Source: the human T2T-CHM13v2.0 reference genome, Homo sapiens. Taken from it: DNA of 64,000 bases. Positions 1 through 64,000 of the stretch are shown in pieces. The translations under genes and the position numbers were made by a program. The DNA is taken from NCBI RefSeq assembly GCF_009914755.1, contig NC_060927.1; one strand, given 5' to 3'. Positions within the stretch are counted from its first letter, which is position 1, and the number at the start of each line of letters is the position of its first letter. A model generated the notes under the pieces. The model saw only the letters and a program-made list of their open reading frames with translations. It was not told the DNA's origin and made no database searches.

Positions 1-459
1 TTATCTGTTATTATAGTAATATCTGTTATATTGACTACTACCTATTTTATTGTTCTACTGTCTGAATGTTAGACTTTCATGTAGAATTCATTTGTAGTTT
101 GGCTTGGTTTAATTTTTATCCAGAGAGACATAGAAATGTGGTTTACTGTTACTTTTGAGGATGAGGTCTATTAGTAAAGAACTATGTGGCCCATTATAAC
201 CCATTACTGTCTATGTGGATCCTGCAATACACTCCTCCATCACTTTACATGAAGAACTAACAGTAGAATGCAAAATGTAGGAAAATTTGCTTTAGGTTTT
301 ACACCTCAGCCTTCTAAGTTTCAGTTTGGTTCAGTCTGAGAAAGGCCTAGTAAATCAAGGAAAGAGAAGGGCTGCCTTGTGAGGCGGTATTACAAAAATG
401 AGAATTGCTCAGCCTGGATGGATACTCACCAATAGGATACATTACCTAAATCCAAAAGA

Positions 460-3020
460 GGACAGGTGTAGCAGCTTGTATTAGTTCTTTTTCACACTGC
501 TGATAAAGGCATACCCAAAACTGGGAACAAAAAGAGGTTTAAATGGACTTACAGTTTCACATGGCTGGGGAGGCCTCAGAAACATGGTGAGAGGCAAAAG
601 GCACTTCTTACATGGCAGCGGCAAGAGAAAAATGAGGAAGAAGCAAAAGTGGAAACCCCAGATAAACCAATCAGATCTTGTGAGACTTATTCACTGTCAT
701 GAGAATAATTCAAGAAAGTCCGGCCCCCTTGACTCAATTACCTCACCCGGGGTCCCTCCCACAACACATGGGAATTCTGGGAGACAAAATTCAAGTTCAG
801 ATGTGGGTGGGGACACAGTCAAACCATATCATTTTGCCCTTGGCCCCTCTAAATCTCATGGCCTCACATTTCAAAACCAATTATGCCTTCCGAACAGTCC
901 CCCAAAGTCTTAACTCATTTCAGCATTAACCCAAAAGTCCACAGTCCAAAGTCTCATCTGAGACAAGGCAAGTCCCTTCTACCTATGAGCCTGTAAAATC
1001 AAAAGCAGGCTAGTTACTTCCTAGATACAATGGGGGTACAGGTATTGGGTAAATATAGCCATTCCAAATGGGAGAAATTGGCCAAAACAAAGGGGTTACA
1101 GGGTCCATGCAAGTCTGAAATCCAGTGGGGCAGTCAAATTTTAAAGCTCCAAAACGATCTCCTTTGACTCCAGGTCTCGCTGATGCAAAAGGTGGGTTCC
1201 CATGGTCTTGGGCAGCTCTGCTTCTGTGGCTTTGCAGGGTACAGCCTGCCTCCTGGATGCTTTCACGGGCTGGCGTTGAGTGCGGCTTTTCCAGGCACAC
1301 AGTGCAAGCTGTCAGTGGATCTACCATTCTGGGGTCTGGAGGATGGTGGCCCTCTTCTCACAGCTCCACTAGGTCACTGCCTACAGTAGGGACTCTGTGT
1401 GGGGGCTGTGACCCCACATTTCCCTTCAGCACTGCCGTAGCAAAGGTTCTCCATGAGGGCCCCACCCCTGCAGCAAACTTTTGCCTGAGCATTTAGGCGT
1501 TTCCATTCATCTTCTGAAATCTAGGCAGAGGTTCCCAAACCTTAATTCTTGACTTCAGTGCACCTGCAGGCTCAACACCACATGGAAGCTGCCAAGGCTT
1601 AGGGAATCCACCCTCTGAAGCCACAGCCTGAGTTCTGCGTTGGCTCCTTTCAGCCATGGCTGGAGCAGCTGAGACACAGGTCACCAAGTTCCTAGGCTGC
1701 ACGCAGCATGGGGACCCTGGGCCTGACCCACAAAACCACTTTTTCCTCCTGGGCTTCCAGGCCTGTGATGGGAGGGGCTGCCGTGAAGGTCTCTGACATG
1801 GTCTGGAGACATTTTCCCCGTGGTCTTGGGGATTAACATTAGGCTCCTTGCTACTTATGCAAATTCTGGCAGCCAGCTTGAATTTCTTCTCAAAAAAATG
1901 GGTTTTTCTTTTCTACTGCATCATCAGGCTGTAAATTTTCTGAACTTTTATGCTCCGTTTCCCTTTTAAAACAGAATGCTCTTAATAGCACCCAAGTCAC
2001 CTTTTGAGTGCTTTGCTGCTTAGAAGTTTCTTCCCCCAGATACCCTAAATCATCTCTCTCAAGTTCAAAGTTCCACAAATCTCTAGGGCAGGGGAAGTAT
2101 GCCACCAGTCTCTTTGCTAAAACATAATAAGAGTCACCTTTGCTCCAGTTCCCAACAAGTTCCTTGTCCTCATCTGAGACCACCTCAGCCTGGACCTTAT
2201 TGTTCATATCACTATCAGCATTTTTGTCAAAGCCATTCAACAAGTCTCTAGGAGGCTCCAAACTTTCTCACATTTTTCTGTCTTCTTCTGAGCCCTCCAA
2301 AGTGTTCCAGCCTCTGCCTGTTACCCAGTTCCAAAGTCGCTTCCACATTTTTGGGTATCTTTTCAGCAACACCTACTCCTGGTACTAATTTATGGTATTA
2401 GTTCATTTTAACGCTGCTGATAAAGACATACCCAAAACTGGGAACAAAGAGACGTTTAATTGGATTTACAGTTTCACATGGCTGAGAAGGCCTCAGAATC
2501 ATGGCGGGAGGTGAAAGGCACTTCTCACATGGCAGCGGCGAGAGAAAAATGAGGAAGCAAAAGGGGAAACCTCTGATAAACCCATCAGATCTTGTGAGAC
2601 TTATTCACTATCATGAGAATAGCAGGGGAAAGATTGGCCCCCATGATTCATGGGTTCCACCCACAACACATGGGAATTCTGGAGATACAACTATAGTTGA
2701 GATTTGGGTGGGGACACAGTCAAACCATATCACGGGTCATGCCTATAATCCCAGCATTTTGGGAGGCTGAGGTGGGCAGATTGCTTGAGCCCATGAATTT
2801 GAGACCAGCTCTGGCAATATGGTGAAACGCTGTCTCTACAAAAAATATTTCTAAAAATTAGCTGGGCATAGCAGTGCACTCCTGTAGTTAACAGCTACTT
2901 GGGAGGCTGAGGTGGGAGTATCACTTGAGCCCAGAAGGTTGAGACTGAAGTGAGCCATCATCATGCCACTGAACACCAGCCTGGGTGACAGAGCAAGACC
3001 CTGTCTCATAAATAAAATAA
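460..3020 (+). mobile_element. AluJ split by the THE1A insertion (pieces 460-476 and 2733-3020)
   Basis: ggacaggtgtagcagct (degraded Alu 5' end) lies before the LTR and continues as catgcctataatcccagc after it. A-tail at ~3008-3021. Degenerate TSD aaatccaaaaga/agattcaaaaga. Confidence 0.8.
477..2732 (-). mobile_element. Full-length THE1A MaLR LTR retrotransposon (LTR 477-831, internal 832-2393, LTR 2394-2732)
   Basis: Two ~350-bp direct LTRs (tgtattag...aaaccatatca) match the reverse complement of the THE1A consensus and flank a ~1.56-kb THE1-int. Degenerate 5-bp TSD cagct/cgggt. Confidence 0.92.
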
Positions 3021-3689
3021 AGATTCAAAAGATGGTGAAGAGTTAAGGATTTGTTCAATACCTCCAAAAGAGTATTCTTTACAACTTGAAATAAGCATGA
3101 GGACTTTGATTCCACCATCCATCCATTCCATGAAGTCTGAAACCTGGAAGCAATTTTTTTTGTAAAAATCTTTTCTGATTATAGAAGTAATGTTAATTGT
3201 AGAAAATATTGTTAAGCACAGTAAAGAAAATAACCTGTAACCCTACATTGTAGAGATAATTTTTACAATAATCATAACTGTAATCATTGTGAATCAAGCT
3301 TTATTTTGTGTATGTATCTAGATATTTATTTCTAGTTGTGTGTATAATAACTGATTTTTAGAATTGAAATTGTATTTTTATACCTACATTAAGAACATTT
3401 CCTCATTGTCACATACACATGTGAAATATCCATCATTTAGATGAACCATAATTTTCTGTGTCCTATTTTTGATTATTTAAGGTTATCTCCTAGTTTTTGC
3501 TTCTGTACATAATGGAGCAATGAAAAGAGCCTTGTATGTAAAAATGTATGTGAAAATTTCTAGTTATTTTATTATGGACAGTGCCTAAAACTGGATTTTT
3601 TTGGGTGAAAGCTCCTGATAGTTTTAAGGATTTTTGAAACATATTTCATTGTCTTACCAGCTTGCCCAGTGCTGTGTGTATCAGGCGTT

Positions 3690-3960
3690 TTACTCTACAA
3701 ATGATGTTCCCTTCATCACCCCTGCCTTGGTTAAAGCCTTAACATTTCTTCACTGGTTTACATCAACAGCCTCTAGCCTTGACTCTCTCCAAGCACTTTC
3801 CATATTTCCAACGTGATCCTTCTTACATAGGAATTCATCACATCAGTGGCTCCTCTGTAGCCTTTACATCAAACCACATATCCTAGCATGTATGTAGAAC
3901 TTTTGGGGATTTGAGCAGTCCTGACCTCCCCAACCTTCATCTGGAAATAATTGCCTGCCT
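3690..3960 (+). mobile_element. L2 fragment
   Basis: Pyrimidine-rich L2 3'-region-like motifs (acagcctctagcc...cagtggctcc...cctagcatg). Confidence 0.45.
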
Positions 3961-4899
3961 ACAGTCTGGGCTTCATTCCTGTTAAAATATAGTAGAAGCC
4001 GTCTAATCTGAGGCATGATTTTTAAATTTAAAAATATTGGCTAAAATAATGAGAGATTAGTATCTTAAAATGTTTATTTTACATACATCTCTTAAAATGT
4101 TTATTTTAACTTAAAACATATAGTTGGACATTGTTCACCAATCCTTTGATGTAGGAACAAGACCTTTCCTTTGAATGTGGTTCCACCATTGAAATCTACT
4201 CATTGGAATCCCATGTCATTTTTCTTGTGTAACCACACCCATAATATGTCACTTACAAGTTCCAGTTTGGGATTCTTTTAAACAGAGTGAATACAAGGGC
4301 AGAATTCTTCCAGGTTGTTATGATTTATTTTCCAGTCTTGTATGGCTGCCTCACTCCTAATTTGACAGTAATTTTTTGGGACCTAGTATTTTTGAGGCTA
4401 TTCTATCTAGCTTTATAGAAGTACTAAGTCTTTTGATTCATATTCATATTCCATTGGTTTCTATAATATGATTAAGTTACGTGATTGTAATGCCAAGCAC
4501 AACTCGCACAAACATATTGAGAACCAGTATAAATAACCTTTGGCACACATGCCCCTCAACTGGGAAAGCATAAATCCTCCCAGCATACTGTAGAGATGCC
4601 TTCAGGCTGAGAGCACTTGACTTGGTATGGGTACTGGTGAGCGCATCTTTCAGAAGGAGTGGAGAATATTTGTTAATTTAGGAGCTGGTTCAGTGGAGGC
4701 CAGTGAAAGAAGTTTCTGTTGTGTTTACAGTACCCTAAATATGTCGTGGTCTCTCCCTTCTTTATCTTCAGCCTGCTGCTTACTCTGAGATCCTTGCAAA
4801 CTGGACTGCAGCATCCTAAGTTACTGCAGGAAGTTTTCTCTTTCATAGCCCCTCCCCTTCCAGCTAGCTGCTGCTCCTGTGTGCTCATGTACCGCCACA

Positions 4900-5060
4900 T
4901 GCTTTTCTCTGTGTAAGTGCCTATTGTAATTTATTTGCTTAAAGTCTCCCTAGAATAGACTGTGAGTCCAGTGAGACGAGGGGCCTTGTCCTTTACCTCT
5001 GACTCCCTAGCTTCTGACACAGTCTTGGCTCTTGGAAAATATTGGATAAATGAAAATGAA
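4900..5060 (+). mobile_element. L2 3' end
   Basis: tagactgtgag...ggggccttgtc...gacacagt...taaatgaaaatgaa, a typical L2 terminus. Confidence 0.6.
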
Positions 5061-5228
5061 TTTCTTTAGCAAGTGGTATAAGCTGAAAATATACGTATCA
5101 CATATCCTCATTCTAAGACACATTCAGTGTCCCTGAAATTAGAATAGGACTTACAATAAGTGTGTTCACTTTCTCAATAGCTGTTATTCAATTGATGGTA
5201 GGCCTTAAAAGTCAAAGAAATGAGAGGG

Positions 5229-6000
5229 CATGTGAAAAAAAGCTCAACATCACTGATCATTAGAAAACTTCCATTCAAACCCCCAATGAGATACCATCTC
5301 ATACCAGTCAGAATGGCTATTATTAAAAAGTCAAAAAATAACAGATGCTGGCAAGGTTGTGGAGAAAAAGGAACACTTAAACACTGTTGGTGAGTGTAAA
5401 TTAGTTCAGCGATTGTGGAAGACAGTGTGGCAATTCCTCATACCTAAAGACAGAAATACTGTTCGACTCAGCAATTCCATTATTAGGTATATACCCAAAG
5501 GAATATAAATTATTCTCTTATAAAGACGCATGCACACCTATGTTCATTGAAGCACTATTCACAATAGCAAACACATGGAATCAGCTGAAATGCCCATCAG
5601 TGGCGGACTGGATAAAGAAATTGTGTACATATACACCATGGAATACTATGCAGCCATAAAAAAGAATGAGACCATGTCTTTTGCAGGGACATGGAATGAG
5701 CTGGATGCCATTATCCTTAGCAAACTAATGCAAGAACAGAAAACCAAATACCGCATGTTCTCACTTACAAGTGAGAGCTAAATGAGGAGAACACATGGAC
5801 ACATAGAGGGAAACAGCACACACTGGGACCTTTCAGAGGGTGGAGGGTGGGAGGAGGGAGAGGATCAGGAAAGTAACTAATGAGTACTAGGCTTAATACC
5901 TGGGTGAGGAAATAATCTGTACAACAACCCCCCATGATACAAGTTTACCTATATAACCTGCACTTGTACCCCTTTAGTTAAAATAGAAGTTAAAAAAAAA
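5229..6000 (+). mobile_element. 5'-truncated L1 (older L1PA13-16/L1PB class), ORF2 C-terminus plus 3' UTR and A-tail
   Basis: ORF 5575-5781 gives YTMEYYAAIKKNE...MFSL (ORF2 C-terminus). G-rich 3' UTR and poly-A ending at 6000. Confidence 0.9.
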
Positions 6001-6169
6001 TGTTAGATCACCTCAGGGACAACTATAGTGAGCATAGTTGTTGGTGTGGCAGTGTTCTTCCATAAACACCCCTCCATGTTTCTGTCAGAATCCGCTTTCT
6101 GGGCCTTCAGTAACCAGTGCAACATTCCTTGATTTCTAATTCCTAAGGGTGGCTCAGAGTAGGGAGGTT

Positions 6170-6705
6170 GTGTAGCCCCATGGTTATGAGCATGAAGACT
6201 GGAGGTCAGATGTAGGCCATGCCTCTTAGGCAAGTCAGGTCCTCACTTTTCTCATCTATAAAATGGAGAAAGTCATGACTTTGGGATGATGCATGAAACC
6301 ACTTAGAACTGCTTGGCATGCAGTATGCCTTCAGTATATTCTAGCAGTTGCTGTTGCTATTGTGAAACCAAAGAGTTCATAAAAGTGATCCTATAAATAA
6401 TATAATCAAAGAAGTATTCATAAGATGCTTCTATAAATAATATCATTTCTGTCACACACTCCTTGCAAAGAATTCAAGGAGAAAGTACTACTGGGTAGAT
6501 GTTTGATTCTGGAATCTACCATTTAACAACTGTAACATGTCTGGGATATTTTCTTAACTTCTCTTAGCCTTGATTTCTCTACCTATAAAATGGGATGATA
6601 ATAATAATGCAAAACTTAGGGGGTTATTAAGCATAGCAAATTATAGGATACATGTAAAATACAGCTCCTGGCAGATAATAACTGCTCAATAAATGTTAGC
6701 TATCT
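6170..6705 (+). mobile_element. Two MIR fragments (~6170-6350 and ~6490-6705)
   Basis: MIR core motifs ctcatctataaaatgg and ctataaaatgggatgataata, plus ctcaataaatgttagct. Confidence 0.65.
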
Positions 6706-7440
6706 CTGGCAGTTATAATTCACAGTCACAGACTTGGATATGCAAAATAGAGCTTTATTTGTCTGTAGCTGAATGTTTCTCACCTCTTGAATTTCCATTT
6801 CCACTGATGGCAGAAATCATAAATCTTGCCAATTTATGATAAATTCAGTGACTTTCAGGCTTTTTTTCTTAATCTCTAGTTTGAGTAAATTCTCAGTTGA
6901 TTTTGGATTCTTTCCTTTTGCTTTCTCCCAAAGGGTGAGGTCCTGGGGAGCAGGTGTTTTTCTGATATCCATATGCTTCTGTTCAGATGTAGGGCTCCTA
7001 TTGGTCTTTGGCCCTGCTGTGTGCACAGCTGGAAGTTTTCATTTCTCTTCTGCCTCCTGGGATCCATCAGGGTCCTACAGATCCCTTTGGTTCCCTGAAG
7101 CCTGGTTCACCTGCCTAATCACTGACATTTTGGGGAAAACTCTCAGTGTTCTCTAGCACCTCACAGGAGAGCCAAGAACCTGTAAGACGGCCTCCATTCA
7201 TTTCCTTGCCCACACTGTGCAGCCATAGCTCCTCCATCCCTCAGGCCCCTGCTGGGTGCTGAGCTTTTCTCAGAGCTGCTACTTTCCTGGATTTCCCAGG
7301 CACAGGCATCTGCCTGAACTTACCTGGTGTTTGTTACCTAAGGATTCATCCCCTATCCACCTGGGCTTGACTTAGTGTGGATTGGGAAAGAAGAGTACTG
7401 CTTCCTTCTTAGAAGCCCACAAGAGGCATCTGTTAGTCTT

Positions 7441-8074
7441 TGTGTTAGTTTTCTATTGCTTCCATAACAAATTACCACACATTTTGCAGCACAAAATACT
7501 ACAAGTTTATTATCTCACAGTTCTCTAGGTCAGAAGTCCAGCTTGACTCTGCTGACATCTCTGTGTCAGGTGGCATAGGGTCAAAACCAAGGCCCACTTC
7601 CGAGCTCACCAGGTGGTTGGCAGTTTCTTGCCATTGTGGGACTGAGATCTGTTAGCTGGCTGTCAGCGGCAGGTCATTCTCAGCTTCTAGAGGCTGTCCA
7701 TGTTCCTTGGTCCATGGCTCTCTTCCTCCATCTGCAAAGCTAGCAATGGTGGGTTGAGTCCTTCTCATGGTTTGAATCTCTCTAACCTTCCCTTCTGCCT
7801 CGTCTTTTTTGCCTTCCTCTTCCAATGCATCTCTCTCAGTAACTCTTCTGGCCTTCCTCTTCTGCTTTTAAGGACTCGGGTGATTACATTAGGCCTACCC
7901 TCATAATTTCCCTGTCTTAAAGTCAGCTCATTAGTAATCTTAATTCTTTCTGCAAAGTTCCTTCACTGCAGTACCTGGGTTAGCAGTTGATTGAATAACC
8001 AAGCAACAGGAAACCTTGGGGGTATGTGTGTGCGTGCACATGTGTGTGTTTCTTTAGAATTCTGCCTGACACAC
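7441..8074 (-). mobile_element. MLT1D/E-type MaLR solo LTR
   Basis: tgtgttagttttctattgct..cataacaaattaccac at one end and gaattctgcctgacaca at the other. Confidence 0.75.
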
Positions 8075-8578
8075 TCTTACCCCCAAACTTCCACGACTTT
8101 CTCTCGTCCACAAGTAGAGGGATAAACTGGCTTGGCATATATTCCTTGAAAACTATTGCTTCTGCTAGAACTTCAGTTTTTGAACCTGAGTACTTTTAAA
8201 AGTGTCAAACTATTTTCTCTACAGCAAGCCTGAAGATGCTTTGGATATCTAGAAATAAAACCAATATTTTTCTCTGTTATAGCCTGTGTACCCCATGGGC
8301 AGTGGGTACAAAGAGGTCTCCCGGTCTCTTAGGGTGGTGGCTAAAGGGTAAAGGTCCTTCTAAAGGCACGACAGTTCAGTTAATCAAATGTTTATTGATT
8401 ATTCTGTTGACAGTGCTGTGGGAGATCCTGCCCTCACGGAATTTATAACCTAATAGGGGTGAATGTCATTTAAATACATACTTATAATAAGTGCAGAATA
8501 TGGGAAGACTGTGGGGAATATGCAGTGTTGTCAGAGCCTATAAGAGGAGGCTGGGACTTCCAATTGAGAGGTTAAAGG

Positions 8579-8602
8579 TTTTTTTTTTTTTTTTTTTTTT
8601 TT
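8579..8602. repeat. T24 homopolymer
   Basis: Direct read. Confidence 0.95.
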
Positions 8603-8880
8603 GGCTTAAAGAGTGGGTGGGTTTTGAGAAATAATGTTACGTATTTGTAGTCTACAATGTACTTTCTATACTGGATTTCACTTAGTACTCACAGTTCCTT
8701 TTTGTGGCAGGGATTATACTGTTTGTGTTACAGATGTGGGAGCTAAGCCTGAGAGACTTGGCTCAAAATCAGATTCCAATCATTGACTGACTGAGATTGA
8801 ACCCAGCTTCACCAACTCTAAATCAAAACCATGCAGAGAGAACTGCATGAGTGAAGACAGTGAGGTGGGCTAGTGTATCA

Positions 8881-9385
8881 TGTAGAGCTAGCCTCCAGGG
8901 TGGCCAACCATGATCCCCAGCTACTGGTACTCACACTTTTGTGTAGTTTCCTCCCAAACTGAATGGGAATGGCCTGCATAACCAATAAGATGTAGAAATA
9001 ATGATGTGTGGGTTATGTCTGAGGCTAGGTTATAACAGATATTGCAGCTTGCAGCTTGCTTTATTGGATCTGTCATTCCAAGGGAAAATAGCCACCATGT
9101 TGTGAGGACATTTAAGCATCTTCTTGGAGAGGTCCATGTGGCAGGACTATGCAAGATCCATCATGAAAGCAGATATTCCAGTCTCAGTCAAGTCTTCAAA
9201 TGATTACAGTCCGAGGCAACAACATGACTATACCTTCATGGGAGCCTCTGAGCGAGAACCACCCCAGTTAAGCTGCACTCAGAATCCTAACCTGCAGAAA
9301 CTATGTGAAATAATAGACGTTTATTGTTGTTTTGAGCCATTGTGTTCTGGGCTAATTTGTTTCACAGTAATAGATAGCTAATACA
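8881..9385 (+). mobile_element. MLT1F-type MaLR solo LTR
   Basis: Ends ...ttgagccattgtgttctgggctaatttgtttcacagtaatagatagctaataca, an MLT1 3' terminus. Confidence 0.75.
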
Positions 9386-9857
9386 GCATGGGGTTTAAAA
9401 GAGTAATTTTATTTAAATAACGTTGAACAGATTGTAAAAAACTTGCCTGCCAGACTGAAAACCATATTTTTTATTCTGATGGCATGAGGGAGCCACTGAA
9501 GGGTTTTGAACAGTAGAATATTTGGAAAAATAGGCTATTGGAGAGTCTCTTGCATATAGAGTATTTACAAATTAACTGAATTCTATGTCATTTGGGCCTG
9601 GAGAGGAGTCACTAAGAAATTAAATACCCCCCAAATACTTCCTGCTTCATCTTTTTTGTTCTGAAAATCTTAAAATATGTATCTGCCTTCTTTTGCAATC
9701 CTAGGAATTGTGTTTCATTTTTAATCTTTTTCTAATTAGTGGAGATTTTTCTACTTCTAGCATTCATAGAAGATTAGAGCCCATGAAAGATAAAACAGCT
9801 TATTCCAAGAGTATGCCGAGGCAAATCTGTGGGTTACCACCAGGATGAAGTGTATGT

Positions 9858-9858
<1 letters not shown>

Positions 9859-9896
<38 letters not shown>
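9859..9896. repeat. (GT)19 microsatellite
   Basis: Direct read. Confidence 0.97.
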
Positions 9897-9899
<3 letters not shown>

Positions 9900-10347
9900 A
9901 AATGATTACATTTCAGCCAAACACAGACATAGCAGGGAAAAGTGTGTAGTGGAAAAATTCTGATCTTGAGCCTCTGTTCTCTAGCCTTCTAGTGGAGTCA
10001 GATTACAAAGGGGATTTAATTGCCAGCAAGATCTTGATGTTAATTCAGCTGCCAAAAAAGGGATTGCTCATGATTCACCAGGTTACCCAGGAGAAATTGG
10101 GTGACACATCCTGAGTCTCTGAGAACTTTAGGTCTTGGGAGGCCTTTACCTGATCCTGGTCACTGAACCGCTATAGCCTCTAAGCCACAACCTTTTTGGA
10201 AGACTGATCTGGGTGTAATGAATACTTTCCTTTTAAGTAGATTTCCTAAATCCAAGTTTTGAGGAGGTAGTCTAAAGTGGCTCCACATCTTTGGATTTTG
10301 CTTAAACCTTGTAAGGACTGACAGATCTCCTATAAAAATGTTGTTTA

Positions 10348-11400
<1,053 letters not shown>

Positions 11401-11509
11401 GTTGTTCGTGAAGATGACCTTTCTATATCGTGGGTACACTTGGCCTTGCAGGTGACCTCAGAGACTGTCATGCCTGTTTTGCTTTGCTTGGAGTTCATTG
11501 GCAGAATGA

Positions 11510-11705
11510 TACGGTGGAAAGAATAGTAGGTTGGAGAGTCCAGAGGTGAAAGTGCTGGTTCTCACTGTGCTCCTAACTAGCTGTGTTATTTTGGGCAAGT
11601 CACTGAATTCCCCTGGGTCACACAGCTTTCTTGCCCATAAAATGAGGAAGGGTTGCAATAGATACTTTCGAAGGTTCATTCTAATTACAATACTCTATAA
11701 CTTGT
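11510..11705 (+). mobile_element. MIR
   Basis: ctagctgtgttattttgggcaagtcactgaa...cataaaatgagg, a MIR core. Confidence 0.7.
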
Positions 11706-11745
11706 GATTCCTTTTATGAACTATCTTCATCAAATTTGAGGTACT

Positions 11746-11880
11746 GCCAGGCATAGTGGCTCACGCCTGTAATCCCAGCACTCAGGGAGACAGAAGTGGG
11801 AGGATAGCTTGAGCTCAGGAGTTTGAGACCAGCTTGGTCAACATAGTGAGACCCCGTTCTCCACAAAAAGAAAAAAAAAA
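11746..11880 (+). pseudogene. BC200 (BCYRN1)-type monomeric Alu retrocopy
   Basis: Monomer carrying BC200-diagnostic ctcagggag, ggatagcttgag and gagaccccgttctcca. A-rich tail. TSD ttgaggtactg on both sides. Confidence 0.8.
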
Positions 11881-13147
11881 TTGAGGTACTGTGTATCTCT
11901 GGGGAGAGTTCAGAGTGATAAGCTAACTCTGTTTCTAAAGAGAATAGGGCAAACGTTACAACCAGAGATATTCCTTGGAAACTTTATGCACTGTTATTAG
12001 ACACAAATACCCATTCATTAGTTTTCCAAGGTTTTTGTGTAAGATGAGTGTTCCTTTGTAACTGTAAGAAATATTTAATTTCTAAGACTCATAAAGGTAT
12101 GGAAAACATGAGAAAGGCTGTCATTGCATGCGTTGACAGTGAGTAAGTAAGCAAATCTGTGCCATATTGTTCAGTGTGTTTTATATTGTTTAATAGCTGC
12201 AGTTTTAGTCAATTATGATTTGTAGCATATTCTTAACGTTATGCAGGGGGTGCAGCCTCCTGCCTAATAATCAGTGTGACCTTAGTTTTGGTGCAACATT
12301 AGTATATAATACGGTACTTAGGAATTGTGATTTGTAGCTATGACAGATTTTCTTTTTAGGATTGGTAAGTACAGACAGGGCCCCCTTCTGGAACCCTTAC
12401 AGGATAACTGAAATCCACCAGTTAATCAGAAATCCTCTATTTTAGCTTCCACTGTAATTGCATCTCTTCTTCACCAAGCCTGTTTTGCCTGTTTTTTTCT
12501 CTTCCCTCAGAGGATGAGTGAAAATGCAATCAGATGAACAAGCAGACAAGTAAAAAGGAGGAAAATCAAGGAGCCTATATGTTCTCTGAGAGAGCTACAT
12601 AAACTTAAACTCTGTTGCTTCTGGAGTTGATTTGAGTGTGGGGGAGGGGGAGGAAGAGAAGGTCACCAGGTACAGCAGCTTGTCTTGTTTGAGCATTCAG
12701 CCACAGCTTCCAACACTGAACAGACAGAAATAAAAAGTTGGTGCTGGCTATGTGCGTCAGGTAGCTCTACATCAGTCCTGCCACTGTGGACCATGTTTAC
12801 ACCAGTAGGTTATTTTCTACACTCCTTTCATTCTAAGAGGATTACATCCTCCATTGCTTTCTGTCCAGGAATCCTTCAATTCCATCTGAAAGGCATGTTC
12901 GTGACATTTCTAGTTGGATCAGGAATTGACTTTGACCTGTAGTGGTCTGAGGAAGTGTCGAGTTGCTGGGTGACCTGCATCTTGTTGTCACATAGCCAGA
13001 GAGTATTGTGAATCCATTGCTGATCTGTGTTATATCACAGGGCCAGAGGGATACTGAGATTTCTTGAACTAAATCAGACATTTTCTAAACTCTGATTTGA
13101 AACAGATACAAACTCCTGAACCCACTGAAGCGAGACTGTCTCCTAAG

Positions 13148-13337
13148 GCTGTGGTTCTCAAAATTATGTGAGCATCAGAATCTCCTATAGGCTTTGTTAA
13201 AGTCCATTTGTTGTGTCCTCACTCCCAGAATTTCTGATTCAGTAAGTGTGCAGTAGGGGCAAATATTTTGCATTTCTACCAAGTTCCCAGGTGATGCTAA
13301 TGCTGCTGGTCCAGGGACCACTTTTGACAGCCATTGT
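13148..13337. mobile_element. MER5A hAT MITE
   Basis: gtggttctcaaa...catcagaatc...gcatttctaccaagttcccaggtgatgctaatgctgctggtccagggaccacttt. Confidence 0.85.
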
Positions 13338-13898
13338 CCTAAGGGGCTTCTCAACATGGAAAGATTTGAAGTCAGGCCATAGTCCTTTTGAGGTTTCTCA
13401 ATCCTTTCACTCTGTTGACCCAGCTTGTCTCTGACCTACTGCCCCTTGGGTATGGGGGCCATAGATGTGTGCTCATATCCTGTCTTTCAGTTCCATAGTG
13501 CCCAGACAACCAAGATTGTGTCTGAACTATGGTAGCCATCTAGTCTGAATTTTTGAATGTAGTGTAAAAGCCAGAGATTTAGGGCAGAATTTATGTCTCC
13601 TATTGCCTTAGGAACATTAATCTTGAAAAAACAGTCTTAGGTGGGGAGGATTCTCATTTTTATCTATGAGGAATTGAAACTCAGAGTTTAAATTATTTGC
13701 CCAGGAAGTAAATGGCAGAGTTGATATTTGAACCCAGGACTCTGGCTTCAGTGATGATTTTCCTTCACCTAAGCTTCTCTTTCTCTTGGGTTCCTTTTGA
13801 ACTGAAGATTTTCTTCACCCTTTCTTCTCATCATGAGTCTCTTTAATTAGAGTGTGAATTTTGACTTTAATATAGATATATGTGTGTATATATATATC

Positions 13899-13953
13899 TG
13901 TATGGAGGCCCATTTTCCAACAGTTTTATCAAGTCAGTGAAGTCCTCAGATGT
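13899..13953 (+). repeat. 55-bp direct copy of 17187-17246 embedded in a TA/TG tract
   Basis: tgtatggaggcccattttccaacagttttatcaagtcagtgaagtcctcagatgt versus the 17187 copy: 2 substitutions and one GTTTT indel. Confidence 0.93.
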
Positions 13954-15207
13954 GTGTGTATTCATATATATTAATATATATGCACAATACATTGCTTCAT
14001 TTTTAATATTTTGCGTGCATTTTATCATACTATATAATATGCATCTTTGTAAGCTGCCCTGAAGCAGTTAGAAACAGGGCAAAGAATACATGTAGACCCC
14101 CAACTGTAGTCAACACATACACAAACACATTATTTATCCACCCACAAGGTGGCTTGTTCTTCATACCTTACAGTCTAAGAAAATGTCTCTTTGGTAGCTA
14201 AAGACTTGTACTAGGTTCCAGCTATGCCCTTGACTGTCATCAGTAAATGGAGTTGAAAGTGGCTTTGCTTACCCTGCTTCCACCCAGTAACTTTCTATAA
14301 AGGAGATCAGGGCATCACTTAGTTCTGTGGGGAGAGAGGTGGCAGGTCTGTATTGACACTTTCATCTGTTGGAAAACAAGAACAAACCCTGAGGGCTTTT
14401 AAAGTGTGTTCTGCAGTGAGAGTTTATATGCTTTATCCACATTAAGAGCAAGACAGTTTTTTTTTCTTTCCTAAAGAAAACAGTTCTTTTTCCATTGCGG
14501 GGGAAACAAAAAAGAAAGAAATTCTGGCATCTCTTGCTGAAGGCTGTAATGAGGCAAGGAGCTGGATTGCAGGAGAATGGTAATAAGAAGTTAAAAATGA
14601 TGGTCATGGATACCCCTCCAGGAACAAAATGACTCTGGGAAGATATAAAATTGCCTGTTTTTGTTTTTAAATTATCAAATAATATGGCAAAATGTATCAG
14701 TGACCCTTACTCCATTCCCCTATCTTCTTCCTAGTTAGATGGCTTTTTTACTTTTCCCTTCACTCATGTTTTGTGAGTACAATTTTTACTGTCAGCAAAA
14801 CATAATGAAGATATTTGTTAAAAACCTGTGACAACGGTTAGCTTCCAAGGGGGTCTCAGTTATGCCAACTTCTATTATTATAAAGAAACTTTCTGATGTT
14901 TAATAACATGTATAAAGAATACTAAAAGAAATTCTGTGTCGTCTAGAACTGAGAATAAGGATCATCACATGAATCAAGCATTCTTTTATCTTCCCTCAAC
15001 CCTATTCACACATGGTGATTGGTCAGACAATATTAATGTACTTAGGGGCCTATAAAAATTAGAGTTATCCAGCACCTAGATATTCCAATGGGAAGCAGAA
15101 TGGGTTCTATAATTAAGCAGTCAAATGTGTTTATCAATTGAGAGTAAGTTAATTTGGCTAGTGCTGCTTTAAGGGAGAAATCAGAGAATTGAAGTTGCAG
15201 AAAGATA

Positions 15208-15802
15208 TAGTCAGTTCTGCTATAAAGTGACGTAAGTGTTCTGAGAATCACCATGCTATGCAAAATTGTGCAACAAAACCCACAGGATTTATGGTTAAAA
15301 TGGGCTTAGTGGCACACATTTAAAAACTTTGTCAATAAACATTAAAACAAAAAGAAACCTAATAAAAATGGTAACACTGTTAATATGGTTAAATGGTTAA
15401 AGAACACGTAAGAAAGACTTCAAGAAGTATGTCATTTTTCCTTGAAAAAAGAACCACTAAGTTTGCTTGTGGAAGTAGACATTGGAAAGGTTGCTGCTTG
15501 TGAGTTATTATGAAGTGGTGGAAGGAGGGTTTTCCTGAAATTGGAAGGAAGGTTGTAGACAGCAATGTGAATGGATGGGTGGCTCATAACACTCAGTGAC
15601 TTAGGTATCCGATAGGTGTTAGAGGCATGTGCACCTGCTTTGGTTCAGCTGGGTGTGGTTTTCTGCAGTCACCTAGTATTTCTCATGGATGAAATAATGC
15701 ATAAACCCAACATTTGCATTATACTTTAAGTGTTCCCTAATATATCAGTTGTGTTGAAACAAATTCATGTTTTCAAAATAAGCATTATAGAAGAATTGAC
15801 AA
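15208..15802. mobile_element. Old Tigger-family DNA transposon (Tigger13a-like)
   Basis: Terminal inverted repeats agtcagttctgctataa ... ttatagaagaattgac. Confidence 0.6.
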
Positions 15803-16213
15803 GTCAATCCTCAGAGGATAAGTGGAACCCTTCACCCACCTTCTCATTTTTTAAATACTGATGGTCATCTATGAGCGATGAGCCATATGAGAATGACTCT
15901 TTTATGCATGTTTATATCATATGTCTTATAAAATGTTAAATAATATTAAGAAACATAAACATGTAAAGTCCTCCTTCCAGCCCCACAAGACAAGTAATAA
16001 TTTTAGGCCAAATCAAAAATATCCCATGTATCAAAATGGCCTTGTCAAGATGACATGTCCTCACCTCAACCCACCCCTACCCTTGAGTTGAGCCAAATAG
16101 AGGCTGAGTCACCGATGACTGGATGTTATTCGTTTTCTCACTGATGATTTTCCTTGACTGAGGTGGCAACTGTTGAACTGGCTCTGTATTGTTTGACGAA
16201 GTATATATATATA

Positions 16214-17468
16214 ATCATTGGTTCTGGGTCCCAAGGCAGTTCCCAGGGTCTTGTTTGTTGATTTTCAGGATGTGGCTGCATGTACTGGACATTTCTCAGC
16301 AGATCCTGCATACAGAATGATTGATTCTGGGGCTTTCTGGATGTTCTACTCTTTTTAGGTCCACTTTGGGAAAAAAAGGGAAGCTACTACTTTCACATGA
16401 AGTGAAAGTAGCCTGCATTTGCAGGGAAGCCATGTCTAGAAAAAGCATAATCAAAATGATGTCCTTGGAGGAAGCACCTGGCTGTTTACAACAAGTGAAA
16501 TCCTTGTCTTCCAATTAGAGGGGCAGCTGGAGTCTCATGTGTGCATTCAGGTTGCAAAGAGATGAGCCACTATTAGATGAGCCACCACTAACAGAACTGC
16601 TGGGATGATGTAAAGTAATAAATTACACCACTCATGTAAGTATGATAGCATCAATGTAAGCATGTAGGAAATTTTGTTTTAATTCTAGATTTAGGTATCA
16701 ACTATAAAACCCTAGAATCTATGGCAAGTAGGAAATGAGGAGAGTATATTTTATCCCACATCTCATCTTACAATGAGGTGAGGCCTGCAGAAGCAACAGT
16801 GACTAGCCAGGAGATGCTGGCGAGTCATAATGTAACTAAACAATAACATAAACGCTAGAATTCCCAACTGTTCTTTTAGTACCATAGTATTGATTTTTGT
16901 AATTCGGTGAGTTTTGACCACTTACTTAAGATTCCAGGCAGCCCTCCTGTTGTTGTTGCTGCTCTCCTTTATGCCAGCATTTGTCACACTTGCTTGATTT
17001 GATTCCCTGCCTCCTGCCTTTATTTTATTTTATTTTTTAAAGCTGAAAAAAATGAGGGTTGCTTGTATTCAGGCCACGGTTACCACCAGTTGGCTTTATT
17101 TCTTTGGTCAATATCCTCTCTTCCATGGATAGAAATATGAATAAGAATAATCCTTGTACAAAGAAAACAAAAGTGCTAGCCTACTTTGTATGGAGGCCCA
17201 TTTTCCAACAGTTTTGTTTTATCTAGTCAGTGAATTCCTCAGATGTATTACTCGAGATGCAAGGAATACATTGGGAAAAACACCCCAGAAAAGTAGTAGC
17301 TTCCCTTTTTTTCCCAAAGTGGACCTAAAAAGAGTAGAACATCCAGAAAGCCCCAGAATCAATCATTCTGTATGCTGGATCTGCTGAGAAATGTCCAGTA
17401 CATGCAGCCACATCCTGAAATCAACAAACAAGACCCTGAGAACTGCCTTGGGACCCAGAACAAATGAT
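16214..17468. repeat. Inverted repeat: arms 16214-16393 and 17290-17468, 896-bp spacer
   Basis: Manual alignment shows 3 substitutions and 1 indel over 180 bp. ORFs on opposite strands share the peptide SSSFPFFPKVDLKRVEHPESPRINHSVC. Confidence 0.97.
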
Positions 17469-17729
17469 AGTCTTGATAATTAAAATCTTGAATATTTATC
17501 TTTCAAGATTTTTCTTAAGCCAAATTGGGAAAAAATGGATTATGAAAAGTGCTTAGAATTAAATCCAATATTTAAGATATATTAAGTGTTCATATGCTGT
17601 TGTATAATCTTTAACTTTTCAAAATGAATTCTAAAAACCACACAACTGGAGGACATTCATGAAAGACTGTTTACAGTGTCATTTAGCACAATTCCCACAC
17701 ACCAAGGATAAGCTGACTAATAATAATAT

Positions 17730-17960
17730 TAATAGCAGCAGCTAAAACTCACTGAGCACTTACTAGATGCCTGGCATCATTCTTCATGGATTACGTGGAA
17801 CTATTTAATCCTTAACCCCAAGAGGAAAATGCCATCATTATTTACCCCATTTGAGGGGAGGAAACTGAGGTTCAAAGAGGTGACTCCTTTCATAAAGCCA
17901 GTCAGCTAACAAGTTGAGAAGCTGGAATGCAAAACCAGGTTATCTACTTCCAAGCTTACA
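17730..17960 (-). mobile_element. MIR
   Basis: cactgagcacttactagatgcctggca...gaggaaactgagg. Confidence 0.75.
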
Positions 17961-18499
17961 CTGCTAATAGAAATAAAGGGAGGAACCAGTAGCACTTGAG
18001 TTAGCCATGCCTCTCTCACTGATCAGGCAAGAAAGGCCATGCCTCTAGGCAGTTTTGTTATGCATTAAAGAGAAATAAAAATAATACATGTTTTTTCTTT
18101 CTTACAGATTTGTTGTGATAATCTTAGAAGATAGGGGGAGGAAGTGGTGTTTAATGAATATCTGCTATATGCAGGCACTATATCAGGTATTTCACATAAC
18201 ATCATTAGCTGTTGCTGTCCCTGTTATTGCACAGGTCTCAAATTCACTTTTGACTGTAGAGTCACTGCCATTTTCAAAGGATAGAATCATTGCCATCTGT
18301 TCTCATGTGTGAGTTTTTCTTGTTGCCTGTCTTATTCAACTGATTTCAGTGGGGGTGGGGAGTTATTTTTAAAGCAATACATGTTATTAGTAGAAAACTT
18401 GAGCAAAGGATTTGAACAGGCAGTTTACATAGCAGGAAACTTCACAGGCCATCAAGTATTGGAAAAGATACTCCAAGTCTTTAGTAATGAGAGAAATGT

Positions 18500-18882
18500 A
18501 AATGGATGGTCTGCCTCTATGGGCTTCATCTTCAACATCATCTCATCTCTTCTTAAAATGAGTTATCCATTTGTAAATTGCTCATTTCTCTGGGGCATTG
18601 TCTTCGTAAACATTTTGTGATGCATCAGTAATTTCAGCATTCTTCCACCCAAGAATCACAGTAAATTTGATGTTTGCCCTTCAATTTTAGCAGAATTCTT
18701 GTTGCTTGGATAGGGGCACTTTGCAAACTGATGTCTTATACTTCTTAGTGCCTTAAACTAGATCCTGTTTAGATATGTTATAACAACTTAGTATGAGTTT
18801 ATTTTGGTGCAAAAAAAATTTGAAATCCATGTATAGTTTTTTCTTAATATTCATTTTTCATGAACTTTTTGAAGACTTCTTG
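18500..18882 (-). mobile_element. HSMAR2 mariner 5' fragment (TIR plus start of a decayed transposase)
   Basis: Reverse complement matches the HSMAR2 5' end (tcttcaaaaagttcatgaaaa...gcaccaaaataaactc...ggatctagttt...gaattctgctaaaattgaag), with TA at the terminus. Confidence 0.85.
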
Positions 18883-19177
18883 TATTTTATTTACATAAAT
18901 AAATGAATAAAATGGGGGAGGCATATTACATATGCTTTTTTTGTACCCTGGCTATGAAGATGGACTAAGTTATCTCTAAGATGCCTTCCAACTCGAAGAC
19001 ACTCTCCCCTCAAGGCAAATATCAGATCATCAAATCCAGTCAAGTTATAAATTGACTTGGGTTCAGCATAATCCAAAACTTATTTTGCCAAGCGCTCTTG
19101 TTGTCAACTGTATGAGATACCAGTGTACCAGTGCATTCAAAGGAAAATATATCTGTATTTTGATTTATCTGCATTTA

Positions 19178-19468
19178 TTTATTTATTTTTTGAGACAGAG
19201 TCTAGCTCTTGTCACCCAGGCTGGAGCGCAATGGCGTGATCTCTGCTCACTGCAACCTCCTGGGTTCAAGCGATTCTCCTGCCCCAGCCTCCTGAGTAGC
19301 TGAGACTACGGGCGTGCACTACCACACCTGGCTAATTTTTGTATTTTTAGTAGAGATGGGGTTTCACCATGTTGGCCAGGCTAGTCTCCAACTCCCAACC
19401 TCAGGTGATCCACCCACCTCGGCCTTCCAAAGTGCTGGGATTACAGGTATGAGCTGCCGCACCCGGCC
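19178..19468 (-). mobile_element. AluS (Sq/Sx)
   Basis: Full Alu. 17-bp TSD tgattta(t/c)ctgcattta at 19161 and 19469. Confidence 0.95.
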
Positions 19469-20430
19469 TGATTTACCTGCATTTAATTCAAACAGTACAC
19501 ATTTTGACTTGGTATGCTGAAATCGTTTTAGTGTATTCAGACCATTTCATAGGCTGATAGTTTACTCTAAAAATAGAATATACAGCATCAAACAAATATT
19601 AGTCCTCAATGGAACAAGTGAGGTTGAAACTTGATCTAATGTACCAGGAAACCATCCCATCTGAGTGATCTAGTGGCTTTTCATAGGCTAGAGCTGAACA
19701 GTTTCTGATGACTGCTCAAAAGCAAGTCAATCAGCGAGTAATAGAGTTCAGAATCTTTATTCTCTGTTTTGTATCTGGACTGTGAACAACCCTTAATAAA
19801 GAGTACATTCCTTTCTGCCAGAACTGCCCAATGGAAGACAACAAGTCTATCTAGGCTTCTTATAAAAGCCAACAGAAACCTCCCAAGGGAGACTCAAACC
19901 TCAGATCATTGCATTAGGAGCTGAAAATTAGAGTGCCATTGACTGTTGTTGCCATGGTAATCACTGCTGACCTGGCAGGTTCTTCCTCATGATAGCCTTC
20001 TCAACAGGTTCACTTCTGCTAAGGTGTGAGGTGTGTGTCTCTGTTTGTTTGCTTGTGGCAAAGTTGTCATGTTTTACTCTAAATACAAAGTAAGAAGACA
20101 GGAGCCACCAATGTCTTGCACACAATAAATGTTAAATGAAGATTTTTGGGGTTTGATTGGGTGCACCGGGTTTGGAAAAAAAATCAGAGGTGTCAGTCAC
20201 TATGCTCAAAATGTCTGTGAAGCCCCCATTGCTGGCTGCTGTTTCTCTTGAACAGTTCCCGTTGCTTTTTGGAGTAATCAGCACCTGGGTAAGATTTGCA
20301 ACTCTCCAATCCACAAAATTCTGTAGGTGTCCAGAGAGGCGGGAAGCTGTTTTAAAACTGTCCTTCTTTAGAATCTATTATGAGGCCTTTTTGGGGGAGG
20401 AATAGCATGGCTTCTGAGTACTCATTCTAT

Positions 20431-20610
20431 TAGGTTGTCTGGTTTTGGGGAGTTGGTAGAGTACTAACTCTAGGTTCTCTGATTTCTAGGAGTTGGTAGA
20501 GTACTACCTCTAGGTTCTCTGATTTCTAGGAGTTGGTAAAGTACTTACGCTAGGTTCTCTGACTTCTGGGGACTGGCAGAGTACTTACTGTAGGTTGTCT
20601 GGTTTCTGGG
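20431..20610. repeat. 40-bp minisatellite, ~4.5 copies
   Basis: Unit taggttctctgatttctaggagttggtagagtactacctc repeated at a 40-bp period. Confidence 0.93.
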
Positions 20611-23126
20611 GCCCTCCTTTGGGATTTTTATGCCCATCCAGGTGTGGAAACTACTCAATGGTAATAGTCTTAAAATCATCTTAAGATTTTCCAGTCCTGA
20701 GATTTCCCCAAACCTAAACTGATATTAATAGTCTTATCAGATTTTTGCCATGTGTTCATTGAAAAAATAATCTCCTTCATGTTAATGCAATATTTATGGA
20801 ATTATTCTTTCCAAGAAGAAGGGAAAGATAACATCCAAAGTTTTGGAGGTAGTTTAAGCATTTGTCTTAAGTTTTGTGTTTGCAAAATACTCTTCAGTTG
20901 CCTCTCATTTATCCTTACAAGCCTAGCCACACCTGCCCCCAGTGAACATCTCATATTTACTGAGAAATAAAAATTTAGTACAGGTGATTTGCCTTGGGTA
21001 TTGTTACCAGATTGTGTTTTTGCCCAGTGGAGAAGCAGATGCATTTAAAACTGCACTTGACACCTGAAAAATCACTGTCCCAGAAGCTACTAAGTCCTTT
21101 GTGAAATTACAATGAGGCGGCGGGCTGAACCACTGGTGGTTCTCCTACCCAGGGCTCGGCTTCCCACAGACATAAGTGAATCAGATGCCAGGGTGTTTCA
21201 GTTTACCGTAGGGGGTGTGTAAAAAGACGTAAGATTATTTACTTAGGCAGTGTAGTGTGGGGACATCACCACAGACCAATAGTAAGAAGGTTGGCCCTGA
21301 TGCTGGGCTTTTTCTAATAGCATAGACTTGATCACATCATTAACCTCTCTTACCTGTAAAATGAAGACACCTGCCTTTCCTATGCCACAGGTGGTTGTAT
21401 CAAATGAGGTAATGTTTGTTAACATTTTTTTTGCAGCCTCCGAAGTACTTTGGAAACGTACTAGCACCATTCTCCGAGGCCCGATGATCGTACAGTGGCT
21501 GGAAACGGCATTTTCGCATGTGCTTTTCCTGAGTCTAGGTTGTCAGGTGGATCCTTCTTAGGCTCCTCAGTTTGAACAAGCTGTCAGAGTGTATCAAAGA
21601 ATACCAGATAGGAGGAGAAGAAAAAGTAACAGCTGAAAAAAAAAAAGAGGGAAAAAAGAGTAGGCACTCCCCTCCACCCACTCTCCGGTTCCATTCAGCA
21701 CACTGACTTCATTCAGCAGTTTTTTTCCTGCTTTGTATGCAAAGACAGAGCCTCTCATGAGAACTTGGATGGTGGAGTATAAACACTCATTTAAAAATAA
21801 ATCCAGATGTAGTTGGCTGCAGTCATCTGACAGAACCCTGATTCTCTCTTCAATAATGACGTTCATTTGTACCTCATTAATTGAGAGTTTTTAATAATTT
21901 CTCCAGGGTAAGTCTGAAGTTTACTTTGTTTTATCTATGAAGAAAGGACCCACAGAGCAAATGAATAGTGTAAATAAGTTTGCTAGGAAACATTTAGCCT
22001 GCTTGAGAGGAAGGGCCATTTTCAAATGCCTTACTTGCATCTATTTGCATCCTAACTATCTACTGATTATGAGTGATTCTAGTCATTAAAGTAGTCCTAG
22101 GAGGATTTCTTCTTGGCGATGTTTTATTAGCATTTAATTTGAACTCTAATAAAACTCCATTTTTAAAAACTTGCCCATAATTCAATATTGTCACACATCT
22201 TCCTTCCATCAGTATAAATTTGTTGTAAGGCATTATTGTAATTAATTACGTGCCCCCAAATCTCTTGCATATCATCTGGTACAATTACATCCTTTTGAAA
22301 AAGATTTTCTATTTTCCTTTAGTTTCTTAAGATTGAAGTGTCCTGACATAAATAGCATCACTAAGGCTTGGACTTAGAGAAGACCTGCCTGTAAGAAACC
22401 AACTAGGGAGGAATGTAATTAGTTATTTCCACTATGACTAGATTCCAGCCCAAGATAGAGACCAACTTCTTCTTCTAAAAACTTTAGATTTCTGTAATTG
22501 CATAAACTAGACTTTATTCATAAAACAACTTCTGTACCATGCTTGAGATACAGTGAATACTAAGTATTTAATGAATTAAGGCATGAGTGCACATCTTTTG
22601 GGTTTTCGTTTGTCTTTTGTGTAGACACCTTTTAATATCAAGCAGTCTGTATTATAATAGGAACTCTGCAAGAAGATTGTATTGAAAGCAGTGTGTTCAA
22701 CCCATCTATTCACTCATTTTTCAAATATTTTGAGGGACAACTACTATGGATCAGCCAGACCTAGAGGTCAGAGGAAGTGTGTGTGCCTCTGTACATTTCA
22801 CATTTAGCGTTCAAGCCCCTTAACCTTTAAAAGTGAGATTGATACACTCTACAGTCTTTGCCTCTTACTGTACTTTGAGTTGCTGTGTGCCTGGTTCAAA
22901 TCCTTTCCCAGCCATCCTCCTATGGTTATTGCTTTATGCCTAACTAGACCACTATTACAACAAAGCAGATGCTCTGGGCATAGCTCATCTCTCTTTATGT
23001 TTGTGTCTAATTTTTCACTTTGTTATACTTCTGTCACATTTTGAATATCTGCGGTACTATGGATCTACACTTCTAAGTAAATAAAGTACCTTTGTACCAA
23101 AGGTAACAGCTAATATTTTTGTTATT

Positions 23127-23190
23127 TATCTATGCTAGGCACTCTTAGAAGAGCTAACATATGCTCTTAGAAGAGTGCCTAGCATAGATA
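23127..23190. repeat. 64-nt fold-back hairpin inside a MIR
   Basis: Perfect 20-bp arms tatctatgctaggcactctt / aagagtgcctagcatagata plus an inner 6-bp stem aagagc/gctctt. Confidence 0.93.
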
Positions 23191-24982
23191 GCACAGATAG
23201 AGCAAATGATAAAAAGCATGGATGCATGCATCTAAGAGCATCTGTGAAATGAGTGTTTTTATTATTCCCATTTTACAGGTAAGAAAACTGAGTCACACAA
23301 GGATATATTTGTGTAACACAATTTCAAAAAGGCAAACTCTTGCTCTTGTTAACGGTAAGGCCTTTTTGGCATCCCATATTTGTGAACTGTATCGATATGT
23401 TATCTCATTTGATCTGATACATCCCTTCCCATTTGCTCACATAGAAGAAGTGAAACAGATGAAGGTGAGTCTCTGCTTTCAGCAGCTCTGCAGGTTAAGG
23501 ACTGTACAGCACTTGAACCCAGGACTTCTGAATCCTGATCTTGGACTCTTCCCTCAGAAACAAGCTGCCTTTCTTTTGCTGGTCTGGCCAGTAGATCTGT
23601 ACTAAAGATGGGGGCCTCTCAATCTGAATGGGAGATTTGGAATCATGGGGACCTGAAGCAGTTAATGGAGGAGTGTTATAATAGAACATGTTTCATAGCC
23701 AGTCCATTTAGTCTAGGATCTAGAGTATTCCAAATAAACACCAACTCCTAATTTGTTTTTTGCTCCTGTGTTGAATCAATATCTAGAATATGCTCTTGAC
23801 AGCTCTGGAGCAAAAAGCCAAGTCTCTGACAAAAGAATCAGTACTAATTGGGAAATAAATCAGAGTTTGCTATAGCTAAAAGGGAAAAACTCCCACACAT
23901 TTATCTGTCATTTTGATTCGTTCTTTCATCCTATGTAGTACATTTTCAGGGTCTCAAAGAAGCTCATCTGTCTATGAAGGTGCTCATGGAAGCATCTTGT
24001 TTTACATATGATGAAAATGGAGAGAGCACTTCTTTTGACAGGAAACTTCACTTCTTGTTACTGAAAACCGTCACAACAGTCATTATGTCTGGCTTTCAGA
24101 GATTTCCTGGAGTTAGGAGAACAATAGACAGTTAAAATGGCAATGTCAAGAGCATTCTGGGGTTTTATAATGAGTACCAAGGGAAATTTTTTCTCTCGAG
24201 TTTGTAAGAAAAAAGTAGGAGGACTATTTGGGAAGCTGGGGATATGTGGAAATGAAAGGCAATGCTCTATTTTTTTAACGGAGTGTTCCTTCTAACCTTT
24301 GTAAGCTGAAAAAAATATTATACCATGGTTTCCATGTTCTTGTTATTGAGTTGCCAGTGAAGAAGAGAAGTTTCTCTTCAGTTGTCCCTCTCTGTAGGTT
24401 AAATCAGCCCCTGAAAAGACACATTTGCAGCTTTCTGTATTTTTCTTTGATTAAACATCAGTTAGAATTCTTGGATCCAGTTTTTTAATTCTTGTTGTAT
24501 ATGTACGGTGCTTCTGGGGCTTATGATTTCTAATTTAGCAGCAGGAGTTACTTCTCTTTTCCCTCTACCTCCAAAAAAAAAAGATGACTCAAGCATTAGG
24601 AATATGTTTTTGGGCTTATTGTATAATTCAATGTGTATTTGGATTTGCACAATTTTTAATCTTGATTTATGTAGCCCTAATGTGATTTCTAATTTTTAAT
24701 AAAGTTTTTGAGGTACTAATGTCTAACACATTTAAAGTATAAACTTCATAAACAATTTATGTGACCTGCTGTTTTCATTTCTGTAGTTTCTTGCTTGCTG
24801 CTAGAGCTGTGGATGGTTTTAAAGACCCCTGTGTTAGTTACGCAGGGATACCTGAATGGTAAAAATAACCTGCTATCTTTATATTTTTTTGAAAATCTAA
24901 CAATACAAAGGCAATTATGAATTATTAACATGTTTTTAAAATATGAGTAGAATATTCCTTGTTTTAAAAATTGGTCAACATT

Positions 24983-25284
<302 letters not shown>

Positions 25285-25329
25285 TCAACATTTTAAGATG
25301 CTATAAGGTGGAAATAAAAGTTTTCCTTC

Positions 25330-25960
25330 CTATTGTCTCAATCCTAAATATCATTCCTTAAAGGTAACCACTGTTAAGTCTCTGCAAATTCTACCAGAAA
25401 TGACCTAATGTTCTATTTGTATACAAGCACACATACACGTATACATAAATACCTATATACATGTAACACACATCTATGCTTACATGTGTATGTACGGATA
25501 CATATATGGATTCCATTGTGGATATGTTAGCATATACCTTAGACATCTGTTCACATCAGTATGTATAAATCCATTTCATTTTTAATGGCTATATTGTATT
25601 CCATTGCATTGGTTTGCCATAATTTAGCTTACCTTCTGTTTATCAACATTTACGTTTTTCCAGTTTTATCTTGTTGCAAACAATACTGCAATAAATATTT
25701 TTGTATATATCTTTTTGCATTTTTGTAAGTATATTTGTAGGATACATTCAAGGCAAGGGAATTACTGGTAAAAGAGGGTGTCCGTTTTTAGCATCACTAA
25801 ATATTGGCAAATTGTCCTCCAAAATGGCTGCCCTAATTTATACTTCCATCAACAGTGTAGAAGAATGTCGTGTTTCTCCACACCCTTGTCAACACTAAAT
25901 ATGACAAAAATTTCAGTTTGTAAATACAATAAGTGAAAATAGTATCTTATTTTGACATTC
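25330..25960 (-). mobile_element. Ancient L1ME-type fragment
   Basis: ttttaatggctatattgtattccattg...taatttatacttccatcaacagtgt...ctccacacccttgtcaacact. Confidence 0.65.
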
Positions 25961-28583
25961 TGTTGCTGCTGTATTTGAGGTTCATTTAAGCAAATGCTTA
26001 CTGAGCACTCACTGTGTGTCATCACTGAAATAGGAAATGGCAATAAAAAAATGTCCTTGTTCTTGAGGAGCCATGGAAGTGAATAAGAAGCCTCTTTTTA
26101 GAAGAAATTCAAAGGTTGCAAAACTAGAAAAGTGGGTCTTTTGCACCCTACCAGCAGGAAATGTTGTCTATAAAAGATAGTGTCCACCCATGTCAACTTT
26201 CAGTTCTGTTGTCGGCCTAAATTGGCAACTCTCTGCTTCTGCAATAGTGGCCTTGCTTTCATTTTGGAAGAAAGTTGGCTGCAGGTAGGAGTAGAAATGC
26301 CTATCTAGTAGCTTTGGTTTTTCTCCAGGACCTGACTTGATTATCTCACTGGTTGCTTTTAGGAGAAAGCACCCACTGTTGGCTTCTGTTCTGAAAGGGC
26401 ACCAGGCAAGCATGGAATCCTATCAGCAGAGCAAGCCAAGAGCTCAATAAACTGTTTATTCATTGTTCAAGCTTCTCCACCTATATGGATTATTAGAAGA
26501 AGTATTTCATCTTAGGGTACCCAGATTAGATTATAGATACTTCAAGTATTCTTTAGAATTCACTGAGGGGAAAAAAATATGGAAAGCAGCATCAGTCATT
26601 TGGGACCGTGTTGTTTCCTGATACCAAAATAACCGAAATGAAGAAACTACAATCTGTAAGTTAAAACAGCTGGTTTCCAGCCTGTTAAATAAAAACCAAA
26701 AGGTGTGACGTACATGGCAAAATGGGATAAACCTGGTTTTCTGAGTGGAGGCAGCTATTGATAATTTTACTTTTCTTATAGCTGAAGATGAAGGAGATTT
26801 GAGGTTCTCTGAGAATTAAAATTCGGCTGGAGTTAGCCTAGGGTGAGACCCTCAGAGCTGTCTGTTCATGCCATTGCCTCAAGCCTGTGGACGTTTTTTC
26901 ACCCTGGGGCAAGAAGAGGCTCCAGTTTGCCCAACTGCTGTGTGTGTTCCAGGCCAGTGTCCAGTGAGGCTGACTTGGCAGCTGCCCTTTCCACAGCCAG
27001 CCAGCCAGCCCCTGAGTGTGTTTTAAAAGATAAGCGACAAAAAGCCAACCCCTTTTAGAGGGGCTGGAACAGGCTAGTAGTTGCTAGGCAAGTTAAAGTA
27101 ATTCAGCGTCCTTGCCAAACGTCTGCCAGGCAAATAGGGAACTTTCAGAGAAGGGGAGTGAGATGGTGGTGTGTGTTGGTTGCCATAGGAATGTTTCCCT
27201 GATTGGAACAAGACCACAGAGTGGGGAGAGCAAGACGGCAGCATCTACGGTTCTTTCTGCTCAGGAATGGGAACCCAGAGTGGGCAGTAGAGCGGAGGCA
27301 AGCCATGCAGAGGCAGGAGCAGATGAGACCCTAGATGCCACGAGAAGCTAAACATGTGGGGAAAATAAAGAGCAGATTAACTCAGGAAAATTATATGGGG
27401 AGCTCTTATGCTACTCTGAAGATCTGAGACTCGTTGGAGAATTTACAATCCCAAATTAACTCAGGGAGAATTCCAACTAGACTCTGAAATGAATTAGATG
27501 GAGATTTAAAATAGGGCAATTTAGTGGGAAGAGATACTTAATTTGAAGGTAGGTATTTTGTATTTATGTAAATATTATGTCAGATTATGTCTTTATTTTA
27601 GCTCTTAAGGTAGTAATTAAATATCTGTTCATGAATTATAGTTTTTATCGAGTTCTGATTTATAGGGGGAAAAGGCACAGTTGACCAAATTGTATGAAAC
27701 CTTGGACCTTGAAGAGACCCTCTGATGTGGGCTTTACTGCCGCATTAACAAGCACCCTGTGCATCTGGTGGCAGCTTCCAGAATGACAGCTGAGGGTCTG
27801 AGTGGAAATAAGTGGCTTTTAGCAAATGTTGAACCTCGAATGTGCTATTTAACCTCCCTGATTAATTGATTATCCAGCTCCGAAAATAAGAGGTGATATA
27901 GCTATCCCCTTATCTCAGCATGGATGCTGTTCTCATTTGAATACAATTTGGGGGGTAGGTGGGGGTAGTATCAGATCCTAGGGTACATGCTATGATAATG
28001 ACAGGCTTAATTATCAGTCAGTCAATATTGTTTAGAACAAATGTTTTCTTTTAGATCACAATCTTAAGGAAACCTTTCTTTAACGGATAAAGTTTTACTT
28101 GTGCATATGAAGTGTATATATAAATTTATCATTTGCCATATATTTGATTCATGTTCAGAGGGTATTTAAAATAGTATCTTCTTCAGAATGTATATGTTGG
28201 GATTATATATTGCTGTTTCCTTCTTATGTGGTTTCTTTTTGTGGTCATGTAAAAGAAGACTAAAGGGATGTGATATTTAGTCTCAAATATTTGAATTATA
28301 GTCACTGTTTTATTTCAGGGCTGTTTCCTTCTATCAGTTCCTTTGATCTGGAACACCAATGTCATTTTTACTTTACAGTTGACCGTATGCTGGCTGACTG
28401 ACATCAATTAACTAATCTGAGGCAAATTTGTAAGCCAAATGCCAAATTGTAATTTACTGGGAGAGTATAATCTAATAAGAAAGACTATCCTTGGGCTTTT
28501 CACATGGTGAACCCTAGTGTGATTTTGACAAAGAAGCCCAAGTATATACTACTATAATCTTTTTTTTAAAAAAGTGATGTTCT

Positions 28584-28923
<340 letters not shown>

Positions 28924-28929
28924 CTAGAC

Positions 28930-29757
28930 TAGCATTGTCCAATAAAAATGTAATATAAACCTCAAGTATGAGCTTTATATATAATTTTAAATTTTCTAGT
29001 GGCCACATTAAAAAATAAAAGGAAACATGAAATTAATTTTAACAGTATATTTTATGTTGCTTAATATATTCAAGATATTATTTCAACATGTACAGTTGTC
29101 CCTTGGTATCCATGGAGGATTGGTTCCAGGACTCCCCACAGATACCAAAATCTGTGGATGCCCAAGTCCCTTATATAAAATGAAGTATTTGTATATAACC
29201 TGTACACATCCTCCCATATATTTTAAATCATCTTTAGATTACTTAAAATACCTAATACAATGTAAATGCTATGTAAATAATTGTTGTGTTGTATTATCTG
29301 TATTATTTTTTGTTGTATTTATTTAAAAATATTTTTACTGGGCAGTTGCATATGTAGAACCCATGGATATGGAGGGCTGACTGTAATTAATATAACTATT
29401 AATGAGATATTTTGCATTTTTAAAATACGAAGTCTTGAAAGTCCTATTGAGATGTGCTGTAAGCATATTTTTACACTTACAGCACATCTCAATTGGGACA
29501 CTGAAGTTTCATGGACAATACTTGATCTGTACTTAGATTAAAACTTACAGTAGAAAAAGTAGATTCACATATCCAAGTCATTCCAAACATGCATATCAGT
29601 TGTCCAGTAACTGAATCAGTGTCCATTTCTAAATTTAAATTTAACTTTAATAAAATTAAATAAAATTTAAAATAAAATTTGGTTTCTTATTCACATTAGC
29701 CACGTTTTAAGCACTCAGTAACCCCCTGTGGAGTGGCTGCCATGTTGGACAGCACAG
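28930..29757. mobile_element. MER33/Charlie5-type hAT element interrupted by MER2
   Basis: Termini agcattgtccaata ... tgttggacagcacag. Internal MER33 motifs (ttacacttacagcacatctcaatt). Confidence 0.75.
29093..29383. mobile_element. MER2 (Tigger-type MITE) nested at a TA
   Basis: TA|cagttgtcccttggtatccatgg ... ccatggatatggagggctgactg|TA. Confidence 0.88.
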
Positions 29758-31461
29758 AAAGGACTGCTTTCTCTAGCCTTTTCCTTCACTTCCACATGTC
29801 TCAGATTGGAAGACCTGTGTGAGAACTCGGATGGGAAGAGAATCTCATTTCGTAAGTGTGGAACCACAGACAAAGAGTTGATGTTCTTAAAAGGAAGTTT
29901 CCATTCAGGCTATATTAGAACCTGCCTGGCAAGGAGTTATCTGTCTGGTAAACCACACTATCTCCACCCTTGTTCCTAGATACACCCCTCATTGTCTCCC
30001 CAATAGATAAAATCATGCCAACCTTGACAGTCTGCCTCCCTCAGGCTCCTCTTGTCTTCCACTCCAGGCTGGCTCATTTCCATTATGTCAGTGTATTTCC
30101 TGGTTATAGGCCCCCTTTATCTTTCTCATTGTTTCAATTTCCACATTTGGCCTTAATTTCTATGATACCTTAGTGTAGCATTCAAATGTTTAAATTCCAG
30201 TTTAGTTCTTAATTAAGATCATGTATATCAAGGTCAATGTTGTTGATTTATGTTAATTTGAATAAGAAACATTTCCTTTGCCCCTTGCTCCAGATTTCTA
30301 GAGTGGCTGGGCCGAGAAACTTTACTTCCTGTTCACCTAGGTAGGTATCTTGCTTTGGGCAAATCAGGATTCTTGAATATAATCACTCTGTGGTGAATCA
30401 GACCTGTGAAACTTAAAGAACTTATCTGTTCCCTAAAGAGGAAGAATTAAGAAATATCAGGTGGATGGATAAAGACTTAGCCTTGCCAGAAGTTTTGCCC
30501 CACACCTTGCTTGGGTCTGAAACTTGGTTGGTACATAGTATAACAGTAACTCTATCACTCATAGGTTAAAGAGCACAGAAGTCTGTCATTTTCTCTTGGG
30601 TACCTGGCACTTGCAAGGGACATCACTGATAAAATTCATCCACTCTGTTTTGAATATATCAAGTGAAAAGCACTTACATTGCTTTTTCAGGTCTGGAGAA
30701 TGATGACCTTAGAATGGGCCCTTGTTCAAGACAATTCCAAGTCCTCCCTTAGCAAGAAAGTTAGCTTGGAAATTAGGAAATAAATATTTGACCTGTCGAA
30801 TCATTTTAAATTAACCTGAATAGAAATGCATATTGTGTTCCTTCCTCATTACCATCAGAATCAAATCATTTTAGAGACAGCTAAGGCTTCGTGGAAAGAG
30901 GATCTTTATTGCCTGTAAAATAAAGAGGATCTTTATTGCCTTTATTGGGACTGGATGCCAGTCCCAAGTCTCTTGGCTGCAAGGACTGTGACATCAAGAA
31001 AGCCATTGAATTGTTCTTGGCCTCACTTCTCACCTGTCAAGTGAGAACATTAGACTAGATGATCTTAAGGCCTTTTGGTCATCACATAGTTTGATCATCT
31101 ACTCTAATCCCATGGTTTCTTGGGTGAAGAAACAAAGGCCTGCAAAGTTACTTCCTAAGATCCCACAGCAAGTGTGAGGCTGGTCTCTGGTTCTCCGTCA
31201 TGCTCTGTCTACTTCAGGAAACTTCATTGTTCACTTAGAGGTTAAGCTTGAACCAAGTAAAAATACCCAGATGGATAGCTGATTGTCTGTTCTTCCCATA
31301 ATGTCATTTTGTCTGCTCATATATTGAGGTTGTTGGCCAAACACCTAAAATCCATAGGTTACCTGTTAATTTTTTGCCTCCTTAATATAGCCGGCCAGTA
31401 ATTCAGGTCAGATACCTCTCTGGCATAAAGTCCCCAATGACCTCCTATTTAAAACAAAACA

Positions 31462-31770
31462 GGCTGGGCACAGTGGCTCACGCCTGTAATTCCAGCACTT
31501 TGGGAGGCTGAGATGGGTGGGTCACTTGAGGCCAGGAGTTCAAGAACAGCCTGGCCAACATGGTGAAACCCTGTCTACCAAAAATACAAAAATTAATTGG
31601 GTGTGCTGTTGTGCACCTGTAATCCCGGCTATTCAGGAGGCTGAGGCACAAGAATCGCTTCAATCTGGGAGACAGGGGCTGCAGTGAGCATCGAGATCGT
31701 ACCACTGCACTCCAGCCTGGGTGACACAGCAAGACTCCGCACCCACACCCCCCCCCCCAAAAAAAAATAA
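31462..31770 (+). mobile_element. AluS (Sz/Sx-like)
   Basis: Full Alu. Degenerate TSD aaac(a/g)aaaca. Confidence 0.92.
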
Positions 31771-32074
31771 ACGAAACACTAAATTAGTTCTTTGCTGGTG
31801 AAAATGCATGGTAACAAAAGAAAAAGCAGTAGCTGGGATGCAGAGTTAAATTTGCTCAAATATTTTCCATTAAAACAATAACTACCATAAACCCAGAGTA
31901 GCTGCTCTGGTTGGAGGCCAACTTTCAAGTGTTGGAGCATCACTCACGGACAGGAAGCAGAGCCTGACTTTCCTGGGAAGGCTTCTTTTAGCTGGGGCAA
32001 ACCTAGGGACTTTCATTCTCCTTTAGCCTTTCATTCAATGAAAAAGGCCAAGAATGCCAAGGAAAGGAAACTTG

Positions 32075-32262
32075 TTGATTGTCTATTATATACCAGGCAT
32101 GCTAAGTATTTTATATATAGTGGCTCATTTAATTCTGTAACCACCCTGTGAATAGATAGGTATTATTTCCATATTACAGATCAATAAAAGTTGTGTAGCT
32201 TGTCTAGGGCTACACAATAAGTGATCAGGGATTTTACTTAGCTCTAAAATCTGATTACTTTC
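32075..32262 (-). mobile_element. MIR abutting the long hairpin
   Basis: tataccaggcatgctaag...ctcatttaattctgtaaccaccctgtga...ccatattacagat. Confidence 0.7.
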
Positions 32263-32751
32263 TAAATGTATTATTTGCAAAAAAAGTCCTTTAATATTTT
32301 TGCTTTTAGTCTTCAAAAGATCGCTGATGCAGGTTAACAGCCTCTGCTTGTTAACAAAATTTACTCAATTACCGTATCCACCTTTCATTTTAGGCCGTAA
32401 TTTATGTTGGTGCTGACAGAGTGATATCAGGTGTCCTCAAATCCAGTGGAAACAAAATGAAATCACCGGGCTCTACATATTATCTGCTATTGACTATTAG
32501 TGGAAAGTAATCAGATTTTAGACAATAGCAGATAATATGTAGAGCCCGGTGATTTCATTTTGTTTCCACTGGATTTGAGGACACCTGATATCACTCTGTC
32601 AGCACCAACATAAATTACGGCCTAAAATGAAAGGTGGATACGGTAATTGAGTAAATTTTGTTAACAAGCAGAGGCTGTTAACCTGCATCAGCGATCTTTT
32701 GAAGACTAAAAGCAAAAATATTAAAGGACTTTTTTGCAAATAATACATTTA
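32263..32751. repeat. Near-perfect 230-bp inverted repeat with a 30-nt spacer (arms 32263-32492 and 32523-32751)
   Basis: Base-by-base reverse complement is identical except A7 versus T6. Confidence 0.99.
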
Positions 32752-32963
32752 CATACATATCCACTAATCGGCATTGTTGGTGAGTGGCAAAAGGTGTGTG
32801 AATCTTAAGTCAAATTTAACTTTCAGAAGTGGTGCTTGCACTTTTTGGGTAAAATACAGTGCTATCATTTTGGTTTTTAAGAAATCCTGTTGTTTGGGCT
32901 TGTGGTTCTGTCTTTTATCCTTTGGGTAGATGAAGGGATGACATTTGCATTCAGTGTCCCTCC

Positions 32964-33484
32964 TGTTCCAGTTAATTGGTGCTGCATAACAAACCACTCC
33001 AAAACTTAATGTCAGCAACAACCATGTGTATTTGACTCATGAATCTGCAATCTGGCCAGGGCTCAGCAGGGACAACTCATCTCTGCTCGCCTCAGCATCA
33101 GCTGGGTTGGCCTAGAGGCTGTGGGTTAGAATCATCTGAAGCTAGCCCACTTACATGTCTGGAGCCTAGCTGGGAAGACAGACAGCTGGGCTCCTCAGGC
33201 ATCTCTGTTTGTGGTCTCTCCAGCATGATAGCTTCAGGGTAGACAGACTTCTGTACCAGTTCACTGCTCAGCACATGACCCAAGAGAAAAAAAAGCAGGA
33301 ACCTTTCATGATCTACCTTAGGAAATCAGACAGCATCACTCCACTATGTTCTATTAAACTGAAGCAGTTACAAAGGCCACTTAGGTTCCATGGGAGTAGA
33401 AATAGATTCCATCTCTTGATAGGGAAGTGAAAAGTTTCTCACAATCTTGCAGTGGCCACTATTGGAAGATATAGACTGCTACAC
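32964..33484 (-). mobile_element. MLT1H-type MaLR solo LTR
   Basis: tgctgcataacaaaccactccaaaacttaatg...ctcatgaatctgcaatctggccagggctcagc. Confidence 0.75.
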
Positions 33485-34016
33485 AGATAAACGAGATTGC
33501 AGGTAATGTGCTGGTGCCCAAACCAGATGCATCTCTGGGCCTTTCTCTTCAGACCAAGGGAGCATATTGGCATTAAAATGGAATATAATCTATCCATTAT
33601 AATTTAACTGACATAACTTATACTTTTCAAGAAAATTATCTGAAAATTTATGACACTCTATCTACTGTTAAAAAGAAATTACTTATGAAATACCAATGGA
33701 TTAGGCTAATGTGGTAGATGGTTGAGTCTTTCCCTAAATTTTTCATCATTTTTGAGCTGGTGTCTGTTTAGTGTTCCTGAATTGTCATCAGGTTTCTGCT
33801 TTTCTACCTTGTGTGCAGAGGTAAACAGCTGAATATTTATGTAAACAGCTTTGTATAGAAACTTTTCCGTTTAAAACTAAAAAGGGAAGGCAATTGCACT
33901 TAAGATTGAATGTTTCCTGAAGGGGTTGTTTCAGCATTTTACAGCAGCTGCTGCCTCCTCTTTTGGAGATGAAATTATTATTCAAGACACATTTCTCAAC
34001 GTTTACAAACTTAGTA

Positions 34017-36290
34017 CACGCACACCTTATTTTATTATGCTTCACTTTATTGTGTTTTGCAATTTTTATAAATTGAAGGTTTATGGCAACCCTGCATTGG
34101 GCGAGTCTATCAACACCTATTTCCAACAGCATGTGTTTAATTCATGTCTCTGTGTCACATTTTGGTAATACAATATTTCAAACTTTTAAATTTTATTATA
34201 TCTCGTATGGTGATCAGTGATCTTTGATGTTACTACTATAATTGTTTTAGGGCACTGTGAACCATGCCCATATGAGACAGCAAATTGATAAATGTTATGT
34301 GTGTTCTGACTATGCCACCAACCAACGGTTCTACTTCTGTCCCTCTCATTGGGCCTCCCTATTCCCTGAGACACAACAATATTAAATTCGACCAATTAAT
34401 AACCCTAAAATGGCCTCTAAGTGTAGGAAGCCTTGTTGAAAGCCTAAAGGCCAAAACAAAAGCTAGGCCTCTTGCATCAGCGAGACAAGTTAGGAATGCA
34501 AAGCAAAAGTTCTTGAAGGAAATTAAAAGTCCTACTCCAGTTAACACACAAATGATAAGAAAGCAAAACAGCCTTACTGCTGATAGGGAGAAAGTTTTAG
34601 TGATTCAGATATATATAGAGAGAGTGAGAATATATAGAAGATAGATAGATAGATAATATATAGAGAGAAGATTAAATCAGTCACAACATTCCCTTAAGCC
34701 AAAGCCTAATCCAGAGTAAGGTACTAACTCTTTTCAACTCTCTGAAGGCTGAGAGAGGTGAAGAAGCTGCAGAAGAAAAATGGAAAGCTAGCAGAGGTTG
34801 GTTCATTAGGTAAGAGGAAAGAAGCCATCTCCATAACAGAAAAGTACCAAGTGACGCAGCAAGTGCTCATGGAGAAGCTGCAGCAAGTTATCTAGAAGAT
34901 CTAGCTAAGATCATTAAACACTAAACAACAAATTTTCAATGTAGATGAAACAGGCTTCTGTTGGAAGAAGATGACATCTAGGACTTTCATAGCTAGAGAA
35001 TAGAAGTCAATGCTTGGCTTCAGTGCTTCAGAGGGCAGGGTGACTCTCTTGTTAGGGGCTAATGCAGCTGATGACTTTAAGTTGAAGCCAATACTCATGT
35101 ACCATTCTAAAAGTTCTAAGGTCCTTAAGAATGATGCTAAACTATTATTGCCTGTGCTTTATAAACGGAACAACATAGCCTGGATGACAACACATCTGTT
35201 TATAGCATGGTTTACTGAACGACTTAACCCCACTGTGGACACTCACTGCTCAGAAAAAGAAGATTCCTTTCAAAATATTATTGCTCATTGACAATACACA
35301 TGGTCACCCAAAAGCTCTGAGGGGGATGTACAAGGAGATTCTTGTTTTCATGTCTGCTAATGCAACATTCATTCTGCAGCTCTTGGGTCAAGGAATAATT
35401 TCAACTTTCAAGTCTTATTATTTAAGAAATTCATTTCATAAGGCTATAATTGCCATAGATAGTGATTCTTCTGATGGATCTGAGCAAAGTAAATTGAAAT
35501 CCTTCTGGAAAGGATTCAGCATTCTAGATGCCATTAAGAACATTCGTGATTTATGGGAAGAGGTCAAAATATCAACATTAACAGGAGATTGTAAGAAGTG
35601 GATTCCAATCCTCATGGATGACTTGGAAGAGTTTAAGACTTCAGTGGAGGAAGTCACTGCGGATGTAGTGGAAATAGCAGGAAAACTGGAATTAAAAGTA
35701 GAGGCTGAACATATGACTGAATTTCTGCAATCTCATGATAAAACTTGAAGGGATGAAGAGTTGCTGCTTATGGATGAGCAAAGAAAGTGGTTTCTTGAGA
35801 TGGAGTCCACCCTGGTGAAGGTGCTGTGAACATTATTGAAATGACAACAAAGGATTTAAAATATTACATAAACTTAGTTGATGCAGCAGCAGCAGCAGGG
35901 TTTGAGAGTATTGACTCCAATTTTGAAAGAAGTTCTGTGGGTAAAATGTGGCAAACTTTATTGTTTAAGAAATTGCCACAGCCACCCCAAACTTCAGCCA
36001 CCACCCTGATCAGTCAGCAGTCATCAACATTGAGGATCCTCTACCAGCAAAAAGATTACAACTCACTGAAGGCTCAGATGATCATTAGCATTTTTAGCAA
36101 TAAATTATTTTTAATTAAGGTATGTACTTTTTTTAGACATGTTATTGCACACTTAATAGACTACAGTAATGTGAACATAACTTTTATAGGTACTGGGGAA
36201 ACAGAAAATCTGTGTGACTCACTTTATTGTGATATTCACTTTATTATGGTAGTCTGAAACTGGACCTGCAACATCCCTGTGGTATGCCTG
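34017..36290 (+). mobile_element. Near full-length Tigger1 DNA transposon
   Basis: TA|cacgcacacctt... and ...ggtatgcctg|TA termini. Transposase remnants in ORFs 34285, 35010 and 35281. Confidence 0.95.
35010..35748 (+). pseudogene. Frameshifted Tigger1 (pogo-family DDE) transposase remnant
   Basis: RVTLLLGANAADDFKLKP, LIDNTHGHP and QLLGQGII (decayed QPMDQGVI), with stops and frameshifts. Confidence 0.9.
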
Positions 36291-36346
36291 TAAGGAAGAT
36301 CATATGCCATTTGTCTTTCTGTGCCTGGCCTATTCACTTAACATAA

Positions 36347-36788
<442 letters not shown>

Positions 36789-37175
36789 CAGAGTTTTCTT
36801 TTTTAAAGCTGAATACTATTCTATATATATATACAGTATAGATTATATATATATGTATAAAATCTCACATTTGTGCATTCTAGTTATCTTTTAAAAATAT
36901 ATTTCTAATATTGCATTGTAAGGGAATGTTGGTATATCAGTCCTTTGCAATTTATTGAGGTTTTCTTTATAGCTTAGTCAGTTTTCAGAGTTAATATTTC
37001 ACTAATTATTGTATTCAATATTCTATATATGTTCTATACATCTAAAAGTTAATTATGCTATTTAAATCTTTTTACTGACCTTTTTTTATCTGCTGAAGTT
37101 ATCAATTACTAGGAGAGTTGTACTGCAGTTTCTCCCTCTGGTGATGGATTTGTCTATTTCTCTTAATTGCCATGT

Positions 37176-37268
37176 GTGATATAATAAGAAATATATATTT
37201 GGTCACTGCCCTCAGTTTCTGACACAGAGCTCCTAAAATGCTTGTAATTTCCTGAGTAATAGGGGTGC
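37176..37268. mobile_element. MER21-like LTR fragment
   Basis: tgtgatataataagaaatatatatttggtc...cacagagctcctaaaa. Confidence 0.6.
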
Positions 37269-37354
37269 TTATTAACGCTATTTCTTTCCCCCTCTCTTCT
37301 TGCTGTCTCTTGTTTTTTTTTAAATTATTATTATTTTTATGATAAAAGATTGTT

Positions 37355-37567
37355 TTGTTTCAACAGCTTTAGGAGTACAAGTGGTATTTTTGGCTACATG
37401 GATGAGCTGTAGAGTGGTGAAGTCAGTCTGGATTTAGTGTAACTGTCACCTGAATAGTGTGCATTGTACTCAGCAGGTATTTTTTCATCCCTCACCCCCA
37501 TCCCAACCTCCCCGCTTCTGAGTCTGTAGTATCCATTATACTACTCTGTCTGCCTTCGCATACCCAT
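37355..37567 (-). mobile_element. L1PB/L1MA 3' end fragment
   Basis: caacagctttaggagtacaagtggt...tacatggatga...gtggtgaagtc. Confidence 0.7.
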
Positions 37568-37999
37568 CTTGCTGTCTTTTGAATTGATAAGTCTTTCTTC
37601 CTCACTCCAAGTCCCCCCTACCTGTTTAGAGGTTGTTTGCTCTATGTCTGTCTGCTTCCTTAGTAGCTGCTCCTGCTATTTTAACAGGCATCCTTTAAAA
37701 AAAAAATCTCTATTTGAATATGCTCCAAAATTCAAAGACATATCTCTCTGGCTTTTCTATTTTTCCTCCACAAATTACACATTTTTCTTATAGTTTTAAA
37801 CAATGTTTTTCTTTTCCCATCTGTTTATCAATATCTTCTCTCATTGTTACTTTCTTCCATTTCGAGGTTTTCATCTGCTATCGTTTTTTTTTTTTTCTTT
37901 CTTTCTGCAGTACGTACTTTAGAATTTCCTTTAGCGGGTCTTTCTCTCTTCTAATAGCAAACTCCGTAATAGACATCAGTGATAACAGAGATAAATAAG

Positions 38000-38560
38000 G
38001 CTCACTCCCATACAATATGTAATTGCAATGTAAACTAAGTACAAAATTAGAGGTTAGGACAAAGTGTTGAGAGCACAGAGAGGGGAGACTAACTCTAGAG
38101 AGTGAGGAGAGCGTCTCAGGAACAATAAGTGTACATTAAATTATGGAAGGCTATGAGTATATTCATGGAACATTCATCAGCTCAGTGGGCTGGAGCTTAG
38201 GCGCGGGTTGGTGCCAGATGGAGCTAGAGAGGTGAATTAGCTAGATGGTGGGCTGTGACGAGCCTTAAATGCCAAATTGAATGCAACAGGGAATTGGGGG
38301 AGGTTTTAGGCCGGGGACTGGCATGATTAGATGCATTATTTAGAGGTAAACTGTGTGACTGCATGGAGAGCCATGAGCTGCAATAGTCACCTGAGAGGAA
38401 GCTGAGTAACTAAAGCAAGGCAAAGCAAGGATAATGAAGAGAAGAAAAGAAATTTTAAAAGACATTCGTGCGGTAAAATCTTAACAGATTCAAAGTGTAG
38501 AGCACTGGAGGATGTACTCCAGGGACTCTAATTTGGAGGACCAGCAAGCTTGAAAGCACA
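38000..38560 (-). mobile_element. L2 fragment
   Basis: Purine-rich L2-like text (ggctggagc...agccttaaatgccaa...gttttaggccggggactggcatgattagat). Confidence 0.5.
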
Positions 38561-41112
38561 GGAAGGAGTGCTCTTGTTTGGGAGTGGAGGGAGGGTGGCA
38601 TTAGAGATGATGAGTTTAATGTGTAGCATAAAACGTTTTATGTGCTTCAGGACAAATGGTGCGTTGGTTTTAGAAGAATTAATATTTGAGATGTTAGGGG
38701 GGATATCTATGTGCTGAGAACTCTGCGACATTTTCTGATTATATTTGGCTGTTGTGGTCATTACTATTTTTCTTTTACTTTCTGAATTGGAATACAGATC
38801 TGGGTTTCAGGATGCAAAGTCTATTTTCTGCAATAAAGTGTAATTAAATAATAGTTGGGGTGCAGTTACATTTTAAGTCAGAAACTTGAAATGTAGTCCT
38901 GCCTTCACTGTGTTTTGCAAAATTATTGCTTCTGAGCACTGATTGCTCTTGACTGGTAGGACCTCTTGTTTTGTGTCTGTTTTTATCTTAGCACTGTTTT
39001 CAGGCTGACAAATGTAACCCAGATTGTCTAAGAGCATCTGTCAAGACAGGAGAGAAGGAAGACAGGGCAAGAGAAGAGGGGAGGGAAAAACATACTTCAT
39101 TTAATTAGAAAAGTATTTGCAGGGCTTATGCTTCCTACCTGCTCTTTTTAGCTAGCAAGATCAGATTCTCCCCTGGAGATTGCTTCCTGGCCTGTAAGCC
39201 CAGACTAGGGCTTTCTTTTTGATGTGTGAGTCATCACAGTATTTCTGTGACTTATTATTTACTCACATGTAATAATTGCAGTGGGCACTACTGAGAATTG
39301 AGAGGAGCTTCTTCCCACCAGGGTGTGAAGTAGTTTTGACAGCAGGTGTGGTGTGTCAGCCTGAAACCTGAACAGGGCATCACCTTTTACCTGGTGCCAT
39401 CACAGAGTGCTCCAGATTTGGGTAGGAAGAGGATCCCGTCACATCCAGGCATCTCTTGGCAGAGGAAAGGGAGCTGGTCAGGGAGTTTTGAAAACAAAAA
39501 TTGTACTATAAAATGTTTTATTTGGGGAGCTGTGCTCTGGCAGCATCCTGATCTGAAATAATTCCTAGCCTTTTGTGTGGTTGGTGGTGGCTGATCCATG
39601 GAATCCTGCTGTGTCGCTCAGCTGCTGTTAAAATATTGGATCAAAGAAATGACTCAGGAGGAAAAGTGTCAAGTAAAAGTTAATCATTTCATCCTTGCTG
39701 AAAGATAGAATTTGAGTTGTTAAATTGCAGAATTAGTCCTGGAGTTTTTGTAGTTGTTGTTGTTGTTAGAAATTAGTTATGATAAGAAGTTGTATTCCTA
39801 CATCTGCATAGAGACGGTGTTTATCACTAGCACCTGTCTCTGGTTGGCATCAGTAAGGCAGAAAGTGAGAAGTGGTGACATATGTGAACGCATGAACAAT
39901 GCTAGGCATTGTACCTAAATTATCTCATTTAATCTATTGTGCAATAAAGGAAACTCAGAGATGCTCAGAGACTAAAGACGCCATCCGAAGTCACTGAGCA
40001 GGCACATGGCAACTACCGTTCAAACCCAGTGTAATTGTTGGCAAAATCTATACCACGCTGCCGTCAGTCATCTTTCAGTATGTTTTTCTAATTTGAAAGA
40101 GCAGATGAGGTTTCCATGATGAATTAGTTTCACCCAGGTGTTATCCCTTGATCGAAACACCATCCTGTCACGCCTGCCCCAGATTCCCAGCCTTCTATCC
40201 CCAGATGCTGTCTTCAAGTAACAAAGGAAGGAAAACATCTGAAGGGGCTCACTCCACGGTGCAGCAGCCAGCCCTACTTCATTCTTTGCTTTGAACTGTT
40301 TCTTGACTGCCTGTTAGACCATTTGTCAGATATGTTTTTAAACTATTACAGTTTCTGGCTATCCTTGTCACAAGGATAGATTACACAAGGTTCTCAGCAG
40401 CAAAGATGTCAGCTGTACAAATACAAGGATTTGGTCCTTGTTTTTCCTAGTGGTTTAAAATTGACTAAAGGCTACGGATGGGCCAAATGGGACAGCCAAG
40501 GATGGGACAGCTTGAGCTGTCAGGAAAGGAACATATAAAGGTTGTCTTGGGAGCAGGTCTCCTTGGTGCCCACCCAAAGTGGCTTCCTGCATTCTACAAA
40601 GCTTAGGGGAAAACAGCATTTAATTTACATGGAGTGTTCTGTCGTCTCCAAGAGAACTTAAAATCACTTGCTTGAACAAGCAGAATTTACAATAAGAGGG
40701 CTTGAGAACATGAATGGATAGCCTTTTGTTATGGAAACAAGTTGTGTTATACAGATTAAAATGTTAATAGTTTTGGATGGCAATTGGAACTGGAGCTTAT
40801 ATCTATTCATGGTTGTTTTCCCTGGGACTTGTAGATACCCAACCAAAAGAGTAGAGTATTTTTAGCCAGGTTGTCACCCACAAAGAAAATAAAATGAAGA
40901 TCTAGAACTAGGAATCCGGAGTTGAGAAAAAGAGGAACAGAAAGTGAGAGGATTGGTTACAAGCAATGACCATTTACAGAACAGGTGTGACTCATTCTCC
41001 AAGGTAGAGTTTATCACCTTACCCCACAAGGAATGACTTTCTGGAGAACCCATATTAGTCTCTTCCTTTATAAGACTTCACAGGAGAAAAAGGAGTGAAA
41101 AGGAAGAGAGAC

Positions 41113-41343
41113 TATCAAACTTATCCAACCCAGGGCCTGTGGGCTGCATGCGGCGGCCCAGGACAGCTTTGAATGTGGCCCAACACAAATCCATAAACTT
41201 TCTTAAAACATTATGAGATTTTTTTGTGTGTGATTTTTTTTTTCTAAGCTCATCAGCTATTGTTAGTGTATTTTATGTGTGGCCCAAGATAATTTGTCTT
41301 CTTCGAGTGTGGCCCAGGGAAGTCAAAAGATTGGACATCCCTG
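41113..41343. mobile_element. MER30 hAT MITE
   Basis: ggcccaggacagctttgaatgtggcccaacacaaat...ggcccagggaagtcaaaagattggacatccctg. Confidence 0.88.
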
Positions 41344-41497
41344 CCAAAGGTTGAGGAAGTTCATGTATAACCGTGTATTCAGATAAGTTCTAACTTACCT
41401 GACCAATTTTTGTTTGTTAATTTTATGCCACCTTTTTGCAGTTAAGTGGATTTTGGCATAGTTGCAGGGGCCATTTGTACTAACCTCTGTTGATTTT

Positions 41498-42095
41498 TTT
41501 TTTTAATACTTTAAGTTCTGGGGTACATGTGTAGAATGTGCAGGTTTGTTACATAGGTATACACATGCCATGGTGGTTTGTGGCACCCATCAACCCGTGT
41601 TCATCTACATTAGATATTTGTCCTAATGCTCTCCCTCCCCTAGCTCCCCACCCCCCAACAGGCCCCTGTGTGTGATGTTCCCCTCCCTGTGTCCAAATGT
41701 TCTCATTGTTCAACTCCTACTTATGAGTGAGAACATGCAGTGTTTGGTTTTCTGTTCCTGTGTTAGTTTGCTGAGAATGATGGTTTCCAGCTTCATGTCC
41801 CTGCAAAGGACATGAACTCATCCTTTTTAATGGCTGCATAGTATTCCATGGTGTATATGTGCCACATTTTCTTTATCCAGTCTATCATTGATGGACATTT
41901 GGGTTGGTCTCAAGTCTTTGCTGTTGTGAATAGTGCTGCAATAAACATACATGTGCATGTGTCTTTATAGTAGAATGATTTATAATCCTTTGGATATATA
42001 CCCAGTAATGGGATTGCTGGGTCAATCTATCTATCTGACAAAGGGATAATATCCAGAATCTACAAAGAACTTAAACAAATTTGCAAGAAAAAAAC
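41498..42095 (-). mobile_element. 5'-inverted (twin-primed) L1PA7/8-class insertion
   Basis: Minus-strand 3' end 41498-42024 plus an opposite-strand ORF2 piece 42024-42095. 16-bp TSD aacctctgttgatttt at 41482 and 42096. Confidence 0.92.
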
Positions 42096-44645
42096 AACCT
42101 CTGTTGATTTTCTACTAACTTTTTAGAAACTCTTGTTCTTAAAGTGTTCAGAGGCCTTGTGTTTCTCATCTGTGTAATAAAGGAAGTGATATAGATGACC
42201 CATAGTGTATGATTTGTAACTCCAGAAAATAGTTATAAGTGAATTCAGTTATCATTTGATGTACTAGACACCCAATGACTAGGGGAAAATCAGCAAAGGA
42301 TAGGTAGTTCTCTAGAGCCCTGTCTGGTCTTTCCTGTGTACGCACAGCTTTAAGCATTTGCCCAGCCTTGTATACCTTTAGAGATAAGGGGATCTTTAAA
42401 AGGCTGTCTTTAGTTCTTTCCTTCCCTGGATTTTCTTATTAAATTTCTGGCTGCTCTGCCATTTTGTGTTTGCTCGTTCCAACCAGTATCAAAACCTAGG
42501 CTAGCCTTGATGTTAGGCTGTCCTGATTGCTTGCCACTGTGACATCTCTTATTTCTGATAGTACCCTGGGCACTGTTTTCCATGCCCTGTTCCAAATATA
42601 GTCAGCCCCCTCCAGCAGGGCAGTGAGCTGCCAGCCCACATAGTCTTCCTCATCTGCTGAGGCTGGGGTAGGACTTTCAGGTAATGGAGCCTAAGGTGTG
42701 AGGGGGAAGAGGATAGGAGCAGTCTCTGGGGAAGATGTCACAGATTCCACTGTTGTTACTAAGATTCAGTAGGTGTTCTTTATAAATCCTTTTCAATTTG
42801 TTATATGCCATTGATCAGTTTTTAGAATCTTAATTTGGTTGTTTTTGACAACTGTGCCCACTTTTATCATTGCCCTTTGGGGAAAAGATTTGCCGAGCTC
42901 CTCGTTAAGCCATTCCAGAAATCCCACCTCTTTTTCATATAATTTATAAGTTTTCTTTAAAACTTATTTTACAATTCTGACTTCAGATTAGTGCATAGAC
43001 ATTATAGTTGTAAACATCTTGAGTCTCTTCTATTATCTCCTACGAGCCCTGCAGGTGCAATTTACCATGACTTGGCCCTAAACCATATTGATTTAATGAA
43101 CACAGTCAGCTATGTATATTCCTTGATGATCTGTTGGTAATTTGAAAGATCATATCAACAGACATTATCCTGAATGGTAGAGTTGTGAAGAATTGTGTCC
43201 TGTGAATTTTGCAATTCAGAGGACAGATTGATTAGAAAGAAGATATTCTGCTGGATAATATTTTACTTCAATAAATCTGGCAAATTTATAAGATCTTTTT
43301 TTGAGAAAAAGTCTAGGCAGGATACAGTTGTGGTAAAGAGTCTTTTAAAACCATCCTCACAAAACAGAAATTAAGTACCAAATTGGTTGCCGTGATCTCA
43401 AAGTAGTCATTTATTCCCTTCTATTTTCTGTACTCCATAAGAAGTCTTAAGCCTTAATCACATTTGAGTGATAGAAACATATCACAGTACCAGAAGACAG
43501 AAAATTAAAATGAAGTCTGGCTCTAAGAATGGGATAGAAACTAGTCATAATTCTAATCAAAAGTTATTTTATTTTCTAATTTTTAATAATTATATATTGT
43601 GATTTAAAAAATTTTAAAATATGTGCACATGCCCCTCTCCTTCAAATTTTATGTGTGCCAAGCATGGGCTCCATTTTGGCAGTGAAATGGCTGTGCATGC
43701 CACAGTAGACTAGGGGAGAGGTACTGACTATAGAGGTTCACTCCAAAAGGATCCGGCCTACCAAATCATAGTAATGTTGCTCATATCTTTTGTGAATCTA
43801 AATTATTAAAATAAAGGTTAAAATCATACCATTTAAGGGGTAAAGTTAATACTCAGGAGATCTTGAGGCCAAATAGTCTCATTTCTTTTGGGCACAGATC
43901 TCTCTAATGGTTAGGTTGTTTCCAGAGCTATGGTGCCAGCAGGGCCATTGTGGTTGAAGCAGGCCCACAGCTGATGCCTTGGATACTGAGAGCAAGGTTC
44001 ATTTCCAGGTCAGTGAAGCTTGCTGAGAGCCAGAGATAAAGGATGAGGACCTGAACTATAGGGCTGTACTAGAACTCATTTAGGAACATAGACATAAACC
44101 TCATTCACAGGGATGGGGCAAGTGTGGCAGGATTGGCAAAAGAAAACTGCAAGGAGATAAGCAGGTGGTATGCAGGAGTCCACTTCAGTCACCTTAGATA
44201 TACCTGGGCAAGAGCAGAAAAAGTAACCTCAGACGCTACCTGTCCATGGGATGGGCTGTATTAATATTCAGATAAGTAAGGTGGGATGAGCCTGCTGGTA
44301 AAAGGCTTTCAGAGCATGTAACTGGATGAAGTGTAAGCCAGGGACTGACCTGTGTGGTCTACCCTTTGCCAAGGAGATGTCATTGTCTCTATTCATAATG
44401 ACAATTGAACAGTCCCTGCTGCTGGCACAAATACCACAAGGCCCAAACAATATAAAACAAAATATATCCACTTTTGTCTTCATGGTTATCATTATTGCTA
44501 TTAATAAAAAGAAAGGACCTTGGGTTAGTGGACATGACCCTGGAATGGAAGTTGAAACTTAGTGCTTGGCCCATTAAGACATTACAGAAAAAAATCATGT
44601 AATTGGAATGAATCTCATTTTCCCACTGTCCTTGGTATTATTGGA

Positions 44646-44872
44646 CAGGATTTCTCAACCCTAATACAATGAACATTTTGGACCAGACAATTCTTTGTTA
44701 TGGGGAGAAGAGGGGCAGGCTGTCTTGTGTGTTGAGTATTTAGGAAGGTCTCTAGTCTCAACCCACCAGATCTCAGTAGCACTCCCCTTCCCCATCATGA
44801 CAACCAAAAATGTCTCCAGACATTGTCATATATATTCTGGGGGGCAAAATTGTCCCCAGTTAAGAACGGCTG
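44646..44872. mobile_element. MER20 hAT MITE
   Basis: caggatttctcaacc...gacaaccaaaaatgtctccagacattg...ggggcaaaattgtccccagttaagaac. Confidence 0.88.
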
Positions 44873-45499
44873 CTGAAAAGATACAAAATAAGCTTGTGTA
44901 AGATATGACTTTGTCCTTAAGGAATTCACAAACCTGTTAGGTGAACACACCTAATATAATATAATCCATGTACATGGATAATGTGGTAAAAGTTAAATTT
45001 GGAACAGTGAATTTCTCAACTTACACATAAAAAGAGTTAAAAGCAGAATATGAGACTAGCTACGGACAGGAAGGGTGCTGAGGAGCCAGGGATAGAAACA
45101 GCATTTGAGGATGGACAGCATTCAGCATATTTAGGGGAGATGAGGAGAGCAGCTCAGCTGGAGGAACAAGAGCAAGTATGTTTGTCAAGGTCCGTGAGAA
45201 CATTACCTGCTCAGGGTGGATGTGTGTGCTGGGAAGTAGAGGCAGGAGGCTGCACCAGGCTGCTGCTATCCTGGAGCACGGTTTCACACTCCACACTCCA
45301 CATGTCCCTGCTCCCTAAAACATCACATCCCAGGCATAAAGTTCGTTCTAGAAATCAGGCCTTACAAGTATTAGTGATTCTACTTTTCTCCTCTCCCCAT
45401 GTGATTAAGTGTGATAATAAAACACCTGCTAATACTTTAACTCACAATCTATGCCCCCTCATTAGGGATTCTACTTGATAAGGCTGTTAGTGTAGTATA

Positions 45500-45740
45500 A
45501 TTATAACTAACACTTATTAAGTTCTCACTATGTTCCAAACAGTGTTCTAAATGCTTTACATGTCTCAATTATTTTCCCAACAGCCCTAGTTGTAGTATGT
45601 TGTCATTTTCTCAGTTTTCAGAATGAGGAAACTGAGGTGTGAAGAGGTTATATCTTGAATATGCCCAAGATTATGCACCTAATAAGTGGCATAAACAGCA
45701 TTTGAATCCAGATGGTCTGGCTCCAGTGTACTTTTAACCC
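45500..45740 (-). mobile_element. MIR
   Basis: ctaacacttatt...atgaggaaactgagg...tttgaatccagatggtctggctcc. Confidence 0.75.
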
Positions 45741-46647
45741 ATATTATACCCCTTCTCTATCCATGCTGATAAAATTGTGTATGTGACATAGATAGCAAAA
45801 AAACTACATAGAAAAAAGAAACAAGTGTATGGTGCTGAAGGAATTACTGGTTCATACCCAGAGCTCTGGCCTCTGAAAAATCCAAAACTGTCCTTGAGGC
45901 ATGGGCTTATCTGCAGGGAGTTTACATTCCAGGGGTGAATTGAAAGGAAGCTCTGGGTTTGGAATTAATATCACATAAATTACTTAGATATATTCAGTAT
46001 TAGGAATATTGGTGTACCTAATCTGAATCTTTTAAAATGGGAATGCTTAGATCTGACTTATTTCCAGATTTCATAGATTAATGTATTCAATTCATATTCC
46101 CCAGGATATTAAAGTACAGTGCATTCATCTGGAGCTGTTTAAAAAAGAAAAAAAAAAAGAGTGCTTTATGTTTGTATAGGTCATTTTCAATTGCATCATT
46201 TAATTTTATCATAACAGCTCCAGAAGCAAAACTGCTTATGAAGCATAAGAGTTTGCATTAATCTTTTCATTCCTTTGCCTTTTATTATTGCCTTGTATGG
46301 CGAAAAGATGTCATAATTCTGTTTTACAGATGAGGAAACAGGTACAGAGAGATGAAGCCAATTACCCAAGAAGGCAGAAACAGATTTAGGTGTGTAAGTC
46401 TCCTAAGCCCCCTGGGTAGATTCTAAATCTGCTGCACTGAAATGGGCTGCAGGGGAGGCCAGACAGCCAATATGGTTTCCTTCGTACACAAAGACTCCAT
46501 GCTCAGCCTTGACCACGCTGGTGTCTCGCCAGCCCCAGCACATGCCCTTCTCTGCCTTCACTCATTCTACTTCCCTGACCTGCATTGCTTCCTCTCTTCT
46601 CTGATACTCTAAGTTACGAACATTCTACAAGGGAAAGGAAGGCTCAC

Positions 46648-49600
46648 TTTTATTTTATTTTATTTTATTTTATTTTATTTTATTTTATTTTGCTTTGCTT
46701 TAAATTCTGGGGTACATGTGCAGAACGTGCAGCTTTGTTACATAGGTATACACATGCCATGGTGGTTTGCTGTACCCATCAACCTGTCATCTATATTAGG
46801 TATTTCTCCTAATGCTGTCTCTCCCCTAGCCGCCCACACCCTGACAGGCCCTGGTGTGTGATGTTCCCCTCCCTGTGTCCATGTGTTCTCGCTATTCAAC
46901 TTCCACTTATGAGTGAGAACATGCGGTGTTTGGTTTTCTGTTCCTGTGTTAGTTTGCTGAGAATGATGGTTTCTAGCTTCATCCATGTCCCTGCAAAGGA
47001 CATGAACTCATCCTTTTTAATGGTTGCATAGTATTCCATGGTGTATATGTGCCACATTTTCTTTATCCAGTCTATCATTGAGGGGCATTTGGGTTGGTTC
47101 CAAGTCTTTGCTATTGTGAATAGTGCTGCAATAAACATACGTGTGCATGTGTCTTTATAGTAGAATGATTTATAATCCTTTGGGTATATATCCAGTAATG
47201 GGATTACTGGGTCAAGTGGTATTTCTAGTTCTAGATCCTTGAGGAATTGTCATACTGTCTTCCACAATAGTTGAACTAATTTACAGTCCTACCAACAGTG
47301 TAAAAGTGTTCCTATTTCTCCACATCCTCTCCAGCATCTGTTGTTTCCTTTTTAATGATCGCCATTCTAACTGGTGTAAGATGGTATCTCATTGTGCTTT
47401 TGATTTGCATTTCCCTAATGACCAGTGATGATGAGCTTTTTTTCATATTTGTTGGCTGCATAAATGTCTTCTTTTAGAAGTGTCTGTTCATGTCCTTCGC
47501 CCACTTTTTGATGGGGTTGTTTGTTTTTTTCCTGTAAATTTGTTTAAGTTCCTTGTAGATTCTGAATATTAGCCCTTTGTCAGATGGATAGATTGCAAAA
47601 ATTTTCTCCCATTCTGTAGGTTGCCTGTTCACTCTGATAGTTTCTTTTGCTATGCAGAAGCTCTTTAGTTTAATTAGATCCCATTTGTCAATGTTGGCTT
47701 TTGTTGCCATTGCTTTTGGTGTTTTAGTCACAAAGTCTTTGCCCATGCCTATGTCCTGAATGGTATTGCCTAGGTTTTCTTATAGGGTTTTTATGGTTTT
47801 AGGTCTTTCCTTTAAGTCTTTAATCAATCTTGAATTAATTTTTCTATAAGATGTAAAGAAGGGGTCCAGTTTTAGTTTTCTGCATATGACTAGCCAGTTT
47901 TCCCAATACCTGTTATTAAATAGGAAATCCTTTCCCCATTTCTTGTTTTTGTCAGGTTTGTCAAAGATCAGATGGTTGTAGATGTGTGGTGTTATTTCTG
48001 AGGCCTCTGTTTTGTTCCATTGGTCTGTATATCTGTTTTGGGCCAGTAACATGCTGTTTTGGTTACTGTAGCCTTGTAGTGTAGTTTGAAGTCAGGTAGC
48101 ATGATGCCTCCAGCTTTATTGTTTTTGCTTAGGATTATCTTGGCTATACAGGCTCTTTTTTGGTTCCGTATGGAATTTAAAGTAGTTTTTTTTCTAATTC
48201 TGTGAAGAAAGTCAATGGAAGCTTGATGGGGATAGCATTGAATCTATAAATTACTTTGGGCAGCCTGGCCATTTTCACGATATTGATTCTTCCTAACCAT
48301 GAGCATAGAATGTTTTTCCATTTGTTTGTGTCCGCTCTTATTTCGTTGAGCAGTGGTTTGTAGTTCTCCTTGAAGAGGTCCTTCACATCCCTTGTAAGTT
48401 GTATTCCTAGGTATTTTATTCTCTTTGTAGCAATTGTGAATAAGAGTTCACTCATGATTTGGCTCTCTGTTTGTCTGTTATTGGTGTATAGGAATGCTTG
48501 TGATTTTTGCACACTGATTTTGTACCTTGAGACTTTGCTGAAGTTGCTTATCAGCTTGAGGAGATTTTGGGCTGAGACGATGGGGTTTTCTAAATAGACA
48601 ATCATGTCATCTGCAAACAGAGACAGTTTGACTTCCTCTCTTCCTATTTGAATACGCTTTATTTCTTTCTCTTGCCTGATTGTCCTGGCCAGAACTTCCA
48701 ATACTATGTTGAATAGGAGTGGTGAGAGAGGGCATCCTTGTCTTGTGCCGGTTTTCAAAGGGAATGCTTCCAACTTTGGCCCATTCAGTATGATACTGGC
48801 TGTGGGTTTGTCATAAATAGCTCTTATTGTTTTGAGATACATTCCATCAATACCTAGTTTATTGAGAGTTTTTAGCATGAAGCGATGTTGAGTTTTATTG
48901 AAGGCATTTTCTGCATCTATTGAGATAATCGTGGTTTTTGTCATTGGTTCTGTTTATGTGATGGATTACATTGATTGATTTATGTATGTTGAACCAGCCT
49001 TGCATCCCTGGGATGAAGCTGACTTGATTGTGGTGGATAAACTATTTGATGTACTGCTGGATTAGATTTGCCAGTATTTTATTGAGGATTTTCACATCAA
49101 TGTTCATCAGGGGTATTGGCCTGATGTTTTCTTTTTTTGTAGTGTTTCCGACAGGTTTTGGTATCAGGATGATGCTGGACTCTTAAAATGAGTTAGGGAG
49201 GAGTCCCTCTTTTTCTGTTGTTTGAAATAGTTTCAGAAGGAACGGAAGCAGCTCCTCTTTGTACCTCTGGTAGAATTCAGCTGTGAATCTGTCTGGTCAT
49301 GGGCTTTTTTTAGTTGGTAGGCTATTAATTACTGCCTCAATTTTAGAACTTGTTATTGGTCTATTCAGGGATTCGACTTCTTCCTGGTTTAGTCTTGGGA
49401 TGGTGTATGTGTCCAGGAATTTATCAAATTCTTCTAGATTTTCTAGTTTATTTGCATAGAGGTGTTTATAGTATTTTCTGATGGTAGTTTGTATTTCTGT
49501 GGGATCAGTGTTGATATCCCTTTTATCATTTTTTATTGTGTCTATTTGATTCTTCTCTCTTCTCTTCTTTATTAATCTGGCTAGTGGTCTATTTTATTAA

Positions 49601-50065
49601 TCTTTTGAAAAAACCAGCTCCTGGATTCATTGATTTTTTGAAGGCTTTTTCATGTCTCTCTGTCCTTCAGTTCTGCTCTGATCTTAGTTATTTCTTGTCT
49701 TCTGCTAGCATTTGAATTCGTTTGCTCTTGCTTCTCTAGTTCTTTTAATTGTGATATTAGGGTGTCGATTGTAGATCTTTCCTGCTTTCTCCTGTGGGCA
49801 TTTAGTACTATACATTTCCCTCTAAACACTGCTTTAGCTGTGTCCCAGAGATTCTGTTACGTTGTGTCTTTGTTCTCATAGGTTTCAAAGAACTTATTTA
49901 TTTCTGCCTTAATTTTGTTATTTACTCAGTAGTCATTCAGGAGCAGGTTTTCAGTTTCCATGTAGTTGTGTGGGTGTGAGTGAGTTTCTTAATCCTGAGT
50001 TCTAATTTGATTCCACTGTGGTCTGAGAGACTGTTTGTTATGATTTTCGTTATTTTGCGTTTGCT
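46648..50065 (-). mobile_element. 3.4-kb 5'-truncated L1PA7/8-class element
   Basis: Continuous minus-strand L1 from an (ATTTT)n tail through the ORF2 RT region. Confidence 0.95.
48177..48944 (-). pseudogene. L1 ORF2 reverse-transcriptase fragment
   Basis: [13 protein letters not shown] and [10 protein letters not shown] motifs, flanked by frameshifts. Confidence 0.95.
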
Positions 50066-50068
50066 TAT

Positions 50069-50305
50069 GTGTTCCCTTTTCTTTGAAACTTCTCCAACAT
50101 CTGTTCTTTTTTGACTTTTTAACAAAAGCCATTCTGACTGGTGTGAGATGGTATCTCTTTGTGGTTTTGATTTGCATTTCTCTAATGATTAGTAATGTTG
50201 AGCATTTGTCCATATACTTGTTGGCCACATACATGTTTTCTTTTGAAAAATGTCTGTTCATGTCCTTTGCCCACTTTTTAATGGGGTTGTTTGTTTTTTG
50301 CTTGT
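50069..50305 (-). mobile_element. Older L1PB/MA ORF2 fragment fused to the L1PA 5' end
   Basis: ORF 49989-50261 gives MNRHFSKE...REMQIKTT, more diverged than the adjacent L1PA. Confidence 0.75.
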
Positions 50306-50496
50306 AGTAAAAATATTGGCAACTTTCTTAACCCTCTTGAGCCTCAGGTTTCCCACCTGTAAAATGTAGTCAGTACAACCTACTACCTATTGCTGAGAAG
50401 ATTTTTTTATTTAAAGAATCTCAATGACCACATCAGTATTTTCCCCTCTCAGTCTGGCCTAAGACATACCTGCTTTGAGAAATCTTTTCTTTGCTT

Positions 50497-50763
50497 GAAA
50501 TCCTTGTCTGATTAAAAACTCCTCTGAATGCTGTGATAAATCCTATGGTGCTGGATTAAAGTTAGAAATATCAGTATGAACTCCTGTTTATTTTAATGCA
50601 TATTTGGATAGCTAGCTACAGAAATACAGAAATCTTTGTCTGATTAAAAACCCTCCTCTGAATGCCGTGATAAATCCTATGGTGCTGGATTAAAGTTAGA
50701 AATATCAGTATGAACTCCTGTTATTTTAATGCATATTTGGATAGCTAGCTACAGAAAAACAGA
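50497..50763 (+). repeat. 132-bp tandem duplication overlapping an L1MC 3' fragment (~50540-51060)
   Basis: Units start at 50497 and 50629 and differ at only a few positions. Confidence 0.93.
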
Positions 50764-51419
50764 TATCTCTGTATACCTGCATTAATATACATACAAATAT
50801 TTTCCAGCTGTATCCATGAAGAGCAATGAACATTCCTAGTACCCAGATTTTGGTTTCTGAATATCATTTTCTGATAAAATAGCCCAGGGCTCCTTGGAGA
50901 AATGGCTGATTCTAAGACTGGGAGAGGAAAATACAAGAGGAACTGAGAGCATCTTTTGGTGCCAGAAAGTAAGAAAATGCTCAAGATTTTAAAAGTACAC
51001 TAAAAGGACACAGAAGCCAATCTGAAAGAACATCTAATGGCCAAAGCTAGGCAAATATAATAGCTACTTTTCTTGGGGAAGTTGGAAAATGTACAGGATA
51101 ACTGAGGAGCCAGAGAGTCTGGTTTTGTTGTGGTAGTATTGCACTTTCATTTCTAGGAGCATTAATTAATAATAAAAAAAAATCTTCCATGAGGATATGG
51201 ACTGCTTACATCATATCATTATGCTTTCATTTAGGTGATGCTAACACTGGAAAAAGTCCAAGATTTCACTGAAAAGTCTTCCATGTGTTCAGAATATAAA
51301 TCCTATTAACAGGACTTCATCATGATACTTCTTAAATTACGTTCTTGATAGCAGTCATTCAAGAGAGTCTCTCAGCTTTTAAATGTGCCAGTAAGGTTTA
51401 AAAAAAAAATCCAAACATT

Positions 51420-51735
51420 GGTCAGGTATGGTGGCTCATGTCTGTAATCCCAACACTTTGGGAGGCTGAGGTGGGAGGATCACTTGAGCCCAGGAGTTTG
51501 TGACCAGCCTAGGCAGCATAGTGAGACCCCATCTCTACAAAAAATAAATAAAATCAGCCAGGCATGGTGATGCATGCCTGTGGTCCCAGCTACTCAGGAG
51601 GCTGAGGTCAGGGGATCACTTGACCCTGGGAGGCTGAGGCTGCAGTGAGCCAAAATTATGCCACTGCACTCCAGCCTGGGTGACAGAGGGAGACCCTGTC
51701 TCAAACAAAACAAAACAAAAACAACAAGAAAACAC
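51420..51735 (+). mobile_element. AluJ
   Basis: ggaggatcacttgagcccaggagtttg, gaggctgcagtgagc and a (CAAAA)n tail. Confidence 0.92.
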
Positions 51736-51934
51736 AAATATTTAACCTAGCTTATATAATAAGAGAAGAAAACACCTACATCAGTCAAGCTGGACTTCAC
51801 TACCTGATATTGCTCCATAAAAGAATGACCAATAGGAGCTTAGGTTTTAGGCCTTACTCAGTTGACTCAGCACCCCACAGGCCCTCAGATGAAACAGTTC
51901 ACCTTTCCTGTCTCCCCCAACCAGCTTTCCTGAA

Positions 51935-53280
51935 AAATAATTGACAAATAAAAAATGTATATATTTAAGGTATACACTGTCACGTTTCAAAATGTGAATA
52001 CATTGTGAAGTGATTACCAAATCAAGCAAATTAACATCCATCACCTCATATGCTCACCTTTTCTTTGATGTATGGTGAGAACACTAAAGATCTCTTAGCA
52101 AATTTTAAGTATACAATACATTATAATTAACTATAGTTACTATGCTGTATATTTGATCACCAGAACCCATCTTATAACTGAAAGTTTGTATCCTTTGATC
52201 CAAATCCCCACATTTTTCCCAGCCACTGACAACCACCACTCTACTCTGTTTCTATGAGTTCAACTGCTTTAGACTCCACATGTAAGTGAGATCATACAGT
52301 ATTTTTCTTTCTGCACTGGCTTATTTCACTTAACATAACATCCTCTAGGTTCATCTATGTTTCAGCGAATGGCAGAATTTTCTTCTTTTTAAAGGCTGAA
52401 TAGTATTCCCTCAGGTATATGTACCAGATACACATACATAAGGGAATATATATATGTCTCAGGTACATATACATAAGGGAATACTATTTTTTACTCATTC
52501 ATGTATGTGTACCAGATACATATACATAAGGGAATATATATATATATGTCTGGTACATATACATAAAGGAATGCTATTTTTTACTCATTCATCTCTCAGT
52601 GGACACTTAGGTTGTTTTCATATCTTGGCTATTATGAATAGTGCTGCAATAAATATGGGAGTGCACATATCTCTTTGACATACTGATTTCAGTTCTTTTG
52701 GATATATACCCAGAAGTAGGAGTGCAGGATCATATGGCAGCTCTATTAGTTTTTTGAGGGAATATCCATACTGTTTTCCACAGTGGTTATACCAATTTAC
52801 AATCCCAGCAAGAGTGTACAAGGGTTCCCTTTTCTCTACACCTTCACCATCACTTGTTATCTTTTGACTTTTTGATAACAGCCTTTCTAATAGATATGAA
52901 GTGATATTTCATTATGGTTTTGATTTGCATTTCTATGATGATTAGTGATGTTGAGTACCTTTTCACATACTTTTGGACATTTCTTTGTCTTCCTTGGAAA
53001 AATACCTCCTCAGGTCCTTTGCCCATTTAAAAAAATCAGGTTATTTGGTTTTTTTTTTTTTTTTTTTTTGCAATTGAGTTGTTTGAATTTCTTATATATT
53101 TCGGATATTAGCCACCTATTAGATATATGATATCAGATATAATAGCAAATATTTTCTCCCATTCTCTAAGTTGCCTTTCCATTTGTTGATTGTTTCCCTT
53201 CCTGTGCAGAAGCCTTTTAGTTTGATGTAGCCCCACTTGATATTTTTCTTTTGTTGCCTGTGCTTTTGAAGTCATAGTCA
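51935..53280 (-). mobile_element. L1MA (MA7-9 class) 3' portion
   Basis: aaattaacatccatcacctcata...; ORF 52618-52821 gives ELPYDPALLLLGIYPKE. Confidence 0.85.
52398..52592. repeat. Compound tandem plus inverted expansion (~88-bp unit x2) in the L1MA
   Basis: Units at 52415-52502 and 52503-52592. 52399-52425 is inverted relative to 52462-52488. Confidence 0.85.
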
Positions 53281-53569
53281 TAAACTTGTAGTTAAACTTT
53301 TTTTAACCTGTATTCATCTACTTGAATAGTAAGAATAATTAGAGAATTAGAGCGTGTGAGCCCCCAGACCAAGAACATGATGGATAGCTTAGCTTTAAAA
53401 AAAGCCATTCTGTGGTTATAAAATATCTATAGAAGTTTCTAAACTGAGGTGAGATCAGAGACATGATGAGAGAAGTAGTCTGATGGCGCAGTGAACATCG
53501 ATCCAATAAGTACAAGATGGCAGGAAGACTAGGCCACAGTCAAGAAGACTCCCACCTTCCTTTCCAAAT

Positions 53570-54075
53570 ACCTTTAATGCCTCCCCCATACTTTTAAGGA
53601 AACTCAGACACCTTCATTTGGCTTATACAACATTTCCTGGTCAGTCCCCAGTTTACCTCCTTTGAGCTCATTATCCCAATGTAAGTATATGAGTAATGAG
53701 TTTCCATTTCTTTCTCTTGCCATGCCTTTCTTTTCGTGGCCTGTGTACCTGCTACCCCCTCTTCCAAGAACCCTTTTTTATTCCTTTAGCTCTCCTGTTT
53801 CACCACCATTTTTTCCAGGATATCTTTTATGAACCCTGTCTGGGTAAGGGGACCTTGCTAGGTGCTCCTTTAGCATTGATCCTCTCCTGACATTGGCACT
53901 TGACATGCTGCATTGTATTTGGCTGTTAATTTTCTGTTGCCCCCTTAGGACTGTAATCCTGAGGGAAGGGAACATGTTTGTTTTGTTGTATCCCTAGCCC
54001 CTAACCCAGTTTATGGCACCAAGATGCCCAACAAATAACTTGTCGAATGAGTGGACAAAGTAATGAATGAATGAA
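53570..54075 (+). mobile_element. L2 3' portion
   Basis: ggactgtaatcctgagggaagggaacatg...gtcgaatgagtg...aatgaatgaatgaa terminus. Confidence 0.7.
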
Positions 54076-56636
54076 CAATTGAGCAATATTAAATATGAGC
54101 TAGCTTACTGAGAAGACTTTCCGAAGTCCACTCCAGAGATCTTTAATGGGAAAACCATCATAGAAATCAAATACAAGTCACCTTTGCTATGAAGCATAAA
54201 TTTTCTTTGTAGAGCCATTTTATCTCTTACATTCTGAGAAGCCCTCTGAACAGTAAGAAGAAGACTCTTCTTCTTAGAAGAGGAGGAACTCGAGGGGAAA
54301 ATCATTGACATTAAACTAGGATTTTAATGCTAGAAATAAATAATAGTAACAAAGAGCCTATTGTAACAAACCAGGCTTAATGGTTTATAACCTAATTTAA
54401 TGAAGTATTTCATTGACAGATCTTACTTTCTTTTGTGTTTATATTCAAATAGCAATAGAACCATTATATAGAGTTTCTAAATATTTTAATTGTAGATTGT
54501 CATTAAATTTGTGGTATCTTGTCACTTTAAATTAAGTAGAGGTTTATTTGTTAAACATTTCACAGCACCTCCGTATCCTGAGTGCCTCACACTTCAGTTG
54601 TCTCTTTCTATGGCAGAATAGAAGAGAGCCGAGTAAGAGAATGGAGAGTTGAATGTCATGGTTGATGCCAACCAGAGTAGACCATATGCTACTGTATGCA
54701 TCTACAGCTGACCTGCACAAATCGGGTGATGACGTATTTATTTGTCTGAGACTTCCGTTGACCAAAACAGCATCTGACTCAACTCCATGAATGAGCTTCA
54801 TCAGTTGAGTGCTTCCAAAATGCCAGTAGAACATTCACTTTAATCAGAATCTCAAGTCATACTTTAGATACAAGGGACAGAAGAAGGTATTTAACTCTTC
54901 ATTCACAGTGCCTTTGAAGAATGGCATTGGTTGCTAAGGAACAGCAATAGCATATTCTTGTGCAAACAATTGGTCTGCTGGGAATTCACGTTACTGTTTC
55001 AACAGGCTCTCTTAGAAGGAGGCAATATCTGTTTCTTTGTTTGCTAGTGTAATGGCAACGTATGCTGACTTCACTTCATCTATTTTGTTCAAGAAGTATC
55101 TCAGTTGAACCTTCATAAGGGCAGAAGAGAAGCTAGATGGCACACTGCTCTCTGTTGTATAGTGATTTGATTTTGGAAAGAAAGAATAAAAACAGGAAAT
55201 CCGTCTTTATAGTTGTTTTAGAAATTGTCGTCATCTATTTGGGTTATGCCTTTGTCACATGACCCCTGTATATCTCCCCTGGGTTACCAGGGTCATGATT
55301 TCTGTTTCACAGATAAGGCAATTCAAAGGCTTACTTTGAATGGAGGAATGAGAATATAACTCTTAGAGCCTGGAGAACATGCAAACTTGCTGGAATTTCC
55401 AGACCCCTATTACCTGGAAAAACATGTTTAAGCTGCTTTCTGAAATGCCCTTATCTAAGCCTTTTAAAAGAGAACCAATTTAAATTTTTTCACTTTAAAG
55501 TGCATTGGAACACAACAAGCATTTCTGCCAGCTCTTAAAATTCATTCAGTGTAGCAATTAAGGGCAACTTAATTAAAAAACAACTGACAATATCATTAAG
55601 CTGGTGAGCAAAATAGAGCTAATTTCAGGCTAGAGTCCTACCTCTAGGCTGCAAAGAGCTTTGATTCAATGTTTGGGCCTGTTTCATTTTGTACTCTGCC
55701 CAAGATTTAACAGTCATGAGGGTTGGTTGTGTTCTCTGTGCTTAAATAGATGGATTTTCAGAGGAAATGAACACTAACCAAAGAAAATCAAATTTGATTT
55801 GTGCAGAATCAAGTAGACCATTGTGTCAAACACCATTCTAAATAAAACATTCCTCCTATACATAAAATTACATGAGGCTAACAGTCAGGAAACTCAGATT
55901 TCATCTTGGGTCCCTCATAAATTGTTCGATTCCAGACAAATGCCTTAAATTTCTTTGGAGCAGATAGACTCCAAAGTCCCTTCCAGCCCTAAAATTTCAT
56001 TATATGTTAATATCTGAGTTCAGTTGGCTCAAGTGGAAGCATTTGGCAAAATTCAAATGAAAGTAATACCTACAACATTTAGTGAGTGCTTACTATGTAT
56101 TAGACATTTTCTGTGTTTTATGCATTCTCATTTAATCCCCACAACATCCCTATGAAATAAGTACTGTTATTATCCCACTTTTACAGTGAGGAAAGTGAGA
56201 AATTAAGTAGCATGCCCAGGTGAGTTTTAGTCTGTGGTTAGATTAAGACAGATCAGACAAGCTATCAGGAAACTGGTTTCACCATTATCACTTCTCCTTT
56301 TTATTCAGACTCTGGTGCTAATTAAGCACTTGGCTTTTGATCCTTCCAATCTTGCCCTGTGCAGGAGCACTACATTCATTCCAGGGTTTTCAGAAAAAAT
56401 CTGCCTTTGGGGAAATTATGGAAATGACTTAATGATGGAAAAATGACTTTTAGTGAATTCACAAAGAGGAACTTTCAGTGTCAAAACAAAGGCAAACCGA
56501 AGTCTGCAAATGGGCAATGGTTGTATATAGTAAGAATGATGTGTTGTCTGTAGTGTGTGACGTGATTTGATGTGATGGAAAAGGGAAGCACATATATATA
56601 TAGTCACACTTTGCAGGCACTTTACACACACCATGT

Positions 56637-56668
56637 ATTTACAAATACAAAACTTTGTATTTGTAAAT
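56637..56668. repeat. Perfect AT-rich palindrome, 15-bp arms, 2-nt spacer
   Basis: atttacaaatacaaa-ac-tttgtatttgtaaat. Confidence 0.95.
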
Positions 56669-56757
56669 GAAGGTGGTATATGGAGGACATCTCCAAATGG
56701 AGTAGTCTTAAGTTCTCCAAAACAATAAATTAGTAGACTTTTTTTTTTCGTTTTTTA

Positions 56758-57588
<831 letters not shown>

Positions 57589-58760
57589 TTATTTTAACTT
57601 TCATTTTAGGTTTGGAGGTACATGTGCAGGTTTGTTATATAAGTAAACTCATGACTAGGAGGTTCAGTATAGACACTATTTCATCACCTGGGTACTTTTT
57701 TCCTGAACCTCTCCCCACTTCCACTTTCCTCTCAAGTAGTCCCCAGTGTCTGTTGTTCCCCTCTTTGTGTCCGTGTGTTCTTATTATTTAGCTCCTATTT
57801 ATAAGTGAGAACATGTGGTATTTGGTTTTCTGATCTTGCATTCGTTTGGTAAGGATAATGGCCTCCAGTTCCATCTGTGTTCCTGGAAAAGAAGTGATCT
57901 CATTCTTTTCTATGGCTGCATAGTATTCCATGGTGTGTATATATACCACATTTCCTTTATCCAGCCTATTGTTGTTGGCTATCTAGGTTGATTCCATGTC
58001 TTTGCTATTGTGAGTAGTGCTGCAATAAACATAATGTGTGCATGTGTTTTTAAGGTAGAATGATTTATATTCTTCTGGGTATATACCCAGTAGTGGGATT
58101 GCTGGGTCGAATGGTAGTTCTGTTTTTAGTTTTTTGAGGAATTACCACATCCACAGTGGCTGAACTAATTTACACTCCCACCAGCAGAGTACAAGTGTTT
58201 CCTTTTCTTGGCAGCCTCACCAGCATCTGTTATTGTTTGAGTTTTTAATAATAGCCATTCTGACTGATATGAGATGGTATCTCATTTTGATTTTGATTTG
58301 CATTTCTCTAATGATCAGTGATATTGAGCATTTCTTCATATGCTTTTTGGCCACATGTATATCTTCTTTTGAAAAGGGCCTGTTCATATCCTTTGCCTGC
58401 TTTTCAATGGGTTTGTTTTTTGCTTGTACATTTGTTTCAGTAGATTCTGGATATTAGACCTTTGTCAGATGTATAGTTTGCAGATATTTTCTCCCGTTCT
58501 GTGGGTTGTCTGTTTATTCTGTTGATGGTTTCTTTTGCTGTGCAAAAGCTCTTCAGTTTAATTAGGTCCCATTTATCAATTTTTGCTGAAATTGCTTTTG
58601 GCATTTTTGTTATGAAATTTTTGCCAGATTCTATATCCAAAATATTATTTCCTAGGTAATCTTACAGAGTTTTTATAGCTTTAGGTTTCACATTTAGGTC
58701 TTTAATCCATCTTGAGTTTATTTTTGTATAATACGTAAGGTGAGGGTCCAGTTTCAATCT
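57589..58760 (-). mobile_element. Older L1PA13-16-class 3' portion (T-tail continues at ~56739-56756)
   Basis: Minus-strand L1 3' UTR and ORF2 C-terminus (ORF 58437-58640). Confidence 0.88.
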
Positions 58761-58776
58761 TGTTTTTGTTTTTTCT

Positions 58777-58777
58777 T

Positions 58778-58824
<47 letters not shown>

Positions 58825-58866
58825 TTCTTTTTGGTAGGGATAAGGTTTTGCTATGTTGCCCAGGCC
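58777..58866 (-). mobile_element. Short Alu/FLAM fragment with a (TTTA)n tail
   Basis: (TTTA)n followed by ggttttgctatgttgcccaggc. Confidence 0.65.
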
Positions 58867-59419
58867 TACACTTAATTTTTCTAGTTAACTTCTTTCTCCT
58901 GAGATACTCAAAGTACAGGCTTGGTGTTCAGAAAATAGTGATTCTGTAGGTGTTTTACAAATCAACTAAGACAACCTTACAAATATTTGCCTTTTATGTC
59001 TCTGCAGTAGCTGAGATACTGTGGCGAATGCAAGGAACTATGTGACAATATATCTTCAGGAAGCACAGAATTTAGAGATACAGTACATGTATAGTATATA
59101 GGAAGAGATGAGTAGCATCAGATAACATTTAATGAATAGTACAAATAACAAGTTAGAATGTACTTCAAACTATGAGAGCAAAGATTTGTACCACAATAGC
59201 CTTTTAACTGGAATATTATAATATGGAATTCCAAAAGCTGTTTGACTTACTATTTATGTGATTTAAGCAAGTCACTTAATCTCTCTGAGGCTTGGCTATT
59301 TTTGTTTGTAAAATGGGATGCAGATAGAACCCAAACTACAAGGGTGGAGTAGAAATCGAATGAGATAACAGATGAGAAAGAACAATGCAGGATTCTTATA
59401 TAAGATTGTCATTTGTGAT

Positions 59420-59785
59420 GTACAAAAATGTCCACCTCTGTGCCTTTTAAGCATGTGGCAGAACTGTACTGCCTTGCCTCCTTTGCAGTTAGGTATGGCC
59501 ATGTGTCTTACTCTGGCCAATGAAATGTGGGCCCAAGTGGATATATGCCACTTCTAGGTGGAAGCTTTTAAGAGCCTGTGTGTGAATCATTGTTTTCCCC
59601 TTTTTTTCTCTGCCACTGGGATTGTGGAAGCCATGTGAAGCCTTAATTCACCGGGGGTCCCTTGAGTGCCTATGATGAGCAAAGCCCCCAGCTACCTGAT
59701 GTTAAGTATAAAACATGAACAAGAAATTAATTTCTGTCATTTAAAGTAATGAGATATTGGGGTTGTTACTGCAACATAATTTCCT
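59420..59785 (+). mobile_element. MLT1I/J-type solo LTR
   Basis: ttgcagttaggtatggccatgtg...tggccaatgaaatgtgggc...ttggggttgttactgcaacataa. Confidence 0.7.
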
Positions 59786-60922
59786 GGAACAGTCTGGCTA
59801 GAATGTTTACCAATCATTCTTAATATTACTTGAGTACCTGGATATCCAGGTTTTAGATATGTTATACATGTATGTGTCTGCTGCATGTTAGATTTGTGAA
59901 TATCTTTGCTACCGTTTTTAACTTCAGTTTTCCAAAAAAGATGTTGGCCTCAACCCAGTCATGTCTTTTTCTCTTCTTTTCTGTTAAGTATTTAAGGTAT
60001 CTACAGACCAGGACTAGAACTGGGCTTTTCTGTCTACTTCTATTTTTCAAAAGTTTAATTGGAGGGAAAAGTTACTGGTCAAGACAAAGTTTCTATGTAG
60101 ATCATAACAATATTTGGAAGAGTGGTTGAATATAATTAAAGACAAGCTACCTTTATGTGTGTACACATACACACACATATATATTTAACAAGTCTGTAGT
60201 TATTACCACAAAATTAAACCTGAGTCTTATAAGTTTGGGAAAAGTAAACTCTTGCTCAGATTTTAAGTTCTCACTCTCCTTGACACCCTTTTCTCACTTA
60301 GAGAAAATTGGACCCATTTTAGAACATGTGGCCATAAACTGGTGCTTGAGACCCATGGAAGGAATGGTATTCTGCTTAAGAGTACTTTTAACAAGTTAAG
60401 GATAGCAAGTTCTCTTGGAGGGTGCCTAAAACAGAGCTACTTTATATTAAACTCTTATCTGCATTAAAGAATATAGTAAGCATTCAGTGTAATAGTCACT
60501 CTGATGATCCAAGCCATCAGTTATAATGAGGATTTACGTGTATCCTGTTGAATATAGCTCTCTCAGGGTGTGTGTAAGCCAGGGGAATGAGCTCCCCCGG
60601 TTCTGGATAACAATTAGCTGAGTGTGACTCTGTTGAAAGGCTGGTTAGTGCTAGCACTGCAGACTACAACATGGCCTTTTGAGTGCTTAGTCTCTTTAGA
60701 CTGAACAGATTAACCCTTCTTTTTGGAGTAAAGCCTGCATTGCCATATGCCAGGTACTAGACAAGTGGGTTATCTCCTTTAAGCCTCTTAACAATCCTGT
60801 GAGTCCTTTTAACTCCTTTTTATATAACAGATTCAGACAACAACAAACAAAAAAACAGAGTTGGGTTCTGCCCTCCATATTTATCTCTGTGGTGTCTCAT
60901 GTATCTTAGAAACTGGTTAGAT

Positions 60923-61235
<313 letters not shown>

Positions 61236-62289
61236 AATTGTTGTGACGTAGGTCGACTTAAGGAAGCAAACCTTTTACTTCTTTCACATCTTTGACATTT
61301 GTTTCATAGAAAATCAAAAAATGCCAGAGTCAAAGAGAAACTGCCCATCATTCTGCCATGCATAGTGAAGTGTGATTGAACTTTGGCATGCAGTCCCCTT
61401 CCTGAGCCTAAGTGTGTGCAGTGTTTGTGGCGGGAGATGTGAAGGAGCACTGTCCATCTTCCAGCAGTACTTGGAGAACTCAGCATCTCAAGGATGAGGG
61501 ACAGGAGATTTAATTTAGTTAAATAGTCAGTCATGAGAGGAGCTATCACAAAGTTAAATGTCCATGGTTACTGTCTCCTTTGGCCTTTCCCACAGCTGGC
61601 TACTGTCATCCAGCTGCCAATCAAGGTTTGTGAACAGGTGGCTAACACAGCAGAATAACAGCTCAGGCCATGTATATGTGTTTAGCAGGCTGTAAAAATT
61701 CCCACTCTTTCCCATTCAGGGAAAATGTCACAAGCATGCTATATCTGTTGGTGAATGTGATGAATCACCCAGAGAAGGACAGCAAAAATGCAGGCTTTCC
61801 ATATAAAAAGGGAAAACATTATATTCATTGTCTCCCCACATCTTCACTCATGACATCCTTGGTTTCTGATAGATCATCCTCTATGATTCCCCACTATTGT
61901 AAGGAAGTAGGCGAGCTGCTCTGTGTGTCCCTTATCACACCAGTCGATAGTGATGAGTAGGAATTTATCACTATGATATACTTCATGGTTTTCCAACTAT
62001 AAACTAGTTTTTATTCTAGTTTTGCTAATCTAGTTAGGTAAGTCTCCATGGCCCATTCCCCTGGAATTTAGCTGTTTTAAAACATTAATACATCTGTCAT
62101 CTGTGCATTTCTCTTTCTTCTCTTTGGCTGCATTTATCCATGCTCTGAGTAGCTAACTTACTTTCCTCCGTTCACTGCAAAGGATCCACCCCTTTGATGA
62201 CCTGATCTTTGAGGGCTCTTGCACCTTACTCAGTGTCTTTCTGGTATAATTTTTTCCAGGAGCAGCACTACAGGTTTACGTTCAGATTT

Positions 62290-62545
62290 AAGAAGCCCAC
62301 TATGATGATGATAACCCATACGTACCTCTAACTCTGGGCCAGGGACTGTTCCACATGTTCATGTTAACTTACTTCTCATAGCCCTGTGAGCGGATATTGT
62401 TGTTATCTGCATTTTGCGGATGAGGGAGCTGAGTCACAGAGACGTTAAATGACTTATGCAAGGTCACACAACTGTTAGTGGCAGATCTGGGACTTGAAGC
62501 CAGGCAGTGTTGCTCTAGGACCTCTCTTCTTTAACTGCTACTCTA
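62290..62545 (-). mobile_element. MIR
   Basis: cattttgcggatgaggga.ctgag..acagagacgttaaatgactt...aaggtcacaca. Confidence 0.75.
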
Positions 62546-63629
62546 TGCCCATCCTGTATCCCTTCTGTTTTCATTTTCACTTTTTCTGAAATTTTCTTCA
62601 TAAACGATGTGAAATCTCTTTCTGTTTTGTCCTGCTTTGTTTAAGAGGACCCAGCAAAGGTGCAGAGAGAATGTAATGGCTTGGCTCCTGATGTCACAGC
62701 AAGTAAGAATCCATGTTGAGAAGCATGGGGAGAGGCCAGAATCAAACAGCACATGCTAGGTTCACAGTCACCTTCTTTGTTGACAGACGCCTTCTTTGTG
62801 GAGGACTACAGGATTTTCCTGTGGTGTGCTTAAGAGGGGGCTGGCTTTCTGGCCCATCTGAGGCAGAAGGCACCCTCCAGGTAGGCAGGCTTCCTTTAGG
62901 GCTGCTGCTCCTTTTGTGGGTCACTCAGCCTCAGTTAAAGTCCCCAGAGCTGGTTCTAGAAAGCGGCGCTGCTGCGAGAAGAGGAACTGACGCTGCTCAG
63001 TGGAATCACATGAGGAACCAATAGCAGTGTTTCCTTGGTTAGTGGGTCTGGGTGTGAGACTGTGAGAACATGTGTGTGTTCCCAGACCTCAACATAGGCA
63101 CACCTAAGGAGCTGGCCTTGGGTCTAAATGATGTTCTCTGTTCCTCTGTCAGGAACCAGACAAGGCCTAAGTTCCACGCTGTGTTTTTGAAATCACTGAG
63201 TCCTAGGACTCATTCAGATTGAATGCTGCTTCTCCAGGTTTAGGTTAAATATTTTAGCCTTGGATGCTGGGGCCAGGTTTATTGCAATAGGGCATAGCCA
63301 GGCTGGCCTGGCCACCTTGGGCTGCCACTTTCAAATGCTTTCCATTTACAGAAAAATTGATGGAGCTTCTCCCAGGGTAGATCTAATCAGTTGGCAATTC
63401 CTTGCTGTCACTGCTAACCTATCTGTGCCTTCAAACCTCTGTTGACTTTGAGGACCTATCTGCCTACTTTCTGCAAGCCACTCAGCCCAGCCATCCTGCT
63501 CCACTTCTTATGTATCTGGTATCTGGGTCAGTCCAGCACCACCTTTGGTTCCAAGCCTTTGTCCTTGTGCAATTTTGTAGACTTCTTTGGGGGGTGGTTT
63601 AAGGATTTGATGCAAAGCATGATGTCTGA

Positions 63630-64000
63630 CATTGATATTACACTGTCACCTGAGCCCCTGTAATGGCCTCCTAACTGGCCCTCCTGCTTACACACCCCTC
63701 CCTGCAATCTTCAAAAGCAGTTTTGTACCTATTGCCAATATGATCTTTTAAAAATGAACATTCTATCATATCGGTTTCTTGCTTAAAATCCTCCAGTGAC
63801 TTCTCAATTTTTGGCATATTGAATAAAGCCCAAGCCTGCATAACCCCACATGATCTGGTCCCGCCTCTACCTTGGGCACCATTTTGTACCAGGCCCTTTT
63901 GATTCAGCCACACCAACCTTCTGTTTTAACACTTCAAGTACTTGCATTGGTACTTGTGTACATGCAGTTTCTGCTTCCTGGAATGCTTGTCCATTGATCT
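63630..64000 (+). mobile_element. L2 fragment
   Basis: aatggcctcctaactggccctcctgctt...cttaaaatcctccagtgacttc...cagccacacc...cttcctggaatgct. Confidence 0.75.

What the first reader, a model, noticed from the sequence alone, without database searches (positions are those of the whole stretch)
32493..32768. The hairpin loop is a mosaic of inverted copies of both flanks (A-B-C'-A'-B'-C architecture)
Seen: loop bases 32503-32522 (gaaagtaatcagattttaga) are the exact reverse complement of the 20 nt just upstream of the left arm (32243-32262). Loop bases 32496-32504 (attagtgga) are the reverse complement of 32760-32768, just downstream of the right arm. The two pieces overlap by GA, and the A'/B' junction has tag(a/t)caatag near-homology. 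The order A'B' (not B'A') cannot come from a single fold-back. Inference: this is a three-step serial template-switch insertion (MMBIR/FoSTeS or Pol-theta templated insertion). The left side is probably ancestral because A is continuous with the MIR.
Basis: partly seen in the sequence, partly recalled or inferred. Interest (0 to 1): 0.72.

Follow-up and report, generated by a model that had tools for sequence, protein, structure and literature searches.

The report
Palindrome from one template switch
A 490-base near-perfect hairpin-forming repeat in an intron of human TMEM108 has an odd mosaic loop that is best explained by a single, already described kind of DNA-copying error rather than a three-step one, so it is a tidy, unusually long example of a known mutation type.

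Summary
Bases 32503-32522 are the exact reverse complement of 32243-32262 (A). Bases 32496-32504 are the reverse complement of 32760-32768. The arms B (32263-32492) and B' (32523-32751) are identical apart from an A7/T6 run.

The three-step serial template switch is not needed. Take an ancestor U-A-m-B'-C, where m is the reverse complement of 32493-32502. One switch-and-return event on it is enough: leave at the end of A, copy the opposite strand from the end of B' back to the start of A, and return at the start of B'. This reproduces 1400 of the 1401 observed bases.

That is the published '3-1-4-2' type of the four-point template-switch model: two inverted repeats around an inverted spacer (PMC5453318). 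It is also a miniature dupINVdup.

This model explains why the sources of A' and B' abut at 32262|32263. The 9-mer match to C may be chance (4-5%).

No outgroup or second human assembly was reachable, so polarity remains an inference. B is single-copy, and no print record of the locus was found.

The parts
32099..32262 (+). U-A: old MIR-type SINE remnant that runs into segment A. This is ancestral left flank in every model.
   Evidence: nhmmer with profiles built from 30 + 30 MIR copies of the same genome matched 32099-32181 (E 0.0037) and 32179-32233 (E 0.0085). A glocal alignment to the derived consensus continues weakly through A.
32243..32262 (+). A: 20 nt. It is the last stretch copied before the switch; its end is point 1 and its start is point 3.
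   Evidence: Exact reverse complement of 32503-32522 (I3).
32263..32492 (+). B: left arm, 230 nt. Inferred to be the first part of the newly made inverted copy (F2).
   Evidence: Identical to the reverse complement of 32523-32751 except for one extra A in the A-run. Single-copy in the genome apart from its partner.
32493..32502 (+). m': 10-nt inverted spacer, the only surviving copy of ancestral m.
   Evidence: Read directly. The single-event simulation needs it as ancestral spacer. The 9-mer also occurs inverted at 32760-32768.
32503..32522 (+). A': inverted copy of A and the last part of F2. Copying ends at point 3.
   Evidence: I3.
32263..32522 (+). F2 as a whole. It is 260 nt now and 259 nt as simulated: one contiguous reverse-complement copy of ancestral A-m-B'.
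   Evidence: The simulated product equals the observed 31800-33200 apart from one A.
32523..32751 (+). B': right arm, 229 nt, inferred ancestral. Its start is point 4 and its end is point 2.
32752..32768 (+). C: right flank. 32760-32768 repeats 9 nt of the ancestral A/m junction in direct orientation.

Best explanation
The locus is the product of one short-range template-switch mutation of the '3-1-4-2' type, equivalent to a miniature dupINVdup.

The inferred ancestor is U-A-m-B'-C: window ..32262, then the reverse complement of 32493-32502, then 32523 onward.

The inferred event has three steps. The growing strand left its template at the end of A (32262). It then copied the opposite strand backwards from the end of B' through m to the start of A, making B-m'-A' (now 32263-32522). 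It returned to the original template at the start of B' (32523).

The result is that A and B' are each present twice in interleaved inverted pairs. The 10-nt spacer m survives only in inverted form. A 230-bp-arm palindrome with a 30-nt loop has been created. One A was later gained or lost in a homopolymer run, or slipped during the copying.

Shown: the sequence relations, and that this one event reproduces the sequence. Inferred: the ancestor, the polarity and a replicative mechanism. The arms carry no substitution, so the event is young, or the arms are kept alike by gene conversion.
For: (1) Simulating the event on the inferred ancestor gives a 1400-nt product. It differs from the observed 1401 nt (31800-33200) only by one A at the 32279 run. 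F2 is 259 nt and the 1->4 deletion is 10 nt.

(2) The source of A' starts at 32262 and the source of B' ends at 32263. In this model they are one contiguous copy, so the abutment is automatic.

(3) No base is left unexplained and only two jumps are needed.

[quoted passage not shown] Template-switch patterns up to 318 bp are reported in human haplotype assemblies (10.1101/2021.11.26.470150, passages).

(5) B is single-copy in the genome (2 of 2 matches are the two arms), so this is a local duplication and not a transposon.

(6) A is continuous with a MIR remnant, which fits A being ancestral on the left.
Against: No ancestral allele was seen. No outgroup or second human assembly is reachable with these tools, so ancestor and polarity rest on parsimony.

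Neither junction has terminal microhomology. At 1->2 there is 0 nt. At 3->4 there is only a subterminal TAG followed by a mismatch. Microhomology is usual, though not required, for replicative switching.

The model leaves the 9-nt match between the spacer region and 32760-32768 as a coincidence at the 4-5% level, or as an unproven old target-site duplication.

The test of whether the MIR continues from A into m was inconclusive. The fraction of 4000 random continuations scoring at least as well was 0.47 for A->m, 0.24 for A->B and 0.42 for A->C.

F2 of 259 nt is far longer than most described events.
Confidence: 0.7

Rival explanations
1. The ancestor is U-A-B-C, and a serial template switch with three templated pieces (C' 9 nt, then A' 20 nt, then B' 229 nt; four jumps) is inserted between B and C by MMBIR/FoSTeS or polymerase theta.
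For: It explains the 9-nt match to 32760-32768 as templated. There is a 2-nt GA overlap at the C'/A' join and a tag(a/t)caatag near-homology at A'/B'. Chained local events exist in print (10.1101/2021.11.26.470150, passage on two adjacent events).
Against: It needs four jumps instead of two. It leaves 32493-32495 untemplated. It must treat as coincidence that the A' source starts at 32262, exactly next to where the B' source ends at 32263; I estimate that at roughly 1 in a few hundred. The 9-mer alone is within chance (4-5%). By recall, polymerase-theta templated inserts are tens of bases, not 259.
Confidence: 0.07
2. A two-event history. An earlier small event made a 20-bp hairpin A-m'-A' next to B'. 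A later switch copied B' in inverse between A and m'.
For: It gives the same final sequence. Hairpins are thought to favour template switching (PMC5453318, passages on the classic model).
Against: It needs two events where one suffices. It also needs the second event's breakpoints to fall exactly at the outer end of A and the outer end of A'. A and A' carry no difference that would mark A/A' as older than B/B'.
Confidence: 0.06
3. Re-insertion of a small DNA circle. A 250-bp circle made of A-B is cut once at 32262|32263 and ligated in inverse at a break between B and C, with 10 nt of filler.
For: A single cut of a circle also explains why the A' and B' sources abut and why exactly one full copy is present.
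Against: It needs the circle's right end to coincide with the insertion point (32492). It needs a separate origin for the 10-nt filler. No microhomology is seen at the would-be circle junction. This is my own construction with no test available here.
Confidence: 0.03
4. Not germline biology. The structure is an assembly artefact, or a change private to the CHM13 cell line.
For: Only one assembly could be examined. Long perfect palindromes are hard to clone and sequence (recalled), so their absence from older references would not be surprising either way.
Against: The structured loop, with an inverted copy of the left flank and a spacer, is what a mutational event gives. A read fold-back chimera would not give it. 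The arms also differ in a homopolymer. A cell-line-private event would still be the same mutation type.
Confidence: 0.07

Closest known systems
[quoted passage not shown]
   Same: One reverse-complement fragment overlaps both the leaving point and the return point. This gives two interleaved inverted repeats around an inverted spacer, all four points lie within a few hundred bases, and a hairpin is created.
   Different: F2 is 259 nt. The events described are mostly tens of bases; the longest reported per individual is 318 bp, or 97-180 bp outside masked sequence. The ancestral allele has not been observed here.
dupINVdup complex structural variant (Brand 2015 as cited in Collins 2017, PMC5338099; passages read)
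   Same: The topology is the same: two duplicated segments linked by an inverted single-copy segment.
   Different: The scale differs. This locus has 20 bp + 10 bp + 229 bp, against kilobases to megabases. dupINVdup variants are found by read-pair signatures, not as a palindrome.
Palindromic AT-rich repeats (PATRRs) of 11q23/22q11/17q11 (recalled, no call)
   Same: A near-perfect palindrome of several hundred bases in a human chromosome, predicted to extrude a very stable hairpin or cruciform. The DNA fold is -281.5 kcal/mol, z -59.
   Different: The arms are only about 65% A+T. There is a 30-nt asymmetric spacer. The locus is single and there is no evidence of translocation or length polymorphism.
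De novo hairpin RNA / miRNA genes from template switching (10.1101/2023.04.19.537475; search listing and start of abstract only)
   Same: A template switch creates a perfect stem-loop inside transcribed DNA. The sense RNA fold is -411.6 kcal/mol, z -55.5.
   Different: The stem of 230 bp is far longer than a miRNA precursor. No Rfam family reached its gathering score (0 of 10 listed matches). No expression data were seen.

Membership tests
Template-switch mutation, four-point model type 3-1-4-2 | The new fragment is the reverse complement of one contiguous nearby stretch of the reference or ancestor. | tested here: met
   32263-32522 equals the reverse complement of inferred A-m-B'. Of that stretch, 249-250 nt are verified against the retained flanking copies A and B'; only the 10 nt of m cannot be verified.
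Template-switch mutation, four-point model type 3-1-4-2 | [quoted passage not shown] | tested here: met
   The two interleaved inverted pairs A/A' and B/B' are present. The order follows from the simulation. That the spacer is inverted relative to the ancestor is inferred.
Template-switch mutation, four-point model type 3-1-4-2 | An ancestral or alternative allele without the event is seen in a related sequence. | not testable with these tools
   Only this genome is held (header: 'It has no relatives here'). The 20-mer scans of other collections gave 3 chance hits in large bacterial contigs and 0 viral hits.
dupINVdup | Two segments at copy number 2 flank a copy-number-1 inverted segment. | tested here: met
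   A occurs twice, B occurs twice and m occurs once. Inversion of m is inferred.
Serial MMBIR/FoSTeS insertion (reader) | Two or more separately templated pieces are needed to explain the insert. | tested here: not met
   One contiguous templated piece suffices.
Serial MMBIR/FoSTeS insertion (reader) | Microhomology is present at the joins. | tested here: inconclusive
Under the single-event parse there is 0 nt terminal microhomology at both joins.
Polymerase-theta templated insertion | Short templated inserts, tens of bases (recalled). | tested here: not met
   The insert is 259-260 nt.
Foldback transposon / MITE with long terminal inverted repeats | A multi-copy family in the genome. | tested here: not met
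   The arm sequence matches only its own two copies (2 matches). That search scores best candidates only, so very old, diverged copies could be missed.
PATRR | A very AT-rich palindrome without a spacer that mediates recurrent translocation (recalled). | tested here: inconclusive
   G+C of the arms is 0.35 and the spacer is 30 nt. Translocation is not testable.
Known hairpin RNA families (Rfam 15) | A score at or above the family gathering threshold. | tested here: not met
   The best match is 79 bits against a gathering score of 195 (plant MIR8007). All 10 listed matches are below threshold.

The most novel reading that the evidence does not exclude
The palindrome is a very young template-switch allele: human-specific, polymorphic, or even private to this genome, and near the upper length limit known for the process. 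It places a 230-bp perfect double-stranded RNA stem in the TMEM108 pre-mRNA and a cruciform-prone site in the DNA. It could therefore be an unstable, deletion-prone locus, or a newborn source of edited or small RNAs in a gene reported as a psychiatric-risk gene (PMC6330398, start of abstract in listing).
Probability: 0.12. Interest if true: 0.55.

Novelty: new member of a known kind. Interest (0 to 1): 0.35.

Why it matters
The case shows that an apparently multi-step 'mosaic' junction reduces to one event of a described type. That matters for how complex insertions are scored in assembly comparisons: a linear aligner would call this a 250-bp insertion plus a mismatch cluster. At 259 nt it would be among the longest clean 3-1-4-2 events. 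It also creates one of the rare long near-perfect palindromes in unique human sequence; only 2 inverted pairs at 96% or better were found in this 64-kb window. Such palindromes are candidates for instability and for double-stranded RNA. If it proves fixed and old, it is simply a neat textbook example.

Tried and rejected
(1) MIR continuity as a polarity test. I built profiles from 30 of 826 and 30 of 328 MIR pattern matches in the same genome. Local nhmmer hits stop at 32181 and 32233. An anchored alignment of the derived tail to the three possible continuations was no better than 4000 random continuations: 0.47, 0.24 and 0.42. The test is inconclusive.

(2) Pairwise BLAST of the flanks and B against the rest of the window found only hits with E 0.078 or worse.

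(3) Transcription-strand skew of the arms. It is +/-0.08 against a tile standard deviation of 0.17 (547 tiles), so it is uninformative.

(4) A search for stray primate or human copies in other collections with the 20-mer A. It gave 3 hits in bacterial MAG contigs of 276-1422 kb. They share only 20-23 exact bases, plus one 30-nt 90% stretch, with the locus, so they are chance. There were 0 hits in viral contigs.

(5) Literature. 'TMEM108' + 'palindrom' found 4 papers and 'TMEM108' + 'inverted' found 18 papers with 10 listed. None concerns this locus, judged from titles and abstract starts. Supplements of variant catalogues were not searched.

(6) Rfam gave only sub-threshold generic hairpin matches.

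(8) Other single-event parses. Taking a = B and c = the 9-mer fails because 8 nt (32752-32759) separate B' from the 9-mer. Simple fold-back types would give B'-A', not A'-B'.

(9) The transposon reading is rejected on copy number.

Full report
**What is there.** The window is CHM13 chr3:135842001-135906000, inside an intron of TMEM108 on the + strand (hub annotation). No annotated exon lies nearer than 27253-27548.

Reading 32100-32900 and scanning it for repeats shows a large palindrome. The left arm B is 32263-32492 and the right arm B' is 32523-32751. A global alignment of the left side with the reverse complement of the right side shows no substitution in the arms. There is one length difference, A7 against T6.

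One search reports the pairing as running to 32496/32519 at '100%'. In fact 32493 and 32522 are both 'a' (216 of 217), so the loop proper is 32493-32522, 30 nt.

As single-stranded DNA the region folds at -281.5 kcal/mol (z -59, 0 of 100 shuffles as good). As sense RNA it folds at -411.6 kcal/mol (z -55.5).

Every element is confirmed.
- 32503-32522 is the exact reverse complement of A = 32243-32262, the 20 nt just left of the left arm (I3).
- 32496-32504 is the exact reverse complement of 32760-32768.
- The two pieces share GA.
- The tag(a/t)caatag near-homology is the imperfect extension of the arms noted above.

The 20-mer is far beyond chance. The 9-mer is not. It occurs 3 times in the window against 0.76 expected, and 6 of 100 shuffles reach 3. 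Also, 484 of 8886 12-nt segments of this window (5.4%) have some 9-mer match within 300 nt on either strand; among complex segments it is 196 of 4923 (4.0%).

**What it is not.** The arm sequence matches only its own two copies in the 3.1-Gb genome, so this is a local duplication and not a foldback transposon or MITE. That search scores best candidates only, so very old copies could escape. No Rfam family reaches its gathering score: the best match is 79 bits against 195, and all 10 listed matches are generic long-hairpin hits.

Across the whole window only five inverted pairs of 40 nt or more lie within 3 kb of each other. Only two of them are 96% or better: this one and the one at 16214-17468.

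**A simpler history.** Write the present sequence as U-A-B-m'-A'-B'-C, with m' = 32493-32502. The stretch B-m'-A' (32263-32522) is one contiguous block. Its reverse complement reads A-m-B'. The block is flanked on the left by A and on the right by B'.

That is exactly the product a-c'-b'-a'-c of a single switch-and-return event on an ancestor a-b-c = A-m-B'. Replication leaves at the end of A (point 1). It copies the other strand from the end of B' (point 2) back to the start of A (point 3). It resumes at the start of B' (point 4).

I simulated this in a script. The 1400-nt product differs from the observed 1401 nt of 31800-33200 by a single A in the 32279 run. F2 is 259 nt, and 10 nt (m) are replaced.

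[quoted passage not shown] The topology is also that of the dupINVdup complex variant, two duplications joined by an inversion (PMC5338099, passages), here at 20 + 10 + 229 bp.

**Why I prefer it to the three-step model.** It must also accept as coincidence that the source of A' begins at 32262, the base next to where the source of B' ends (32263). In the single-event model these are one copy, so the abutment follows.

The price of the single-event model is that the 9-nt repeat between the A/m junction and 32760-32768 is either chance (4-5%) or an old target-site duplication that I could not show. My rough weighing, which is inference, sets about 0.045 against about 1/300 and adds the prior cost of two extra jumps. 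That favours the single event by one to two orders of magnitude.

I considered other single-event parses and they fail. With a = B the 9-mer would have to follow B' directly, but 8 nt intervene.

Two further rivals give the same sequence but need extra events or coincidences. One is a pre-existing A-m'-A' hairpin followed by copying of B'. The other is re-insertion of a 250-bp circle cut at 32262|32263.

**Polarity.** In the preferred model A and the right arm are ancestral, and the left arm plus the loop is new.

I tried to test polarity from within the sequence. U-A is indeed a MIR remnant: nhmmer matched 32099-32181 (E 0.0037) and 32179-32233 (E 0.0085) with profiles from 30 + 30 genomic copies, and the glocal alignment continues through A. 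But the short MIR tail does not discriminate between the continuations A->m, A->B and A->C (0.47, 0.24 and 0.42 of 4000 random continuations score as well). Strand-composition skew is also uninformative.

No outgroup or second human assembly is available. The genome 'has no relatives here'. The 20-mer found only 3 chance matches in large bacterial contigs and none in viral contigs. Polarity therefore rests on parsimony alone.

**Mechanism details and caveats.** Neither junction shows terminal microhomology. At 1->2 the nascent end and the template share 0 nt. At 3->4 there is a subterminal TAG followed by a mismatch. This is compatible with the four-point model, which makes no assumption about mechanism (passage). 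It is weaker support for a microhomology-primed replicative switch than one would like, and a break-and-ligate origin of the same topology cannot be excluded.

The length of 259 nt is unusual. The longest template-switch pattern per individual in human haplotype assemblies was 318 bp, and 97-180 bp outside masked sequence (10.1101/2021.11.26.470150, passages).

**Age.** There are zero substitutions in 229 aligned arm positions. With a recalled rate of about 0.5e-9 per site per year per copy, that puts a 95% upper bound near 13 million years if there is no arm-to-arm conversion. The allele could be private, polymorphic, human-specific or shared among apes.

**Known or new.** Two literature searches on the gene name with 'palindrom' and 'inverted' found nothing on this locus, judged from listings. 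Variant-catalogue supplements were not searched. The kind of event is known, so this is a new and unusually long member of it.

**Consequence.** Any consequence is untested. A 230-bp perfect stem in the pre-mRNA and a cruciform-prone site in DNA are predicted from the folds only.

Noticed in passing
window 16214-16393 and 17290-17468: A second young, single-copy inverted duplication lies in the same intron. The arms are about 180 nt with 3 mismatches and 1 indel, and about 896 nt separate them. Right at the inner end of the left arm there is an 8-nt mini-hairpin, 16387-16394 against 16404-16411, which may be another template-switch footprint.
   Followed up: partly
window 57216-57418 and 57738-57940: A 203-nt inverted pair at 77% complementarity, 319 nt apart. 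It overlaps stretches that the hub lists as masked repeats, so it is probably two old interspersed repeats in opposite orientation.
   Followed up: no
window 32149-32171 and 32735-32757: A 23-nt inverted match at 74% between the MIR body and the outer end of the right arm (I4). I take it as chance.
   Followed up: no
L064 (cyanobacterial MAG contig), locus positions 794-820: A bacterial contig shares 23 exact bases with 32243-32265 and a 30-nt 90% stretch with the loop. About one random 20-mer hit is expected in a collection of this size by my estimate, so I treat it as chance.
   Followed up: partly

What the first reader, a model, noticed from the sequence alone, without database searches (positions are those of the whole stretch)
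32263..32751. 230-bp essentially perfect fold-back in non-repeat DNA: candidate long-dsRNA or cruciform element
Seen: the two arms are exact reverse complements apart from one homopolymer indel (A7/T6). All 4 CpGs are intact in both arms, the spacer is 30 nt, and I recognise no transposon in the arms. Established: perfect inverted repeats this long with tiny spacers are rare and unstable in mammalian genomes. If transcribed, they form duplexes that ADAR edits and that Dicer, PKR or MDA5 can sense. Inference: either this is a very recent (possibly lineage-specific or polymorphic) duplication, or arm-to-arm gene conversion keeps it homogeneous. It could be an hp-siRNA source or an intronic dsRNA switch, usable on either strand.
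Basis: partly seen in the sequence, partly recalled or inferred. Interest (0 to 1): 0.82.

Follow-up and report, generated by a model that had tools for sequence, protein, structure and literature searches.

The report
One-step inverted duplication scar in TMEM108
A 230-base near-perfect fold-back in an intron of human TMEM108 is real and found nowhere else in this genome, and its layout points to a single DNA copying error rather than a transposon or a designed RNA element.

Summary
The arms are 32263-32492 and 32523-32751, 230 and 229 nt, with 0 substitutions and one A7/T6 length difference. Each arm has 4 CpGs and the spacer is 30 nt. The fold is far beyond chance, with z = -49 as RNA and -61 as DNA. 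It is the only long high-identity palindrome in 264 kb. The arm occurs nowhere else in the T2T-CHM13 genome, whereas a repeat control gave 3532 candidates.

The + strand order is therefore P, rc(S), rc(Q), rc(P), S. That is the output of one "3-1-4-2" template switch, or equally an inversion with staggered breaks. This model rebuilds all 509 nt with 0 mismatches and 1 gap.

Best reading: a young, probably neutral mutational scar. It adds a 230-bp hairpin to TMEM108 pre-mRNA and a fragile motif to the DNA. Zero substitutions allow an age up to roughly 6-12 My, so gene conversion is not needed. No tool here could test presence in apes or other humans, transcription, editing or small RNAs. This is a new and unusually large member of a known kind, of modest interest.

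The parts
32243..32262 (+). P: 20 nt directly left of the left arm. Under the model it is ancestral and in place. Its exact reverse complement sits in the spacer.
   Evidence: I3: 20 nt, 100% complementary to 32503-32522
32263..32492 (+). Left arm (230 nt, carries the A7 run) = rc(S). Under the model it is the first part of the newly copied fragment F2.
   Evidence: 0 substitutions, 1 indel against the right arm
32493..32502 (+). 10 nt = rc(Q), the only part present once. Under the model it is an inverted 10-bp ancestral spacer.
   Evidence: Its 7 nt plus 2 nt of P match 32760-32768 on the other strand (9-mer), which is not significant on its own. About 0.3 such matches are expected in +/-800 bp (my estimate), and one search also found two 8-mers.
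32503..32522 (+). rc(P): the inverted copy of 32243-32262 and the last part of F2. It abuts the right arm with no filler.
   Evidence: I3
32523..32751 (+). Right arm S (229 nt, carries the T6 run). Under the model it is ancestral and in place.

Best explanation
The fold-back is the scar of one DNA rearrangement in unique intronic sequence of TMEM108. The ancestral stretch was about 260 bp: P (32243-32262), then Q (the reverse complement of 32493-32502), then S (32523-32751). During replication or break repair the growing strand copied up to the end of P. It then jumped to the opposite strand at the far end of S and copied backwards through S, Q and P. That made today's 32263-32522. It then jumped back to the start of S and carried on. 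This is the '3-1-4-2' event of the four-point template-switch model. Two staggered breaks followed by fill-in and inverted rejoining would leave the same footprint. The result is P, rc(S), rc(Q), rc(P), S: a 230-bp perfect inverted repeat, a nested 20-bp one, and a 10-bp inverted core, for a net gain of about 250 bp. What is shown: the architecture, the exact abutments, uniqueness in the genome and the absence of substitutions. What is inferred: the ancestral state, the mechanism, a young age (most likely under about 6-12 My) and the absence of a selected function. The expected consequences are passive. The sense pre-mRNA of TMEM108 would carry a 230-bp perfect hairpin, a likely ADAR substrate that is removed with the intron. 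The DNA carries a hairpin- or cruciform-prone motif with a 30-bp spacer, which may be polymorphic or prone to deletion.
For:: the arms, plus a second 20-nt exact inverted pair whose members each directly abut one arm (32262|32263 and 32522|32523); the sequence rebuilt from coordinates as P + rc(P Q S) + S matches the observed 509 nt with 0 mismatches and 1 gap column, the A7/T6 run. Q is defined from the data, so the independent support is 249 nt plus the two exact abutments; the arm is single-locus (1 candidate, 2 matches, both the arms) while a masked repeat control gave 3532 candidates and 57 scored matches; no target-site duplication in the flanks. [quoted passage not shown] PMC10710096 (passages): template switches create perfect hairpin stems in a single event, are enriched in introns, and produced over 6,000 hairpins in primates. 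PMC1885836 (passages): staggered breaks give inversions flanked by inverted duplications of unique sequence, with a median of 321 bp in D. yakuba.
Against: No outgroup or second human assembly could be examined, so the ancestral P-Q-S state is only predicted. The copied fragment (260 nt) is far longer than the short events the four-point studies were built to find. I did not see their length distribution, which is in a supplementary figure. I see essentially no usable microhomology at either switch point: 0 nt at 32262|32263, and a TAG shared one base off at 32522|32523. That is not what a primed switch would most simply predict and fits end joining as well. A circular or multi-switch route gives the same sequence. 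Lack of function is inferred from absence of evidence only. Expression, editing and small-RNA data were not available.
Confidence: 0.68

Rival explanations
1. Same kind of scar, different route. The ancestral locus carried the left copy (32243-32502) followed directly by 32752 onward. The inverted copy 32503-32751 was inserted later. This could have happened by two successive fold-back switches, or by re-insertion of a roughly 250-bp circle (microDNA-sized) made from 32243-32492 and opened at 32262|32263.
For: 32503-32751 is exactly the reverse complement of a circular permutation of 32243-32492. The 7-9-nt inverted match between 32496-32504 and 32760-32768 would then be a small pre-existing inverted repeat at the insertion point.
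Against: It needs three new junctions or more than two switches, where the 3-1-4-2 model needs two. The exact abutment at 32262|32263 then needs a special explanation. The 9-mer match is within chance expectation: about 0.3 are expected in +/-800 bp (my estimate), and two 8-mers were also found.
Confidence: 0.14
2. An older inverted repeat kept identical by arm-to-arm gene conversion or by selection because it works as an RNA element. Candidate roles are an intronic dsRNA regulator of TMEM108 or a source of hairpin-derived small RNAs.
For: The stem is perfect and all CpGs are intact in both arms. It lies on the sense strand of a transcribed gene, according to the hub annotation. Very stable folds are predicted.
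Against: Zero substitutions in 249 pairs is expected for any age below a few My and is not unusual up to about 6-12 My (recalled rates). Rfam gives no family above its threshold; the best hit is MIR4208 at 54.5 bits against a gathering score of 140. The interleaved P/rc(P) pair is a by-product of a copying event and has no evident RNA role. A 230-bp perfect stem is not a Drosha-type substrate (recalled). Intronic dsRNA is removed by splicing (PMC11838218 section 10). No paper links TMEM108 with an inverted repeat (0 papers) or with editing at this site (1 paper on an unrelated topic).
Confidence: 0.07
3. A fold-back transposon or MITE with 230-bp terminal inverted repeats.
For: It has the general shape of long terminal inverted repeats with a short core. 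The arms begin and end with TA.
Against: The arm is single-locus in the whole genome while the control repeat was detected massively. No target-site duplication abuts either 32263/32751 or 32243/32751. The core is a copy of the flank rather than foreign sequence.
Confidence: 0.02
4. An assembly or library artefact in T2T-CHM13, such as a chimeric fold-back read carried into the consensus.
For: Polymerase template switching in vitro can make inverted chimeras (recalled). Only one assembly was available to me.
Against: The structure lies inside a 201-Mb contig with normal unique flanks. It has one homopolymer difference between the arms and an ordered P/Q/S architecture typical of in vivo events. 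I could not inspect reads.
Confidence: 0.03

Closest known systems
Template-switch mutations, four-point model type 3-1-4-2 (Loytynoja & Goldman 2017, PMC5453318; Monttinen et al. 2023, PMC10710096)
   Same: One event copies a contiguous stretch in reverse complement so that it overlaps both switch points. This gives two interleaved inverted repeats around an inverted spacer and a perfect hairpin in unique, often intronic DNA.
   Different: The copied fragment here is 260 nt and the stem is 230 bp. The published scans were built for short clusters, with filters of at least 10-14 bp and switch points within 30 bp of the cluster. The stem is far longer than a miRNA hairpin. The ancestral state is not yet observed.
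Inversions with inverted duplications from staggered breaks (Ranz et al. 2007, PMC1885836)
   Same: The footprint is identical: the inverted middle is flanked by inverted duplicates of formerly unique sequence at both ends. The duplication sizes are in the same range (46 bp to 1.9 kb, median 321 bp).
   Different: There the inverted middle is kilobases to megabases long. Here it is 10 bp, so the two duplications form a near-contiguous palindrome.
PATRRs (palindromic AT-rich repeats) of human chromosomes 11, 22, 17, 8 and 3p14
   Same: A near-perfect palindrome several hundred bp long, located in an intron, with potential for cruciform formation and breakage.
   Different: PATRRs are described as over 90% AT (PMC7999016 passages) and essentially spacerless. 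This element is 65% AT with a 30-bp spacer. No translocation is known here.
Closely spaced inverted Alu pairs and long intronic dsRNAs edited by ADAR
   Same: An intramolecular duplex of about 230-300 bp in a pre-mRNA. Such duplexes are the expected substrate class for A-to-I hyper-editing.
   Different: This one is non-repeat, locus-specific and perfectly paired, whereas Alu pairs are typically mismatched. It is shorter than the 300-bp threshold used for candidate MDA5 ligands in PMC11838218 section 10.

Membership tests
Template-switch mutation, type 3-1-4-2 | The inserted fragment is the reverse complement of a contiguous nearby stretch. | tested here: met
   P + rc(P Q S) + S reproduces 32243-32751 with 0 mismatches and 1 gap. 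Q is defined from the data, so the independent support is 249 nt.
Template-switch mutation, type 3-1-4-2 | The copied fragment overlaps both point 1 and point 4, giving two inverted repeats around an inverted spacer. | tested here: met
   the 230-nt and 20-nt inverted pairs are interleaved, and each abuts the other with no filler.
Template-switch mutation, type 3-1-4-2 | The ancestral (outgroup) sequence shows the unrearranged P-Q-S arrangement. | not testable with these tools
   No primate genome or second human genome is held. The arm has no paralogue that could serve as a proxy.
PATRR | Over 90% AT (as stated in PMC7999016). | tested here: not met
   GC is 34.8%, so AT is about 65%.
PATRR | A near-perfect palindrome of several hundred bp with little or no spacer. 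| tested here: inconclusive
   The element spans 489 bp with 230-bp arms and a 30-bp spacer.
Fold-back transposon / MITE | Multiple copies in the genome. | tested here: not met
   only the two arms match. The control gave 3532 candidates.
Fold-back transposon / MITE | A target-site duplication flanking the element. | tested here: not met
   The flanks printed share no abutting direct repeat.
miRNA / known structured RNA family | A match to a curated family at its gathering score. | tested here: not met
   the best hit is MIR4208 at 54.5 bits against 140. The other hits are also below threshold.
hpRNA / endo-siRNA locus | 21-23-nt small RNAs mapping to both arms. | not testable with these tools
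   No small-RNA or RNA-seq data are available here.

The most novel reading that the evidence does not exclude
This could be an unusually large single-step 3-1-4-2 template switch in the human lineage, possibly human-specific or still polymorphic. In one generation it would have placed a 230-bp perfectly paired, non-Alu hairpin into the pre-mRNA of TMEM108 (recalled as brain-expressed). If the hairpin is transcribed and edited or diced, carriers and non-carriers would form a natural experiment. It would show how human cells handle a brand-new long perfect intronic dsRNA and how long such a palindrome survives in the germline.
Probability: 0.12. Interest if true: 0.55.

Novelty: new member of a known kind. 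Interest (0 to 1): 0.33.

Why it matters
This is a clean example of how a long perfect hairpin can arise in unique DNA in one mutational step. Its internal layout lets the ancestral sequence be predicted base by base and checked against ape and pangenome assemblies. If confirmed, it would show that local template switching, or staggered-break inversion, can produce a hairpin with a 230-bp stem. It would also mark a site worth watching for deletion polymorphism and for RNA editing. On present evidence it does not point to a new biological system.

Tried and rejected
- Rfam scan of 31000-34000 on both strands at E up to 1: only sub-threshold generic hairpin hits over the palindrome, plus Alu/SRP hits at 31463-31745.
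- Transposon reading: rejected by the copy-number test with a control and by the lack of a target-site duplication.
- A multi-switch junction reading based on the 9-nt match of the spacer to 32760-32768: downgraded after one search showed two 8-mers in the same +/-800 bp. I estimate about 0.3 chance 9-mers in that span.
- A circular-intermediate reading: kept only as a rival, because the one-event model needs fewer junctions.
- PATRR membership: rejected on base composition.
- Literature: TMEM108 with 'inverted repeat' gave 0 papers. TMEM108 with 'A-to-I' gave 1 paper on an unrelated topic. The GAP-Seq paper PMC4057610 has no mention of TMEM108 or chr3 in its main text. The dsRNAscan preprint PMC11838218 has no mention of TMEM108 in its main text, and its supplementary tables were not seen.
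- The second inverted repeat at 16214-17468 was checked for the same interleaved layout and has none.

Full report
**Observation.** Reading 32100-32900, running repeat finder and making a global alignment of one arm against the reverse complement of the other all confirm the finding.
- The left arm is 32263-32492 (230 nt) and the right arm is 32523-32751 (229 nt).
- There are no substitutions. The single difference is a homopolymer run, A7 at 32279-32285 against T6 in the right arm.
- Each arm has 4 CpGs. GC is 35%, against 39% for the window.
- The spacer is 30 nt (32493-32522). The repeat finder gives 22 nt because three more pairs follow one mismatch.
- As RNA, 32243-32771 folds at -412.8 kcal/mol against -107 +/- 6 for 100 dinucleotide-preserving shuffles (z = -49).
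- As DNA, 32263-32751 folds at -281.3 kcal/mol against -45 +/- 4 (z = -60.6). None of the 100 shuffles came close in either case.

**Rarity and uniqueness.** Within the window, only one other inverted pair of at least 40 nt within 2 kb is close to perfect. I fetched the 200 kb upstream and ran a minus-strand self-BLAST over the 264 kb of contiguous sequence. Among 12 self-overlapping palindromic matches, this is the only one longer than 200 nt at high identity. The others are 33-182 nt, or 849 nt at 69% identity.

A whole-genome search of T2T-CHM13 with the left arm found one first-look candidate and two matches, which are the two arms themselves. As a control, a masked repeat stretch of the same window (36306-36866) gave 3532 candidates and 57 scored matches. 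The arms are therefore single-locus DNA. An ancient, strongly diverged repeat fragment inside them cannot be excluded by this word-based search, but that would not bear on the origin of the inverted repeat. The window lies at chr3:135842001-135906000, so the element is at chr3:135,874,263-135,874,751. According to the hub annotation, this is inside an intron of TMEM108 on the sense strand.

The repeat finder reported a second exact inverted pair. Positions 32243-32262, the 20 nt directly left of the left arm, match 32503-32522, the last 20 nt of the spacer (I3; confirmed). Call these pieces P (32243-32262), S (the right arm) and Q (the reverse complement of the remaining 10 nt, 32493-32502). 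The + strand then reads P, rc(S), rc(Q), rc(P), S, with no filler at 32262|32263 or at 32522|32523.

This is exactly what a single reverse-complement copy of a contiguous P-Q-S stretch would leave, if it were inserted after P and before S. I rebuilt P + rc(PQS) + S from coordinates and aligned it to the observed 509 nt. The result was 0 mismatches and 1 gap column, the A7/T6 run. Q is defined from the data. The independent evidence is therefore the 249 aligned positions and the two exact abutments.

**Mechanism.** The pattern matches event type "3-1-4-2" in the four-point template-switch model. The authors describe that type as converting the spacer and creating two inverted repeats. It accounted for 1% of their 794 filtered human-chimp events (PMC5453318, passages seen). 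A later study reports that such switches create perfect hairpin stems in one event, are enriched in introns, and produced over 6,000 hairpins in primates (PMC10710096, passages).

Two pairs of staggered breaks, followed by fill-in and inverted rejoining, would give the same footprint. That model was proposed for Drosophila inversions flanked by inverted duplications of unique sequence, with a median duplication of 321 bp in D. yakuba (PMC1885836, passages). The sequence alone cannot separate replication-based switching from break-and-join. I see no usable microhomology at 32262|32263 and only a TAG shared one base out of register at 32522|32523.

A less parsimonious alternative gives the same sequence. 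In it, the left copy is ancestral and the right copy was inserted, either by two successive fold-back switches or as a re-opened circle of about 250 bp. It needs three novel junctions instead of two. The two models predict opposite orientations of the single copy in an outgroup, so they can be told apart.

The 9-nt match between the junction of P and Q and 32760-32768 is not significant on its own. I estimate about 0.3 such 9-mers by chance in +/-800 bp, and one search also returned two 8-mers.

**Age.** There are no substitutions in 249 aligned positions. With recalled human rates of 0.5-1.0 x 10^-9 per site per year, the probability of zero differences falls to 50% at about 1.4-2.8 My and to 5% at about 6-12 My. 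The CpGs would shorten this slightly. The element is therefore young, but the data do not force it to be human-specific or polymorphic, and gene conversion is not needed to explain the identity. The A7/T6 difference could be slippage during the copying event or later.

**What it is not.**
- Not a transposon: it is single-copy, has no target-site duplication, and its core is a copy of the flank.
- Not a PATRR: it is 65% AT, against the more than 90% stated in the review PMC7999016 (passages).
- Not a member of any Rfam family: the best hit is MIR4208 at 54.5 bits against a gathering score of 140, and the other hits are generic hairpin matches.

**Function.** Nothing I could run bears on transcription, editing, small RNAs or phenotype. 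From established knowledge (recalled), a 230-bp perfect duplex in a pre-mRNA is a good ADAR substrate. It is not a Drosha-type hairpin, and human somatic cells process long hairpins into siRNAs poorly.

The dsRNAscan preprint (PMC11838218, section 10 read in full) reports the following:
- 2,018 of 5,134,754 predicted human dsRNAs are both longer than 300 bp and more than 96% paired.
- 88% of those are intergenic.
- Intronic dsRNAs would be removed by splicing.

The present stem is below that 300-bp mark. [quoted passage not shown] A 30-bp spacer lies between these, so some instability is plausible but not shown.

Literature searches found nothing relevant. TMEM108 with "inverted repeat" gave 0 papers. 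TMEM108 with "A-to-I" gave 1 paper on an unrelated topic. Supplementary tables of the dsRNA and palindrome catalogues were not seen and could list this locus.

**Verdict.** The most likely explanation, at about 0.68, is a young and probably neutral scar of one 3-1-4-2-type inverted copying event. It is unusually large for its class, and its hairpin-forming consequences are passive. A different rearrangement route stands at about 0.14, and a maintained functional RNA element at about 0.07. An artefact or a transposon is unlikely. It is a new, large member of a known kind, of modest interest. The decisive test is a simple alignment to ape and pangenome assemblies, with an exact prediction for the empty allele.

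Noticed in passing
window 16214-16393 and 17290-17468: A second locus-specific inverted duplication lies in the same TMEM108 intron, about 15 kb upstream. The arms are 180 nt with 3 mismatches and 1 gap (about 98% identity), separated by 896 nt. It is found only here in the whole genome. It has no interleaved second pair. It may be an older small inversion flanked by an inverted duplication.
   Followed up: partly
window 31463-31745: Two sub-threshold Metazoa_SRP matches (55.3 and 36.4 bits against a gathering score of 70) mark an Alu element about 500 bp upstream of the fold-back. It is not part of the structure.
   Followed up: no
window 57164-57994: A long diverged palindromic match (849 nt at 69% identity; arms of 203 nt at 77%) overlaps stretches that the hub lists as masked repeats. 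It is probably two old repeat copies in inverted orientation.
   Followed up: no
window 52399-52578: Short AT/TA-rich imperfect palindromes (42-nt arms at 81-86% identity, spacers of 6 and 96 nt) look like low-complexity sequence.
   Followed up: no
window 32760-32768 vs 32261-32262 + 32496-32502: A 9-nt match (TCCACTAAT) links the inferred ancestral P|Q junction with the right flank. Under the main model it would be a direct repeat bracketing S. It is within chance expectation and remains unexplained.
   Followed up: partly
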